A stretch of DNA of 64,000 nucleotides from a bacterium (GTDB taxonomy: Bacteria; UBA10199; JACPAL01; GCA-016699445): the NCBI GenBank assembly GCA_035454885.1, contig DATIGE010000004.1, forward strand, positions 67,096 through 131,095, in the 5' to 3' direction. Shown here one piece after another: positions 1 to 64,000 of the stretch. Each line of letters starts with the position of its first letter. Position 1 is the first letter of the stretch. Under the pieces are notes generated by a model. It did no database searches and had not been told where the DNA came from. It saw only the letters and a program-made list of their open reading frames with translations. The position numbers and the translations under genes were made by a program.

Positions 1-645
1 AAGAAGTGGCGCGAGGAGCATCCCATCTACTACCCGCAGGACATGAAGGGCGAGCTCCGGCCGCAGTACGTCATCCAGAAGATCTACGACGTCACGGCCG
101 GGGAGTGCATCGTGACCACCGACGTCGGTCAGCACCAGATGTGGACGGCGCAGATTTTTCCGTTCAACAAGGCCCGCAAGTGGTGCACGTCCGGCGGATT
201 GGGGACGATGGGCTACGGGCTGCCGGCCGCGCTTGGCGCCCAGATGGCCTGTCCGGACGAGACGGTCTTCTGCATCTCCGGGGACGGGAGCATTCAGATG
301 AACATCCAAGAGCTGGCGACGGCGGTCCAGTACAAGCTCCCGGTCAAGACGGCCATTATCAACAATTTCTACCTGGGCATGGTCCGCCAATGGCAGGAAT
401 ATTTCTACGGACACCGCTATTCGGAGTCGGATCTGACCGCCGGCATGCCGGATTTCGTCAAACTCGCCGAGGCCTACGGGGCGGTGGGGCTGAAGTGCAG
501 CAAGCCGCGGGACGTCGAGCCGGTGCTGCGTGAGGCCCTCAAGGTCAAAAAGCCCGTTCTGATCGACTTCCAAGTCGCCAAAGAGGAGAACGTCCTCCCC
601 ATGGTGCCCGCTGGAAAAGCCCTAGACGACATGCTACTCGCTTGA
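1..645 (+). CDS. ilvB: Acetolactate synthase large subunit, 3' fragment (5' end is outside the window)
   Basis: The open frame runs from window position 1. It contains the TPP-binding C-terminal region (GLGTMGYGLPAALGA, ISGDGSIQMN) typical of AHAS large subunits, and the AHAS small subunit follows immediately. Confidence 0.85.
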   Translation, partial: KKWREEHPIYYPQDMKGELRPQYVIQKIYDVTAGECIVTTDVGQHQMWTAQIFPFNKARKWCTSGGLGTMGYGLPAALGAQMACPDETVFCISGDGSIQMNIQELATAVQYKLPVKTAIINNFYLGMVRQWQEYFYGHRYSESDLTAGMPDFVKLAEAYGAVGLKCSKPRDVEPVLREALKVKKPVLIDFQVAKEENVLPMVPAGKALDDMLLA

Positions 646-743
646 CTCGGAGGGGGCTTCGCCCCCTTCCGACGCCCAAGGACCGGCAAAGCCGGATCCT
701 TGGGCTGCCTCCCCCAATACAGGGGGACGAAGTTGGAGAAGCT

Positions 744-1238
744 ATGGAAAGAAAACACACGATCTCAGTTTTGGTTGAAAACGAATTTGGGGTCCTGGCT
801 CGTGTTGCCGGTCTTTTTTCATCTAAAGGGTATAATATTGATTCATTGTCGGTCTCGGAGACCACCGACCCGACGCTCTCGCGGATGACCATCGTCACGC
901 ACGGCAGCGACCAGATCGTGGAGCAGATCATCAAGCAGCTGAACAAGCTCGTGAACGTGATCACGGTGGAGGACCTGACGCGCGAGCGCCACATCACCCG
1001 CGAGATGTGCCTGATCAAGGTCAAGCCCGGGGCGAAGGCGGAGGTCTTGAAGATCGCCGAAAGGCTCGGGGCGCGCGCCTTGGAGAACAATGCCCACGCC
1101 GTCGTCGTGGAGGTGACCGGCGACGAAGAGGACCTGCACAAGGCCCTGGAGGCCCTCAAGCCGCACGGCATCATGGAAGTGGTCCGCACGGGGATGATCG
1201 CGATTCAGAGAGGGGAACATGTCCTTGTCGGGGGCTGA
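744..1238 (+). CDS. ilvH: Acetolactate synthase small (regulatory) subunit
   Basis: It starts MERKHTISVLVENEFGVLARVAGLF, the ACT-domain N-terminus of IlvH/IlvN, and a GGAGAA RBS lies just upstream. The ORF-track start at 642 is probably too far upstream. Confidence 0.85.
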   Translation: MERKHTISVLVENEFGVLARVAGLFSSKGYNIDSLSVSETTDPTLSRMTIVTHGSDQIVEQIIKQLNKLVNVITVEDLTRERHITREMCLIKVKPGAKAEVLKIAERLGARALENNAHAVVVEVTGDEEDLHKALEALKPHGIMEVVRTGMIAIQRGEHVLVGG

Positions 1239-1953
1239 CACGGATGTCTCGCAGGTTCCGGTCATGCGGGGCGGGATGGGGATCGCCCGCGAAGGGATCC
1301 CCTTCATCCTGATCGCCCTGGGCCTCTCCGCGGTCGTATTCATCCTGGCCGGCCCCGTCGCGGGGGCCGTTTCGCTCGCGCTGCCGGCGTTCGTCGTCAA
1401 TTTTTTTCGCGACCCGGAGCGGACCCCGCCGCCGGGCGAGGATCTCGTCGTGTCGCCTGCGGACGGGAGGGTCATCTCCGTCGCCGAGGTGGATGAGGGC
1501 CGCTATCTGAACCGGCGCATGAAGCGGATTTGCGTGTTCATGAACGTCTTCAACGTGCACGTGAACCGCGTCCCCATCTCGGGCTGCGTGGAAACGGTGC
1601 GCTACAATCCGGGCAAGTTCCTCATGGGTTACGCGGAGAAGGCGTCGCTCGACAACGAGCAGAACGCGATCGTAATCCGTGTCGCTTCCCGCGACACGGC
1701 GCTCGCTACAGCTCGTGAAGGAAGCCAGAAATCCGACGGGAGGGACGTCCTGTTCGTCCAGATTGCGGGTCTCGTGGCACGCCGGATCGTCTGTTACCTC
1801 AAGGGCGGCGAACGGGTGACGCGCGGGGAACGCTTCGGCCTCATCCGGTTCGGATCGCGGGTGGATGTCTATCTGCCCCCGCAGGCGGAGGTTCGGGTGA
1901 AGACGGGCGACAAGGTCAAGGCGGGTCAATCCGTTTTGGGGAGGCTCACGTGA
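1219..1953 (+). CDS. psd: Phosphatidylserine decarboxylase proenzyme (short, archaeal-type form)
   Basis: It has a Psd-like length and sequence with an FGSRVD self-cleavage-type motif near the C-terminus. It is followed by pssA. The start is uncertain: the alternative is M16 at 1264. Confidence 0.7.
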   Translation: MSLSGADTDVSQVPVMRGGMGIAREGIPFILIALGLSAVVFILAGPVAGAVSLALPAFVVNFFRDPERTPPPGEDLVVSPADGRVISVAEVDEGRYLNRRMKRICVFMNVFNVHVNRVPISGCVETVRYNPGKFLMGYAEKASLDNEQNAIVIRVASRDTALATAREGSQKSDGRDVLFVQIAGLVARRIVCYLKGGERVTRGERFGLIRFGSRVDVYLPPQAEVRVKTGDKVKAGQSVLGRLT

Positions 1954-2804
1954 AAAAAATGCAACTCAAGAAAAGCATCAACTTGGTTCCGAGTCTCTTT
2001 ACGACGGGCGGGCTCTTCTTCGCCTTTTTTTCGATCGTCCGGTCGATCAACGGCGACCACCACACGGCCGCCTGGGCGATTCTCTTCGCGAGCCTCTGCG
2101 ACGCCATCGACGGACGCATCGCGCGGATGACCAAGACGCAGAGCGATTTCGGCAAGGAGTACGATTCCCTGGTCGACTTGTCGTCGTTCGGAATGGCGCC
2201 CGCGATTCTCATGTACACCTGGACATTGTCCGGGTTTCGGCCCGTCGGCTGGTTCCTGTCCTTCTTGTTTTTCGCCTGCGCGGCCTTGAGGCTTGCGCGT
2301 TTCAACGTCCAAACGGCGCCCGAACGCCAGGACAAAAAGGAGAAGAAGCTCAAGTTCAGCGGATTGCCGACGCCCGGCGCGGCGTGCCTGCTGGCCACGT
2401 TCGTCCTCTTCCACGAGGCGGTCTTGGGGACCGAGTCCCCGGTCAAAAGCATCGCGGCCCTGGTGATGGTGCCGCTCCTGGCCGTCCTCATGGTGAGCAG
2501 CGTCCGTTACCGGAGCTTCAAGGAATACAACATCCAGAGGAACAACTATTTCTACATCCTGATCGGGGCCGCGATAATGATCGGCATCATTGCCATCGAC
2601 CCGAACATCGTCCTGTTCGGCGGCTTCATGGTCTACGCCCTGTCCGGTCCGGCCCTATGGCTGCTGCAACTGAGGCAGCCTCGCGCCGAAAGGGTTTCGG
2701 AACGGGGCGAAAGGACCAAAACGAAAGGACGGCGCTTCACCGTCATACCGATGAACGGAAATGACGGAGAGGCGAGGAGAGAGGATTATGAGCAACGTAG
2801 TTAA
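1950..2804 (+). CDS. pssA: CDP-diacylglycerol--serine O-phosphatidyltransferase
   Basis: It carries the CDP-alcohol phosphatidyltransferase motif DAIDGRIAR and is a multi-TM protein. The GTG start overlaps the psd stop, and the long basic C-terminal tail overlaps the leuA start. Confidence 0.75.
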   Translation: MKKMQLKKSINLVPSLFTTGGLFFAFFSIVRSINGDHHTAAWAILFASLCDAIDGRIARMTKTQSDFGKEYDSLVDLSSFGMAPAILMYTWTLSGFRPVGWFLSFLFFACAALRLARFNVQTAPERQDKKEKKLKFSGLPTPGAACLLATFVLFHEAVLGTESPVKSIAALVMVPLLAVLMVSSVRYRSFKEYNIQRNNYFYILIGAAIMIGIIAIDPNIVLFGGFMVYALSGPALWLLQLRQPRAERVSERGERTKTKGRRFTVIPMNGNDGEARREDYEQRS

Positions 2805-4317
2805 GATTTTCGACACGACCTTGAGGGACGGTGAGCAGTCGCCCGGTTACAGCATGGACACCGGGGAAAAGATCCGGATGGCCCAGCAGCTCGCGCGTTT
2901 GGGGGTCGACATCATCGAGGCCGGGTTCCCCATCGCGTCTCCGGGCGATTTTGCTGCTGTGCAGAAAATCGCTCGGGAGGTCGCCGGCCCGACGATTTGC
3001 GGGCTGTCTCGGGCGAACGCGGCCGATATCGACGCTTGTTGGGGGGCCATTCAGGATGCGCCCAAGCGCCGGATCCACACCTTCATCGCGACCTCGGACA
3101 TCCACCTCAAGTACAAGCTGCGCAAGTCCCGGGAACAGGTCTTGGAGGACGCCGTCGCGGCCGTCCGTCGCGCGAAGGGTTACACGGACGACGTCGAATT
3201 CTCCGCCGAGGACGCGACCCGGAGCGACCGGGAGTATTTGGCCAAGGTGTTCGAAGCCGTCATCACGGCTGGCGCATTGACCATCAACGTGCCCGATACG
3301 GTCGGTTACACGATCCCGTCGGAGTACGCGTCGTTGATCCGCTATTTGATGGAGACGGTTCCGAACATCGGTCGGGCGACCGTGAGCGTGCATTGCCACA
3401 ACGACTTAGGGTTGGCGGTCGCGAATTCGCTGGCCGCCATCGAGAACGGGGCGCGCCAGGCGGAGTGCACGATCAACGGGATCGGCGAGAGGGCCGGGAA
3501 CGCGTCGATGGAAGAGATCGTCATGGCCCTCAAGGTCCGCGAGAACCGTCTGGGGCTGACGACCAACATCGCAACCGAGCAGATCTACCCGACGAGCAAG
3601 CTCCTGACGCACATCACCGGCATCTCCGTCCAGCCGAACAAGGCGATCGTGGGAGCCAACGCCTTCGCGCACGAGTCGGGCATCCATCAGGACGGGTTGC
3701 TCAAGAACGAGATGACGTACTCGATCATGACGCCGGAGTCGATTGGGTTGACGGAGCATAAGTACATCCTGGGCAAGCACTCCGGCCGGCACGCCTTCCG
3801 CACGCGCTTGAAGGGGATGGGGTTCGACCTCTCGGACGACGAGATGGAGGAGGCGTTCAAGCGTTTTAAGGAGCTGGCGGACAAGAAAAAGGCGATCTTC
3901 GAGGAGGACCTCGAGGCCATCGTCACGAGCCTGGTCCGGACGGTTCCCGAGACTTATGCCCTCAAAGGCGTCGAGGTCTCCTGCGGGACAAAGAAGAAGC
4001 CGCGCGCAGCCATCGAGATCACGAAGGAGGGCAAGAAGCTCAAGGCGGTCGAAACCGGCGCCGGCCCCGTCGACGCGGTCTTCAAGGCCCTGAAGAAACT
4101 CTCGAAGTTCAAGGGCAACCTGGAAAAGTTTGTCGTGACGGCCGTGACCGGCGGGACGGACGCCCAGGGCGAGGTGATGGTGGAGCTCCAGCAGAACGGC
4201 CATACCGTGCGTGGCGTGGGCTCGCACACGGACATCATCGTCGCCTCGGCGAAGGCCTACATCGCCGCCTTGAACCGGATCGAGCACATCGAGAAAAAGG
4301 TCTCGGCCCAGCTCTAG
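2788..4317 (+). CDS. leuA: 2-isopropylmalate synthase
   Basis: The N-terminus KIFDTTLRDGEQSPG matches the HMGL-like domain, and the protein has the LeuA dimerisation C-terminus. The ATG at 2788 has an RBS. Confidence 0.9.
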   Translation: MSNVVKIFDTTLRDGEQSPGYSMDTGEKIRMAQQLARLGVDIIEAGFPIASPGDFAAVQKIAREVAGPTICGLSRANAADIDACWGAIQDAPKRRIHTFIATSDIHLKYKLRKSREQVLEDAVAAVRRAKGYTDDVEFSAEDATRSDREYLAKVFEAVITAGALTINVPDTVGYTIPSEYASLIRYLMETVPNIGRATVSVHCHNDLGLAVANSLAAIENGARQAECTINGIGERAGNASMEEIVMALKVRENRLGLTTNIATEQIYPTSKLLTHITGISVQPNKAIVGANAFAHESGIHQDGLLKNEMTYSIMTPESIGLTEHKYILGKHSGRHAFRTRLKGMGFDLSDDEMEEAFKRFKELADKKKAIFEEDLEAIVTSLVRTVPETYALKGVEVSCGTKKKPRAAIEITKEGKKLKAVETGAGPVDAVFKALKKLSKFKGNLEKFVVTAVTGGTDAQGEVMVELQQNGHTVRGVGSHTDIIVASAKAYIAALNRIEHIEKKVSAQL

Positions 4318-4343
4318 CAGCCCCGGAATTAATTCCGGGGCTG
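4318..4343. repeat. GC-stem palindrome CAGCCCCGGAATTAATTCCGGGGCTG immediately 3' of leuA
   Basis: A perfect 26-nt inverted repeat read directly from the sequence. The core CCGGAATTAATTCCGG is related to the copies at 4369 and 60528. Confidence 0.8.
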
Positions 4344-4368
4344 GATGTCCGGGATTGTCACGGGCACA

Positions 4369-4395
4369 GCCACCGAATTAATTCGGTGGCTTTTT
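4369..4395 (+). terminator. Palindrome GCCACCGAATTAATTCGGTGGC plus TTTTT (intrinsic-terminator-like)
   Basis: A perfect 22-nt hairpin followed by a T5 run. An identical 22-mer is present at 60528-60549. Confidence 0.6.
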
Positions 4396-4399
4396 CGAT

Positions 4400-4690
4400 A
4401 TGGCGAACTGTTATTCCTGCGGAACGGAGATTCAAGTCGACGGCATCGTCGGGCGCCGGGATACCTGCCCGAAGTGCCGCCGTGACCTCCGCTGCTGCAA
4501 GAATTGCGAGTTCTACGACGCCAACTCCTACAACGAGTGCCGGGAGCCGGTCGCGGAGCGGGTGGTGGACAAGGAGGCGGCTAATTTCTGCAGCTTCTTC
4601 CGGATGGCGTCGGAGCGGTTGAAGGAGGCTTCCGTGGCGGATGAGTCGAAGCGGAAATTGGAAGAGTTGTTCAAGAAGAAAGGGAATTGA
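4400..4690 (+). CDS. Small zinc-ribbon protein (Cys-x2-Cys pairs), hypothetical
   Basis: A 96-aa ORF with CYSC...CPKC...CKNC...C, lying between leuA and leuB. Its stop overlaps the leuB start region. Confidence 0.55.
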
Positions 4691-4692
4691 GG

Positions 4693-5784
4693 ATGAAAAA
4701 GGCGAAGATCTTGATTCTGGCGGGAGACGGCATCGGTCCCGAGGTGATGGAGGAATCCGTTCGCGTGCTGGAAAAGGCGCTCGAAGGCTCCGGACTCAAG
4801 TTGAACCTCGAAAAGGATGTTGCCGGCGGGTGTTCCATCGACCGGAGCGGCATTCCGCTCACGCCCGAGACGCTCAAGAAGGCCAAGAAGGCGGATGCCG
4901 TCCTTCTGGGCGCCGTCGGGGGCCCTCAGTGGGACAATCTTCCCCACGACAAGAGGCCCGAGCAGGCCCTTCTGGGCCTTCGAGCCGGGCTCAAGCTCTT
5001 CGCGAATCTTCGTCCGGCGAAGATTCTGCCGGCCCTCGCGAAGGCCTCAACCTTGAAGGAGGACGTCGTCGGCGGGATCGACCTCCTGGTCGTCCGCGAG
5101 CTCACCGGGGGTATCTATTTCGGAAAGCCGCGGGGCATCAAGGAGACGGGGAAAGGGAAGAAGGGATTCAACACCGAGGTCTATACGACGCCGGAAATCG
5201 ACCGGATCGTGCGGTCCGCCTTCGAGGCGGCGCGGGCGCGACGCAAGAAGGTCACGTCCGTCGACAAGGCGAACATCCTGGAGAGCTCCATCCTCTGGAG
5301 GGAAACGGCGGCGGCGATCGGCAAGGATTATCCCGAGGTGACCCTCGAACACATGTACGTGGACAACTGCGCCATGCAGCTCGTGCGGAATCCAAGGCAA
5401 TTCGACGTCATCGTGACGACCAACCTTTTTGGGGACATCCTCTCCGACGAGGCGGCCATGCTCACGGGCTCCATCGGCATGCTACCCTCGGCCTCGCTCG
5501 GGGCCAAGAAGAACCGGTTGGGGTTCCCGCAGGGTATGTACGAACCGGTTCACGGGAGCGCCCCGGACATCGCCGGGAAAGGCGTTGCGAATCCGCTGGC
5601 CACTATTCTATCGTGCGCCCTCATGGTACGGTACTCGTTGGGCCGCGACGACGTCGCCGGGCGGATCGAAAGGGCGGTCGAGAAAACGCTCGAGGACGGC
5701 TTCCGCTGCGGTGACATTCAGGAAGAGGGAAAACAACAGATCGGTACGCGGGAAATGGCCGGGAAAGTGATGGAGAGACTGTGA
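4693..5784 (+). CDS. leuB: 3-isopropylmalate dehydrogenase
   Basis: The N-terminus [14 protein letters not shown] and the overall sequence are typical of LeuB. The ORF-track start at 4687 is TTG; the ATG at 4693 is preferred. Confidence 0.9.
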
Positions 5785-6797
5785 AAAAGCAAAAATATAA
5801 TCTGGCGATTCTGGGAGCGACCGGGGTGGTCGGCCGGGAGATGATCGAAATCCTCGCGGAGAGAAAATTCCCCGTCGGCGAGCTCCGTCTCTTCGCCTCT
5901 GAAAAATCGGTGGGCGAGGAGATCGAGTGGGAGGGCAAGCCCGTCAAGGTGAGGCTTGTCGGCGACAACGCCTTCGCCGGCATTGACATCGTCATGGGCG
6001 ACACGCCCACCGCCGTTTCGAAGGAGTTGATTCCCAAGGCCGTCGCCCAGGGCGCGGTCGCCGTGGATTGCTCCAGCGCCTTCCGGATGGACCCGAACGT
6101 TCCGCTCGTCGTCCCGGAGGTCAACGCGGCCGCCATCGCCCGCCACAAGGGCATCATTGCGGGCGCCAACTGCTCCGCGATTCCGGTCGCCGTGGCCGTC
6201 AAGCCCATCCATGATCAATACGGCGTCAAACGGCTCGTCCTCTCCACCTACCAGTCCGCCTCCGGGGCGGGGAAGGGCGGCACCGACGAACTGGCCCAGC
6301 AGACCACGGCCCTCTTCAGCCAAAAGGACCCGGTCCTGAAGGTCTTTCCGTACCGGCTCGCCTTCAACGTCATCCCGCAGATCGACAGTTTTCTGCCGGG
6401 GGGGGACACCAAGGAGGAGGCGAAAATCGTCGAGGAGCTGAAAAAGATGATCGAGGCCCCGAACATGGGCGTGACGGTCACGGCGGTTCGAGTGCCGGTC
6501 TTCGTCGGCCATTCCGCCGCCGTCAACATCGAAACGGAGAAAAAGGCGCAGGCCTCCGAGGTCCGCGAGCTCCTGCGCAAGATCCCGGGAGTGGTCGTGA
6601 AGGACGAGCCGGCCAAGAAGGAATACCCGCTCCCCATCGAGGCCGCGGGCCAGGACGAGGTCTACGTCGGACGTATCCGCGAAGACGCGTCGATCCCGAA
6701 CGGCCTCAATCTTTGGGTGGCGGCGGACAATCTGAGGAAAGGCGCCGCCTTGAATGCGGTGCAAATCGCGGAAATCCTCATTGAAAAATACCTCTAA
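5781..6797 (+). CDS. asd: Aspartate-semialdehyde dehydrogenase
   Basis: It has the NAD-binding motif LGATGVVG and the active-site region GANCSAI. The GTG start overlaps the leuB stop. Confidence 0.9.
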
Positions 6798-8583
6798 AAT
6801 ATCCGTAGGGGCGATCCTTGTGATCGCCCTCACGATGCCGGCATCGGTTTCCGCCTTCCCCGACCGGGAAAAAGCTTCGCTCAGCCTCGTCAGCTCCCAG
6901 GCCACGTCCTTCATCGCCCAGAGCGACCGTTTTCTCTTCCTCAGCTTCTCCAACAAGATCTTTCGCATCGACACCGAGACCTTCGCGTTAACGTCCGAGC
7001 AGGTCCCGCTCCTGGAAGGGGACGAGAACGAGGGGATTGCTGACACGGGCGGAGACGTGACGGGGCTCTCCATCCGCGGAAACTCGCTCTTCGCGGCCCA
7101 GAGCGACGGTGACCTCCTGACGATCAACCTGGACGACCTGGCGGCCGAGCCGGACGCCTTTCACGTGATCGACGGATCGTTCGGCGAGATCGCCGCCGAT
7201 CCCGAGGCCGCTGCCTCCGACGACCAGGTATATCTCCTCAATCCCGGGGGCAACTCCGTCGTCGTGTTCGATACGGGCGACGAGACCTCGGGCTCGGTGA
7301 CTTTCGTGGACGGTTTGGGCTCTCCGGTCTCGCCGGAGGCCATCGTCTTCGTCCCGTTCGTCGGTGGAAACGACAAGATCTACGTCACCAGCAACCGGGG
7401 GCTCGTTTTCGTGCTGGCGGAGGGTGCGGTGAGCCTGTCCGGGACGATCACGATCTCGGCGACGAACAAGGATCTTCCGGCCGCGGCCGCGACGCCGGAC
7501 GGGGATTTTCTGCTTGTCGTCGACGCGACGGACAAAGTTGTCCATGTGATCGATACCGCCACCGATACCCTGGTGGATACGGACCCGATCGAGGCCGGCG
7601 TCAACCCCATCCCCCTGTCTCCAAATTCGGCCCCTTCGGCCATCGCCGTGACGGAGGTCGCCCGTCCGGACGACCTGTACGCCTATATTTCGGGCTCTTC
7701 GGGCCTTTCGGTCATCGACCTAAACCTCAACATCGGCGGGTTTGGGATCCCCGAGGTCATCGACTTCAACGACGGTGGTTCGGGGGACGACACAAACGAC
7801 CCTCTCACCCTGTCTTCGACGCCGCATGATCTCGTGGCCTCCAGTGTGGACGACGGCTATGTGTACGCCTCCGTCAGCAACGCGAATGTGTCGGTCATCA
7901 CCGACAAACCCTTCGTCAGCATTACGGGCACGTCCTTGGGCGACGGGACCTTTTCCGAGGGGGAGAGCGTCGCACTGACCTTTCAGACCGACGTGACGGG
8001 GAGCTTTCGGGTCACGGTCGGCGATGAAACGACGCAGGTCGCCTCCGGAACGGTGGACACGGCCGGCGTGGACGTGACGACGCCGGACATCGCCTTTGAC
8101 GCGGGCCTTTTCGGGGAGGGGGCGAACCGCGTCTTCGTCTTCGTCACGGACGCGGACGGCCTCACGGGCCGCGACGCCGTCGACATCACGGTCGACACGC
8201 CTCCCCCGGGGATCGAAGTGATCAGCACCTCCTTTGGGGACCAAAAAATTTTCCTGACCTTCCGGCGTCTGGATCAGAGCGACATCGACCATTACAACCT
8301 TTACGTGGACTCGAACGCCGAGGCCGTGGGGAGCAAGTCGGAGATCGCCGGGACGATCACCCAGCCCTCTTCGGGCGACGAGGTCAAGGCCAAGGTCACG
8401 GGCCTCGAGAACGGCGTGACGTACTTCATCGGCCTTGAGGCGGTGGACACGGCCGGCAACACCGGAGCCCGCACGACGACGTTCCCGGACGGGACGCCCG
8501 TTTCGGCGACCCCGGAGGCAACGGTGGGGCTTGCGGAGGCAGTGGGGGAAGGGGGCTGTTCGCTCATTTATGGCCGTCCTTAA
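6754..8583 (+). CDS. Secreted YVTN-type beta-propeller / Ig-like / fibronectin-III repeat protein with C-terminal GGCSLI tail
   Basis: A signal peptide is present: ...[20 protein letters not shown]. An alternative TTG start at 6781 gives MKNTSK... The N-terminal half is propeller-like repeats, the C-terminal region resembles Fn3 (VTGLENGVTYFIGLEAVDTAGN), and the protein ends GEGGCSLIYGRP. Confidence 0.7.
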   Translation: MRCKSRKSSLKNTSKISVGAILVIALTMPASVSAFPDREKASLSLVSSQATSFIAQSDRFLFLSFSNKIFRIDTETFALTSEQVPLLEGDENEGIADTGGDVTGLSIRGNSLFAAQSDGDLLTINLDDLAAEPDAFHVIDGSFGEIAADPEAAASDDQVYLLNPGGNSVVVFDTGDETSGSVTFVDGLGSPVSPEAIVFVPFVGGNDKIYVTSNRGLVFVLAEGAVSLSGTITISATNKDLPAAAATPDGDFLLVVDATDKVVHVIDTATDTLVDTDPIEAGVNPIPLSPNSAPSAIAVTEVARPDDLYAYISGSSGLSVIDLNLNIGGFGIPEVIDFNDGGSGDDTNDPLTLSSTPHDLVASSVDDGYVYASVSNANVSVITDKPFVSITGTSLGDGTFSEGESVALTFQTDVTGSFRVTVGDETTQVASGTVDTAGVDVTTPDIAFDAGLFGEGANRVFVFVTDADGLTGRDAVDITVDTPPPGIEVISTSFGDQKIFLTFRRLDQSDIDHYNLYVDSNAEAVGSKSEIAGTITQPSSGDEVKAKVTGLENGVTYFIGLEAVDTAGNTGARTTTFPDGTPVSATPEATVGLAEAVGEGGCSLIYGRP

Positions 8584-9205
8584 GCGGTTATTCATTTTCA
8601 TGATGTTGTTCTGGCCTGCGGCCTTGCCGGCGGCGGAAAATACGCCTCAATGGTTCTCCCTGGAATTCAAGGCGGGCGCCTGGTTTCCGACCAACGGGAC
8701 GACGCGCGGTTCCCTCGGCACCGTTTCCCCCACGGGTTCGATCGAGTTCGGATTCCTGTACAAATCGAAGTTCGGGGCGGAGCTCGGGGTCGGCCTCCTG
8801 ATGGAGGACGGGACCGCCTTCGGCGCGACGTCGGGCGCACCCTCCGGGGACAAGTTCAACCTGCTCCTGATTCCCGTCCACAACAGCTTCGCCTTCCGGG
8901 CGGATTTCAGGGAGGACCAGCTCCTGGTCCCCTACGTGAAGGCGGGACCGGATTACGTCTTTTTCCGGGAAACCCTGAACGGTGGCTCGACCAGCGGGTT
9001 CAAGTTCGGGCTTCACGGGGCGGCGGGGCTTCAGATCCTGCTGGACCGGCTCGACCCGCTCTCGGACTTCATGGAGAACGAGATGGGAGTGAATGACGTC
9101 TATTTCACGATCGAAGGACGCTACGGCTGGATCAACAACTTCGGCGGGGGCGGATTGGACCTCTCGAACCTCACGGCGACCGGTGGATTCCTCTTCGAAT
9201 TTTAG
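8570..9205 (+). CDS. Small outer-membrane beta-barrel protein (OmpA/OmpW-like fold), hypothetical
   Basis: It has the signal peptide MAVLKRLFIFMMLFWPAALPAA and alternating amphipathic beta-strands, and it ends with a C-terminal Phe (GGFLFEF). Its start overlaps the stop of the upstream gene. Confidence 0.65.
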   Translation: MAVLKRLFIFMMLFWPAALPAAENTPQWFSLEFKAGAWFPTNGTTRGSLGTVSPTGSIEFGFLYKSKFGAELGVGLLMEDGTAFGATSGAPSGDKFNLLLIPVHNSFAFRADFREDQLLVPYVKAGPDYVFFRETLNGGSTSGFKFGLHGAAGLQILLDRLDPLSDFMENEMGVNDVYFTIEGRYGWINNFGGGGLDLSNLTATGGFLFEF

Positions 9206-9257
9206 AGCCTGTTAGCGACGAAGGAGCGTTACAGGCTCTTACGTCCACAGGACGGAC

Positions 9258-9992
9258 ATGCGTACCCTCAAACTTACGTTGGAATACGATGGATCGGCCT
9301 TCTCCGGCTGGCAGATTCAGCCGCATAAGAGGACCGTGCAGGGGACGATTCAAGACGTCCTCCGCAAGATTACCCAGGAAGACATCAAATTGGTCGGCGC
9401 CTCCCGGACGGACGCCGGGGTCCATGCCCTGGGCCAGGTCGCGCACTTCCGGACGAAGTCGCGCATCCGGCCCGAGAAATTCTTGATCGCCTTGAACGGC
9501 CTCCTCCCTCCCGAGGTCGCGGTCAAGTCCGTCGAAGAGTCGGACGGAGGCTTCCATGCGATTCGGAGCGCCCAATCCAAGACGTACCGTTACGTGATCT
9601 GGAACGAAGGATCACGATCCGCGTTGGAGAGGCTTCGCGCGTGGCACGTTTGGGACCCCTTGAACCTCGGTGCGATGCGGCGTGCGGCCAAGGCCCTCCC
9701 CGGACGCCATGATTTCAGCGCCTTTCGGGGTGCCCAAAGCGACACGAAGACGTCCGTACGGCGCGTGGAGCGCGTGACGATTCAAAAGAAGGGACCGGAG
9801 GTCCGGGTCGAAATCACGGGCGAAGGGTTTCTCAAATACATGGTCCGAAACATCGTGGGGACCCTGGTGGATGTGGGGAAGGGAAGGGTCACACCGAAGG
9901 AATTTCGAAAAATATTGCAGTCTCGGGATAGAAAAAAGGCCGGGGCGACGGCCCCGGCCTTTGGTTTGACTCTCGTTTCAATCCGTTACTAG
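9258..9992 (+). CDS. truA: tRNA pseudouridine(38-40) synthase
   Basis: It contains the catalytic Asp motif VGASRTDAGVHA and has the TruA length. Confidence 0.9.
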   Translation: MRTLKLTLEYDGSAFSGWQIQPHKRTVQGTIQDVLRKITQEDIKLVGASRTDAGVHALGQVAHFRTKSRIRPEKFLIALNGLLPPEVAVKSVEESDGGFHAIRSAQSKTYRYVIWNEGSRSALERLRAWHVWDPLNLGAMRRAAKALPGRHDFSAFRGAQSDTKTSVRRVERVTIQKKGPEVRVEITGEGFLKYMVRNIVGTLVDVGKGRVTPKEFRKILQSRDRKKAGATAPAFGLTLVSIRY

Positions 9993-12067
9993 GGCCCGGT
10001 ATCTTCAGGGGGCGGAGGCGGGCTGACCGGGTCCGTGTCGTCGCCGTAGCCGCCGGAGTGGTCGGCGCCGAACGAACTCTCGAGTTCGCTCTTCTTCTTC
10101 ATGAGGTAGGCGAGGAAGGCGTCTCGGACCGACGAGGCGGCCATCTGGGCCGCGTTGTCGGTCAGGTTCCCGGCCTTGTCCAACTCTTCCAAAAGGGCGC
10201 CGCTCGCCTCGGTCTTCTGGCCCTGGAGGAAGCCGCGGAGGCCGTCCAGATCGTCCATGCGCACGTCGACCGAACCGCCCTCCACGACGGAGGTGTTGGT
10301 CGCGTTCGACATGTCGATCCCGCCGCCCATCTGGATGGTGTAGTTGGCGTCGGTCGCCGTGTTCGAGACGATACCGATGTCGTCGCCGGTTCCCCCGTCA
10401 AGGCTATCGCCTTCGCTCGTGCCCGTGTACATGGCGTCGTTCCCGGTGCCGCCCACGAGGTTGTCTACGCCGTCCGAGCCCTCCATGACGTCGTCGCCCG
10501 CCCCGCCGTCCAACCGACTGCCGTTGGCCGTGCCGCTGACGGAGAGGACGTCATTGCCGTCCTCGCCGTAGATCTGGGAGCCCGCGCCGGCGGCGACGAA
10601 GTCGTTGCCCTTGCCGGCGTAGATCGTGACCTTGCCCTCGGTGTAGAAATAGTCGTTCGCATCCGTGCCCTTGAAGGTGATGTCGCCGTTCTCGACCGCC
10701 GTCTTGCCGTCCTTGAGGCGGAACTTCTTGATCGGATCGCCGCCCGTCGTCTCCTTGACGGTCACGATGACGTCGTTGCCCTCGAACGTGATCTCCACGA
10801 CGTTGCCGCCCATCGTCTCGGGAATCTCGAAAGTGCCGGCGACGCCGTTGGCGTTGTAGACGACCTCCTCGGCGGTCGATGCGGCCTCGTCGATGGCGAC
10901 CGAGCCGTTGAAGGGGTCGTAGGTGTTGGTGCTGCTGGCGACCTTGATGCCGTCGCCCCACTTGACGCCCGAGTCCGCGAAGCCGTCGGTGTCCGAATCC
11001 TTCGCGTTCAAGACGCTGGCGTTCATGTCGTGGAAGGTGACGTTTTCGGCCGTCCCGTTCATGTAAATCTTGCGGCTCTCGAAGTTCTTGATGGTGGTCG
11101 TCACGCCGCCTTGGGTGATGATGAGGTCGCTGCCGCTGACGCTGATGTCCAGATCGCCGCTGGCGTTGAAGACCACGTCGCCCTCGCCGTCGATGGTCCC
11201 GCCGGTCGCACCGTCCACCGACTGGGCGTCCGCGGAGGGTGTCTGCCACATGAGGTTTTGGCTTTGAGAGCCAACGCCGTCGGTGCCCCCCGCGCCGCCG
11301 GTTCCGCTAGCACCGCCCGTGCCGGAATTTCCTCCGACCGTATACCGAGCCGAGATTGTCGCTGGGAGGTTCAAGCTGTCGACTTTGCCGTCACGATTGG
11401 CGTCGCCGTTAGTCGGGTCCATCCATTCAAAGCCGACGATATGCTGTAATTCCAATTCTCCCCGGTCGTGAATCCCGTCGCCATCGGTATCTTGCGCGAA
11501 AGGATTTGTTCCGTTCGCCAACTCGGCCTCATTTGTCACCAAGTCCCCATCGGCATCCCCGTAAGCGGCCAGTTTATTGGCGTCGAGCCCGTCGAGGAAC
11601 TCGGAAAGTGTGTCGAGTCTGTCCTGCATTTTTTCGATCTCCCTTTCACTGGGGAGATACTTGTTCAGTTTGGCCAGAAGATCCGCGGCCTTGGCGTCTC
11701 CTCTTTCGGCCAAGTACTCCAGCTGATCCCTGCTTTCCGCGAGGCTTTCGTATTCATCGAGCTTTTTTTGGATCTCCGCTGCTTCCATGATCGGATTGCC
11801 GTATTTGCCGTCCTTAGGGAAATTCTGGCCGAGCCAGGAATTCTCGACGTCAACTTCGCCATAACCAAGGTTCGCGTCTGCAGGGGTGGGTACGGACCCT
11901 TCTCCGGATCCTCCCTCGGCCGTGCTGACGCCAGGCGCCCCTTCGTCCGTGGGCTCCCCCGTTTGGGTCCCGACCGTCGGCGAGCCGGACTGGGTGCCCA
12001 CCAATGGAGACGGGGTCTGTTGGGGCTGCTGCGTATTGTTTGGACCGCCAATGCCGTTCACGCTCAC
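9989..12067 (-). CDS. Large calcium-binding repeat protein (RTX GGxGxD nonapeptides plus thrombospondin-type-3-like Asp-rich repeats)
   Basis: Repeats GGAGDDVMEGSDGVDNLVGGTGNDAMYTGTSEGDSLDGGTGDD, DTDGDGIHD and DADGDLVTNEAE are present, and there is no N-terminal signal peptide. The start is uncertain: the ORF runs to 12175, and the GTG at 12067 has a GGGAGA RBS. Confidence 0.65.
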   Translation of the reverse strand: MSVNGIGGPNNTQQPQQTPSPLVGTQSGSPTVGTQTGEPTDEGAPGVSTAEGGSGEGSVPTPADANLGYGEVDVENSWLGQNFPKDGKYGNPIMEAAEIQKKLDEYESLAESRDQLEYLAERGDAKAADLLAKLNKYLPSEREIEKMQDRLDTLSEFLDGLDANKLAAYGDADGDLVTNEAELANGTNPFAQDTDGDGIHDRGELELQHIVGFEWMDPTNGDANRDGKVDSLNLPATISARYTVGGNSGTGGASGTGGAGGTDGVGSQSQNLMWQTPSADAQSVDGATGGTIDGEGDVVFNASGDLDISVSGSDLIITQGGVTTTIKNFESRKIYMNGTAENVTFHDMNASVLNAKDSDTDGFADSGVKWGDGIKVASSTNTYDPFNGSVAIDEAASTAEEVVYNANGVAGTFEIPETMGGNVVEITFEGNDVIVTVKETTGGDPIKKFRLKDGKTAVENGDITFKGTDANDYFYTEGKVTIYAGKGNDFVAAGAGSQIYGEDGNDVLSVSGTANGSRLDGGAGDDVMEGSDGVDNLVGGTGNDAMYTGTSEGDSLDGGTGDDIGIVSNTATDANYTIQMGGGIDMSNATNTSVVEGGSVDVRMDDLDGLRGFLQGQKTEASGALLEELDKAGNLTDNAAQMAASSVRDAFLAYLMKKKSELESSFGADHSGGYGDDTDPVSPPPPPEDTGP

Positions 12068-12302
12068 TGGAATCTCCCTCGTTTTGAGGATTATCGTACC
12101 AGAAGACGTTGCGAGTTTCCGCCCGCAAATCTCCTGGGTCCTCAAAGCAGGGAATCTGCAACATATATGCCACAAATGGGGAGGGCGGAAGATTTATATC
12201 TTATTGATATTATTATATGTATTTAGGGTCTACCGATGAGGAGGTGGCGGGTCTTCCCGTGAAAGGACCCCAAGACTGAGGTCTGAAGTCCTCACCGAAA
12301 CA

Positions 12303-13157
12303 TTGACTTTGAGGACAAAAGCCCCGAAGAAGCAGGGCGTGAATCGTGCCGTTTTGCTCGCGATCTTGATCGTCTTGGGGACCGGTCCGGCCGTTCTCGC
12401 CGAGCCCCCCCCCGAAAAGACCCTGGTCGAGAACGTCCTTCGCGAGTTTGAACGGCACAATTACAAACAGGTCATCCAGCTCTACCGGGAGTTTGCGGCC
12501 GGGCAGCCGGAACACTATCTGCCCGTCATCGTCAAGGTCCTCTACAGTCAGGCATTGGCCGACACGGGGGACATCGATGGAGCGATCGATTCCCTCAAGA
12601 TCGTTCTGGAAGACCTGCCGGCGGAGGTGGATTCCCTCAAGCTCCAGTACGACCTCGCCAACCTGCTCTTTCTGCAAAAACGGTTCGAGGAGGCGCGCCT
12701 TATCTACCGGAGGCTCCTGCTTCGCTCCGAAGAGACCACGGCGGTTCTGGCCAAGGCCAAGGAGAGGCTCGCCTCCATGAAGGACCTCGGGACGGGGGCC
12801 CGGAAGAGGGACATCGTTTCGCTCGAAATGATCGACCTCGAGACCGCGATCGATGCCGGCGCCATCCCCGACGGGGCGGATGTTTTTCTCCAAGGCGTAA
12901 TCGCCCAGCACCCGCAATCCTCCCAGGTGGCGGAGGCCCGGCGGCTCCAGGCGCGGCTCAAAGCGGCGCGGACTCAAAAGGCCAAGGCGTTGCTCGATGA
13001 GGCGCGGCGGCTCTTCGACCAGGAGAGGAAATACGCCGATGTCCGCGATCTCCTGGAGGAGATCCAGCGCTCCTACGCGGACGTGAGCGAGACCACGTCC
13101 GTCGAGGCCCTTTTCAAGGCCGTCCAGGCCAAACTCGGAAAGAAACCTAACGACTAA
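12303..13157 (+). CDS. Secreted alpha-helical (TPR-like) protein, hypothetical
   Basis: It has a signal peptide (VNRAVLLAILIVLGTGPAVLAEP) and helical repeat content. The start is either TTG at 12303 or GTG at 12339. Confidence 0.55.
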   Translation: MTLRTKAPKKQGVNRAVLLAILIVLGTGPAVLAEPPPEKTLVENVLREFERHNYKQVIQLYREFAAGQPEHYLPVIVKVLYSQALADTGDIDGAIDSLKIVLEDLPAEVDSLKLQYDLANLLFLQKRFEEARLIYRRLLLRSEETTAVLAKAKERLASMKDLGTGARKRDIVSLEMIDLETAIDAGAIPDGADVFLQGVIAQHPQSSQVAEARRLQARLKAARTQKAKALLDEARRLFDQERKYADVRDLLEEIQRSYADVSETTSVEALFKAVQAKLGKKPND

Positions 13158-13653
13158 GGAGTTTCTCGGTATTCTTGCGGATCTTCCGGATCTTCGCGCG
13201 CACGTCCCGCGAGACGTTTTTCTCGATCTCGTCCAGAATCCGTCGCAACACGTTGGCCGGAACCAGGAGGGGATGCTTGACCTGACTCTTGAGGATATTC
13301 TTGCGCACCAGTTCGGGGATGGCTTCGAGAGTGGCGCGCGATTTCAGGACATAGTCCGCCGCACCATTCCGGATGATCGCCGAGGCCCGGCCGTCATCGG
13401 TCCGCCCCGTGACGACGATGATGGGAACGGTTCCGGCGGCTTTCTTAAGCTGCTGGATGAGGCGGATGTCGGATTCTTCGGGCGTCGCGGTATCGGTCAG
13501 GATGCAGTCGTAAGCGCGACGGGTGAGAAGGTCGAGGCCCTTCTTGAGGTTCGGAGTCTCATCGACGCGGGCGCGGTCGATTCCCGCCTCGATCCGGTCC
13601 CGGATCAGCTTGGAATGCGCCTCATTCGGCTCGATCAGGAGGATCTTCGTCAC
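13147..13653 (-). CDS. Single-domain response regulator (receiver domain, atypical acidic pocket)
   Basis: It has a CheY-like fold with the phospho-acceptor Asp (ILTDTATPE), the conserved Thr (VVTGRT) and Lys (YVLKS). The N-terminal DD pair is replaced by E-P (LLIEPNE). It lies downstream of ahcY on the same strand. Confidence 0.7.
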   Translation of the reverse strand: MTKILLIEPNEAHSKLIRDRIEAGIDRARVDETPNLKKGLDLLTRRAYDCILTDTATPEESDIRLIQQLKKAAGTVPIIVVTGRTDDGRASAIIRNGAADYVLKSRATLEAIPELVRKNILKSQVKHPLLVPANVLRRILDEIEKNVSRDVRAKIRKIRKNTEKLLSR

Positions 13654-13677
13654 GTGCCCTCGTTTCGAAGGGACCGG

Positions 13678-16193
<2,516 letters not shown>

Positions 16194-16277
16194 AAGAGTC
16201 TCCAAAAAAGAGTCCCGTAAGTAACCGGGGAATTTCCCCGAAGTCAATCGTTGATATCGGGCCGGGGGTGGAAGCGC

Positions 16278-18038
16278 TCAGAGCTTGGCAAATGCCCGAA
16301 TCTTTTGGGTTTCCCGCTGTACGAGGTGTTCGACTTCGGTGGCGGTTTTGCAGTCGAGCGCGCGGTCGAGGAGTTGTTTGGCCTGGCGGAAGGTGACCGA
16401 GCGGGTGAGCTTTTTCACCCGGGGGATGGAGAGGGGGGTCATCGAAAGCTCCGTGAGGCCCAATCCCAGGAGAATCAGGAAGCAGAGGGGGTCGCCGGCC
16501 ATCTCGCCGCAGACCGAGACGTCGATGTTCCGCGCGCGTCCCGCGTCGCTGATGATCTTGAGGAGGCGGAGCACGGCCGGATGGAGGGGTTCGTAGAGGT
16601 AGGAGACCTCCTCGTTCACGCGGTCGACGGCCAGGGTGTACTGGATCAGGTCGTTCGTGCCGATGCTCAAAAAATCCGACTCCGCCGCCAGCTCCTCGGC
16701 CATCAGGGCCGCCGCGGGGGTTTCCACCATGGCGCCGAGCTTCACCGATCCATCGAAGGGAGAGCCCTTGTCGCGAAGTTCGTCCTGAAGCTCGCCGACG
16801 ATCTTTCTCACTTGGCGGAGCTCCTCCAGGTTCGTGATCATGGGGATCAGGATTTTGAGGGGGCCGAAGCGGGACGCCCGCAGCATCGCGCGAAGCTGCG
16901 TCTTCAAGAGGTCGCGCCGCTTCAGACAGTAGCGGATGGCGCGGAGACCCAGCGCGGGATTCACGCCTTCGTCAAAGTCCTCGTCATCCATCACCTTGTC
17001 GCCGCCGATGTCGAAGGTGCGGATGGTCGTCGACTCGGGGGCCATCTTTTGCAGGACCTCCCGGTAGGCGTGGAACTGTTCGTCTTCGGACGGCAGGCGT
17101 TTCCGCGAGAGGAAGAGCATTTCCGTGCGGAAAAGCCCGACGCCTTCGCCGCCGTGGGACTTGATGGCGGGAATCTCATCCAGGAGTTCCATGTTCGCCG
17201 CGAGCCGCAGCCGGTAGCCGTCCATCGTGACGGACGGCAGGTGGGCCTCCTTGAGAAGCTGATTTTCCTGCCGCTCGAATTTCTTGCGGAGCGTGTTGTA
17301 TTGTTTCTGTTCGGCGGCGGAGGGGTGGAGGATCACCAACCCTTCGTTGCCGTCGATGAGGATGGGGTCGCCTTCGTGCGCGAGGTGAGTGATCCCCTCG
17401 ATGCCGCAGACGGCCGGAATGTCGAGAGCGCGCGCGATGATCGCCGTGTGTGACGTCGACCCGCCCGCTTCAGTGACGAATCCCTGGGTCATTCCCTTGA
17501 CCAGCTGGACGGTGTCGGTGGGAGAGAGGTCGTGCGCGACGATCGCCGCGTCCTTGTCCAGCTTGGGCAGGGAAGGCGCGTCCGCGCCGAGGAGGTTGAG
17601 CAGGATGCGCCGGGCCACGTGTCCCAGCTCGCTGTAACGTTCCCGAAAATAGGCGTCGGTGGTCTTGGGGAACGCCTCCATCATCTTCTGGACCTCCTTG
17701 TGGAAGGCCCACTCGACGTTGATCTTCTCCTGCCGGACGGCCTGGATGGTTCCTTCAACCAGCTGCTCGTCCTGGGCGATCAGCCGGTGCGAGTCGATGA
17801 TCTTGGCCTGATCGCCCGCCTGGAATTTGCAAAGCTTTTCCTTGATGCGCGCGAGTTCGGTCTGGGTGCGCTTGAGGGATTGGCGAAAACGGTTGATCTC
17901 CCCCGTCACTTCGCGGTCGGATATCCAGTACTTCGGGACGTTGACGGGCTCCGCCTCGAGGAGATGGACCGTCCCCACGGCGATGCCCGGGGAGACCGCG
18001 ATTCCTTTCAGCTGCCGGTTGAGGCGGCGTGCGCTCAT
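16278..18038 (-). CDS. ptsI: Phosphoenolpyruvate-protein phosphotransferase (PTS Enzyme I)
   Basis: It contains the phospho-His region GGSTSHTAIIARALDIPAV and the PEP-utilising C-terminal domain. Confidence 0.9.
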   Translation of the reverse strand: MSARRLNRQLKGIAVSPGIAVGTVHLLEAEPVNVPKYWISDREVTGEINRFRQSLKRTQTELARIKEKLCKFQAGDQAKIIDSHRLIAQDEQLVEGTIQAVRQEKINVEWAFHKEVQKMMEAFPKTTDAYFRERYSELGHVARRILLNLLGADAPSLPKLDKDAAIVAHDLSPTDTVQLVKGMTQGFVTEAGGSTSHTAIIARALDIPAVCGIEGITHLAHEGDPILIDGNEGLVILHPSAAEQKQYNTLRKKFERQENQLLKEAHLPSVTMDGYRLRLAANMELLDEIPAIKSHGGEGVGLFRTEMLFLSRKRLPSEDEQFHAYREVLQKMAPESTTIRTFDIGGDKVMDDEDFDEGVNPALGLRAIRYCLKRRDLLKTQLRAMLRASRFGPLKILIPMITNLEELRQVRKIVGELQDELRDKGSPFDGSVKLGAMVETPAAALMAEELAAESDFLSIGTNDLIQYTLAVDRVNEEVSYLYEPLHPAVLRLLKIISDAGRARNIDVSVCGEMAGDPLCFLILLGLGLTELSMTPLSIPRVKKLTRSVTFRQAKQLLDRALDCKTATEVEHLVQRETQKIRAFAKL

Positions 18039-18370
18039 TGTTCGCCGAATTTGTTTTCGATCAGCACTTCAAGGGCGGCCAGGGCGTCCGGTCCGTCGGC
18101 GCCCTCCGTGCGGATGGTGATCTTCGAGCCTTTGGCCGCGGCGAGCATGAGGATGCCCATGATGCTCTTGCCGTTCACTTCCCGGGAGTCCTTGCTCACG
18201 AAGACCTCCGCGCCAAAACGGCTGGCGATCTTCACGAACTGCGCCGCTGCGCGCGCGTGGAGGCCCAGGTCGTTCTTGATGAGGAACGTCTTGACGGTCC
18301 CGCCCTCTCTAGGCGGAGCCGGCGCTTCCCTTGAGGACTTCTCCGGCGAGCGCGATGTTTTTTTGACCAT
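18035..18370 (-). CDS. ptsH: Phosphocarrier protein HPr
   Basis: The His-15 region LGLHARAAA and the Ser-46 region GKSIMGIL are present. The ORF-track start gives a ~25-aa N-extension that overlaps the EIIA gene, so the start is uncertain. Confidence 0.8.
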   Translation of the reverse strand: MVKKTSRSPEKSSREAPAPPREGGTVKTFLIKNDLGLHARAAAQFVKIASRFGAEVFVSKDSREVNGKSIMGILMLAAAKGSKITIRTEGADGPDALAALEVLIENKFGEQ

Positions 18371-18722
18371 ATTCCCGGATGAACGCGGCGATCTCCGCCA
18401 GCGGCCTCTCCCCCCTAAAGCTTGCCAGTTTGATGAGCATGGGCAGGTTCACGCCCGTGATGACCTCGATCCGCCCTTCCTGAAGAAAGGACAGGCACAG
18501 GTTCGAGGGCGTTCCGCCGAACATGTCCGACAGGAGCAGGATGCCGCCGCCGCGATCCACCTCGCGGATCGCCGCGAGGATCTTGTCCCGCATCTGAGTC
18601 GCATCCTCGTCATGCTCAAGAGCGACGCCGGCCATCGGGGCGGCGTCGGTGACGATGGAGCGCGCAACGCGCACCATCTCCATTCCTATGTTTCCGTGCG
18701 ATACGACAATGGTCCCGATCAC
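18309..18722 (-). CDS. PTS EIIA component, mannose/fructose family
   Basis: It starts IGTIVVSHGNIG..., which matches the EIIA-Man fold, and it sits between rapZ and ptsH. Confidence 0.8.
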   Translation of the reverse strand: MIGTIVVSHGNIGMEMVRVARSIVTDAAPMAGVALEHDEDATQMRDKILAAIREVDRGGGILLLSDMFGGTPSNLCLSFLQEGRIEVITGVNLPMLIKLASFRGERPLAEIAAFIREYGQKNIALAGEVLKGSAGSA

Positions 18723-18726
18723 GCCT

Positions 18727-19617
18727 TCATTCCTCCCGGTTCACGTCCCGATGAACCACTTTAGCCGCATACCCCCACCGATTCAAGTCTCTCCCCGCCG
18801 ACTCGGCGATGGCCACCGAACGGTGGCGCCCTCCGGTGCAGCCGAAGGCGATGTTCAAATAGGATTTTCCCTCGCGAACGGATCGCTCCAAGACGAGGCG
18901 AAGAAGGGAGCGGATGGGCTTTAAGAGCCCCTTGGTTTCGCGCTGGCCGAGAACAAAGCGGGCCACCTTGGCGTCGCGCCCCGAGAGGGGGCGAAGACGC
19001 GGCACGAAATGAGGATTCGGCAGCGAACGGACGTCGAACACGAGGTCGGCCTCGAGCGGAAGCCCGTGGCGGTAGCCGAAGGAGACGACGGTGACGGAGG
19101 GTTTTTGCCGGCCTCTCGATGGCGTACGGTCCCGAACGAGTGACAGGATCCGTCCGCGAAGGTCCTTGAGGCCGACATAGGTCGTGTCGATCACGTCGTG
19201 GGCGGCACCCCGCATCGGCGTGAGAAGGGCACGTTCCTTGCGGATCCCATCCGAGGCCCGTCCGGTGGGAGCGAGGGGATGGCGGCGGCGCGTCTCCGAG
19301 TAGCGGCGGACGAGAACGTCGTCGCGGGCGTCGAAGAAAACGATGCGGTGCCGGACCTTGCGCTCCCGAAGCAGACGGAAGCAACGCTCGAAGTTTTTCA
19401 CGAAACCCTTCTCGCGGGCGTCCATGACGAGCACGATCTTCTTCAGGTGGCTGAGGCCCCGGCCGGCCTGGAGGAGATCCAGGAGATGAGGGAGCAGGGC
19501 GCCCGGCAGGTTGTCGATCCCGAAATAGCCCAGATCCTCCAGAAGATTGAGCGCGGTCGATTTACCCGCTCCGGAGAGACCGGAAATCAGGAGGATTTCG
19601 GGAGAGGCGCGGCTCAT
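18727..19617 (-). CDS. rapZ: RNase adapter protein RapZ (YhbJ), P-loop NTPase
   Basis: It has the Walker A motif GLSGAGKST and YhbJ-family architecture, and its position after hprK is conserved. Confidence 0.85.
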   Translation of the reverse strand: MSRASPEILLISGLSGAGKSTALNLLEDLGYFGIDNLPGALLPHLLDLLQAGRGLSHLKKIVLVMDAREKGFVKNFERCFRLLRERKVRHRIVFFDARDDVLVRRYSETRRRHPLAPTGRASDGIRKERALLTPMRGAAHDVIDTTYVGLKDLRGRILSLVRDRTPSRGRQKPSVTVVSFGYRHGLPLEADLVFDVRSLPNPHFVPRLRPLSGRDAKVARFVLGQRETKGLLKPIRSLLRLVLERSVREGKSYLNIAFGCTGGRHRSVAIAESAGRDLNRWGYAAKVVHRDVNREE

Positions 19618-20576
19618 GCGACGGTCCCACGGGTCTTTTCATTCTCGCCCCACAGGAGCTGGCGGGTCAGCTTGGCCTGAAACTCTTTGGCCGAATAGAA
19701 GCCTTTAAGCTTCAAGAGATGGTTTCTCGCCGCGACCTCGATGACGGTGGTGAGACTCCGTCCGGGTCGGACGGGCAGTTGAATGAAGGGGATCTTCACG
19801 CCCAGAATCTCGTGCGTTTGCTGGTCGATCCCGAGGCGCTCGTACTCCTGGCGCGGGTTCCATTCGACGATGGCGATGACGAGCTCGATCAATTTCTGGT
19901 CCCGGACGGAGGTGACGCCGAAGAGATCCTTGATGTTGATGATGCCCAGTCCCCGGATTTCCATGTGGTACTTGATGAGTTCCGAGCCAAAGCCGTAAAG
20001 CGAGGTGGGCGCTTTCTTGCAGATATTGACGACGTCGTCCGCGACCAGCCGGTGCCCCTTCATGACCAGCTCCAGCCCACACTCGCTCTTGCCGATGCCG
20101 CTCTTGCCCAGAAGGAGGACGCCCACGCCGAAGACGTCGAGGAGGACCCCGTGCGTGGTCGTGGTCTCGGTCAGCCTGTCCTCGAGAAAACGGGTCACGC
20201 GCTGGATGAAGATGCCGGTGGTGAGGGAGGTCCGGAGGAGGGGGATCCGCCCGCGGGCCGCCTCCCGGACCAAAACGGAGGGCGGACGGTTGCGGTTGGT
20301 GACGACGAAACAGGCGATATCCCTCCGGCAGATCTGCCGGAGAACGGCGGCGGCCTTGGCCGGCTTCATGTTCCTCAGAAAGTGCACCTCGGAGTTTCCG
20401 AGCACCTGGATACGACCCGGCTGCAGGTTGGCCGTGTAGCCCGTGAGGGCCAATCCCGGCTTTTGAACCTGGGGGATCAGGATTTTCTTGAAAGCGATGC
20501 GTTGTTTCGAGAGGGACTCAAGCTCGAGCTGGTAATCCTTGTCGCCGAGCAAAGAGGAAACGGGCAATGAGATCAT
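19614..20576 (-). CDS. hprK: HPr kinase/phosphorylase
   Basis: It has the Walker A motif GKSGIGKSE and the HprK signature region LIELVIAI... Confidence 0.85.
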   Translation of the reverse strand: MISLPVSSLLGDKDYQLELESLSKQRIAFKKILIPQVQKPGLALTGYTANLQPGRIQVLGNSEVHFLRNMKPAKAAAVLRQICRRDIACFVVTNRNRPPSVLVREAARGRIPLLRTSLTTGIFIQRVTRFLEDRLTETTTTHGVLLDVFGVGVLLLGKSGIGKSECGLELVMKGHRLVADDVVNICKKAPTSLYGFGSELIKYHMEIRGLGIINIKDLFGVTSVRDQKLIELVIAIVEWNPRQEYERLGIDQQTHEILGVKIPFIQLPVRPGRSLTTVIEVAARNHLLKLKGFYSAKEFQAKLTRQLLWGENEKTRGTVA

Positions 20577-20584
20577 GAGTCGCC

Positions 20585-21046
20585 TTAGAACTTGTCATCT
20601 TCTCCGATGATCTCCTGATACAGCTGGTCGGCGTCCGCGGCTTCCATGAGCTTGTTGCGGAAATGGACGTCCTTGAGGAGTCGCGAAAGACGGGCCAGGG
20701 CCTTGAGATGGAGACTCGCCGCGTTCTCGGGCGCGAGCAGGACGAAGAAAAGGTGCGCCGGCTTTCCGTCTTGGGAGTCGAAGGGGATGCCTTCCACGCT
20801 CCGCCCGAAGCCGGTCACGATCTGCGTGAGGGCGGGGATCTTTCCGTGAGGAATGGCGACGCCGTTCCCGATGCCGGTGCTCCCCAGCTTTTCGCGTTCG
20901 GACAGGATGCCGATCATCTCATCGCGGGAGAGATTCGAGAAATTCGTGGCGAGGAGCCCGGCGAGTTCCGTGATGACGTCGTCTTTCGTCCGGGCGGACA
21001 AGTGGGAAAGAACGCAAGACTTGGAGAGTATCTGCTTTATTTTCAT
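20585..21046 (-). CDS. ptsN: PTS EIIA-Ntr nitrogen regulatory protein
   Basis: It has the EIIA-fructose/Ntr fold with phosphorylatable His (GNGVAIPHGK), and its position downstream of hpf and rpoN is conserved. Confidence 0.85.
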   Translation of the reverse strand: MKIKQILSKSCVLSHLSARTKDDVITELAGLLATNFSNLSRDEMIGILSEREKLGSTGIGNGVAIPHGKIPALTQIVTGFGRSVEGIPFDSQDGKPAHLFFVLLAPENAASLHLKALARLSRLLKDVHFRNKLMEAADADQLYQEIIGEDDKF

Positions 21047-21110
21047 GGCGGCGGTCCGCTGTGCGAGGGAGGGTCTATAGACCCCGGCTGCGCAAAAAGC
21101 AATTGTAATG

Positions 21111-21440
21111 TCACGCCAAGCGGCGCGTTTTCGGGCTCCGGCCGGGTTTCCTGTGGTGGCCCTTGACCTTTTCCTTATACTTCTTGATCTGGCGCTCGAT
21201 CTTCGCGAGGGCCCGGTCGACGGAGAGATACATGTCGTGGCTCAAGGCCTTGGCGTTGAAGAGGCCGTGATTCTCGGAAAAGGTAATTTCCGCGACGTGC
21301 CGCGTGCCTTCGACGTTCAGGATGACGTGGGCGTTCGTCGGCTTGATGAAATATTTCGCGAGCCGGTCGATTTTATCCTGAATGTGATCCCTGAGAACTT
21401 TCGAGGATTCGGCGTGACGGAAAGTGAGGTTGATTTCCAA
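21111..21440 (-). CDS. hpf: Ribosome hibernation promoting factor (sigma-54 modulation protein)
   Basis: The RaiA/HPF family sequence MEINLTFRH... is present, and it lies immediately downstream of rpoN. Confidence 0.85.
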   Translation of the reverse strand: MEINLTFRHAESSKVLRDHIQDKIDRLAKYFIKPTNAHVILNVEGTRHVAEITFSENHGLFNAKALSHDMYLSVDRALAKIERQIKKYKEKVKGHHRKPGRSPKTRRLA

Positions 21441-21455
21441 AAAGACCTCCTTGGA

Positions 21456-22931
21456 TTAGAGTACCTGGCGACGGCGGGACGCGGGGAGAATCCCCATCAA
21501 TTCGCGGTACTTTGCGACGGTCCTTCGCGCGATCTGGATGTTGTTCTTGTTCAATTGGTCCGTGATGATCTGGTCGGAAAGGGGCTTTTTCGGGTCCTCG
21601 CCGGTGACGAGCTTCCGGATCTCCTCCTTGACCGCCTCGGAGGTGAGCCCGTCGCCGTTCCCGGAGGGAACGCGGGCGTTGAAGAAGAACTTCAGCTCAA
21701 AGAGCCCGCGCGGGGTCTGCACGTACTTGTTGGTCGTCACGCGCGAGATGGTCGACTCGTGCATGTTGATGTCCTCGGCGATGTCGCGCAGGACCATGGG
21801 CTTGAGCGCCGAGACGCCGTGCTCGAGGAAGTCCTTCTGGAACTTCACGATGGACGACGTAACCCGGTAGAGCGTGCGCTGCCTTTGATGGATGCTCCGG
21901 ATGAGCCAGAGGGCCGATCGGAGCTTGTCCTGGATGTACTCCTTGGCGTTCGACGGCATTTCCTTTTGATAAAGAGCGTTCCGGTAGAAATTGCTGACCT
22001 GGAGCTTGGGAAGTCCGTCGTCGTTCAGAAACACGATGTATTCGGTACCCGCCTTCTCCACGAAGACGTCCGGGATGATGTACTGGGGCCGCTCGCTGCC
22101 GAAGGGCCGACCGGGCTTGGGCTCCAGCGTTGAGATGATGTGAGCGAGCTCGCGCAGCCTTTCCATGGAAATCTTCAAGTCCTTCAGGATGGCCGGATAG
22201 TTCTTTCGTTCCAGATCCTCGAGATGGTGATCGATCAGGGACTCGAGAAGACCTCTTTCGCGCTGCTCGAATGGTTTGATCTGGATCTTGAGGCATTCCT
22301 GGAGGTTTCGCGCCCCGATGCCCGGAGGATCAAGCTCTTGGATGCGCGCCAGGGTGCTCTCGATCTGAAAGAGCGAAACGCCCATTTTTTGGGCGATCTC
22401 GTTCAAGTCGCCCTTGATGTAGCCGTCGTCGTCGATGTTGCCGATCAGCTCCTCGGCGATTTCAATCTCCTCCTGCGGGACCGCCGCCATGTGGAGTTGC
22501 CAGAGGATGTGATCCTGAAGGGACGTGCCGGTCGGCGCCAGGTTCTCGTAGGGCGGGGGCTCGTCGCTGAAATCCCGGGACTCGCCGCCGCCGGACTCCG
22601 CGGCGTTGTAGTTGCCCATGTAATTTTCCCAGTCAAAATTGGTGGGCTCCTTCAGCGTGCCGTCCTTGGTGCCGACCTCGGCGGTTTTCTGCTCCTTGTC
22701 GTGCTGGTCGTGCAGGAGGGCCGAGGGTTCGGTGACCGAGACCTCCTCCTCCTCCTTGGACGCGGTCTCCTCGGGCGTTTCTTCCAGAATGGGGTTTTCG
22801 AGGAGTTCGTGCTGGACCAGGTTTTGAAGCTCGAGCCGCGAAAGCTGTAACAGCTTGATCGCCTGCTGCAGTTGCGGGGTGATGACGAGTTGCTGGGCCA
22901 GCTTCAGGCTCTGCTTGATTTCAAGGGCCAT
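21456..22931 (-). CDS. rpoN: RNA polymerase sigma-54 factor
   Basis: The N-terminus is MALEIKQSLKLAQQLVITPQLQQAIKLLQLSRLEL, and the C-terminal RpoN box ARRTVAKYRE is present. The start was set at the ATG at 22931. Confidence 0.9.
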   Translation of the reverse strand: MALEIKQSLKLAQQLVITPQLQQAIKLLQLSRLELQNLVQHELLENPILEETPEETASKEEEEVSVTEPSALLHDQHDKEQKTAEVGTKDGTLKEPTNFDWENYMGNYNAAESGGGESRDFSDEPPPYENLAPTGTSLQDHILWQLHMAAVPQEEIEIAEELIGNIDDDGYIKGDLNEIAQKMGVSLFQIESTLARIQELDPPGIGARNLQECLKIQIKPFEQRERGLLESLIDHHLEDLERKNYPAILKDLKISMERLRELAHIISTLEPKPGRPFGSERPQYIIPDVFVEKAGTEYIVFLNDDGLPKLQVSNFYRNALYQKEMPSNAKEYIQDKLRSALWLIRSIHQRQRTLYRVTSSIVKFQKDFLEHGVSALKPMVLRDIAEDINMHESTISRVTTNKYVQTPRGLFELKFFFNARVPSGNGDGLTSEAVKEEIRKLVTGEDPKKPLSDQIITDQLNKNNIQIARRTVAKYRELMGILPASRRRQVL

Positions 22932-23010
22932 AAATCTGCCCAAATTTTAGAAACCAGGCCGGGCCTTGTCAAGAAAGGAGCCGCGATCGAAAACTATATT
23001 TTTTGGGGGG

Positions 23011-24735
<1,725 letters not shown>

Positions 24736-24825
24736 CTATGACGATCTGGCTGGAATTTCTTCTTAGACCTCTTCGGGAAAAAATCCAGGAATTTATGACG
24801 GCGGAGCGAAAAAACTTATCCACAC

Positions 24826-27800
24826 CTATCGATCGGGATGGGCTCCGCTCGAACTACGGAACGTGACGAGCGGAAGTGTCAGCCGGAGCCCGAGACCCGC
24901 GGCCCAGTCGGCGTCCCTTGTGGACTCGCCCCAGACCGTGAGGCCGGCGTGCGGGAAAATCCCATGGAAGAAAATCTCACCGCCGTAGGCCGGATTGCCG
25001 CTCGTGAGGCGGTTGACCGTGAGGTAGGTCGTCGGGAGACCCCAGTCCAGTCCGATCCGGACACGGAGGTCGTTCGAAAGCCCGGAGTATTCCGCTCCCA
25101 TGGCGAAATAATTCGGTCCGCCGATAACGGTATGGATGTGGTGGGTCGTTGGAAAGAGGAGCTGTCCGCCGATCATGCCGCTGACCCGGCCGGAGCGGGC
25201 GTCCCATTCGAGGCCGCCGTCCAAGGTGAGGGCGATTTTGCCCCTCGGATACTGGTAGACGATCGGGAAAAAATCCCAATGCGGCTGGCTCCCCGGTACT
25301 CCGGGCCCCGAGGTCGTCACCGCCGTCGGTTGGGTGTGGGCCGCAAAGGCGGGCATCGTGCGCGACGCGTCCCAGGCCCGGTCCTCGTTCCAACGGCCGC
25401 GCCGGAAACCCTCCAGGTCGCGTCCCAAGGCGCGGACCGGCCGCCCGTCGTGCGCCATCCGGTAGAATTTGAGCTGCGTCTCCACGCTCCCGCCGGGGTT
25501 CGTCGTGAGGACGAGATATCCGCTCCCGTCCTCCGAGGGGACGCCGACCGAGGGCAGATTGACGAACGCCGTCCCCCTTTGGCGGCAATAAGAAGACGAG
25601 TTCGCGTTGAAGTCCCTCATGATCGGGCCCGGGAGGCCGTCCGATCCCGGGTCTTGGACGCGTCGAATTTCAATTCGATTGTCCAGATCCCAGTCGTGGC
25701 GCAGCTGGTGGAGGTCGTCGAAGATCGATCCGGCGTTCTTCCTCTGGAGGATATTCCCCAGCCCCGTCCGGAAACGGGCTTCCTCCGCGGCATCGGAGAA
25801 ATGAAACCGGAAGTCCGATTCCCCATAATGGTGGACATGGCCGGAGACGGCGAGCGGCATCACGGCCTCTCCGTTCGGCCGCCGGTAGTACCAAGATGCC
25901 AGGCGGACCGCCCAGGCGGCGTCGCCCCGAAGCGAATCGGCCGCGTCCGGCGTTTGGTCGGGGCCTTCTCCGGCAAAGAACGGGGGATAGTGGCCCATGA
26001 GGATCAGCCTCTGGCCGCTCGAACGCGCGGCCTCCAGCTCCCGGAGGAACGCGATGAAGGTCTCGGGCCTCGGGCCCTTGCCGTTCACGTGTTGCCGGCC
26101 CACGTACTGGGCGATTCCGTCAATGACCCCCGGCGCGACGGGATCGTGGACCTCCTCCAACAGGTAACGCGCATAGTTGAAATGCTCGGTCTCCGTCGGC
26201 CAGGCGAAGACGCGGAAGCCGTTGCCGAGCCCGGTTCCGTAGGTCTCATAGGTGCCGAGCTCGCGCATGTGGTGGTCCAGAAAGTCGTCGTTGACCGGAC
26301 CGAAGGGGTTGTCGGCGGAGAGCTCGCGGATCACGTCCGAGATCCAGCCGTCGCCCGAGCTCGAGGACGGGAGAAGCCCCTTCACGCCTTCGAAGTAGAG
26401 GACGGAGTTGGGAAAGCGATGCGTGTCGTAGTGCATCTCATAGAGGTTTTGAAGTCCGCCCGCGTTGATGAAGTTCCGCCGGTGGAGGGAGAGGGGAAAC
26501 CGGTAGCCGTGATGGTCGTGGTTGCCGCTCACGACCAGCATCGGGGCCTCGAGCCTCCCGAGAATCTCCTGAAACCTACGAAGGTTCGTGCCCCGGTATC
26601 CCTGCCGCTCCAAGGTGCCCGCGATGTTGACGAAGTCGACCAGGTCGCCTGCCAGGAAGACGCGGTGGATGCGCCCGGCCCGGTAGTCCTCGTTCCACTG
26701 GTCGACCGCCGCCTCGATCCTCTCGTTGACCGACTCGTAGAATCGCTCGACCTCCTCGGCCTGGCTCCGGAGGATGGGGACCTGGTCCGGAAGGATGCCG
26801 TCGGTTTCGTAACGGTTGGCGAGGGAAAGGAGGCTCGACCGCATGACGCGCACGATTTCATAGTCCCGCTCGTTGATGTGCAGGTCGGAGGCGAAGACGT
26901 CCCGGCTCGTGGTGTTCGCCATGTTTTGGAGGACGAAGGAGCCAGGGACGGTCCGGGTCGTCTCGCCCCTCCGGATCACAAGGTCGAATTTCCGGATCGG
27001 ACGTCCCCCGAGGGCCTCTGGCGGGTTCTCCAGGCGGAAGTTGACGCGGAAATACGTCATGGGCCGGCCGCGGAAGACGGTCCGGCCGAGCCGGCCGTGG
27101 TCCAAGTGGAAGGAAGACGTTGCACCGATCGGGTCGTCGGCCGATCCCGGCGCGTCCCGCTCGACGGAAACCGCCGTCAGCCGTCTTTCGACGCCGTCGT
27201 TTTGGTCCTGAAAGACCGACCGGCGGGCGAAAACGCCTCCGTCCGTGTTCAACGAATCCGCGATCGCCCTATCGAGGTCGGTCGGATGGGCGTCGATAAA
27301 CGCCTGAGGCACGGCGACGGCGAAGGTGACCGTCCCGTTTTCGCGCTCCAAGTCGGCCAAGTTCGCGGAGATGGGGCTGCCGGGCGCCGCCAGGAGATAG
27401 GGGGAGCGCGCGTCCCTCTGGAAGTCCGCCCGGTCCGCCGCGTCCAGGGCGGCTTGAACCTCCGAGAGCTCGTTGACGATGCCTTGAAAGTCCTGGGTCC
27501 GCGCCGCCCGGACGGGGGCCGCGATCCGCTTGGCCGCCAGGAGGAGGCTTTCGGAAAGGCGCAGGAAGTCGGTCTGGTTCGCGGTTTGGGACCGGGCCAT
27601 CACGCCGAGGCGGTACAGGTGGCGGTAATCCCCGGTCTCCGAGAGGAGCCGCAAGGCCGCACGCCAACGCCCGATGTTTCTCCGGTCGCCCAAGAGGGGG
27701 AGGACGACGTTGTCGAAGACCTGGTCCTGGAGCGTCTGGATCTGCCGCGTCCGGTCGGTCAACGTGACCCGGTCGCCGTCCCGGCTATTGGCCGGGTAGG

Positions 27801-28050
27801 TTCGGGCCACGCCCCAGAGGACCTGTTGGAGACGCGCGGCCGATCCGTCCGCGTGATGCGCTTCCACGGGGAGGACGGCCGTGGCCCCTCCCTCGATCGG
27901 GGAATAGCTCACCTCGCCGTCGTCGTTGGCGTCCAGGTCGTCGAGAATGGATTGATAAGCCGCCGGGAGGTTGTCCCAGGGCAGGGGGACGTCCACCGGA
28001 TGGTCGAGGTCCGGGTGCGAAATCGATAGCCGCCGGACGGGTGTGGACAC
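24826..28050 (-). CDS. Giant (1,074 aa) protein with central calcineurin-like metallophosphoesterase domain, paralog A
   Basis: All five MPE motifs are present: DLH (FASDLHINERDY), GDLVD (VFLAGDLVDFVN), GNHD (VVSGNHDHHG), GH (LILMGHYPP) and GHVHH (AVSGHVHHYGE). There is a ~370-aa N-terminal domain and a ~300-aa C-terminal domain of unknown function. The start is GTG with a GGAGG RBS. No signal peptide is present. Confidence 0.75.
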   Translation of the reverse strand: MSTPVRRLSISHPDLDHPVDVPLPWDNLPAAYQSILDDLDANDDGEVSYSPIEGGATAVLPVEAHHADGSAARLQQVLWGVARTYPANSRDGDRVTLTDRTRQIQTLQDQVFDNVVLPLLGDRRNIGRWRAALRLLSETGDYRHLYRLGVMARSQTANQTDFLRLSESLLLAAKRIAAPVRAARTQDFQGIVNELSEVQAALDAADRADFQRDARSPYLLAAPGSPISANLADLERENGTVTFAVAVPQAFIDAHPTDLDRAIADSLNTDGGVFARRSVFQDQNDGVERRLTAVSVERDAPGSADDPIGATSSFHLDHGRLGRTVFRGRPMTYFRVNFRLENPPEALGGRPIRKFDLVIRRGETTRTVPGSFVLQNMANTTSRDVFASDLHINERDYEIVRVMRSSLLSLANRYETDGILPDQVPILRSQAEEVERFYESVNERIEAAVDQWNEDYRAGRIHRVFLAGDLVDFVNIAGTLERQGYRGTNLRRFQEILGRLEAPMLVVSGNHDHHGYRFPLSLHRRNFINAGGLQNLYEMHYDTHRFPNSVLYFEGVKGLLPSSSSGDGWISDVIRELSADNPFGPVNDDFLDHHMRELGTYETYGTGLGNGFRVFAWPTETEHFNYARYLLEEVHDPVAPGVIDGIAQYVGRQHVNGKGPRPETFIAFLRELEAARSSGQRLILMGHYPPFFAGEGPDQTPDAADSLRGDAAWAVRLASWYYRRPNGEAVMPLAVSGHVHHYGESDFRFHFSDAAEEARFRTGLGNILQRKNAGSIFDDLHQLRHDWDLDNRIEIRRVQDPGSDGLPGPIMRDFNANSSSYCRQRGTAFVNLPSVGVPSEDGSGYLVLTTNPGGSVETQLKFYRMAHDGRPVRALGRDLEGFRRGRWNEDRAWDASRTMPAFAAHTQPTAVTTSGPGVPGSQPHWDFFPIVYQYPRGKIALTLDGGLEWDARSGRVSGMIGGQLLFPTTHHIHTVIGGPNYFAMGAEYSGLSNDLRVRIGLDWGLPTTYLTVNRLTSGNPAYGGEIFFHGIFPHAGLTVWGESTRDADWAAGLGLRLTLPLVTFRSSSGAHPDR

Positions 28051-28119
28051 TCGAGGGATACCTCCGTGCCAGGTGATCGGCAGCCCTCGAAAAAGTTGTC
28101 TAATAAAAAGAACGGATCG

Positions 28120-31100
28120 CTAGGGCCTGACGGTCAGGAGGGTCGGCGTTGCCCGCAACATGAGCCCTCCCGAGACGTTTCCCTCGAAATCCGAATTGAT
28201 CCAGACACCAACGCCGGGTTGAGGCGGCAGGACGGTATGCCACAGCAGCTCGCCTCCGAACATAGGATGGGCCGAGCTTAAATTCTCCAAGGTGACGTCG
28301 GTCCGAAACTGGCCCCAGTCGATCCCGAAGCGCGTCTTGAGATCTTCGTTTTCGAAGGAATAGGCCGCGCCGAGCGCGACATAATTGGGATGCCCGAAGC
28401 GCCTGGTATTGACGTGATCGTTCAAGGGGAAGACGAGTTCGCCTCCAAGGACGGTATCCGGCGTCGCCGACGGGGAATCCCACTGGAGGGTTAAGTCCAA
28501 GTTCAAGCCGATCTTGCCCGCGGGGTATTGATAGATCAGCGGGAGGAAGTCGAAGGTCCGCCTTGGTCTTAAGGTGTGATCGTTCACGCGCGAGACCGTC
28601 CTGCCCTGAAGCGGAACGAAGGGGGCGATCGCACGCGACGGGTCCCAATCGTGGATCTCCTGCCACCTCCCTTTGCGGAGCGACTCCAAGTCTGTCCCCG
28701 GAACATCGAGAATGCGCCCGTCGCCGGCCCGGCGCACGAAACGCGGTTCGATGGCAAAGGTTCCGTCGGATTTCGTGGTAACGATCAAGTAGCCCTGGTC
28801 GACGTCCGCGGGCGGGCCGATGGCCGGCGCGTTGACGAACGCCGTCCCCCAATTGCGACCGTGCTTGCTTGAATCCTTGTTGACCTCGCGGACGACCGGC
28901 CCCGGGAAGCCCTCCGCGCCCGCCTGGGAGACTTGGCGGATATGGGTGATGTCGTCTAAATGCCAGCGTTCCCGAAAATCCTCGAGACGGGCGTAGAGGG
29001 ACGTGTCCGCTTGGTCGAAGATGTCTCCCAACTCCTTGCGGAACTGGACCTCGATCTCTTCGCTCATCTCGTCGATGTGGTCCTGAAGGGCCATGCCGGT
29101 GAAACTCTCCCCGTGATGCTCCTTCTTGTGCTTCTCCTCGGCGAAATGGTGGAAGTGGAACCAAAAGTCGTACTCCTCGTAATGATGGACATGGCCGGAG
29201 ATCGAGGCTGCCAGGACAGGATCCCCTTGCGCGGAACGGAAGTAATAGGAGGCGAGACGGACCGACCAGGCCACGTCGCCCTTCAAGGTATCCGTTCCGG
29301 CCTGGACGCCGTCGGGTCCCGTTCCCGTGGAGATCACCGGATAGTGACCTCCCAGGATGACCCGTTCGCCGCGTGACTGGGCGGTCTTAAGCTCATTGAC
29401 GAAGGCCAAAAAGTTCTCCGGGTTCGGTCCCATGCCGTTGGGTTCCTGCTTGACCCAGTAATTCTCCAAGCCACGCCAAAAACAACTGTCCGCGCTCAAG
29501 ATCCCCACGGGATCGGGACAATCCTTGAGCAAGAAGTTGGCGAAGTAGAAGTCCTCCGATTCGGTGGGCCAGAGAAAGACGCGGAAACCGTTCCCCAGGC
29601 CGGTTCCGTAGGTCTCGTAGGTTCCGATCTCGCGCAGCTGATGGCCCAGAAACCCGTCGTTGGGGATCTTCCAGGGGTTGTCGGAGTTCAGGCGGTCCAA
29701 GATCTGGCTGTCGAGGCAGTCGGCGTCGTTCGAACAGGTCCCCATGATCAAGGCGCGGATGCCTCCGTTCCAGTAGAGATTACCAGGGAAGGACGGGGCG
29801 AAGGGGTGGTCGGTCCCGCTCTTGTCGAAATACTTTTCATAATATTTCTGGAGACCCTCCTGAAAAACGAAATTCCGACGATGGTTGCTGGTGGCGAAGC
29901 CCTGGCCCCGATGGTCGTGGTTGCCGGTGACGGTCAGGAGGGGGAACTCCGCCTTCGATAGGATGTGCTGGAGTCGGCGCAGGTTGGTGCTCCGGAAGCC
30001 CTGCTTTTGAAGGCTCAAGCCCAGGTTCACGAAGTCGGCCAAGTCGCCCAGGAGGAAGACGCGGTCGATCTTGCCCTGGCGGTAGAGATCGTTCCAGGAC
30101 TCGAACGAGGCCTCGACGTTCTCGTTGACGGACTCGTAGAACCGCTCGATGGCCGCGGCGTCCTCCGGGAGGGAGTCAGGCGCGTTGCCGGATGAGACGT
30201 CTTCGGCCATGGACTCCAGAAGGACGCGGACGATGTCGTAGTCGCGCTCGCTTAAGTGAAGGTCCGTGGCGAAGACGTCCCGGCTGGTCTTGTCCGCCAT
30301 GTCCTGCAGGATGAAGGCCCCCGGGACCTCTCGGGTGCCTTGGTCCTCGCCCAAGGTGAGTTTGAGATCGAAGCGCCGGAGGGATCGTCCGCCCAAGGCC
30401 TGGACGGAGCTAGGCAACCGAAAGCCCACCCGGTAGTAGACCATGTCCCCCTTTTTCTTCTCGAAGAGGACCCGATTCATCCGGTCTTGGTTCACGTGAA
30501 AGGAGGATTGGACGTCAATCCGGTCGTCCGTGGCCCCGGGTTGGTCCTCCTCGGCGGCGGCGGGGATGAGGGGATATTCCCGATCTTCCACTGCGTCCTG
30601 AAAGGGCGATCCCTTGAGGGTGGGGCGCTCGATGGAGGTGAAATAGTGGATCAGCGAGTCTTCCACCGTTTCGCCCCGGCGTTCGGACTTTTCCACCCAC
30701 GACTTCGGAACCGCCACCTCGAAGAAGACGAGCCCGTCGTCCTTTTTCAGGGTTTCGAGATCCGCCGTGATCGGCGAGCCTAAGGAGGCCAGGAGAAAAG
30801 GGCGTTGGATGGATAGGGCGAGGGCCTCCCGGTCCGCCTTGTCCAAGACGGGGTTTATCTTTTGGAGGGAGGCATCGATCTTCTCCATCCATTCAAAACG
30901 TCCGATACGGACGGGAGCGGCCAGCCTCCGGGCTTCCAAGAAGAGTTCCTCGGCAACGCGCACGAAGCGCAGGTCCTTGGTCGTCGTCCACCGGTCGCGC
31001 GCGATCTCGCCCAATTCATAAAGGTGCTGGTAATCCGCGACCGTGGCCAAGACGCGCCCGGCCAAGCGGAAGAGGGCGGGGTCCTTCTTGTCTTTCAGTA

Positions 31101-31458
31101 GGGACAAGGCGGCCTGGTTGTAGAGTTTGAGTTGGATCTCTTCGGACGAGGCCGTCCGGGAGTCCATGGTCGCCTCGCTCAAATCCCGGCGGGCGTAGGG
31201 CGCGACGCCTTCATAGGACCAAAAGAGGCGGAAGAAGCGGTCGACGGTTCCGTTCGCATGGACGACCTCAGCCTCCGCTGGGGCGGAGGATCCGGAGAGC
31301 GGGGAGTAGACGATCGTTCCGTCGTCGTTCGCGTCCAGGGCGTCCAGGGTCTCCTGCATCCGGTCCGGGAACGAGCCCCAGGGGAGTTCGACGGTGACCT
31401 TCCCGTCAGGGAGGTCGGGATGGAGGACGGTGAGACGATCGACTCGGTGGGACGCCAT
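28120..31458 (-). CDS. Giant (1,113 aa) metallophosphoesterase-domain protein, paralog B
   Basis: It is collinear with paralog A, including the N-terminus (LHPDL..LPW...LDxLDANDDG..YSP) and all five MPE motifs (DLH, GDLAD, GNHDHRG, GGHYP, GHVHHYEE). It starts at the ATG at 31458 (MASHRVDR...). Confidence 0.75.
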   Translation of the reverse strand: MASHRVDRLTVLHPDLPDGKVTVELPWGSFPDRMQETLDALDANDDGTIVYSPLSGSSAPAEAEVVHANGTVDRFFRLFWSYEGVAPYARRDLSEATMDSRTASSEEIQLKLYNQAALSLLKDKKDPALFRLAGRVLATVADYQHLYELGEIARDRWTTTKDLRFVRVAEELFLEARRLAAPVRIGRFEWMEKIDASLQKINPVLDKADREALALSIQRPFLLASLGSPITADLETLKKDDGLVFFEVAVPKSWVEKSERRGETVEDSLIHYFTSIERPTLKGSPFQDAVEDREYPLIPAAAEEDQPGATDDRIDVQSSFHVNQDRMNRVLFEKKKGDMVYYRVGFRLPSSVQALGGRSLRRFDLKLTLGEDQGTREVPGAFILQDMADKTSRDVFATDLHLSERDYDIVRVLLESMAEDVSSGNAPDSLPEDAAAIERFYESVNENVEASFESWNDLYRQGKIDRVFLLGDLADFVNLGLSLQKQGFRSTNLRRLQHILSKAEFPLLTVTGNHDHRGQGFATSNHRRNFVFQEGLQKYYEKYFDKSGTDHPFAPSFPGNLYWNGGIRALIMGTCSNDADCLDSQILDRLNSDNPWKIPNDGFLGHQLREIGTYETYGTGLGNGFRVFLWPTESEDFYFANFLLKDCPDPVGILSADSCFWRGLENYWVKQEPNGMGPNPENFLAFVNELKTAQSRGERVILGGHYPVISTGTGPDGVQAGTDTLKGDVAWSVRLASYYFRSAQGDPVLAASISGHVHHYEEYDFWFHFHHFAEEKHKKEHHGESFTGMALQDHIDEMSEEIEVQFRKELGDIFDQADTSLYARLEDFRERWHLDDITHIRQVSQAGAEGFPGPVVREVNKDSSKHGRNWGTAFVNAPAIGPPADVDQGYLIVTTKSDGTFAIEPRFVRRAGDGRILDVPGTDLESLRKGRWQEIHDWDPSRAIAPFVPLQGRTVSRVNDHTLRPRRTFDFLPLIYQYPAGKIGLNLDLTLQWDSPSATPDTVLGGELVFPLNDHVNTRRFGHPNYVALGAAYSFENEDLKTRFGIDWGQFRTDVTLENLSSAHPMFGGELLWHTVLPPQPGVGVWINSDFEGNVSGGLMLRATPTLLTVRP

Positions 31459-31612
31459 ACAATGCCCATCGCCGTTTTTCAAGGAATGTTGCTAAAGGAT
31501 AACAATAATAATACGTTATCTTTTAAAGACAAGTTAGGTCACATCACTTGGGGACCGATGAAAGTTTCGAAAAGGTTCTTGAGAATTTGTCTTTCTTTGT
31601 TAGAAACGCCCC
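31459..31612 (-). promoter_or_regulatory. AT-rich promoter region upstream of the giant-paralog operon (candidate -35 TTGTCT / -10 TATTAT)
   Basis: A 154-nt low-GC spacer between divergent genes. Read on the minus strand it contains ttgtct-N16-tattat. Confidence 0.35.
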
Positions 31613-32905
31613 GTGATTCCTCGTTACTCGCGTCCCGAGCTCACCGCCATCTGGGAGCCGGAAAACCGATTCAAAATCTGGTTGGAAATCGAGCTCTTGG
31701 CGGTGGAAGCGTGGGCAATGCTTGGGAAGATTCCGGCCGATATTCCCGACAAGATCCGCAAGAAGGCCAAATTCGACGTCGCCCGCATCGACGAGATCGA
31801 GCGGACGGTGAAGCACGACGTCATCGCCTTCCTGACCAACGTGAACGAGAATGCCGGGCCCGACGGGCGCTACCTCCACTGGGGGTTGACCTCCTCCGAC
31901 GTCTTGGACACCTGCTTCTCCGTCCAGTTGAAGAAGTCGGCCGACATCCTTTTAAAGGACATGGACGGGCTCCTCGAGGCCTTGAAGAAGAGGGCGCTGG
32001 AGCACAAGGCCATCCCCTGCATCGGCCGGAGCCACGGGATTCACGCCGAGCCTTTGACCTTCGGGCTCAAGGTGGCGTCTTGGTACGCCGAGATGAAGCG
32101 GAACCGGGAGCGGTTGGAGAAGGCGCGGGAGGAGGTCTCGGTCGGCCAGATCTCGGGGGCGGTGGGGACCATGGCCCACCTGAAGCCTGCAGTCGAGGAA
32201 TACGTCTGCAAGAAGCTGGGGCTCAAGCCGGACCCCGTCTCGACACAGGTGATCTCGCGGGACCGCTACGCCGCTTTTTTCTCGGCCTTGGGCCTACTCG
32301 CTTCCTCGGTCGAGCGGATCGCGACCGAGATTCGGCATCTTCAAAGGACGGAGGTTCTGGAGGCGGAGGAGTTTTTCTCGAAGGGGCAGAAGGGCTCTTC
32401 GGCCATGCCCCACAAGCGGAACCCCGTCCTTTCGGAGAACCTCTGTGGGCTCGCGCGTCTCGTCCGGTCCGCCGTCGTGCCCGCGCTCGAAAACGTCGCC
32501 CTGTGGCACGAGCGCGACATCAGCCATTCGTCGGTCGAACGGATCATCGGCCCCGAGGCGACGGTCCTGTCGGACTTCATGTTGGCCCGGCTCACGGGTC
32601 TGATCGAGAAGCTCGTCGTCTATCCGGAAAACATGAAGAAGAACCTCGAAAAGATGGGCAAGCTCGTTTTTTCGGAGGGTGTCATGCTGAAGCTCATCGA
32701 ATCGGGCCTGACGCGCGAGGAGGCCTACGCGCTGGTTCAGAGGAACGCGATGAAAAGTTGGGAGCAGGGGGCCGATTTCGAGGCGGAAGTCCGGAAGGAC
32801 GCGGACGTCGCGGGACGGCTCAAAAAGAAGGACTTTGATGAAGCGTTTGATTTGAGACATGCGCTCCGCCACGTGGATGCGATCTTTGAAAGGGTTTTCA
32901 AATGA
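31613..32905 (+). CDS. purB: Adenylosuccinate lyase
   Basis: The sequence is full-length PurB, with the SSAMPHKRNP signature. Confidence 0.9.
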   Translation: MIPRYSRPELTAIWEPENRFKIWLEIELLAVEAWAMLGKIPADIPDKIRKKAKFDVARIDEIERTVKHDVIAFLTNVNENAGPDGRYLHWGLTSSDVLDTCFSVQLKKSADILLKDMDGLLEALKKRALEHKAIPCIGRSHGIHAEPLTFGLKVASWYAEMKRNRERLEKAREEVSVGQISGAVGTMAHLKPAVEEYVCKKLGLKPDPVSTQVISRDRYAAFFSALGLLASSVERIATEIRHLQRTEVLEAEEFFSKGQKGSSAMPHKRNPVLSENLCGLARLVRSAVVPALENVALWHERDISHSSVERIIGPEATVLSDFMLARLTGLIEKLVVYPENMKKNLEKMGKLVFSEGVMLKLIESGLTREEAYALVQRNAMKSWEQGADFEAEVRKDADVAGRLKKKDFDEAFDLRHALRHVDAIFERVFK

Positions 32906-33141
32906 AGGCGAAGATCTACATCACACTCAAGCCCGGCGTCCTCGATCCCCAGGGCAAGGCGGTCCAGCATGCGCTCGCCACCCTCGGCTTCGCCGAGGTC
33001 GGAGACGCGCGCATCGGCAAGTACATCGAGCTCAAGCTGAACGGCGTGGAGCGCTCGAAGGCCGAAGCCGAAGTCAAGCAAATGTGCGAGAAGCTTTTGG
33101 CGAACACCGTCATTGAGTCTTATAGGTACGAGCTCGAATGA
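32902..33141 (+). CDS. purS: Phosphoribosylformylglycinamidine synthase subunit PurS
   Basis: An ~80-aa PurS family protein that lies directly before purQ. Confidence 0.85.
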
Positions 33142-33794
33142 AATTCGGAATCCTCGTCTTCCCCGGCTCGAATTGCGACTGGGACTCCTACCATGCCGTC
33201 ACGAAGGTGATGGGGCAGAAGGCCCACTTCGTCTGGCACAAGGAGACCAAGTTGCCCAAGGCCGATTGCGTCATCGTCCCCGGCGGATTCTCCTACGGGG
33301 ATTACCTTCGCACGGGCGCGATTGCCCGCTTTTCGCCCGTCATGGGCGAGGTGGTGAAGTTCGCGAAGGCCGGCGGAAAGGTCCTCGGCATCTGCAACGG
33401 GTTTCAGATCCTCACGGAGGCGGGGCTGCTCCCGGGGGTTCTGATGAGGAACCGGGATTTGAAGTTCCTCTGCGAAACCGTCGGTCTCGAAGTGGCGAAC
33501 CCCCGGACCGCCTTTACGGCCCGGTATGAGAAAGGCGAACGCGTGCGGATTCCCATCGCGCACGGGGACGGCAATTATTTCGCCGATGAAGAGACGCTGA
33601 ACCGTTTGGAAGGCGAGGGACGGGTCGTTTTTCGCTACGCCCCCGTCAACCCGAACGGCTCGCAGCGCGGCATCGCCGGCATCGTCAACGAGAAGGGCAA
33701 CGTCTTGGGGATGATGCCGCACCCCGAGCGATGCGCGGAGGCGGCCCTGGGCAACGAGGACGGCAGGAAATTATTTGAATCGTTACTGACATGA
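33138..33794 (+). CDS. purQ: Phosphoribosylformylglycinamidine synthase subunit PurQ (glutaminase)
   Basis: It has a class-I glutamine amidotransferase fold with the catalytic Cys (GICNGFQ) and HPE. Confidence 0.9.
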
Positions 33795-36043
33795 TCAACG
33801 CGGATGTCATCGGACAGCACGGGCTCACCCCCGGCGAATACGGCCACATTCTGAAAATCCTGGGCCGCGAGCCCACGATGGTGGAGCTCGGGATCTTTTC
33901 GGTCATGTGGAGCGAGCATTGTTCCTACAAGAGTTCCAAGATTTATCTGAAAAAGCTTCCGACCAAGGGCCGGCAGGTCATTTGCGGGCCCGGTGAGAAC
34001 GCCGGCATCGTCGACATCGGCGACGGGCTGGCCGTCATCTTCAAGATGGAGTCGCACAACCATCCGTCGATGATCGAGCCCTATCAGGGCGCGACGACGG
34101 GCGTGGGAGGCATCCTGCGGGACATCTTCACGATGGGGGCCCGTCCGATCGCCCTCCTCAATTCGCTCCGGTTCGGGAATCCGCAACATCCGGGGATGAG
34201 GCACGTCATCGACGGGGTCGTGGGCGGCATCGCCGGTTACGGCAACTGCATGGGGATCCCGACGGTCGGCGGCGAGGTCTATTTCGACGACTGCTACAAC
34301 GGCAATGTGCTCGTGAACGCCATGTGCGTCGGCGTGGTCCGCCAGGACCGCATCTTTTACGCCAAGGCGGCGGGAGTCGGGAATCCCGTCATCTACGTGG
34401 GCTCCAAGACGGGGCGGGACGGCATCCACGGCGCCACGATGGCCTCCGACGTGTTTGAAGAGGGTTCCGAACAGAAGAGGCCGCAGGTGCAGGTCGGCGA
34501 TCCGTTCACGGAAAAACTCCTGATGGAAGCCTGTCTCGAGCTTTTTCACGGCAAGGATTGCGTCGGAATCCAGGACATGGGCGCGGCGGGCTTGACCTGC
34601 TCCTCCCTCGAAATGGCGGGGAAGGGGGGCGTCGGGATCGACTTGGACCTGGCGACGGTCCCTCAACGCGAGCAGGGCATGACGTCCTACGAAATCATGC
34701 TCTCGGAGTCCCAGGAACGGATGTTGCTCGTGGGCAAAAAGGGGTCGGAGAAGAGGATTCTGAAGCTGTTCGACAAGTGGGACCTGGATGCCGCGGTCGT
34801 CGGCCGGGTCGTCAAGGGCGACCGGGTCAAGGTCCTCAAGGAGGGAGGACTCGAGGGGACCATCCCCACGGGGCCGATCACGGACGAGGCGCCGGTGTAC
34901 AAGAGGCCGGTCAAGAAGCCGGCCTATTTGGGGCGGGTGCGCGAGGAATTCGCGGAAATTGTAGGGGCGAACCTCGTGTTCGCCCGGTCCGATGGCAGCG
35001 AAACGTTAAAGAAGTTGTTAGGTTCCCCCACCATCGCCAGCAAGAAATGGGTCTACCGCCAGTATGACCACATGGTCGGCGCGAACACGATCGTCCTGCC
35101 GGGCTCGGATGCCGCCGTCGTCCGGATCAAGGAGCCGCATACCGAAGGCAAGCTGACGAAGAAGGGCCTGGCCATGACCTCCGACTGCAACAGCCGTTAT
35201 GTCTACCTGAATCCCCGGCGGGGGGCGGCGATCGCCGTCGCCGAGGCGGCGCGGAACATCGCGTGCTCGGGCGGCCGCCCTTTGGCGGTGACGGATTGCC
35301 TGAACTTCGCGAGTCCCGAAGACCCCGAAATCATGTGGCAGTTCCGGGAGGCCCTAAACGGGATGGGAGAGGCCTGCAGGGTCTTGGGCACGCCGATCAT
35401 CTCGGGAAACGTCAGCTTTTATAATCAATCCCCGGACGGGGCGGTTTTTCCGACGCCGACGATCGGCATGATCGGGCTATTGGACGACGTCTCCACGCAC
35501 TGCACCCAATGGTTCAAGGAGGAAGGGGACGTGATCGTCTTGCTGGGCCCGTCCGCCGCGTCCGAAAGGGATCTGGGAGGATCCGAGTATTTGAAGCTGA
35601 CGACCGGCAAGATTTGCGGGGACGCGCCGGCCTTGAATCTCAAGAAAGAGAAGGCGGTCCAGGACCTCTGCCTGGCGGGGATCAAGAAGGGCTGGATTCG
35701 TTCGGCCCACGATTGTTCGGAAGGCGGGATCGCCGTCGCCCTGGCCGAATGCTGTTTCACAGGACCCGGTCTCCTGGGGGCCTCCATTGCCATCTCAGGG
35801 GACGGGGCCGTTGGATTGTTCGCCGAAACCCAATCCCGCATCCTTGTCAGCATCCGGGAATCCGATTTGCAGTCCCTCCTCAAAGCCGCTAGACTGAAAA
35901 ATGTCCCGGTAAAACAGATCGGAAGCGTTACCGGAAAGCATTTAAATATCAAAGACTTGATTAATGTTCCCGTGAAAGAACTTGAATCGGTCTGGGCATC
36001 GGGTTTTGAGAGGAGTGTGTTCGGGGAATGTGCGGCATCGTAG
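33791..36043 (+). CDS. purL: Phosphoribosylformylglycinamidine synthase subunit PurL
   Basis: It contains the AIR-synthase-related duplicated domains typical of small PurL, with the [10 protein letters not shown] motif. Confidence 0.9.
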
Positions 36044-37404
36044 GCATTTTTAACCATCCGGAGGCCGCGAACCTCGCGTATTTGGGGCTCTACGCCCTCC
36101 AGCACCGGGGGCAGGAGAGCGCGGGCATCGTCTCCTCCGACGGCAAGGCCCTGCACAGCCACCGCGACATGGGGCACGTCGCGGAGATCTTCAACGAGAC
36201 CAATCTCCAAAAACTCCCCGGATCCCGGGCCATCGGCCACGTGCGGTATTCGACGGCCGGCGAGAGCGCCCTCAAGAACTGCCAGCCGATCGCCGTGGAT
36301 TATTCCCGGGGTGGGTTGGCGGTGGCCCACAACGGGAACCTCGTCAACGCCCAGAAAATCCGCGCCGAGCTCGAGGCCCACGGGTCGATCTTCCAGTCCA
36401 CGATGGACACGGAGGTCATCATCCACCTCATTGCGCAGTCGACCAAGAGCTCTCTCGTCGAGAGGATCATCGACGCCCTGAAACAGGTGAAGGGGGCCTA
36501 TTCGCTCGTCTTTCTGACCGAGACCCGCATGATCGCCGCGCGCGATCCCTTCGGTTGGAGGCCGCTCGTCGTTGGCCGCAAGGGCGATGCCTGGGTCGTG
36601 GCGAGCGAGACCTGTGCGCTGGACTTGATCGAGGCGGATTTTGTGCGCGAGATGGACCCCGGCGAGGTCCTGGTGTTTGACAAGGACGGCATGCATTCCG
36701 AAAAGCCGTTCGGCGTCCCTCACAAGAAGGCGATGTGCATCTTCGAGTTCATCTACTTCGCCAGGCCGGACAGCCACATTTTTGGCCGGGACGTCTACCT
36801 CATGCGGAAGGGTTTCGGGCAGCAGCTCGCTCGGGAGCACAGGATCGAGGGAGACATCGTGATCCCCATCCCGGACAGCGGCGTGCCGGCGGCCCTGGGT
36901 TACGCGGAGGAGTCCGGCATCCCGTTTCAGTTGGGCCTGATCCGGAACCACTACGTGGGCCGGACGTTCATCGAGCCCAAAGATTCGATCCGGCACTTCG
37001 GGGTGAAGATCAAATTGAATCCGGTGCGCGAGCTGATCAAGGACAAGAGGGTGATCGTCGTCGATGACTCGATCGTGAGGGGCACGACCTCCAAGAAGAT
37101 CGTGAAGATGATCCGGGACGCGGGGGCGAAGGAGGTCCACATGCTCATTTCCTCGCCGCCCACGACGGACCCCTGCTTCTACGGCATCGACACGCCGAGC
37201 CGCGGGGAGCTGATCGCCTCGTCGCACTCGGTCGAAGAGATCCGCAAATACATCGGGGCTGATACATTGGGCTATCTTTCGACGAAGGGGCTCTACTGGT
37301 TCGAGAAGAATCCCGGTGAATGGTTTTGCGACGCGTGCTTTACGGGGAACTACCCGGTTCCCGTGGAGGAAAGCTCAAGCAAACTCAAGCTGGCATCGAG
37401 ATAG
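36028..37404 (+). CDS. purF: Amidophosphoribosyltransferase
   Basis: The N-terminus MCGIVGI (Ntn Cys) and the PRTase domain are present. The start overlaps purL by 16 nt. Confidence 0.9.
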
Positions 37405-37407
37405 GGC

Positions 37408-38946
37408 TCACTTCTTCTCCGGCATCTTGAAACAATAATGCTCCCAAAGACTGATCTTCTCGGGCTCGGCCTCCCGTTCGGGGAGCGTATCTTCCTTCAT
37501 GTAGTAGATCGTGAAGTGGTCCAGCTTTTCGCCTGCCCTGTGGCTGTCGTTCCATGACCGGCAAAGGTACTTTCCGTAGAACTCCCGGAAGTTTGCAAAA
37601 TCCCGGCTCCAGAGGTTCATCATGTATTTCTGCCAGCGCTGGTTCTTGTAGGTGTAGGCGACGTACTTGGGCTTTTCCCAGGAGACCGGACCGCCGCCCC
37701 GGAAGACGTCGATCTCCGTCCCATCCACGAGCGTGCCCGGGATCACGTACCAGCCGTCGTCCTTGAGCGGATAGGGCGCGAACATGTTCCATTGCTGGTC
37801 GATCCGGAGGGCCGAGCCGATCCATTTGAGCCGACCGGGCACGTCGATCTTTTTCTTCAGAAAGGACGCGGGAAGGGTGCCCAAATTCCAAAGGAGGACG
37901 TAGGCGAGAAAGAAGGCGGCGGTCAGATTGAGCCAGCGGGGCGTCGCGACGGAGGGCGGTTTGGGCGGCAGGCGGCGCTGCAGCGGCTCGAAAAAGGCCC
38001 GTGTGCGCATCCATTCGGCCGCACGAAGACCCCATCCGCTAAAGGCTTTGAAGGTGCGTGGCAGTTTGTCCCAAAAGACCGAAGGGATCATCGGAAAGGT
38101 CGCGCAAAAACAGATCCACGGAAAGATGTAGACCCGGATCGCAGAGCCGAACCCCATCTGCATCCCAAAGAGAAGGAGGATGGCGGCGAGGCGGAAAAAG
38201 CCCGTCCAAACCGGGATGAAGAAAAGGAGCGGCCCGAAGATCTCGATCTTGATGGTGAGGTAGGTCAGGGCCTTCATGAGACCGGGGTGGCCGAGGAGCC
38301 AATGGCCGAGGGGGGTGGTGAGCTGGTCGATGCTCATGGCGTAGTAGACGGCCGTGTAGGTCTTCGTCCATTCGGGACCCGTCTTAAGGATGCCGGCGAA
38401 GAAATAGAGAAGAAACGCCTGAAAGAGGACTCCCGCCGTCGCCCAAGTGAGGACCATCTTCGGGTCCGTTTCTTCGGAGACGCGTGCCAGGCGGCGGTCC
38501 ATCGAGCACCGGGCTCCGAGAGGAAGGAACATCGCCCAAAAGAGGATCATCCGAAACAGGATGTCGCCGCCCTGGAGGACCAAGGGATTCCGGTTCTGGA
38601 GCGAGACCAAGAGGAGCCAAGACCCGACGGTCATGAAGCGCGTCCGGTACCCGAGGAGCAGGCCGAGGGCGAAAAGCGCCGCGACGAGAAAGAGGAAGGC
38701 CTGCCACTGCCAGGTCCCGTTCATGAAATGGAAGGAGAAGCACGAGGGGTGCAGAAAGAGATCGAGCAACGCTCCGCGGGGCATGAGGCCCCAGTCGGTG
38801 TAGTGGGCCCTCAAATCTCGGGCCCGGTCGGCGAGGTCGAAAAAAATGAGGACCGCCAGCCCGATCCGGAATGCGGCGAGAGAGCGCAGGTCGCTGCCGA
38901 ATATGTGAGTCAGCTTGTCCCTGAGCCGCGCGCGGAAGTCCCCCAT
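37408..38946 (-). CDS. HTTM-domain (vitamin K-dependent gamma-carboxylase-like) polytopic membrane protein with ~170-aa C-terminal soluble domain
   Basis: The N-terminus DLRSLAAFRIGLAVLIFFDL is characteristic of HTTM, with ~8 TM segments. The C-terminal domain contains QQWNMFAPYP...DGWYVIPG. It is the last gene of the ECF operon. Confidence 0.65.
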   Translation of the reverse strand: MGDFRARLRDKLTHIFGSDLRSLAAFRIGLAVLIFFDLADRARDLRAHYTDWGLMPRGALLDLFLHPSCFSFHFMNGTWQWQAFLFLVAALFALGLLLGYRTRFMTVGSWLLLVSLQNRNPLVLQGGDILFRMILFWAMFLPLGARCSMDRRLARVSEETDPKMVLTWATAGVLFQAFLLYFFAGILKTGPEWTKTYTAVYYAMSIDQLTTPLGHWLLGHPGLMKALTYLTIKIEIFGPLLFFIPVWTGFFRLAAILLLFGMQMGFGSAIRVYIFPWICFCATFPMIPSVFWDKLPRTFKAFSGWGLRAAEWMRTRAFFEPLQRRLPPKPPSVATPRWLNLTAAFFLAYVLLWNLGTLPASFLKKKIDVPGRLKWIGSALRIDQQWNMFAPYPLKDDGWYVIPGTLVDGTEIDVFRGGGPVSWEKPKYVAYTYKNQRWQKYMMNLWSRDFANFREFYGKYLCRSWNDSHRAGEKLDHFTIYYMKEDTLPEREAEPEKISLWEHYCFKMPEKK

Positions 38947-38958
38947 CGGACGGCTAAC

Positions 38959-40500
38959 TTAACGTATGGCGGCGTCGCGCGCCACAAAAGCTTCGAACAG
39001 GGTGCCTTCTTCCAGGACGGCGTCGCGGCCCTTGAAGAGGGGGTAGAAGGGCAGGAAGAAAAAGGCCGTGATCGCCGATGCGACGTCGGTCTCGGTCTCC
39101 GAGCCGGTGGGCGTCAGAGAGCCGGAGGGATTCCGCGAAATCATGCCCTCGAGCGGGATCCACTGGCCGTCCACCGCGCGGACGTAGCCCAGCCGGCAGA
39201 CGAGCTCTCCGTGGACGATCCCGCGTTTTCGGCGGAGCGCCAGGATTTCGCCTCGTGCGGGCGCCCCCGCCTCAATGACGAGCCGGTTGTTCACGTACAC
39301 GTCTTCCGCGGATTCCAGGCGGACCTGGTCTCCGGCCTGGTTGTCCTTGCTCGTGATCCTCTCCGAGAGGCGCAGACGGACCATCTCGCCCTCGCGCAGG
39401 GTCACGGCCGCGGCCTTTCCGTCGGCCAGAGGCGAGTGGATCCGACGCGACGGACTGATGCGCACCCGTTGGGCCTCGTCCGACCGGAAGTAATAGAGAC
39501 CCCCCAGGTCCGCGTCGATCGATTGCTCCTGGGAGAAGCCGCCGGAATCCTTGCGGAGGCTCAGGTCCCCGGGAGGCAGGGCGACGTAGCGGGGGGCGCC
39601 GGGTTTTTTGGGGATTTCCGCGGCGAGAGCCCCCGATTTTCGCTCGTAGACCAGAAACGTTCCCTCCTCCGCGGGTGGGAGATAGAGCAGGGGAGCGCCG
39701 GCCATGAGTTCGGTCATGTAAACCTCCCCCGTTCCGGAAAGGTTGAATTCGTAGGTGGGATGCTGGCGCTTCTGAACGGCGCTGGCCTTCAGCGACGTGT
39801 ACTGGCTTGCGAAGGAGAGGGCCTCGTTCAAGGAGACACGGCCGTCGAGGTCAAAGTCCGCCGCGCCCCTGAGGCCCGAAATGAACGTGTGCGTAAAGAG
39901 CGATCCCTGGAACTCGGAGGACTCGATCGAGTCCTCGATCGGCATGCTGGACGTGATGAAGACCTCGCCCTTGGGGAGCTGCGGCTGGTCGGACGGGATG
40001 GAGAACGGAGGGATCGGTACGCCGCCCTTGGTTTGGATCATCCGGCCGCTCTGGCAGGTGTCGAGGATGACGATTCGGGTCGTCGCCGGTATTTTTTTCA
40101 GCTCGTCGTAGAGGTCCTGAAAGTCGAGCGTCGAGGGCCCCAGTTCCAGGAGATTTCCTTCGGAGTGGCCGGAATAATAGAAGAGGAAAAGCACCTGATC
40201 CTGTGGGGTCCGGGAGAGGCGGGACGCCTTGGCCGCGAGCGCCCGGGCCTTTTCCAGGACCGTGCCGGGATTCTTGTCCAGAAGAAGGGTGACGTCGGCG
40301 TCCGCGAACCCGCCGATCTGCGTCAAGGTTCTGGAGAGGTTCTTGGCGTCCTGTTCGGCATAACGCAGGAACGGTTTTGTGTCGCTTCCCTCGTTGTTTC
40401 CGACGATGAGGGCGATCCGATGGATGGCCGCACCCGCCGGAAGCGAAACCAAGAGAAAAAGAGCGAGGAAGACCGCGCGGAAGATGGGCGTGACGTTCAC
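38959..40500 (-). CDS. Secreted caspase-family (peptidase C14) protein with C-terminal uncharacterised domain
   Basis: It has a signal peptide (MNVTPIFRAVFLALFLLVSLPAGAA). The caspase His/Cys dyad context is present (LFLFYYSGHSEGN and IVILDTCQSG). The GTG start overlaps the anti-sigma stop (GTGA). Confidence 0.7.
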   Translation of the reverse strand: MNVTPIFRAVFLALFLLVSLPAGAAIHRIALIVGNNEGSDTKPFLRYAEQDAKNLSRTLTQIGGFADADVTLLLDKNPGTVLEKARALAAKASRLSRTPQDQVLFLFYYSGHSEGNLLELGPSTLDFQDLYDELKKIPATTRIVILDTCQSGRMIQTKGGVPIPPFSIPSDQPQLPKGEVFITSSMPIEDSIESSEFQGSLFTHTFISGLRGAADFDLDGRVSLNEALSFASQYTSLKASAVQKRQHPTYEFNLSGTGEVYMTELMAGAPLLYLPPAEEGTFLVYERKSGALAAEIPKKPGAPRYVALPPGDLSLRKDSGGFSQEQSIDADLGGLYYFRSDEAQRVRISPSRRIHSPLADGKAAAVTLREGEMVRLRLSERITSKDNQAGDQVRLESAEDVYVNNRLVIEAGAPARGEILALRRKRGIVHGELVCRLGYVRAVDGQWIPLEGMISRNPSGSLTPTGSETETDVASAITAFFFLPFYPLFKGRDAVLEEGTLFEAFVARDAAIR

Positions 40501-41246
40501 TTCCTGTATAAAATCACAGAGGCCTGGGCGTAGGGAAGAGGAAGCTTGGCGGATTTCTCAATCGCAATTCCTTCCAAGGCCTTTTGGATCTCCTCCAGCT
40601 TGACGGGGGTCTTCGAGAAGACGCCGTAAAAACGCTCGTAACCGGTCTTGGGTTGCCAGCGAAGCCCCTGCGGCAGTTTCTTTTGGCTCCCCGATGCGAC
40701 GGAGGCGCTCTCGGTTCCCGAGGACGGGTAGTAGACGGACAAGGACCGGTCGGCCTCGACGCCGATCAAAATCAGATAAGGATCTCCAGCGGAGTAGACG
40801 AATTGGAGCGCCGTCCCAGCGGGGACGGCCATGCCGCTTTTCCCCCGCTCGGCCTCGCCCCCCGTCGCGGAGGCGACATAGAAGCCCAGGTCCACGCCCC
40901 CCTTCGACAGGATCTCGGGATTCGGCGCTGGCGGGGTGGGGCGGTGGTAGACCAGGAACATGATCGCCGCGACGCTCGCCATGGCGGCCGCGGCCCGGAG
41001 GGCGCCCGAGGAGCGGATCTGGTCCCAAAAGCGCCCAAACGCCGAAGGGCGCTTTTCTCTCCTCTTCTCCAAGCCTTCCCAAAAGGAGGAAAAGGGGTGT
41101 TTGATCAAGAACGCCTTCCGGTCCGCCTCAAGTTCCCGGATCTGCCCGGCGCAAGACGGGCAGGCGCGGACGTGGCCGTCCCACTTCCCGTTTCCTTCCA
41201 GGAAGGCGTTGACCAAGTCCAGCGGTCTGGGGCAATCGTCCTTCAT
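40497..41246 (-). CDS. Anti-sigma factor, zinc-binding (H-x3-C-x2-C) with single TM and periplasmic domain
   Basis: It has the ZAS-like motif HVRACPSCAG near the N-terminus and a TM helix AAAAMASVAAIMFLVY. It is translationally coupled to the ECF sigma gene (ATGA overlap). Confidence 0.65.
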   Translation of the reverse strand: MKDDCPRPLDLVNAFLEGNGKWDGHVRACPSCAGQIRELEADRKAFLIKHPFSSFWEGLEKRREKRPSAFGRFWDQIRSSGALRAAAAMASVAAIMFLVYHRPTPPAPNPEILSKGGVDLGFYVASATGGEAERGKSGMAVPAGTALQFVYSAGDPYLILIGVEADRSLSVYYPSSGTESASVASGSQKKLPQGLRWQPKTGYERFYGVFSKTPVKLEEIQKALEGIAIEKSAKLPLPYAQASVILYRK

Positions 41247-41731
41247 AGTCTGTTCCTGGCCTTGTCCATGAACTTCTTAAGCCTTTTATAGACCGTTTTT
41301 CGGGAAATTCCCAGTGCCTCAACGATCTCTTCCTGCGTCATTTCATCGAAGTAATAGCAAAAAATGATGCGCTGCGTGGTTTCATCCTCGCCTTCCATGA
41401 TTTTGACAAACCAGTCCTTGTTGACGAGTACTTCCGCGCCGTTTTCATGGGTTTGCTCCAGGACCAACTGTTCCCGGCCCACGCCCTCCATGGCCTTCCG
41501 CCAGGCCTTCCGGCTCCGAATCATGTTCAAGCAGTGATTGGTAGTGATCCGGTAGAGCCAGGTCCAGGGCGAGGAGTCGCCCCGGAAGTCGGCCTTCGCC
41601 TCCAGCACCTTGAGGAAGACGTCCTGCATGGCCTCATGGGCCGACTGTTCGTCCTTGAGCAAGGAACGCGCGCGGTTGAAGATCCAGCTTCCGTACTGTT
41701 CGTAAAGCGCTTGGATATCGTCCTTGTTCAC
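41243..41731 (-). CDS. ECF-subfamily RNA polymerase sigma factor
   Basis: A 162-aa protein with sigma-70 region 2 (DVFLKVL...WLYRITTNHCLNMIRSR) and region 4 (EMTQEEIVEALGISRKTVYKRL). Confidence 0.8.
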   Translation of the reverse strand: MNKDDIQALYEQYGSWIFNRARSLLKDEQSAHEAMQDVFLKVLEAKADFRGDSSPWTWLYRITTNHCLNMIRSRKAWRKAMEGVGREQLVLEQTHENGAEVLVNKDWFVKIMEGEDETTQRIIFCYYFDEMTQEEIVEALGISRKTVYKRLKKFMDKARNRL

Positions 41732-41842
41732 GAGGGGGGATTTTTAGACACAAGAGAGGGTCTTCACGCAACCGGCGAATCAAAAAATATATTCCGGCGC
41801 AATCTCAAAGGAGGGCGTGTCGAACGGGCGAAGGAGATTTTC

Positions 41843-42472
41843 ATGAAAACATTCATCCGCCTCGCTGTTCTCTTCGCGCTGCCGGCGAGCTTCCTCTTCA
41901 CTTCGGGCGCGAGCTCCAGCTGCGGGTCCCAGTTTGCCAATGCGCTTTTGGACAGCAATGGTTACAGCTACGGCAGCGACACCACGGACAACGGCCAAGA
42001 ATTGGACGTGGAGGACAAGCTTTTGGTGGACGGCTCGGGCGAGCACGTCAATATTGAATACAACACGCTCGTCTTTCCCGCTCAATTGAACTTTGACAAC
42101 GGGCTCTATTTCTTCGCTCCCGACCCGAATGGTGAGATCACCGGCGACAAGATCATCTGCGCGGCCGCGATCGACGAAAACGAAGTGGAAGGGGACTGCT
42201 TCCGCCAGGGGCATGTTTGCCACTTTGACTATTGGTGCGACGGCCCGAACTCCGTGGACGACAAGGATGTCTATTACCTCGGCACTTCGACCTGCCGCCG
42301 GGGTGGAGACGTCGGTCCCTTCTTGGTGCCCCTGGAAAGCCCGATGTGCGGTGAGGACCCTTACCCGGCCTGTCCCTCGAATGACCTTTTCCCCAGCGGG
42401 CCCACAGATGGAACGGTCAATCCGGAGACCCAGCCCACCGAAGATCCGGCCCCCGAGACCCAGCCCTCATAA
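41843..42472 (+). CDS. Secreted acidic cysteine-rich protein (8 Cys), hypothetical
   Basis: It has a signal peptide (MKTFIRLAVLFALPASFLFTSGASS) and an AAGGAG RBS at 41831. It is Asp/Glu-rich and ends in a Pro/Thr/Glu tail. It is divergent from the ECF sigma gene. Confidence 0.6.
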   Translation: MKTFIRLAVLFALPASFLFTSGASSSCGSQFANALLDSNGYSYGSDTTDNGQELDVEDKLLVDGSGEHVNIEYNTLVFPAQLNFDNGLYFFAPDPNGEITGDKIICAAAIDENEVEGDCFRQGHVCHFDYWCDGPNSVDDKDVYYLGTSTCRRGGDVGPFLVPLESPMCGEDPYPACPSNDLFPSGPTDGTVNPETQPTEDPAPETQPS

Positions 42473-42520
42473 TTCTTCGTAATTCTTGCGGCCTGAGGCA
42501 TTCCGGGATATAAGTACCGG

Positions 42521-43696
42521 ATGCCTCAGGCTTTTTTTCAGTTCCACTGCCCCACCAAAATCATCTCGTGCCCCGGTATCGCGCGTGAATTCACGGCGGA
42601 ACTTGAGGCCTTGGGCCTGACCAAGGTCTTGATCGTTACCGACAAGATGTTGGCCGAGCTCAAGGTCATCGATCCGGTTCTGGAAGGACTGAAGAACGCC
42701 GGGGTTCAGATCAAGGGCATCTACAGGGAGGTCCCGCCCAACTCCGAGCTCAAGGCGGTCAAGCGCTGCGCGGACGAGGCGGCGCGACTCGACGTGGATG
42801 GATTCATCGCCATCGGCGGCGGGAGCGTCCTCGACACGGCCAAAGGCGCGGCGATCCTCTTCACCCATGGAGGCGACCTGGTCCGCGATTATTCTGGCGC
42901 CGAAACCCTGCCTGGCCCGCTCAAGCCCCTCGTGGCCATTCCCACGACGGCGGGGACGGGGAGCGAGGTGACCCGCGCGGCGGTCATCCTGGACGAGGAC
43001 ACCCACACGAAACTCTCCTTCGTCGACCGTCATCTGGCGCCGGCCTTGGCCGTCTTGGACGCCGAGTTGACCGTGGGGCTTCCTCCGAAGCTGACGGCGG
43101 CGACGGCCATGGACGCCCTCACGCACGCCATCGAATCCTTCACGAGCATTCAGGCCAATCCGTTCTCAGAGGCCATGGGCGCCAAGGCGATCCCATTGAT
43201 CCGGCAAAACATCCTCAAGGCGGTCCTGCACGGCGAGGACATCGACGCCCGCGGGGATCTCCTCACGGCCGCGACCATGGCGGGCATCGCCTTCGACCAC
43301 GCGATGGTGGGCGTCGTCCACGGCATGGCTCATGCGACCGGAGGCCTCGTGGGGGTCCATCACGGCACGGCCAACAGCATCTTTCTCCCCTGGGGAATGG
43401 AGTACAACCTGTCTGTTTGCGCGGAAAAGTACGCCGAGATCGCGAATCTCCTGGGCGTGAAAACGGCCGGCTTGAGTGTGGAGTCGTCGGCCCGGAAGGG
43501 CATCGAGGCGGTCTTGAGGCTTCGCGAAGAGTTGAGCCAGGCCTGCGGCCTGCCTTATCGTCTGCGGGACGCCGGCGTGACCGAGGATCAATTGGAAGCG
43601 ATCGCCGAAGGCGCGGTCAACGACGGGACGAGCTTTTACAACCCGCGAGAAGTCGTCAAGGAAGACGTCCTCGAGGCCGTGAAAAAGGCCTATTAG
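42521..43696 (+). CDS. Iron-containing alcohol dehydrogenase family protein
   Basis: It has the Fe-ADH motifs GGGSVLDTAK and the His cluster HGMAHATGG...HHGTAN. Confidence 0.8.
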   Translation: MPQAFFQFHCPTKIISCPGIAREFTAELEALGLTKVLIVTDKMLAELKVIDPVLEGLKNAGVQIKGIYREVPPNSELKAVKRCADEAARLDVDGFIAIGGGSVLDTAKGAAILFTHGGDLVRDYSGAETLPGPLKPLVAIPTTAGTGSEVTRAAVILDEDTHTKLSFVDRHLAPALAVLDAELTVGLPPKLTAATAMDALTHAIESFTSIQANPFSEAMGAKAIPLIRQNILKAVLHGEDIDARGDLLTAATMAGIAFDHAMVGVVHGMAHATGGLVGVHHGTANSIFLPWGMEYNLSVCAEKYAEIANLLGVKTAGLSVESSARKGIEAVLRLREELSQACGLPYRLRDAGVTEDQLEAIAEGAVNDGTSFYNPREVVKEDVLEAVKKAY

Positions 43697-43709
43697 ACCA
43701 AAGGAGGCG

Positions 43710-44126
43710 GTGATGCCCACATTCGAGTCATCGGAGCGGCTGAAGGAGGTCCTGGGAGGGTTTTTTGAGTACCTGACGACGGACGAGGCGATGCGGAAAA
43801 AGCTCCTGGACTCGAAGTTAATCCTCAAGTTCGCCTACGCCGACCCGCCGCTCGCCATCACGATTGACTTGTCCGGCGAATCCCCCGTCTTCAGCTACAA
43901 CGACGACGTCAAGAAGGCGAATGTCGAGATGAGCATGAAGGCCGACACGGCCCATCGCTTTTGGTTCGGCAAGGTGAACCTGGTCGTCGCCCTGGCGAGG
44001 CGCGAGATGGTGGCCAAGGGGCCGATCCCCAAGATCCTCAAGCTCCTGCCCATCATCAAACCGGCGTACGACATGTACCCCAAATATCTTCAGGAAAAGG
44101 GGTTCGCTTCCTATCTCATCCCCTAA
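43710..44126 (+). CDS. SCP2 sterol-carrier-like domain protein (putative)
   Basis: Its size and pattern resemble SCP2 (FWFGKVNLVVALARREM). The assignment is tentative. Confidence 0.45.
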   Translation: MMPTFESSERLKEVLGGFFEYLTTDEAMRKKLLDSKLILKFAYADPPLAITIDLSGESPVFSYNDDVKKANVEMSMKADTAHRFWFGKVNLVVALARREMVAKGPIPKILKLLPIIKPAYDMYPKYLQEKGFASYLIP

Positions 44127-44136
44127 GGAGGATTTT

Positions 44137-44541
44137 ATGAAGACCTGGCTGACGATGATTCTGATGCTGGCGGTCCTGTCCGGGTGCGGGGCCGAGGCGG
44201 GTAACGAGGCCCTGGCGCAGTCTCCCGAGGAAGTTGACGACGGCGCCATCGCCGGAGGCGTCAAGGACGCGTCGATCTCGGGTGCCGGCGGAAATGTCGC
44301 GGTCGACGCGGGATTCGCGGGAGACGGCAGCTTCATCCAGATTCCGGCGGGATTCTCGTCTGCCCAATGCAAATTCACGGCCGCCGCGGCGACCATCGAC
44401 GGCAACGCCATCTCCACGCAGGTCTCCATCAACCGCGAGACGGGCGAGGTGATCTGTGAAAAAGTTGTCCAGCCTCGCGTCGAGATTCCCCCCGAGGTCC
44501 AGGGCTGCACGGCCTCCTATACGATTGTCTGTGTGAAATGA
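44137..44541 (+). CDS. Lipoprotein, hypothetical
   Basis: It has a signal peptide with lipobox (MILMLAVLSGC). The 134-aa protein has 4 Cys in the mature part. Confidence 0.55.
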   Translation: MKTWLTMILMLAVLSGCGAEAGNEALAQSPEEVDDGAIAGGVKDASISGAGGNVAVDAGFAGDGSFIQIPAGFSSAQCKFTAAAATIDGNAISTQVSINRETGEVICEKVVQPRVEIPPEVQGCTASYTIVCVK

Positions 44542-45905
44542 CGGCAGGTTCCCCGGTGAAAGCCGATATCCTCTTCGACTTCAATCACATGATGTCCGAT
44601 TCCGTCGGGCCGTCGGGCCTGACCCGCGTCGACATCGACGCCGTACGCTCCCAGGCCTCGCAAGTCCATCGCGGAATCAACGAGTTGAGGAAGCTGGGCC
44701 AGATGCCCTTCCTCGATCTGCCCCATTGTACGGAAGACCTCCGCAGACTCTCCGAACTCGCGCGCGGCGTCCGCGAGCGTTTCCAAAAGGCGGTGGTTCT
44801 GGGAGTCGGCGGTTCGGCGCTGGGGCCGCGTCTGCTGGTCAACGCCCTGGGGTCGCCTCACGCGGTCGCCGTGGAAATCTGCGACACGCTCGACGCCGGT
44901 TCGTGGGCCATGACCGCGAAATCCGCGAGGCCCTCCGAAACCCTCCTCGTCGTCATCAGCAAGTCGGGCCGGACGCTCGAGACCTGGGCGGCCTTTCTGT
45001 ACTTTTTCGAAACATTCCGCGCCGCGCTCGGCGATCAAGCGTGGAAGCACGTGGTCGTCATAACCGATCCCGGCGAAGGCCCCCTTCGGAGGCTTTCGGA
45101 GGAAAAGGGATTTCCGAGCTTGGAGATCGCTCCGGGGGTGGGGGGACGGTTCTCCGTGCTGGGTCCCGTCGGGCTTTTTCCGGCGACCCTGGCGGGGGCG
45201 GACGTGGAATCCCTTCTGGCGGGTGCGCGCAGGATGGAGGAGCGGTGCGGCACGGATGACCCCTGGCTCAATCCCGCATTGATGAGCGCCATATTGCAGG
45301 AGCGTTTCGAGAAATTGGGGAAGCGGAACATCCGCGTCCTGCTGTCCTACGCCGACGCTTTGAAGGATTTTGCGCCCTGGTTCGCCCAGCTCTGGGCGGA
45401 AAGCCTGGGCAAGAGGCCTTTGAACGAGGCGGCGGGCTCGGTCGGCTCGACACCCGTGTCCTCCGCCGGTCCCCAAGACCAGCATTCCCAGCTTCAACTC
45501 TACCTCGACGGCCCCCAGGACAAGACGGTGACTTTTCTGGACGTTGAGGAGGCGTTGGGCGATGAGGCGCTTCCCGAGGCTCCCGATTGGTCGCATGTCT
45601 TGGGCGACGACGCGGCGCTGATCGAAAAGAAGGCGATTCATGACCTGTCCTCCGCTTCGCGCCTCGCGACCGAGGAGGCCCTGCGCGCGCGGGGTCGACC
45701 CAGCCAGACGATCCTTCTCAAGAGGATGGACGCCTACGGCCTGGGACAGCTTCTGCTCATGGCCGAGCTGGAAACGGTGTATGCCGGGCAATTGCTGGGC
45801 GTGAATCCCTTCGACCAGCCCGCCGTGGAGCGGATCAAGCGGAACGTGCGCGAGTTTCTGAGCGGCCGCATTACGCCCACAAAATCTAGAAATTACATGA
45901 TTTAG
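44538..45905 (+). CDS. pgi: Glucose-6-phosphate isomerase (short bacterial/archaeal-like form)
   Basis: It has the SIS domains and PGI signatures (VVLGVGGSALGP, ISKSGRTLET, GGRFSVLGPVG). Confidence 0.8.
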   Translation: MTAGSPVKADILFDFNHMMSDSVGPSGLTRVDIDAVRSQASQVHRGINELRKLGQMPFLDLPHCTEDLRRLSELARGVRERFQKAVVLGVGGSALGPRLLVNALGSPHAVAVEICDTLDAGSWAMTAKSARPSETLLVVISKSGRTLETWAAFLYFFETFRAALGDQAWKHVVVITDPGEGPLRRLSEEKGFPSLEIAPGVGGRFSVLGPVGLFPATLAGADVESLLAGARRMEERCGTDDPWLNPALMSAILQERFEKLGKRNIRVLLSYADALKDFAPWFAQLWAESLGKRPLNEAAGSVGSTPVSSAGPQDQHSQLQLYLDGPQDKTVTFLDVEEALGDEALPEAPDWSHVLGDDAALIEKKAIHDLSSASRLATEEALRARGRPSQTILLKRMDAYGLGQLLLMAELETVYAGQLLGVNPFDQPAVERIKRNVREFLSGRITPTKSRNYMI

Positions 45906-45924
45906 AGAAGCCCCCTCCGAGGTA

Positions 45925-47067
45925 TTATCCGAACCAGATCGAGCGGCGCTTCTTGAGGGCTTCCGTCACCATGGTTTGGATCCGGCACCGCACCATCTCC
46001 GACAGGCGGTTGACCAGCAGCTGATCCTCCGCGTCCTTGGGGCCGTACTTGGGTGAAAACCGGATCGGTTCCCCGAAGATGACCGTCCATTTCGAGGGCA
46101 GGGGAATGATCCCCAAAAGACCCAGAAGCGGGAGGGTCGGCGTGATCGGGATGTAGGGAATTCCGAATGGTCTCGCGAGAAGGGTCGATTTGTAGAGCAG
46201 AGGGTGGATTTCCTCCGCCCCGATGACGGCCGTCGGAAGAATGGGGGCGTTCATCCGCAGGGCGAGCTTGATGAATCCCCCGCGACCGAAGCGTTGCAGG
46301 CGGTAGCGCTCCTTGTAGTTCTTGCCGATGCCCTTGATGCCCTCCGGGAACACCGTCACGAGATGTTCCTTGGCGAGGAGACGCTCGGCGTTCTCGGGGC
46401 AGGCGCGCACGCCGCCGATGCGGTACATGAACGTGCCCAGGAAGGGAAAATGGTAGACGAAATCCTCCACCAGGAAGCGCACGTCCTTGCGCGAGGGGTG
46501 CTCGTTGATCACCGACGCGGCGATCATCGAGCCGTCGTAGGGCAGCGTGCCCGAATGATTCGCGACGATCAGCCCGCGGCCCGTGGCTGGGACATGGATC
46601 AGTCCGTCCACCGAGACGCGCCAGTAGTTGTAGTAGAGGAAGTCGAAGAGGGGCTTCACCTTCTGGATGAAGACGGGATCCATCCCGAACTCGTCCACGT
46701 CATAACTCTCGTCCGCAACGCCGGAACGGCCGAACCAAAGGTCGCGCAAAAAATCCTTCGTGGCTTGGAGGCTTAGGAGCCTCTTCAGGCGTTGGAGGAT
46801 TTCCACGAACGCGAGCGATTTCTTTCCGTCGGCGAAGACTCGGCCCGCCCGGATCTCCTCCGAGACCTTCTGGATGCGGTCCTCCAGGCGACCGATGAGG
46901 GAGGAGAGCTCGCCGTGGTGAGATGCCGGACGGATGTCCCTGAATTCCTTTTCGATGAGGTCGATCCGGTTCTCCAGCTTCCGGATGAGTTCTTCAAAGG
47001 ACGATCCCGTGTCCGGACCGGCCGGGACGGACTTGAGATGGACGATTTTTCCTTCGTGTTTCGTCAT
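45925..47067 (-). CDS. Lysophospholipid (1-acyl-sn-glycerol-3-phosphate) acyltransferase family protein with N-terminal coiled-coil
   Basis: It has the PlsC motifs: HXXXXD-type (VANHSG) and the FPEG block (TVFPEGIKG). Confidence 0.7.
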   Translation of the reverse strand: MTKHEGKIVHLKSVPAGPDTGSSFEELIRKLENRIDLIEKEFRDIRPASHHGELSSLIGRLEDRIQKVSEEIRAGRVFADGKKSLAFVEILQRLKRLLSLQATKDFLRDLWFGRSGVADESYDVDEFGMDPVFIQKVKPLFDFLYYNYWRVSVDGLIHVPATGRGLIVANHSGTLPYDGSMIAASVINEHPSRKDVRFLVEDFVYHFPFLGTFMYRIGGVRACPENAERLLAKEHLVTVFPEGIKGIGKNYKERYRLQRFGRGGFIKLALRMNAPILPTAVIGAEEIHPLLYKSTLLARPFGIPYIPITPTLPLLGLLGIIPLPSKWTVIFGEPIRFSPKYGPKDAEDQLLVNRLSEMVRCRIQTMVTEALKKRRSIWFG

Positions 47068-47070
47068 GGC

Positions 47071-48075
47071 CTACGTCGCCTCGAGCAGATTGACCTCGCG
47101 GAGTCTCTGCGCCCCGATGAACGAAAGCAGGGTCTCTTTCGTCGAATAACGTGCGGTGAATCCCATCGTCTTCTTGGCCTTCGTCCCATCGGCGACGGAA
47201 AGGTACTTGAGAAAATCCAAACGCGAGGCCGGGGCCGGAACGACGTTGCCGTACCAGAGGAGCTGAACGATGGGGTAGAGAAGCGGGGCGGGGACGGGAA
47301 GCGAGAGCTTGCCGGCCAGCTTCAGAACCTTGGACAGGGGCAGGACGCCGTCACCGACAATGTTGAAGATCCCCGGATAATCCTTGTCGAGGCTCAGCTT
47401 GAAGGCCCGGATGACGTCCTCCTCGTGGACGAATTGCAGGAGGGGGTCATATCCCATCACCGTGAAGATCACCGGCGACTGCAAGAAATTCGTCTTATAA
47501 TTTCTGACGTTCGGGCCCAGAATCGTGCTGGGCCGGAGGATCGTCACGACGGTCTCCGGGTGCTTCCGTGCGAACTTCTGCGCCTGCAACTCGGCCTCGA
47601 TCTTGTCCTTCAGAAACCGGCTCTTGAACCCGCCGTGCATCGGGTGGTCCTCGGACAGGAAATTGGGATTCGTCGCATGGGCGCCGTAGACTTCCGTGGT
47701 GGAGGCGAAAACCAGTTTCTTGACCTTCCACGCGGCACAGGCGTCGAGGACGTACATCGTGCCCACCGACACCAGCTCATGCGCCCAGGACAAATCGTGC
47801 GGGGGCGAGACGGGAATGGCCGCATGAACGAGGGTCTCGACGTTCTCCTTCTCGAGGATCTCCAAGAGTTTGGAGTCCGCCAGCGTCTCCGTGAGGTCCA
47901 GCCGGTAGAACTTGGTCTTGGTCGTCTCAAAAGGGGGCTTCCGGTAGTCGATCGCCACCACATGACGGTAGGCCGGGTCTTTTTCGAGTTCCCTCAGGAG
48001 CGAACTGCCCACGAAACCGGAGGTTCCGGTCAGGGCGATCGCGGGCGGGGCGGACTTGCGGGTCTTTCTTGCCAT
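47071..48075 (-). CDS. NAD-dependent epimerase/dehydratase (extended SDR)
   Basis: It has the Rossmann N-terminus LTGTSGFVGSSL and the catalytic YxxxK context. Confidence 0.75.
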   Translation of the reverse strand: MARKTRKSAPPAIALTGTSGFVGSSLLRELEKDPAYRHVVAIDYRKPPFETTKTKFYRLDLTETLADSKLLEILEKENVETLVHAAIPVSPPHDLSWAHELVSVGTMYVLDACAAWKVKKLVFASTTEVYGAHATNPNFLSEDHPMHGGFKSRFLKDKIEAELQAQKFARKHPETVVTILRPSTILGPNVRNYKTNFLQSPVIFTVMGYDPLLQFVHEEDVIRAFKLSLDKDYPGIFNIVGDGVLPLSKVLKLAGKLSLPVPAPLLYPIVQLLWYGNVVPAPASRLDFLKYLSVADGTKAKKTMGFTARYSTKETLLSFIGAQRLREVNLLEAT

Positions 48076-48142
48076 TTGGGTCGAAAAAGGTTAACACATT
48101 CCCTTCGTTATGCAACATCAACCCATGCACAGAGGAGGAACC

Positions 48143-48595
48143 ATGAAGGGAACAAGACTGGCGGCTCTCGCCGGAGCCATCGCGCTACTCGTCTCGGCGA
48201 ACTCGCAGGCGCTGGACCTGGGCAGCAAGGTCGGCAACGCGACAAAGGAAGCAGCCCACGCGGGCGGCAAGATGGCCGTCGAGAAGGAGATCAACAAGAA
48301 CCTGGCGGAGAAGAACTGCTCCTTCAAGCCGAAGACGACGGATCTGAGCTGCGACCTGCAGGAAATCCTCAAGACGTTGAAGGATCAGAAGACGATCGCG
48401 GAAAAGAGCGGTTTTGCGAATGACGTCGACATCTTCGTGAAGATCGGCCAGGGCAAGGACGCCAAGAATCCGAGCCTGGGCAGCGACCGGAATTCCAAGG
48501 TCCGCACCGAGCTGATCAAGAAGGTGAGCTGGTGGGATTGGTACGATACGTCGATCGACGGCGATCAGTTGGAGTTGAGCGTCAAGATCAGATAA
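48143..48595 (+). CDS. Small secreted protein, hypothetical
   Basis: It has a signal peptide (MKGTRLAALAGAIALLVSANSQA) and Lys-rich content, and it is followed by a strong terminator. Confidence 0.5.
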   Translation: MKGTRLAALAGAIALLVSANSQALDLGSKVGNATKEAAHAGGKMAVEKEINKNLAEKNCSFKPKTTDLSCDLQEILKTLKDQKTIAEKSGFANDVDIFVKIGQGKDAKNPSLGSDRNSKVRTELIKKVSWWDWYDTSIDGDQLELSVKIR

Positions 48596-48605
48596 TATTT
48601 ATTTT

Positions 48606-48641
48606 GGCAGAAAAAGGCCGCTTCGACGATGTCGGGGCGGC
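48606..48641. terminator. Rho-independent terminator, bidirectional, between the convergent small secreted gene and thiC
   Basis: AAAAAGGCCGCTTCGACGATGTCGGGGCGGCCTTTTTTATTT: a GC stem flanked by A/T runs on both sides. Confidence 0.75.
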
Positions 48642-48646
48642 CTTTT

Positions 48647-51169
<2,523 letters not shown>

Positions 51170-51177
<8 letters not shown>

Positions 51178-51943
51178 GGACGATACCCTCCAGGGGACTC
51201 GAGGCCTCGGCGCCTTCCCGTTCCCCCCCGCGTCCCGCGAGAAAGGCCTCGCGTCCGGCCCGGACGGCGTCGCGGAAGGCGGCGGCCATGCGGACGGGGT
51301 CCTCGGCGGTCGCGATGGCGGTGTTGACGAGCACCGCGTCGGCGCCCATCTCCATGGCCTCGCAGGCGTGGGAGGGGACGCCGAGGCCGGCGTCGACGAC
51401 CACGGGCACGACTGCCTGTTCGATGATGATGCGAACCGCCTCCCTCATCTGCAGCCCCCGGTTGGAGCCGATGGGCGCCGCCAGCGGCATGACGACCGCG
51501 CAGCCGGCGTCGGCGAGCTTCTTGGCCAGCACAGGGTCCGGCGGCATGTAGGGGAGGACGGTGAAACCCTCTTTCACCAGGATCTGCGCTGCGGCCAGCG
51601 TTTCGACGGGATCGGGCCAGAGATACTGCGGATCGGGGATGACTTCGAGCTTGAGCCAGTCCCCCATCCCGCCTTCGCGGGCCAGTTTGGCGAGAAAAAG
51701 GGCCTCCTTGGCCGTCCGGGCCCCGGAGGTGTTGGGCAGCAATTGAAAACGCCTCCGGTCGATGAAGCTGAGGATATCGTCGTCCTTGCGTGCCAGATCC
51801 ACGCGCCGGAGGGCGACGGTGACCATCGAGGCGCCGGAGGCCTCCAGGGCCTCTTTCATCACGGCGTGCGAGGCGAATTTGCCGGTGCCGAGGAAGAGGC
51901 GGCTCTCGAACGATTTTCCTGCGATGACCAGTTCTTTCGTCAT
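51170..51943 (-). CDS. thiG: Thiazole synthase
   Basis: It is a ThiG TIM-barrel protein with the Schiff-base Lys context, and it immediately follows thiS. Confidence 0.85.
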
Positions 51944-51945
51944 TT

Positions 51946-52161
51946 CTATCCTCCAGCGACCGCACGGATGATCTCGACCCGGTCCCGGTCCTTGACCTGA
52001 TAGCTCTGGAACTCGGAACGCGGTACGATCTCTGAGTTGACGGCCACGGCGACGGAGGGGGATGGGATTTCGATCCTATGGATGAGATCGGCCACGGTGA
52101 GGGGGGCCTCGAAGGCCTTCGTCACGCCGTTGAGTTGAATGGTCAGGGGGATGGAAGCCAC
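51946..52161 (-). CDS. thiS: Sulfur carrier protein ThiS
   Basis: A 71-aa protein ending in GG. It has a GTG start with a GGAGAAAAA RBS. Confidence 0.8.
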
Positions 52162-52164
52162 TTT

Positions 52165-52258
52165 TTCTCCCTACGCCGGCATTACCCGGATCAGGTTCGA
52201 CGGGTCCCTCCGCCTCTGGCGGAGATCTCAGCCTTTTGGCACCCCGAATGGAGCTTAA
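52165..52258 (-). ncRNA. TPP (thiamine pyrophosphate) riboswitch controlling thiS-thiG-thiH-thiC
   Basis: Read on the minus strand: GGGGUGCC...GGCUGAGA...AACCUGAUCCGGGUAAUGCCGGCGUAGGGAGAAAAA, then the GTG start. This matches the conserved THI-element blocks (GGGGUGCC, CUGAGA, ACCUGAUCYGGNUAAUGCCNGCGNAGGGA). Confidence 0.85.
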
Positions 52259-52390
52259 GATGGAACGGGGAGGCCTCGTTGTCAAATGGTCCGCAAGAAA
52301 ATGCTCCTTGATGTGAGGAGGCTGGTGAACAATAATCATGACAATTATCAACCAATGTCGTTAACCCGCTGAAACAAAAGAGGTTATCTT

Positions 52391-54172
52391 ATGGGCTTCA
52401 AAGGCTCTCTCTCCGTGAGCTCCATGGCGCTTCTCGCTCTGTTGGCAGTCCCCCCGGCAGCAAGGTCCGACGAGATTGGACTCAACGACTTCCGGATCAG
52501 TCACATGGGACCCGATGGCAATACCAGTTATGCGGGGAGCCAACCCGATGTCGCTTATAACAGCGCTGCCGACGAATTCTTCGTCGTCTGGATCGGGATC
52601 GATGACGTGGATACGGTGACGAACGGCGCCGCTCAGATCTTCGGACAGAGGCTCGACGCCAAGACGGGCGAATTGTTGGGGGCGCGCGTCCGCTTGAGCG
52701 ACATCGGGGATGACGATTCGGCGAATCCGACATCGTCCTCTTTCAACGACGAGCCCCGTGTGGCCTACGATTCCCAGGACAATCAGTATCTGGTTGTATG
52801 GGCAGGGTCCGATGTCGGGCGAACTTTTAGCGGGGCGCCTCTTGCCGACGGCGAAAGGGAAGTCTTCGGGCAGCGCGTGAATGCGGCGACGGGAGAGGAA
52901 ATTGGAGACAACGACTTCCGGATCAGCGTGACAGGCACCGACGGAGACGCGGGCCCTGCAGGCCTTCGGCCGTCTGTCGCCTACAACAGCGCAAACAACG
53001 AGTACCTCGTCGTCTGGATGGCCTTCGACTCCGCTTTCACGGGCAAGCAGGGGGACCTTTTTGGGCAACGCATCGGCGCAAGCGACGGTTCTTTCATCGG
53101 TTCTCAGACGGTTCTCCGCGTCCCGGATCCGGATCGCGAACTCGTGGGCAACTTCCTGGAGCCGGACCGCACGGACGTGGCCTACAATTCGGTCGATAAC
53201 GAATACTTCGCCGTCTTCCGATGCGACTGTTTCGGGGAAGCGAAATCGACGGATCCCCATCCCGGGACCGAAATTTTCGGTCAGCGCTTGGACGCCAACG
53301 CCGTTGGAATAGGAGTCGAACGCCAGTTGAGCGACATGGGACCAGACACCGATTTCATTTTCTTCGCTGACGTCCCCCGGATCGCCTTCAATTCCATGGA
53401 CGACGAATATCTCGTGGTCTGGCAAGGCAACGATGCGGCGGCTACCGAAAATGAAATTTACGGACAGAGGGTGGGCGCCGCGGGCGACGAGACCGGCACC
53501 AACGATATTCGGATCAGCTTCATGGGCCCGGACGGCGATTCCAACTTCGGCGGCTTCATTCCGGCCGTCGCCTATAATTCGGCGAACGATGAATATTTCG
53601 TCGTCTGGTACGGCGATACGGACCAGGGCGGCCAGGTCGACGAAGACATCGAGATTTTCGGCCAGCGGGTCGCGGCGGGTGCCGACGCCTCCGCGGGAGA
53701 TTTGATCGGTTCGAACGTCCGCTTGAGTGATATGATGGGGATCGGGACGGCGGCCTACGCCGTCCAATTTCCGAACGTCGCCTACGATTCGGCCGACAAC
53801 ATTTCCTTGGTGGTCTGGAGCGGCGTCGACGACGTGCCGCCATTGGTTGAGTTGGAGGGCGAGATCTTCGGCCAGCTCGTGACCGATCCGGCGTGCGGGA
53901 ACGGTGTTGTGGAGTCGCCCGAGGCCTGCGACGACGGCAACGCCGACGAGACCGACGCCTGTCTTTCCACCTGTGCCGCCGCTTCCTGCGGGGATGGTTT
54001 CGTTCAGGCCGGCGTGGAGGATTGTGACGGCGGCGTCGATTGCGCCGCCGACTGCACTTTGATCCCCGCCGGAACGACGGGCGGAACGACCACCGGTGGG
54101 GAGACGACGGGAGGCACGAGCGGTGGATCGGGCGGAGGCTCGGACTCCGGCGGATGCAGCCTGATCCGTTAG
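52391..54172 (+). CDS. Secreted repeat protein: six ~50-aa internal repeats, two Myxococcus-type Cys-rich repeats, C-terminal GGCSLI tail
   Basis: It has a signal peptide ([15 protein letters not shown]). The repeat core is NDFRIS.GPDG.....P.VAYNS..NEY.VVW......IFGQR, present six times. The C-terminus contains [27 protein letters not shown] and [23 protein letters not shown], then a Gly/Thr linker, then GGCSLIR. Confidence 0.7.
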
Positions 54173-54199
54173 GCCCGGCTCCTTCCTCACTAAGTCAGG

Positions 54200-54943
54200 C
54201 TAGAGCGTCAGGAGCTCGCCGGCTTGGAGGATCGCCACCCGGTCTCCGAAATTTCGATCAGCGACGATCTTCTTGAGTTCTTCCAGCGGGGCGTCCGCGC
54301 CGTTGAACCATGGCTTGAACGCGCCCCAGTGGATCGGAATCATCTTTTTCGCACCCGTTTCCTCCATCACCCGGATGGCATCCGCGGGCGTGAGATGGCG
54401 TCGTCTCATGATCCAGGCCGGATGGCAGGGGCCGATGGCGAGGAGGGCGACGTCGGGGTCGCGAAACGCCTCGAAATCGCCCCGATAGCCCGTATCACCC
54501 GGAAAGAAGATCCTCGAACCATTCAGTTCGATCCAATAGCCGTTGGTTCCGCGGTAGGTGAAGCCCGAGAGCCGGAACCCGCGATGATTCACGGGAAAGG
54601 CCGTGACGCCCAGACCGGCGGCCACCTGATGCGAGTTGCCGTGGCCGATCTCCACAATCGGATTCCTCACGAATTTGGAAACCAGTTTTCCCAGCCCCAA
54701 AGGCAGGACGATGGGGACGCTCGAATCAAAGAACTTGAGGGCGTGCAGATCCAGGTGGTCATAGTGCGCATTGGAGATGAGAACGGCGGTGGGTCTGGGC
54801 AAGTCGTTGATGTCGACCGGGAAGGGCTGGCGACGCCGGGCCGTCAGGACCCGGTCGCCAAAGACGGGGTCCGTCAGGATGGCGGAGGGGCCGTCTTGAA
54901 TCAGAACCGTCGAATGCCCCAGAAAAGTTAAGCGAATTGACAT
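54200..54943 (-). CDS. MBL-fold metallo-hydrolase
   Basis: It has the HxHxDH motif (NAHYDHLD) and a beta-lactamase-like fold. The start was set at MSIRLTFLGHS. Confidence 0.7.
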   Translation of the reverse strand: MSIRLTFLGHSTVLIQDGPSAILTDPVFGDRVLTARRRQPFPVDINDLPRPTAVLISNAHYDHLDLHALKFFDSSVPIVLPLGLGKLVSKFVRNPIVEIGHGNSHQVAAGLGVTAFPVNHRGFRLSGFTYRGTNGYWIELNGSRIFFPGDTGYRGDFEAFRDPDVALLAIGPCHPAWIMRRRHLTPADAIRVMEETGAKKMIPIHWGAFKPWFNGADAPLEELKKIVADRNFGDRVAILQAGELLTL

Positions 54944-54988
54944 AATGGAGCCGAACCCTATAACTTTGCGCGGCTTTTTCGGCAAGAA

Positions 54989-56119
54989 ATGAAACGCGTT
55001 TCACCCACATTCGTTGAAGTGGACCTCGAGGCCTTGCGGCACAACTACCGGCAATTACGGCGTTGTTTGCCGGCCGGCGTCAAGGCCCTCTGCGTCGTCA
55101 AGTCGAACGCCTACGGCCACGGGGCGCAACGGGTCGCCAAGACGCTTCAAGATGAAGGGGCCGATGCCTTCGGCGTCGGGACGGTCGACGAGGGGATCTC
55201 TCTCCGCGAGGCGGGGGTCAAGAGGCCGATTCTGATCCTGTTGGGGATGGTGGGCGATCAGAAGGAAGCCCTGGTTCGCTACCAGCTCACCCCCGTCGTC
55301 TACGACCTGGAGTCGGCCGCGGCCTTGAGCGATTTCATGGCGCGGTCGGGCAAGAAACTTCCCATCCACCTCAAGGTGGACACGGGCATGACGCGGCTGG
55401 GATTCCTGCCCAAAGACTTCCCGGCCGCGTGCGCGGCGGTCAAAAAGCTGCCCTTCGTGGAGCCGGAAGGCCTCCTGAGCCATCTGGCGGAGGCGGGCGA
55501 CGGACCCTATACCGCCAAACAAGCGAAGGCCTTCGAGAAGGCGCGGGAGGTTTTCGGGGAGGCCTTCGGGATGGAGGGTGTCTCCAGAACCTTTCACCTC
55601 GCCAACAGCCAGGCGAGTATCGACGGGAAGTTGGGCGGTGCAGGGGCGGAGCTCATGGCCAGATTGGGGATCGCCCTCTATGGGGCGTATCCTTTGGAGA
55701 GGGACCGTAAGCTTGTCCCGCTCAAGCCGGTTCTGACCTGGAAATCCCACGTCATCGCCCTCAAGGACGTCCCGTCCGGGACACCGGTGAGTTACAACCG
55801 CACGTACAAGACCAAAAAGCCCTCGCGCATCGCGATCGTGCCGGTGGGGTACGCGGACGGCTACCCACGCCTTCTGTCCAACCGCGCCCGGGTCCTGATC
55901 CATTCGAAAGAGGCCCCGGTGGCGGGCATGGTCTGCATGGACCTCATGATGATCGACGTGACGGGCGTCGCGGGCGCGTCGGTGGGCGATGAAGTGGTCT
56001 TGCTGGGCCGCCAAGGAAAGGCGGAGATCCGGGCCGAGGACTTGGCCGAAAAGGCCGAGACCATTTCCTACGAGATTTTTTGCCGCATTTCGGAAAGAGT
56101 GAACCGTGTTTTTCGTTAA
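54989..56119 (+). CDS. alr: Alanine racemase
   Basis: The PLP-Lys motif VVKSNAYGHG is present, and the protein is full length. Confidence 0.85.
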   Translation: MKRVSPTFVEVDLEALRHNYRQLRRCLPAGVKALCVVKSNAYGHGAQRVAKTLQDEGADAFGVGTVDEGISLREAGVKRPILILLGMVGDQKEALVRYQLTPVVYDLESAAALSDFMARSGKKLPIHLKVDTGMTRLGFLPKDFPAACAAVKKLPFVEPEGLLSHLAEAGDGPYTAKQAKAFEKAREVFGEAFGMEGVSRTFHLANSQASIDGKLGGAGAELMARLGIALYGAYPLERDRKLVPLKPVLTWKSHVIALKDVPSGTPVSYNRTYKTKKPSRIAIVPVGYADGYPRLLSNRARVLIHSKEAPVAGMVCMDLMMIDVTGVAGASVGDEVVLLGRQGKAEIRAEDLAEKAETISYEIFCRISERVNRVFR

Positions 56120-56900
56120 ACTCGTCGAGGCCCTGGGCCGCTTTTTCATCGTGTGGGTGCACGAGCTGGGTGAGTTCCTGCTCTTCGCGAGGTCGTTCTT
56201 CCGCTGGCTGTTCGCGCGCCCGTTCCGGAAGTCGGTCTTCTTCCGGCAGATGGAGTTCATCGGCGTCCGGTCCCTTCCCATCATCGCTTTGACGGGCACC
56301 TTTACCGGCATGGTCTTCGCCCTGCAGACGGGCTACGCCTTCCGTCAGTTCAACGCGCAGATCTTCGTCGGGTCGACGGTGGGGCTCGCGCTCACACGCG
56401 AGATCGCGCCGGTTTTTACCGCGCTCATGGTGGCCGCCCGCGCGGGATCGGCGATGGCGGCCGAGATCGGCACGATGAAGGTCACCGAGCAGGTCGACGC
56501 CCTCTCCGCGATGGCTGTGAATCCCATGCACTATCTTGTGGTCCCGCGCGTCGTCGCCTCGGTCCTGATGCTGCCGCTCCTCGCGGGGATCTTCAGCTAT
56601 ATCGGCATCGTCGGCGCCTACTTCGTGGCGGTGCACTTGCTCCACATCGAGCCCGTCGTTTTCACGCAGAAACTGATCTATTACGTGGACGTCGACGACG
56701 TGGTCGGAGGGCTGATCAAGGCGGCGTTCTTCGGCGCGATGCTGGGCCTGATCAGCTGCCAGCGCGGTTACCGGACTTACGGAGGCGCGGAGGGAGTCGG
56801 GCGCTCGACGACACAGGCGGTGGTGATCTCGTCGGTGGTCATTCTGGTGATGGATTATTTCCTGACGTCGTGGATCTTGGAAGTTTTTCCGGGGAACTGA
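56106..56900 (+). CDS. mlaE: Phospholipid ABC transporter permease MlaE
   Basis: The MlaE/Ttg2B permease family sequence is present (FRQMEFIGVRSLPII...). Confidence 0.8.
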   Translation: MFFVKLVEALGRFFIVWVHELGEFLLFARSFFRWLFARPFRKSVFFRQMEFIGVRSLPIIALTGTFTGMVFALQTGYAFRQFNAQIFVGSTVGLALTREIAPVFTALMVAARAGSAMAAEIGTMKVTEQVDALSAMAVNPMHYLVVPRVVASVLMLPLLAGIFSYIGIVGAYFVAVHLLHIEPVVFTQKLIYYVDVDDVVGGLIKAAFFGAMLGLISCQRGYRTYGGAEGVGRSTTQAVVISSVVILVMDYFLTSWILEVFPGN

Positions 56901-57628
56901 TGATACGCTTCGAGGAAGTCTGGAAATCGTTCAACGGCAACGCCGTCCTCAAGGGACTGAACCTTCATCTGCCCAAGGGCAGGATCTCGGTCATCCTGGG
57001 GCCCAGCGGCGAGGGAAAATCGGTTCTTCTCAAGCACATGATCGGCCTCATCCGGCCGGACCGCGGACGGGTCGTGGTGGACGGCACGGACCTGGCGACC
57101 TTGGGCGACCGGGAGATCAACGAGTTCCGGAAAAAATTCGGCATGCTTTTCCAAAACGCGGCCCTTTTCGATTCGTTCGACGTCGAGGACAACGTGGCCT
57201 TTCCCCTCCGGGAGCACACGGACCTTTCGGACGAGGAAATCGCCCGGCGGGTGAAGGAAAAACTGACGCTGGTGGGGCTGGAGGCCGCGCTGGACAAAAT
57301 GCCTTCGGAATTGTCGGGTGGAATGAGAAAAAGGGTTGGACTCGCTCGGGCGATTGCCCTAGAACCGAGCATCATTCTCTACGACGAACCGACGACCGGA
57401 CTCGACCCGCTCATGACGGACACCATCAATCGCCTCATCGTCGATACCCACAACAAGACGGGGGTGACGTCGGTCATCATCAGCCACGACATCGAGGCCA
57501 CGTTCCAGGTCGCCGACCATGTGGCCATGCTGCACGAAGGCGTGATCATCGAGAACGGCGCTCCGGAGGCCTTCCGGAAGAGCCGCCATCCGTTTGTCCG
57601 CCGCTTCCTGGAGCGCCAAGGTGATTAA
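56900..57628 (+). CDS. mlaF: Phospholipid ABC transporter ATP-binding protein MlaF
   Basis: It has Walker A GPSGEGKS, the signature LSGGMRKRV and Walker B ILYDEP. Confidence 0.85.
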   Translation: MIRFEEVWKSFNGNAVLKGLNLHLPKGRISVILGPSGEGKSVLLKHMIGLIRPDRGRVVVDGTDLATLGDREINEFRKKFGMLFQNAALFDSFDVEDNVAFPLREHTDLSDEEIARRVKEKLTLVGLEAALDKMPSELSGGMRKRVGLARAIALEPSIILYDEPTTGLDPLMTDTINRLIVDTHNKTGVTSVIISHDIEATFQVADHVAMLHEGVIIENGAPEAFRKSRHPFVRRFLERQGD

Positions 57629-58958
57629 GAAATCGTCGGCCGAGCTCAAGGTGGGGATATTTGCCGCCGCGGCCTTGCTCATCATCGCGTGGGCGACGGT
57701 CCGCGTGAGCGACAAGGGACTGTTCGGAGGCGGTGCCTACCAGGTGACCGTCGTTCTCGACTCGGCGGAGGGGCTGACCCTGAAGACCCCGGTGGAGGTC
57801 GCCGGCATTCAGGTCGGTCACGTCGAAAGGCTGGACCTCCAGGACGGGAGGCGGGCCAAGGCGGACCTGCAAATCGACAAGAGGGTCGTGCTGGGCCAAG
57901 ACGCCGTGGCCCAGGTGCGCACGAAGGGGTTCTTGGGCGAGACCTACATCGAGCTGAAGCCGGGCGATCCCAGCACGGGCATTATCGAGGGCGGCGGGCG
58001 GATCTCGGCCACCAACCCTTACGTCGATTTGGGCCAGATTGCGTCCGACGTAAAGGAGATCACGGAGTCGCTCAAGAAAATGGTCGCGGACGAGTCGGGG
58101 CCCGTGAACCGCGTCCTCAAGAACATGGAGACGTTCACGAAGAAGCTCTCCGAGATCACCGTTCAAAACCAGGAGAGCGTCAACGCCATCATCGCCAATC
58201 TGAGGCATTTTTCGAGCGATATCGAAGAGGTCATGGCGGACCGCAAGGAGTCGCTCAAGGATACGATGGCGCGCCTCAACAACATCACGCGCAAGGTGGA
58301 CGAGGGGCGCGGTACGATCGGACGGCTGGTCAACGACGGCGAGCTCGCCGACAACTTGAACGAGGCGGCCCGCGGGGTCAGCGAGACGGTCGGCGGCATC
58401 AACCGGTTCCAGTTCGAGGTTGGCTACCACGTCGAGTACCTGGGGGAGACCAAGGATTTCAAAAACTACGTCGGCCTGGCCGTGAAACCCCGCCCGGACA
58501 AGTACTTCCTGCTCGAGTTCGTGGTCGACCCGAATCCGTCGCCGGTCACGAAGGTCACGACGACGGACGTCAGCGCCGGCGGTTCCACGACGACCGTCGT
58601 CACCGAAGAGAACGTTGTGGACAAGGACAAGTTCCTTGTTTCCGCCCAGCTCGCCAAGGAGTTCCACAATTTCACGCTCCGCGGGGGGTTGATCGAATCG
58701 CGCGGCGGTGTCGGCGTGGACTACCGGTACGGGCCGTTCGGCGTCCAATTTTCGGCCTTCGATTTCCGGACCGACAACGACCTGCGCCCGCACCTGAAGG
58801 TGCTGGGCAGCGTGAATGTGACGAAGAACATCTTCCTCGTTTCGGGCGTGGATGACTTCATTTCCAAGCAGCAGGATCCCGACTGGTTTCTCGGGGCGGG
58901 CCTCAAATTCGTCGACAACGACATCAAGAGCCTGCTAGGGGCCGCATCGCTCAGGTAA
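57621..58958 (+). CDS. mlaD: MCE-family periplasmic substrate-binding protein MlaD (long form)
   Basis: It has an N-terminal TM segment and an MCE domain (VVLDSAEGLTLKTPVEVAGIQVGHV). The GTG start overlaps the mlaF stop. Confidence 0.75.
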   Translation: MIKKSSAELKVGIFAAAALLIIAWATVRVSDKGLFGGGAYQVTVVLDSAEGLTLKTPVEVAGIQVGHVERLDLQDGRRAKADLQIDKRVVLGQDAVAQVRTKGFLGETYIELKPGDPSTGIIEGGGRISATNPYVDLGQIASDVKEITESLKKMVADESGPVNRVLKNMETFTKKLSEITVQNQESVNAIIANLRHFSSDIEEVMADRKESLKDTMARLNNITRKVDEGRGTIGRLVNDGELADNLNEAARGVSETVGGINRFQFEVGYHVEYLGETKDFKNYVGLAVKPRPDKYFLLEFVVDPNPSPVTKVTTTDVSAGGSTTTVVTEENVVDKDKFLVSAQLAKEFHNFTLRGGLIESRGGVGVDYRYGPFGVQFSAFDFRTDNDLRPHLKVLGSVNVTKNIFLVSGVDDFISKQQDPDWFLGAGLKFVDNDIKSLLGAASLR

Positions 58959-58962
58959 ATTC

Positions 58963-60528
58963 ATGAAAATCCAGCGAGCTCTCATCAGTCTTTCTGACAA
59001 AACGGGGATCGTCGAATTTGCCAGGGGATTGGCCGGCCTCAAGATCGAGATCCTCTCGACGGGAGGGACGGCCAAGCTCCTAAGGGACGCCGGGGTCGCC
59101 GTCGTGGAAGTGGGGGACTACACGGGCCAGCCGGAGATCCTCGACGGGCGCCTCAAGACGCTTCATCCCAAGATCCATGGTGGGATCCTGGCGATGCGCG
59201 ACAATCCGCGGCATCTCGAGGAATTGAAAACGTCCGGCATTGGACCGATCGACCTCTTGGCCGTCAACCTCTACCCGTTCGAGCAAACCATCGCCCAACC
59301 CGGCGTTTCGTTGGAACACGCGATCGAGAACATCGATATCGGCGGTCCCACGATGATCCGCGCCGCGGCCAAGAACTGGCGGGACGTGGCGGTGGTCACC
59401 GATCCCGCCGATTACCAGGCCGTCCTGGAGGAAATTCAACGGACCGGCGCGGTTTCAGGGGAAACGAAGTTCCGCCTCGCCCGAAAGGTCTTCATCCTCA
59501 CGGCGAGATACGACGGGGCCGTCGCGAATTACCTGACCGGGGGCCGGGAAGGGAAGTGGCCGGAAGCGTTCAACTATCAGGGCCGCAAAATCCAGGAATT
59601 ACGCTACGGGGAGAATCCGCATCAGAAGGCGGCTTTCTACCGCGAAGCGGCCCCCGTAGGGGGCGGGGACGAGCCATGCGTCGCCACCGCGCGCCAATTG
59701 CACGGCAAGGAGTTGTCCTACAACAACATCATGGATCTGGACGCCGCTTTGGAAGCGGCGAAGGAGTTCGAGGAAACGGCGGCCGTCATCGTCAAGCACG
59801 CCACGCCGTGCGGCGTGGCGAGGGGGACCGTCTTAAGAGATGTCTTTAAAAACGCCCGCGAGTGCGACCCGACCTCGGCCTTCGGCGGGATCATCGCGCT
59901 CAACGCCGTCGTCGACGCCGAAACCGCGAAGGAGATCGGAAAGGACTTCTACGAGTGCGTGATCGCGCACGGTTTTGAGAAGGAGGCCTTGGATGTCCTG
60001 GCGGCCAAAAAGAACATCCGCCTGATGGAATTGCCCGGCTGGAAGGGTTGGAGGCGGGAAAATCGCAACGCCTCACCTCACTTGAGAAAGGTGGTGGGAG
60101 GGTTGTTGGTTCAGGATAGGGATCTTGCGGGCGTCAACGTGAAAGAGGCGAAGGTCGTTACGAAACGGCGCCCGACGGAGGCGGAGTTCGAGGCCCTGTC
60201 CTTCGCATGGAAGGTCGTGAAACACGTCAAGTCGAACGCGATCGTCTATGCCGCTTCCGACCGGACCATCGGGATCGGCGGGGGACAGGTGAGCCGTGTG
60301 GACGCCACGAAGATAGGCGCTTCCAAGGCCCGGTCTCCGATGAAAGGCGCGGTGATGGCCTCGGACGCCTTCTTTCCGTTCCGGGACAGCATCGATGAGG
60401 CCGCTCAGGCCGGCATTACGGCCGTCGTCCAACCGGGCGGGTCGATCAAGGACGCCGAGGTCATCCAGGCGGCCGACGAGCGCGGGATCGCCATGGTCTT
60501 CACCGGCGTGCGGCATTTCCGACATTAG
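58963..60528 (+). CDS. purH: Bifunctional AICAR transformylase / IMP cyclohydrolase
   Basis: The N-terminus [19 protein letters not shown] and the overall sequence match full-length PurH. Confidence 0.9.
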
Positions 60529-60549
60529 CCACCGAATTAATTCGGTGGC
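60528..60549. repeat. Palindrome GCCACCGAATTAATTCGGTGGC (third copy), between the convergent purH and ABC permease
   Basis: The 22-mer is identical to the one at 4369-4390. It probably acts as a bidirectional terminator hairpin. Confidence 0.75.
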
Positions 60550-60558
60550 TGAACGGGC

Positions 60559-61821
60559 CTATACATATCCCAACGCATGGACGATTTCGAGGTGGCTGGC
60601 CCGCCAGGCGGGCAGGATCGCGGCGAGCAGCGTTGAGGACAGGGCCAAGAGGAAAACCTTCAAGGCGATGAGCGGATTGACGAGGATGAGGGCCATGTAG
60701 CCGATCGTCGATCCGGGAAGCGGGGGCATCTCCACGCCGATGGAGGAGATGGCGTCGGCGACGGCGGTTCCCGCGCCGATACCCAGGAGGGCGCCGAGGA
60801 CGCCGATGATCGCCGCCTCGGTGAAAATAACAAAGAAGACGGAGCTCCGGCTATTGCCGATCGCCATCATCGTCCCGAACTCGCGCATGCGCTCGAAGAT
60901 GGCCATGTTGATCGTGTTGGCGATGCTGAAGACGAAGACGATGGCGATGATGAGCTGGACGGTCGCCTCGATCTTCTTGAACAAGGCGCTTCCGTGGCGG
61001 TACATGTGCCCTTGCTCGATCCAGGTCACGATCTCCGCGCCGAGTTTTTCCTCTTTGATCGTTTGGTTCAACTGGCCCAGGACCAGGCCGGTGTGGTCGG
61101 TCCTGTCGAGCATGACGAGCAGGCTGTGGATTTGGTCGTCGACGCCCAAGACCTTTTGGGCCGCTGCCAGGTTCATCTTCAGGCCCCTGTCGTCGAATTC
61201 CTTCAAGATCGTCTGAAAGACCCCGCGGACCTGAAATTCGGCTCCGTCGATGGCCCCCGCCTGACGGGTCGTGAGGAAATTGAACCGGTCGCCGACCTTG
61301 AGCCCGAGGGCCTGCATGAGGCCTTTTCCCAGGATGACTCCGTAAGGGTCGTTGGGGTCGAGCGGCCGGCCCTCCGCGATGTTCGTCGCCCCACCCTTGT
61401 GTTTCGAGTACTTGTGGACGGACATCTTCTGTTCATTGACGGCGTCCACCCCGATTGCCAGAACCGCCACGTTCGTCTTGTCCGTGGAGGCCATGCCGCC
61501 GAACTTGAGGACGGGTACGGTGTAGAGGACGTGCGGATTGGACTCGATCGCCTTTTGCACCTGGACCCGGTTTTTCATGAGGTAATCGAGCGGTGCCGAA
61601 ACGCCTTTGGCGTCATAACCCGCGACGTTGACCGTCAGGTGGCCCGTCTGGCTGTGGATGTACTGTTCGCGGAAGCTGTCGTGGATGCCCTCGAAGAACC
61701 CGCTCACGACCATGAGCCCGGTGCTGCCCAGGGCGAGGATCAGGAGGGTGAGGATCGTCCTTCGCTTATTTCGAAAGACGTTTTGGAACGAGATCCGTAA
61801 CAGTTGCCTGGAGATTGTCAT
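60559..61821 (-). CDS. ABC transporter permease, FtsX/MacB/LolE-type
   Basis: It has an N-terminal TM segment, a large periplasmic domain and three C-terminal TM segments (FtsX fold). Confidence 0.75.
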   Translation of the reverse strand: MTISRQLLRISFQNVFRNKRRTILTLLILALGSTGLMVVSGFFEGIHDSFREQYIHSQTGHLTVNVAGYDAKGVSAPLDYLMKNRVQVQKAIESNPHVLYTVPVLKFGGMASTDKTNVAVLAIGVDAVNEQKMSVHKYSKHKGGATNIAEGRPLDPNDPYGVILGKGLMQALGLKVGDRFNFLTTRQAGAIDGAEFQVRGVFQTILKEFDDRGLKMNLAAAQKVLGVDDQIHSLLVMLDRTDHTGLVLGQLNQTIKEEKLGAEIVTWIEQGHMYRHGSALFKKIEATVQLIIAIVFVFSIANTINMAIFERMREFGTMMAIGNSRSSVFFVIFTEAAIIGVLGALLGIGAGTAVADAISSIGVEMPPLPGSTIGYMALILVNPLIALKVFLLALSSTLLAAILPAWRASHLEIVHALGYV

Positions 61822-62494
61822 GTTGGATCACCCCATCGCTCAAGCGCACGATGCGCGTCGCGTGATGCATGACGCGCGGATCGTGGGTGGAAAAAACGAA
61901 CGTCGTATGGCGGGCCTTGTTCAGTCGGTGCATGGCGGCCATGACGGCCTCGGCCGATTCGGAGTCCAGGTTCGCCGTCGGTTCATCGGCCAGGATCAGC
62001 AAGGGATGCGTGGCCAAGGCCCGGGCGATGGCGACCCTCTGGCGCTGGCCCCCGGACAATTCGTCGGGGCGGTGCAGGGCGACTTCGCGCAACTGGACGT
62101 CGGAGAGGGCCTCCCAGACGCGGTCACGCCTTTCCTGCCTCGTAAAGGGCAGGAAGAGGAGCGGGTATTCGACGTTCTCGAAGGCGTTCAGCATCGGAAA
62201 AAGATTGAACGACTGGAAGATGAAGCCGAGGTACTGGCTCCGGAGCTTGGCCGCCTTGGCGTAGGAGAGGCGATGGGTTGGAATGCCGTGGAGGAGGACC
62301 TCGCCGGCCGTCGGAAAATCCAAGAGTCCCAGGAGGTTCAGAAGCGTCGACTTACCGCTCCCCGAGGGTCCCATGATGCAAAGCATTTCACTGGAGGCGA
62401 TGGCGATATTGAGCTTCTTCAAGGCCATCACCGTGATTTTTCCCATCTGATATTCTTTGACGACGTCGTTGGACTGGATGATCGTCTCGGGCAT
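61766..62494 (-). CDS. ABC transporter ATP-binding protein, MacB/LolD-type
   Basis: It has Walker A GPSGSGKST, the signature LSGGQRQRVAIARAL and Walker B LILADEPT. Confidence 0.85.
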   Translation of the reverse strand: MPETIIQSNDVVKEYQMGKITVMALKKLNIAIASSEMLCIMGPSGSGKSTLLNLLGLLDFPTAGEVLLHGIPTHRLSYAKAAKLRSQYLGFIFQSFNLFPMLNAFENVEYPLLFLPFTRQERRDRVWEALSDVQLREVALHRPDELSGGQRQRVAIARALATHPLLILADEPTANLDSESAEAVMAAMHRLNKARHTTFVFSTHDPRVMHHATRIVRLSDGVIQHDNLQATVTDLVPKRLSK

Positions 62495-62612
62495 TCCGGT
62501 AAATTACCACGCGAGGCAAAATGTGGCAAAAGATACTTTGAAAATAGACGTATTTTGATGACAAAATTAAAAACAAATCAGGAAATGTAATTTAATTCAG
62601 TGCCTTATAGAT

Positions 62613-64000
62613 CTAAAACCGCCATCGTGTGTTCATGAAGATGCGATCCTGGCCGTCGAACTGGCCATAGAGCTGGTTTCGCGGGCCGCTGAAGACGTCC
62701 GCGCCCCACGTGAGGTTGACGGAATCGGTCACATCGTAGGAGAGGCGGGGGCCGAAGTGCGTATCGCCGCCATCCAAGCCCACGATCGCGATGAGTTCGG
62801 GTCTCAGCTTGTCGTCCAAAAGGCGAGATGAAATCCGGAAAAACATCCAGGTGCGTAAGCGTTGGTCGGTGATGTTGCCCGCCGATCCCAAAATCGCCTC
62901 CTGCTGGAATTCGCTGTTCAAGAGCAGGTGTCCGCCGATGTCGTAGTCGAATCCAAGGACGTAGCGGAGCTGACCCTTGCCCTCAAGGCCGCGGTTCACC
63001 GCCGGAGTTCTCGTGTTGAAGAGTCGCCCGGCCGTGTAGACGAACTCGCCCCGTGCGATCACCGATTCTCCGATTCCCTTGCTGAAGGTTGCCGCCAGGT
63101 TGTGGACCCGCTCGTGGACGGGGTCGAGCAGGACAAGGGGCGATCCGGTCACGGTATCGAGCGTCAACGTCTTGGCCAGAGACGGCAAGTGATCGGGACT
63201 CGTGTAATAGAAGACCGCGAAGTCCCACCCCGAGACCAGCCAAGAGGTGCGCACTCCGGCGTTCCAGTGTTTGAAGTCCGTGTCCGGACGGTTGTCGGGC
63301 AACAGGACCTCCTCGATTCCGGCCTCCGATGGGACGCGAAAGGAGAAATCCGCGCCGGGAAGGGCGAGCTTGTCCACCGTCCGGTCCGGAGAAAGGACGA
63401 GCTCCAGATTGGCGTTCGGAGCGAAGCTGTACTGGACGTCGATCGCCCAGATGGGCAGGCGGATATCCTCGAAGCTGGGCAGGAAAAACTCGCGCAGGTC
63501 CTTGGGCGTCACGACGTCGCCGAAGAATTGCCCGAGGGCCTCGCCCCAGACGATCTGCTGATGGCCGACGCGGATGGTCACGTAGGGATAGGTGATGTCC
63601 AGATAGGCGTCGCGGATCAGGGCCTCGGCGCGCATGTTGGTCACGACGGGCTTGGGGTATTGGTCGGTCAGGTCGTAAACGGCATCCACCCAGCCTCGGC
63701 CCCCGATCCGAAGCTTGAAGTGATCGTTGAAGACGAACTTGAGGTCGATGCGGACCCACTCCTTGAGTTTACTGAAGTTTTTCGGGGAGGCGACGCGGAC
63801 GGCGGTCTCCTGGCGGACCTCGCCCGTGAGAATGAAGTTGTCGTCCCACCAGGACCGCTTGGAGGTTGCGGTCGGCGGAGTCGCCGCAGGGGGGGGCTCG
63901 GGTCTCGCTTCGTGACGAGCCTCGGGCTGTGTCTCCGCCGGCAAGGACTGCGGAGCCGTCTCTTGGGCCGAAAGGGGAGATAAGGTCAGGGCGAAGAACG
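62613..64000 (-). CDS. DUF1302-like outer-membrane protein, 5' end beyond window
   Basis: It ends in a C-terminal Phe (TRWRF) and has beta-rich content. The in-frame upstream sequence continues to the window edge with a signal-peptide-like ...FFALTLSPLSAQE, so the true start lies outside the window. Confidence 0.55.
   Translation of the reverse strand, partial: FFALTLSPLSAQETAPQSLPAETQPEARHEARPEPPPAATPPTATSKRSWWDDNFILTGEVRQETAVRVASPKNFSKLKEWVRIDLKFVFNDHFKLRIGGRGWVDAVYDLTDQYPKPVVTNMRAEALIRDAYLDITYPYVTIRVGHQQIVWGEALGQFFGDVVTPKDLREFFLPSFEDIRLPIWAIDVQYSFAPNANLELVLSPDRTVDKLALPGADFSFRVPSEAGIEEVLLPDNRPDTDFKHWNAGVRTSWLVSGWDFAVFYYTSPDHLPSLAKTLTLDTVTGSPLVLLDPVHERVHNLAATFSKGIGESVIARGEFVYTAGRLFNTRTPAVNRGLEGKGQLRYVLGFDYDIGGHLLLNSEFQQEAILGSAGNITDQRLRTWMFFRISSRLLDDKLRPELIAIVGLDGGDTHFGPRLSYDVTDSVNLTWGADVFSGPRNQLYGQFDGQDRIFMNTRWRF

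What the first reader, a model, noticed from the sequence alone, without database searches (positions are those of the whole stretch)
37408..41731. ECF sigma / anti-sigma / secreted caspase / HTTM membrane-protein operon
Four minus-strand genes are tightly coupled, with 4-nt ATGA/GTGA overlaps and a 12-nt gap.

- An ECF sigma factor.
- A ZAS-type (HxxxCxxC) membrane anti-sigma factor.
- A signal-peptide caspase-family protease with an intact His/Cys dyad and an extra ~250-aa C-terminal domain.
- An HTTM-domain polytopic membrane protein, related to vitamin-K gamma-glutamyl carboxylase and to SdpB-type toxin-maturation proteins, with a soluble C-terminal domain.

Coupling an envelope-signal-responsive sigma/anti-sigma switch to a periplasmic caspase and an HTTM enzyme suggests a regulated extracytoplasmic protein processing/modification module. 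I do not recognise this combination as a described system.
Basis: partly seen in the sequence, partly recalled or inferred. Interest (0 to 1): 0.75.

Follow-up and report, generated by a model that had tools for sequence, protein, structure and literature searches.

The report
Caspase-linked ECF sigma switch, plus HTTM
The four genes are real and co-transcribed, but the conserved unit is a widespread, apparently undescribed trio (ECF sigma factor, membrane anti-sigma factor, secreted caspase-like protease), and the vitamin-K-carboxylase-like HTTM gene is an add-on found only in this organism's close relatives.

Summary
Observation confirmed. Four minus-strand genes (37408-41731) have ATGA and GTGA overlaps and a 12-nt gap. 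They encode an ECF sigma, a zinc-finger single-pass anti-sigma with a DUF4384-like periplasmic domain, a signal-peptide C14 caspase with an intact His/Cys dyad, and an HTTM protein.

Interpretation partly supported. The conserved unit is the trio sigma / anti-sigma / caspase. It occurs in 63 of 70 evaluable loci from GTDB genomes (Myxococcota, Spirochaetota, Bdellovibrionota). HTTM is absent from all 79 of those loci. It is also absent from three relatives (L007, L094, L095) that carry the trio at the same chromosomal site. The trees suggest it was gained once in a sub-lineage and later lost at least once.

Best model: the secreted, probably outer-membrane-tethered caspase is the site-1 protease of the anti-sigma. 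Both proteins carry an invariant K-G in flexible segments, commonly preceded by Arg at P3. A promoter-like motif enriched upstream of sigma occurs once in the window, upstream of sigma. Precedents are DdvA, which has a fused CHAT domain, and Craspase-Csx30-RpoE.

The HTTM protein models as a GGCX-like enzyme that keeps the K218 and D263 equivalents. Its substrate is unknown. Verdict: a new variant of a known kind, of moderate interest.

The parts
41747..41773 (-). Candidate autoregulated ECF-type promoter, GGTTGCGTGAAGACCCTCTCTTGTGTC (-35-like GGTTGC, -10-like GTGTC), about 16 nt upstream of the sigma start codon.
   Evidence: The block is conserved in the window, L001, L003 and L004. The degenerate motif GGT[TG][GA]C-N12-18-G[GT]GT[CT] is 37-fold denser in the 200 nt upstream of sigma than elsewhere in the loci. 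It hits 25 loci from several phyla and occurs exactly once in the 64-kb window on either strand. The motif was derived from the same set of loci, so the enrichment is partly circular.
41243..41731 (-). ECF sigma factor, 162 aa, GTG start.
   Evidence: Sigma70_r2 at 1e-16, region 4 at 3e-7, Sigma70_ECF at 3e-5. TIGR02937 at 6.6e-25. An orthologue lies directly upstream of the anti-sigma and caspase in 63 of 70 evaluable family loci.
40497..41246 (-). Single-pass anti-sigma factor, 249 aa. It has an N-terminal CHCC zinc-finger anti-sigma domain (C5, H25, C29, C32), a TM segment at about aa 83-100, a variable linker, an invariant K115-G116, and a DUF4384-like periplasmic domain.
   Evidence: ATGA overlap with sigma. 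DUF4384 matches 12 of 22 members and zf-HC2 matches 6 of 22. C5, H25, C29, C32, K115 and G116 are invariant in A7. The profile finds 857 representative clusters at E <= 1e-10, and the best 150 are all 114-341 aa.
40899..40904 (-). Codons for K115-G116 of the anti-sigma, the predicted site-1 cleavage site. Local context is EILSK|GGVDL.
   Evidence: K is present in 78 of 80 sequences and G in 80 of 80, within an otherwise hypervariable linker. P3 is Arg in 34 of 79 and P2 is Ile or Val. Coordinates were verified. That this is a cleavage site is an inference.
38959..40500 (-). Secreted C14 caspase-like protease, 513 aa. It comprises a signal peptide, a caspase domain (H112, C149), an Ig-like beta-sandwich at about aa 260-345, and a VirB10/TrbI-like C-terminal domain at about aa 366-512 with hydrophobic helices at 468-489.
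40024..40029 (-). Codons for K158-G159 of the caspase (MIQTK|GGVPI), the predicted autoprocessing or activation site in the disordered loop 9 residues after the catalytic Cys.
   Evidence: [K/R]-G is present in 85 of 85 family caspases and lies exactly 9 aa after the Cys in 81 of 85. K is found in 77 of 79, G in 79 of 79, and P3 is Arg in 53 of 79. The loop at aa 151-171 has pLDDT below 50. That it is a cleavage site is an inference, by analogy with the caspase intersubunit linker.
37408..38946 (-). HTTM / GGCX-like polytopic membrane enzyme, 512 aa, with a C-terminal (by homology periplasmic) domain. It is a lineage-specific fourth gene of the operon.
   Evidence: PF05090 at 9.4e-9. The profile matches human GGCX at E 9e-5, with K188 aligned to K218 and E235 aligned to D263. 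The model has pLDDT 92 and pTM 0.90. Foldseek against the PDB finds only GGCX below E 1e-3, over about 505 columns with TMq up to 0.47. The gene is present only in L001-L004, L009 and L089/L090.
41843..42472 (+). Divergently transcribed acidic, Cys-rich secreted or lipoprotein-like protein (209 aa, 8 Cys, 34 Asp+Glu). It is a possible associated gene, and its membership in the system is uncertain.
   Evidence: tblastn finds it upstream of sigma in L001, L003 and L004 (76-86%), L094 and L095 (50%) and L005 (41%). It is absent from L007 and from L010-L088. It has no Pfam or PADLOC match. No copy of the sigma-upstream motif lies on its strand.

Best explanation
The locus is an autoregulated ECF sigma / anti-sigma signalling operon whose dedicated partner is a secreted caspase-like protease.

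Proposed mechanism:
1. At rest, the cytoplasmic CHCC zinc-finger domain of the single-pass anti-sigma sequesters the sigma. This step is inferred from homology to ZAS anti-sigma factors and DdvA.
2. The caspase is exported and tethered at or near the outer membrane by its C-terminal module. In this clade the module is a VirB10-like barrel with hydrophobic helices. In Myxococcota it looks like an OMP-type beta-barrel. The caspase and Ig-like domains lie in the periplasm, and the enzyme is a zymogen.
3. An unknown envelope signal activates the caspase. Activation probably involves cleavage at the invariant R-x-K158|G-G loop, 9 residues after the catalytic Cys.
4. The active enzyme, which has a metacaspase/MALT1-type D-x-C pocket and so a basic P1 preference, cuts the anti-sigma at the invariant K115|G116. 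This removes the DUF4384 domain and leaves a short periplasmic stub.
5. An RseP-type site-2 protease, encoded elsewhere, then releases the sigma.
6. The sigma transcribes its own operon from the GGTTGC-N-GTGTC promoter. This gives positive feedback and more caspase.

In the window's sub-lineage the operon also expresses a GGCX-like HTTM enzyme. It retains the quinol-deprotonating Lys/acid pair and acts as an accessory output, modifying an unknown extracytoplasmic target.

Shown here: the gene architecture, the domain identities, conservation of the trio, the invariant motifs, enrichment of the promoter motif, and the patchy distribution of HTTM. Inferred: every proteolytic step, the topology, the signal, and the HTTM chemistry.
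For: Conservation of the trio.
- Sigma and anti-sigma lie directly upstream of the caspase, on the same strand, in 63 of 70 evaluable loci. Two further loci have them elsewhere in the locus.
- These loci have different flanks and come from Myxococcota, Spirochaetota and Bdellovibrionales.
- L005 and L008 independently confirm the arrangement.

The anti-sigma family.
- It is uniform at about 250 aa and DUF4384-type.
- K115-G116 is invariant inside a variable linker.

The caspase family.
- The His/Cys dyad and D147 are invariant.
- Every member has K-G, and in 81 of 85 it lies 9 residues after the Cys, in a disordered loop. The R-x-K-G signature is shared with the anti-sigma motif.
- The C-terminal modules are compatible with outer-membrane tethering.

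Promoter. The motif is 37-fold enriched upstream of sigma and is unique in the window.

Precedents.
- Craspase Csx29 cleaves Csx30, which binds the ECF sigma RpoE, and some Csx30 C-terminal domains are DUF4384 (bioRxiv 10.1101/2022.08.17.504292).
- DUF4384 is a recurrent orthocaspase accessory domain (PMC7475262).

HTTM.
- Its relationship to GGCX is supported by sequence and by fold, with the K218 and D263 equivalents conserved.
- Spacing from the caspase gene is tight, 0-14 nt, in all five HTTM-bearing loci.
Against: - There is no direct evidence for any cleavage event.
- The K-G of the anti-sigma sits at the N-terminal boundary of the folded periplasmic domain, so it could be structural.
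- The K-G-G of the caspase could be a structural or catalytic loop motif.
- Genes co-transcribed downstream of a sigma/anti-sigma pair are often regulon outputs rather than inputs.
- No anti-sigma-caspase fusions were found among the best 150 anti-sigma relatives or among 10 long caspases.
- The promoter motif was derived from the same set of loci in which its enrichment was measured.
- Five of the 70 loci have the caspase with no sigma/anti-sigma hit anywhere in the locus.
- No site-2 protease gene is in the window.
- Basic P1 specificity is inferred only from D147 and from fold neighbours.
- The role of HTTM is unknown. Its loss in L094 and its absence from all distant trios show that it is not needed for the core mechanism.
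Confidence: 0.45

Rival explanations
1. The caspase is only an output. The anti-sigma's DUF4384 domain senses the signal by itself and is processed by general envelope proteases of the DegS, Prc or RseP type. The caspase, and HTTM where present, are simply the effectors that the sigma induces. Their role could be envelope-protein turnover, programmed cell death or abortive infection, or processing of secreted proteins.
For: Co-transcription from the autoregulated promoter makes the caspase part of the regulon by construction. Many ECF operons carry output genes downstream of the anti-sigma, which is established knowledge (for example sigV-rsiV-oatA). No fusion links the anti-sigma to a protease domain. 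Five loci have the caspase with no sigma/anti-sigma pair anywhere in the locus.
Against: The pairing is very tight, 90% of loci across phyla. The anti-sigma carries precisely the accessory domain (DUF4384) that recurs with caspase-fold proteases and with Craspase substrates. The shared invariant R-x-K-G motifs are not explained by this model. No other conserved output gene exists.
Confidence: 0.3
2. All four proteins form one extracytoplasmic processing and modification machine. The HTTM enzyme post-translationally modifies a secreted substrate or the caspase itself, for example by Glu carboxylation. The caspase processes that substrate, and both act under sigma/anti-sigma control, in the manner of SdpB or RiPP maturation.
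For: HTTM has been retained next to the caspase, with a 0-14 nt gap, while diverging to 51% identity. The operon-linked HTTMs form one clade in an NJ tree. The catalytic Lys/acid pair of GGCX is conserved. Known bacterial HTTM proteins act in peptide or natural-product maturation, as with MloH and the linaridin clusters. An acidic, Cys-rich secreted protein is encoded divergently.
Against: HTTM is absent from 79 of 79 distant trio loci, and from L005, L007, L094 and L095, three of which sit at the identical syntenic site. It was apparently lost in L094, within the HTTM-bearing clade. The divergent protein occurs without HTTM in L005, L094 and L095. HTTM homologues elsewhere have no caspase or ECF neighbours. 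No sequence feature distinguishes HTTM-linked caspases from HTTM-less ones.
Confidence: 0.12
3. The caspase is a negative regulator or co-sensor. It binds the DUF4384 domain and shields the anti-sigma from proteolysis until a signal removes it. This would resemble RseB on RseA, or TonB-dependent transducers on their anti-sigma factors.
For: Strict co-occurrence. There is a precedent for an outer-membrane partner protecting an anti-sigma from proteolysis (PMC11637429, listed). The caspase appears to be outer-membrane tethered.
Against: The catalytic dyad and the S1 Asp are invariant in 40 of 40 sequences, which argues for an active protease rather than a binding scaffold.
Confidence: 0.08

Closest known systems
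Myxococcus xanthus DdvS/DdvA (ECF sigma plus a transmembrane anti-sigma with a periplasmic TPR-CHAT caspase-like domain; PMC11506125, PMC6061681)
   Different: Here the protease is a separate secreted C14 protein of about 510 aa, not a fused TPR-CHAT domain of about 900 aa. The anti-sigma's periplasmic part is a small DUF4384-like domain. The operon controls itself rather than a CBASS/CRISPR island, and no defence genes are nearby. The caspase also carries its own outer-membrane-type C-terminal module.
Type III-E CRISPR Craspase accessory module (Csx29 TPR-CHAT protease, Csx30, Csx31, RpoE; bioRxiv 10.1101/2022.08.17.504292)
   Same: A caspase-fold protease cleaves an anti-sigma-like protein (Csx30) that binds an ECF sigma. 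One group of Csx30 C-terminal domains is DUF4384, the same domain type as in the window's anti-sigma.
   Different: Craspase is cytoplasmic, RNA-guided and CRISPR-linked. Here there is no cas gene, the protease has a signal peptide, and the anti-sigma is a ZAS-type membrane protein, not Csx30. None of the proteins matched a PADLOC model.
Regulated intramembrane proteolysis of ECF anti-sigma factors (RseA with DegS and RseP; cell-surface signalling with FecA, FecR and FecI)
   Same: Both have a single-pass anti-sigma and an autoregulated operon. Both are predicted to need a periplasmic site-1 cut that leaves a short stub. In cell-surface signalling, an outer-membrane partner communicates with the anti-sigma.
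   Different: The candidate site-1 protease here is a dedicated, operon-encoded cysteine protease of the caspase fold. It is not a PDZ serine protease, not Prc, and not an autocleaving anti-sigma.
[quoted passage not shown]
   Same: The HTTM membrane domain matches by sequence (E 9e-5) and by fold, with GGCX the only PDB fold match. The equivalents of K218 and D263, namely K188 and E235, are conserved. The viral epoxidases likewise have Glu at the D263 position.
   Different: Identity is only 15-17% and TMq is up to 0.47. The N290 equivalent is not conserved in the alignment. The region needed for carboxylation (GGCX residues 374-418) could not be matched. No Gla-type substrate is known. The protein belongs to a large bacterial subfamily, often fused to DCC1-like thiol-disulfide oxidoreductases, that has no characterised member.
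Metacaspases, orthocaspases and the MALT1 paracaspase
   Different: This protein is secreted, has a VirB10-like or OMP-like C-terminal module, and has an invariant R-x-K-G-G loop. It is genetically wedded to a sigma/anti-sigma pair. It scores below the cut-off for the NCBIfam EACC1-associated caspase model, 59 against 140 bits.

Membership tests
ECF (group IV) sigma-70 family | Only regions sigma-2 and sigma-4 are present, and the protein is about 160-200 aa. | tested here: met
   Sigma70_r2 at 1e-16 and Sigma70_r4 or r4_2 at about 1e-7. TIGR02937 scores 87.7 bits against a 42.9-bit cut-off. The protein is 162 aa.
ECF (group IV) sigma-70 family | Co-transcribed cognate anti-sigma factor and an autoregulated promoter. 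| tested here: inconclusive
   The anti-sigma overlaps sigma by 4 nt. A conserved bipartite motif is enriched 37-fold upstream of sigma. There are no transcription data, and the motif was derived from the same loci.
ZAS / zf-HC2 class I anti-sigma factors | An N-terminal H-x3-C-x2-C zinc-binding anti-sigma domain followed by a TM helix. | tested here: met
   H25, C29, C32 and C5 are invariant in A7. zf-HC2 (PF13490) matches 6 of 22 family members, best E 1.7e-5. A hydrophobic segment lies at aa 83-100. Zinc binding and sigma binding were not tested.
DUF4384 (PF14326) domain proteins | A match to the Pfam model at the gathering threshold. | tested here: inconclusive
   The window protein scores 20.3 bits against a 27-bit cut-off, E 5.9e-4. 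Twelve of 22 family members match at E <= 0.01, best 2.8e-7. Precomputed hits exist in L004, L005 and L089. Family-level membership is likely, but the window protein itself is sub-threshold.
Peptidase C14 (caspase / metacaspase / orthocaspase) | The caspase-hemoglobinase fold with a catalytic His-Cys dyad. | tested here: met
   [not shown]
Peptidase C14 (caspase / metacaspase / orthocaspase) | Proteolytic activity and P1 specificity. | not testable with these tools
   Only inferred. D147 lies two residues before the Cys, as in metacaspases and MALT1, which have a basic P1 preference.
NCBIfam NF047832, EACC1-associated caspase | A score above the curated cut-off. | tested here: not met
   59.4 bits against a 140-bit cut-off. 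It is not filed there.
DdvA-type caspase-fold anti-sigma systems | The caspase-like (CHAT) domain is fused to the anti-sigma's periplasmic end. | tested here: not met
   Here they are two separate genes. The best 150 of the 3168 anti-sigma relatives are all 114-341 aa, with no fused forms. The locus may work like DdvA, but it is not a member.
Type III-E Craspase module | Association with Cas7-11, Csx29, Csx30 and Csx31. | tested here: not met
   The flanks are purF, purL, Fe-ADH and PGI. Only the sigma gave PADLOC matches, and those were weak generic HTH-type hits (CARF3, Csa3, mad1, E 2e-4 to 2e-3). The anti-sigma, caspase and HTTM gave none.
HTTM domain family (PF05090) / GGCX-like enzymes | The HTTM polytopic membrane domain. 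| tested here: met
   PF05090 scores 35.7 bits against a 27.7-bit cut-off. The profile matches GGCX at E 9e-5. Foldseek gives 16 hits at E <= 1e-3 and all of them are GGCX, best E 3.4e-8.
HTTM domain family (PF05090) / GGCX-like enzymes | The catalytic Lys (K218) and its acidic partner (D263) for vitamin K hydroquinone deprotonation. | tested here: met
   K188 (invariant) aligns to K218, and E235 (at least 90% conserved) aligns to D263. The residue roles are from PMC13486548.
HTTM domain family (PF05090) / GGCX-like enzymes | Gamma-carboxylase activity: the region at residues 374-418, the N290 contact, and Gla substrates with a propeptide. | tested here: inconclusive
   N290 aligns to F266 in a low-confidence stretch. 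The C-terminal domain is not alignable by sequence. No substrate was identified. Quinone dependence is not testable here.

The most novel reading that the evidence does not exclude
Two linked readings remain open.

(a) The trio defines a large, unstudied class of bacterial envelope signalling in which a secreted, outer-membrane-tethered caspase zymogen is both the sensor and the site-1 protease for an ECF anti-sigma. The class spans at least 471 GTDB species loci and at least 857 anti-sigma clusters. The cleavage code would be a shared R-x-K|G.

(b) In the window's lineage this protease switch has recruited a vitamin-K-carboxylase homologue. That enzyme would modify the protease, its acidic Cys-rich neighbour or the anti-sigma. 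This would be a bacterial parallel to vitamin-K-dependent carboxylation of protease zymogens in blood coagulation.
Probability: 0.07. Interest if true: 0.85.

Novelty: new variant of a known kind. Interest (0 to 1): 0.55.

Why it matters
ECF sigma/anti-sigma pairs are a major bacterial signalling mode, and for most of them the signal and the first protease are unknown. This family offers a dedicated, operon-encoded candidate site-1 protease of the caspase fold, with a precise predicted cleavage site in both the protease and its substrate. That makes the mechanism directly testable in cultivable Myxococcus, Corallococcus or Archangium.

It would generalise the idea raised by DdvA and Craspase, that caspase-fold proteases gate ECF sigma factors, from two special cases to a widespread stand-alone module. 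It would also give bacterial caspase homologues a signalling role unrelated to cell death.

The HTTM add-on gives one of the very few genomic handles on the function of a large, uncharacterised bacterial GGCX-like subfamily that keeps the catalytic residues.

Tried and rejected
- **Close relatives as evidence.** L001, L003 and L004 keep the four genes but also keep all the flanking synteny, so they are not independent evidence.
- **Genome scan with the 40-sequence caspase alignment.** I repeated it with 13 sequences.
- **Single-sequence PDB searches.** Neither HTTM nor the caspase found anything. Profiles and models were needed.
- **Exact bipartite k-mer search for a universal promoter.** It gave only subclade motifs. 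A degenerate version worked but is partly circular. The sigma-70 consensus scan gave nothing meaningful: one intragenic hit, and terminator-like sites at background level.
- **Search for a conserved fourth gene or a conserved divergent gene across the 79 loci.** None was found beyond lineage-specific synteny.
- **Search for Rosetta-stone fusions.** None was found: 10 long caspases carry no DUF4384, and none of the best 150 anti-sigma relatives is fused.
- **PADLOC.** There were no hits apart from generic HTH hits for the sigma, so a catalogued defence system is rejected.
- **Pfam on neighbouring unknown genes of L005, L007 and L008.** Nothing was found.
- **A first regex for the caspase K-G loop.** It was wrong and was corrected.
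- **RseP-like motif scan of the window.** No candidate was found.
- **ECF reclassification paper (PMC7826278).** The main text does not mention caspase, C14, DUF4384 or HTTM. Its supplementary group descriptions are not held, so I could not exclude that an ECF group with this neighbourhood is listed there.
- **The long plus-strand ORF at 37792-40533 (913 aa), antisense to the caspase and HTTM genes.** I dismissed it as a high-GC artefact, because all the homology support is on the minus strand.

Full report
**1. The observation**

I read the junctions directly from the sequence. They are an ATGA overlap, a GTGA overlap, and TAA followed by 12 nt and then ATG.

Profile HMMs support every domain call.
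- The sigma has Sigma70_r2 at 1e-16, region 4, and TIGR02937 at 6.6e-25.
- The caspase has Peptidase_C14 at 5.9e-16.
- The fourth protein has HTTM at 9.4e-9.
- The anti-sigma has a sub-threshold DUF4384 hit.

The window matches (100% identity for the HTTM and anti-sigma proteins) an NCBI MAG contig of 155 kb labelled only 'bacterium'. The flanks are housekeeping genes: purQ, purL and purF on one side, and Fe-ADH, an SCP2-like gene and PGI on the other. GC content is even at about 0.61. This is not an island.

**2. The conserved unit**

Relatives with 69-86% HTTM identity (L001, L003, L004) keep the four genes, but they also keep all the flanking synteny, so they say little.

More distant caspase homologues are informative.
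- L005, from groundwater, has 44% caspase identity and different flanks. It carries sigma, anti-sigma and caspase but no HTTM.
- L008, a Myxococcota genome, has 35% caspase identity and different flanks. It also carries the trio without HTTM.
- L007 (57%), L094 (60%) and L095 (49%) sit at the very same site between Fe-ADH and purF. They have the trio, but the caspase gene is followed by purF (in L007 after a small 147-aa gene on the opposite strand).

I examined the best 80. They come mostly from Myxococcota (Myxococcus, Corallococcus, Archangium, Nannocystis, Haliangium, Polyangia). Others come from Spirochaetota, Fibrobacteria and Bdellovibrionales.

I built HMMs from the window and its relatives and searched them against six-frame ORFs of these loci. 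Of the 70 non-clade loci with at least 1.5 kb of upstream sequence, 63 have sigma and anti-sigma directly upstream on the same strand. Two more have them elsewhere in the locus. None of the 79 has an HTTM within 8 kb. A tblastn check agreed. No other fourth gene is conserved.

HTTM homologues at 44-49% identity lie in unrelated neighbourhoods.

L089 has 62% caspase identity and 51% HTTM identity, and it has all four genes. In NJ trees (no bootstrap support was computed) the operon-linked HTTMs form one clade. The HTTM-less L094 caspase nests beside the HTTM-bearing L089 caspase. The simplest history is one gain of HTTM in a sub-lineage and at least one later loss.

The conserved functional unit is therefore the trio. 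HTTM is a dispensable, lineage-specific addition.

**3. Anatomy of the trio**

*Anti-sigma.* Sequences from 80 loci align into one architecture of about 250 aa. It has an N-terminal zinc-finger motif, one TM segment, a linker of variable length and sequence, and then a periplasmic domain.
- In the window's clade, C5, H25, C29 and C32 are invariant, the CHCC arrangement described for DdvA.
- The periplasmic domain matches DUF4384 in 12 of 22 diverse members, best E 2.8e-7. zf-HC2 matches 6 of 22.
- The only near-invariant positions in the whole family are K115 (78 of 80) and G116 (80 of 80), at the end of the variable linker.
- A profile search of 1.84 billion representatives finds 857 clusters at E <= 1e-10. 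The best 150 are all 114-341 aa.

*Caspase.*
- H112, C149 and D147 are invariant in 40 homologues.
- In the distant family members this domain is replaced. Their C-terminus ends in an aromatic or aliphatic residue after alternating hydrophobic positions (56 of 71). Two members give weak OprF or OMP_b-brl hits. This suggests an outer-membrane beta-barrel.
- Both C-terminal types are therefore compatible with tethering the protease at the outer membrane. This is an inference.

*A shared motif.* Every one of 85 family caspases has K/R-G after the catalytic Cys. In 81 of them it lies exactly 9 residues downstream, in a loop that the model leaves disordered (pLDDT below 50, aa 151-171). The consensus is R-x-K-G-G, with K in 77 of 79, G in 79 of 79, and P3 Arg in 53 of 79. 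This is the position of the intersubunit linker, where caspases are cleaved for activation. That comparison rests on established knowledge: D175 of caspase-3 lies 12 residues after C163.

The anti-sigma motif has the same flavour, with P3 Arg in 34 of 79, P2 Ile or Val, then K-G. In the window the two read MIQTK-GGVPI in the caspase and EILSK-GGVDL in the anti-sigma.

*Promoter.* The intergenic region is conserved among the window, L001, L003 and L004. The degenerate bipartite motif GGT[TG][GA]C-N12-18-G[GT]GT[CT] is 37 times denser in the 200 nt upstream of sigma than elsewhere in the loci. It hits 25 loci, including Spirochaetota and L005. It occurs once in the whole window on either strand, at 41747-41773, just upstream of sigma. 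The motif was derived from the same loci, so the enrichment is partly circular. No copy precedes the divergent gene.

**4. How it most likely works**

The best-supported model is a caspase-gated ECF switch.
1. The anti-sigma holds the sigma at the membrane.
2. An envelope signal activates the exported caspase zymogen, probably by cleavage at its own R-x-K|G-G loop.
3. The caspase cuts the anti-sigma at K115|G116.
4. This leaves a periplasmic stub of roughly 15-45 residues, of the kind that site-2 proteases require.
5. The released sigma amplifies its own operon.

Two published systems give precedents.
- M. xanthus DdvA is an anti-sigma whose periplasmic end is a CHAT caspase-like domain. It is proposed to self-cleave in trans before RseP acts (PMC11506125).
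- In type III-E CRISPR systems, the caspase-like Csx29 cleaves Csx30, which binds the ECF sigma RpoE. [quoted passage not shown]

DUF4384 is also a recurrent orthocaspase accessory domain (PMC7475262).

None of the proteolytic steps is shown here. The main rival is that the caspase is merely the sigma's output. A second rival is that it shields the anti-sigma.

**5. The HTTM protein**

It belongs to a large bacterial subfamily with more than 1320 hits, many of them fused to DCC1-like thiol-disulfide oxidoreductases.
- A family profile matches human GGCX at E 9e-5.
- The model is confident, with pLDDT 92 and pTM 0.90.
- GGCX is the only PDB fold match: 16 hits, about 505 aligned columns, TMq up to 0.47.
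- In the alignment, invariant K188 corresponds to GGCX K218, and near-invariant E235 corresponds to D263. In GGCX, K218 deprotonates vitamin K hydroquinone with the help of D263, and a D263E variant retains partial activity (PMC13486548).
- N290 is not matched. The segment that GGCX needs for carboxylation could not be aligned.

The protein probably performs quinol-dependent, strong-base or epoxidase-type chemistry on the periplasmic side. Whether it carboxylates anything, and what its substrate is, remain unknown. Known bacterial HTTM proteins act in natural-product or peptide maturation, as with MloH and the linaridin clusters.

It has been retained next to the caspase, at 0-14 nt spacing, down to 51% identity. 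That argues for selected co-expression. Its absence from every distant trio, and its loss in L094, show that it is not part of the core switch.

**6. A possible fifth gene**

The divergent gene at 41843-42472 encodes a 209-aa secreted or lipoprotein-like acidic protein with 8 Cys. It is conserved upstream of sigma in L001, L003, L004, L094, L095 and L005, which includes HTTM-less loci. It is not in L007 or in the Myxococcota loci. Within this clade it is a more faithful neighbour than HTTM. It has no recognisable domain.

**7. Comparison with what is known, and novelty**

The sigma, the anti-sigma, the caspase and the HTTM protein are each members of known superfamilies. The system is not a DdvA-type fusion, not a Craspase module, and not a PADLOC-catalogued defence system. 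The caspase does not reach the EACC1-caspase cut-off.

I found no paper describing an ECF sigma, DUF4384 anti-sigma and C14 caspase trio. I could not read the supplementary ECF group descriptions of PMC7826278, so it may be listed there as a neighbourhood.

I therefore rate it a new variant of a known kind. It is a split, stand-alone form of caspase-fold control of an ECF anti-sigma, with a lineage-specific GGCX-like add-on.

**8. Verdict**

The four-gene combination is real, but it is confined to a narrow group of uncultured bacteria. The more interesting finding is the widespread trio, with its paired invariant K-G motifs, which gives sharp and cheap experimental tests in cultivable myxobacteria. 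Interest is 0.55.

Noticed in passing
[not shown]
   Followed up: partly
window 41843-42472 (+): A divergent 209-aa acidic, Cys-rich secreted or lipoprotein-like protein with no Pfam or PADLOC match. It is conserved next to sigma in L001, L003, L004, L094, L095 and L005, but not in L007 or in Myxococcota. It could be a substrate, a co-sensor or a regulon member.
   Followed up: partly
window 36028-37404 (+); L025, L029, L040, L042, L064, L065, L073, L077, L081, L087: purF lies next to the trio both in the window's clade (convergent, 3 nt between the stop codons of HTTM and purF) and in about 10 Archangiaceae and other Myxococcota loci (upstream of sigma on the opposite strand). This is either a remnant of old synteny or coincidence.
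   Followed up: no
L024 7938-11392: Two caspase-family ORFs in tandem follow one sigma/anti-sigma pair (hmmsearch E 9e-85 and 5e-75), suggesting paralogue duplication within the module.
   Followed up: no
L008 9576-12343: In this Myxococcota locus the trio is followed, on the same strand, by two genes of 417 and 494 aa with no Pfam match. They are not HTTM-like. The fourth gene of the operon seems to be a variable slot.
   Followed up: partly
window 37792-40533 (+): A 913-aa ORF lies antisense to the HTTM and caspase genes, with an Arg/Gly/Glu/Pro-rich translation. It is most likely a high-GC artefact, because all the homology support is on the minus strand.
   Followed up: partly
window 43710-44541 (+): A 138-aa ORF and a 134-aa ORF, the latter with an LSGC lipobox-like signal, lie between Fe-ADH and PGI. 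Genes of the same size at this position in L003, L007 and L095 carry faint or weak SCP2 hits. The pair is conserved in synteny in all relatives of the clade and its function is unknown.
   Followed up: no
HTTM homologues P0017, P0020-P0022 and others: Many members of this HTTM subfamily, mainly from cyanobacteria, are fused to a DCC1-like thiol-disulfide oxidoreductase domain (PF04134). This hints at a redox-coupled function for the whole subfamily. A few members also hit the LMF1 family (PF06762).
   Followed up: no
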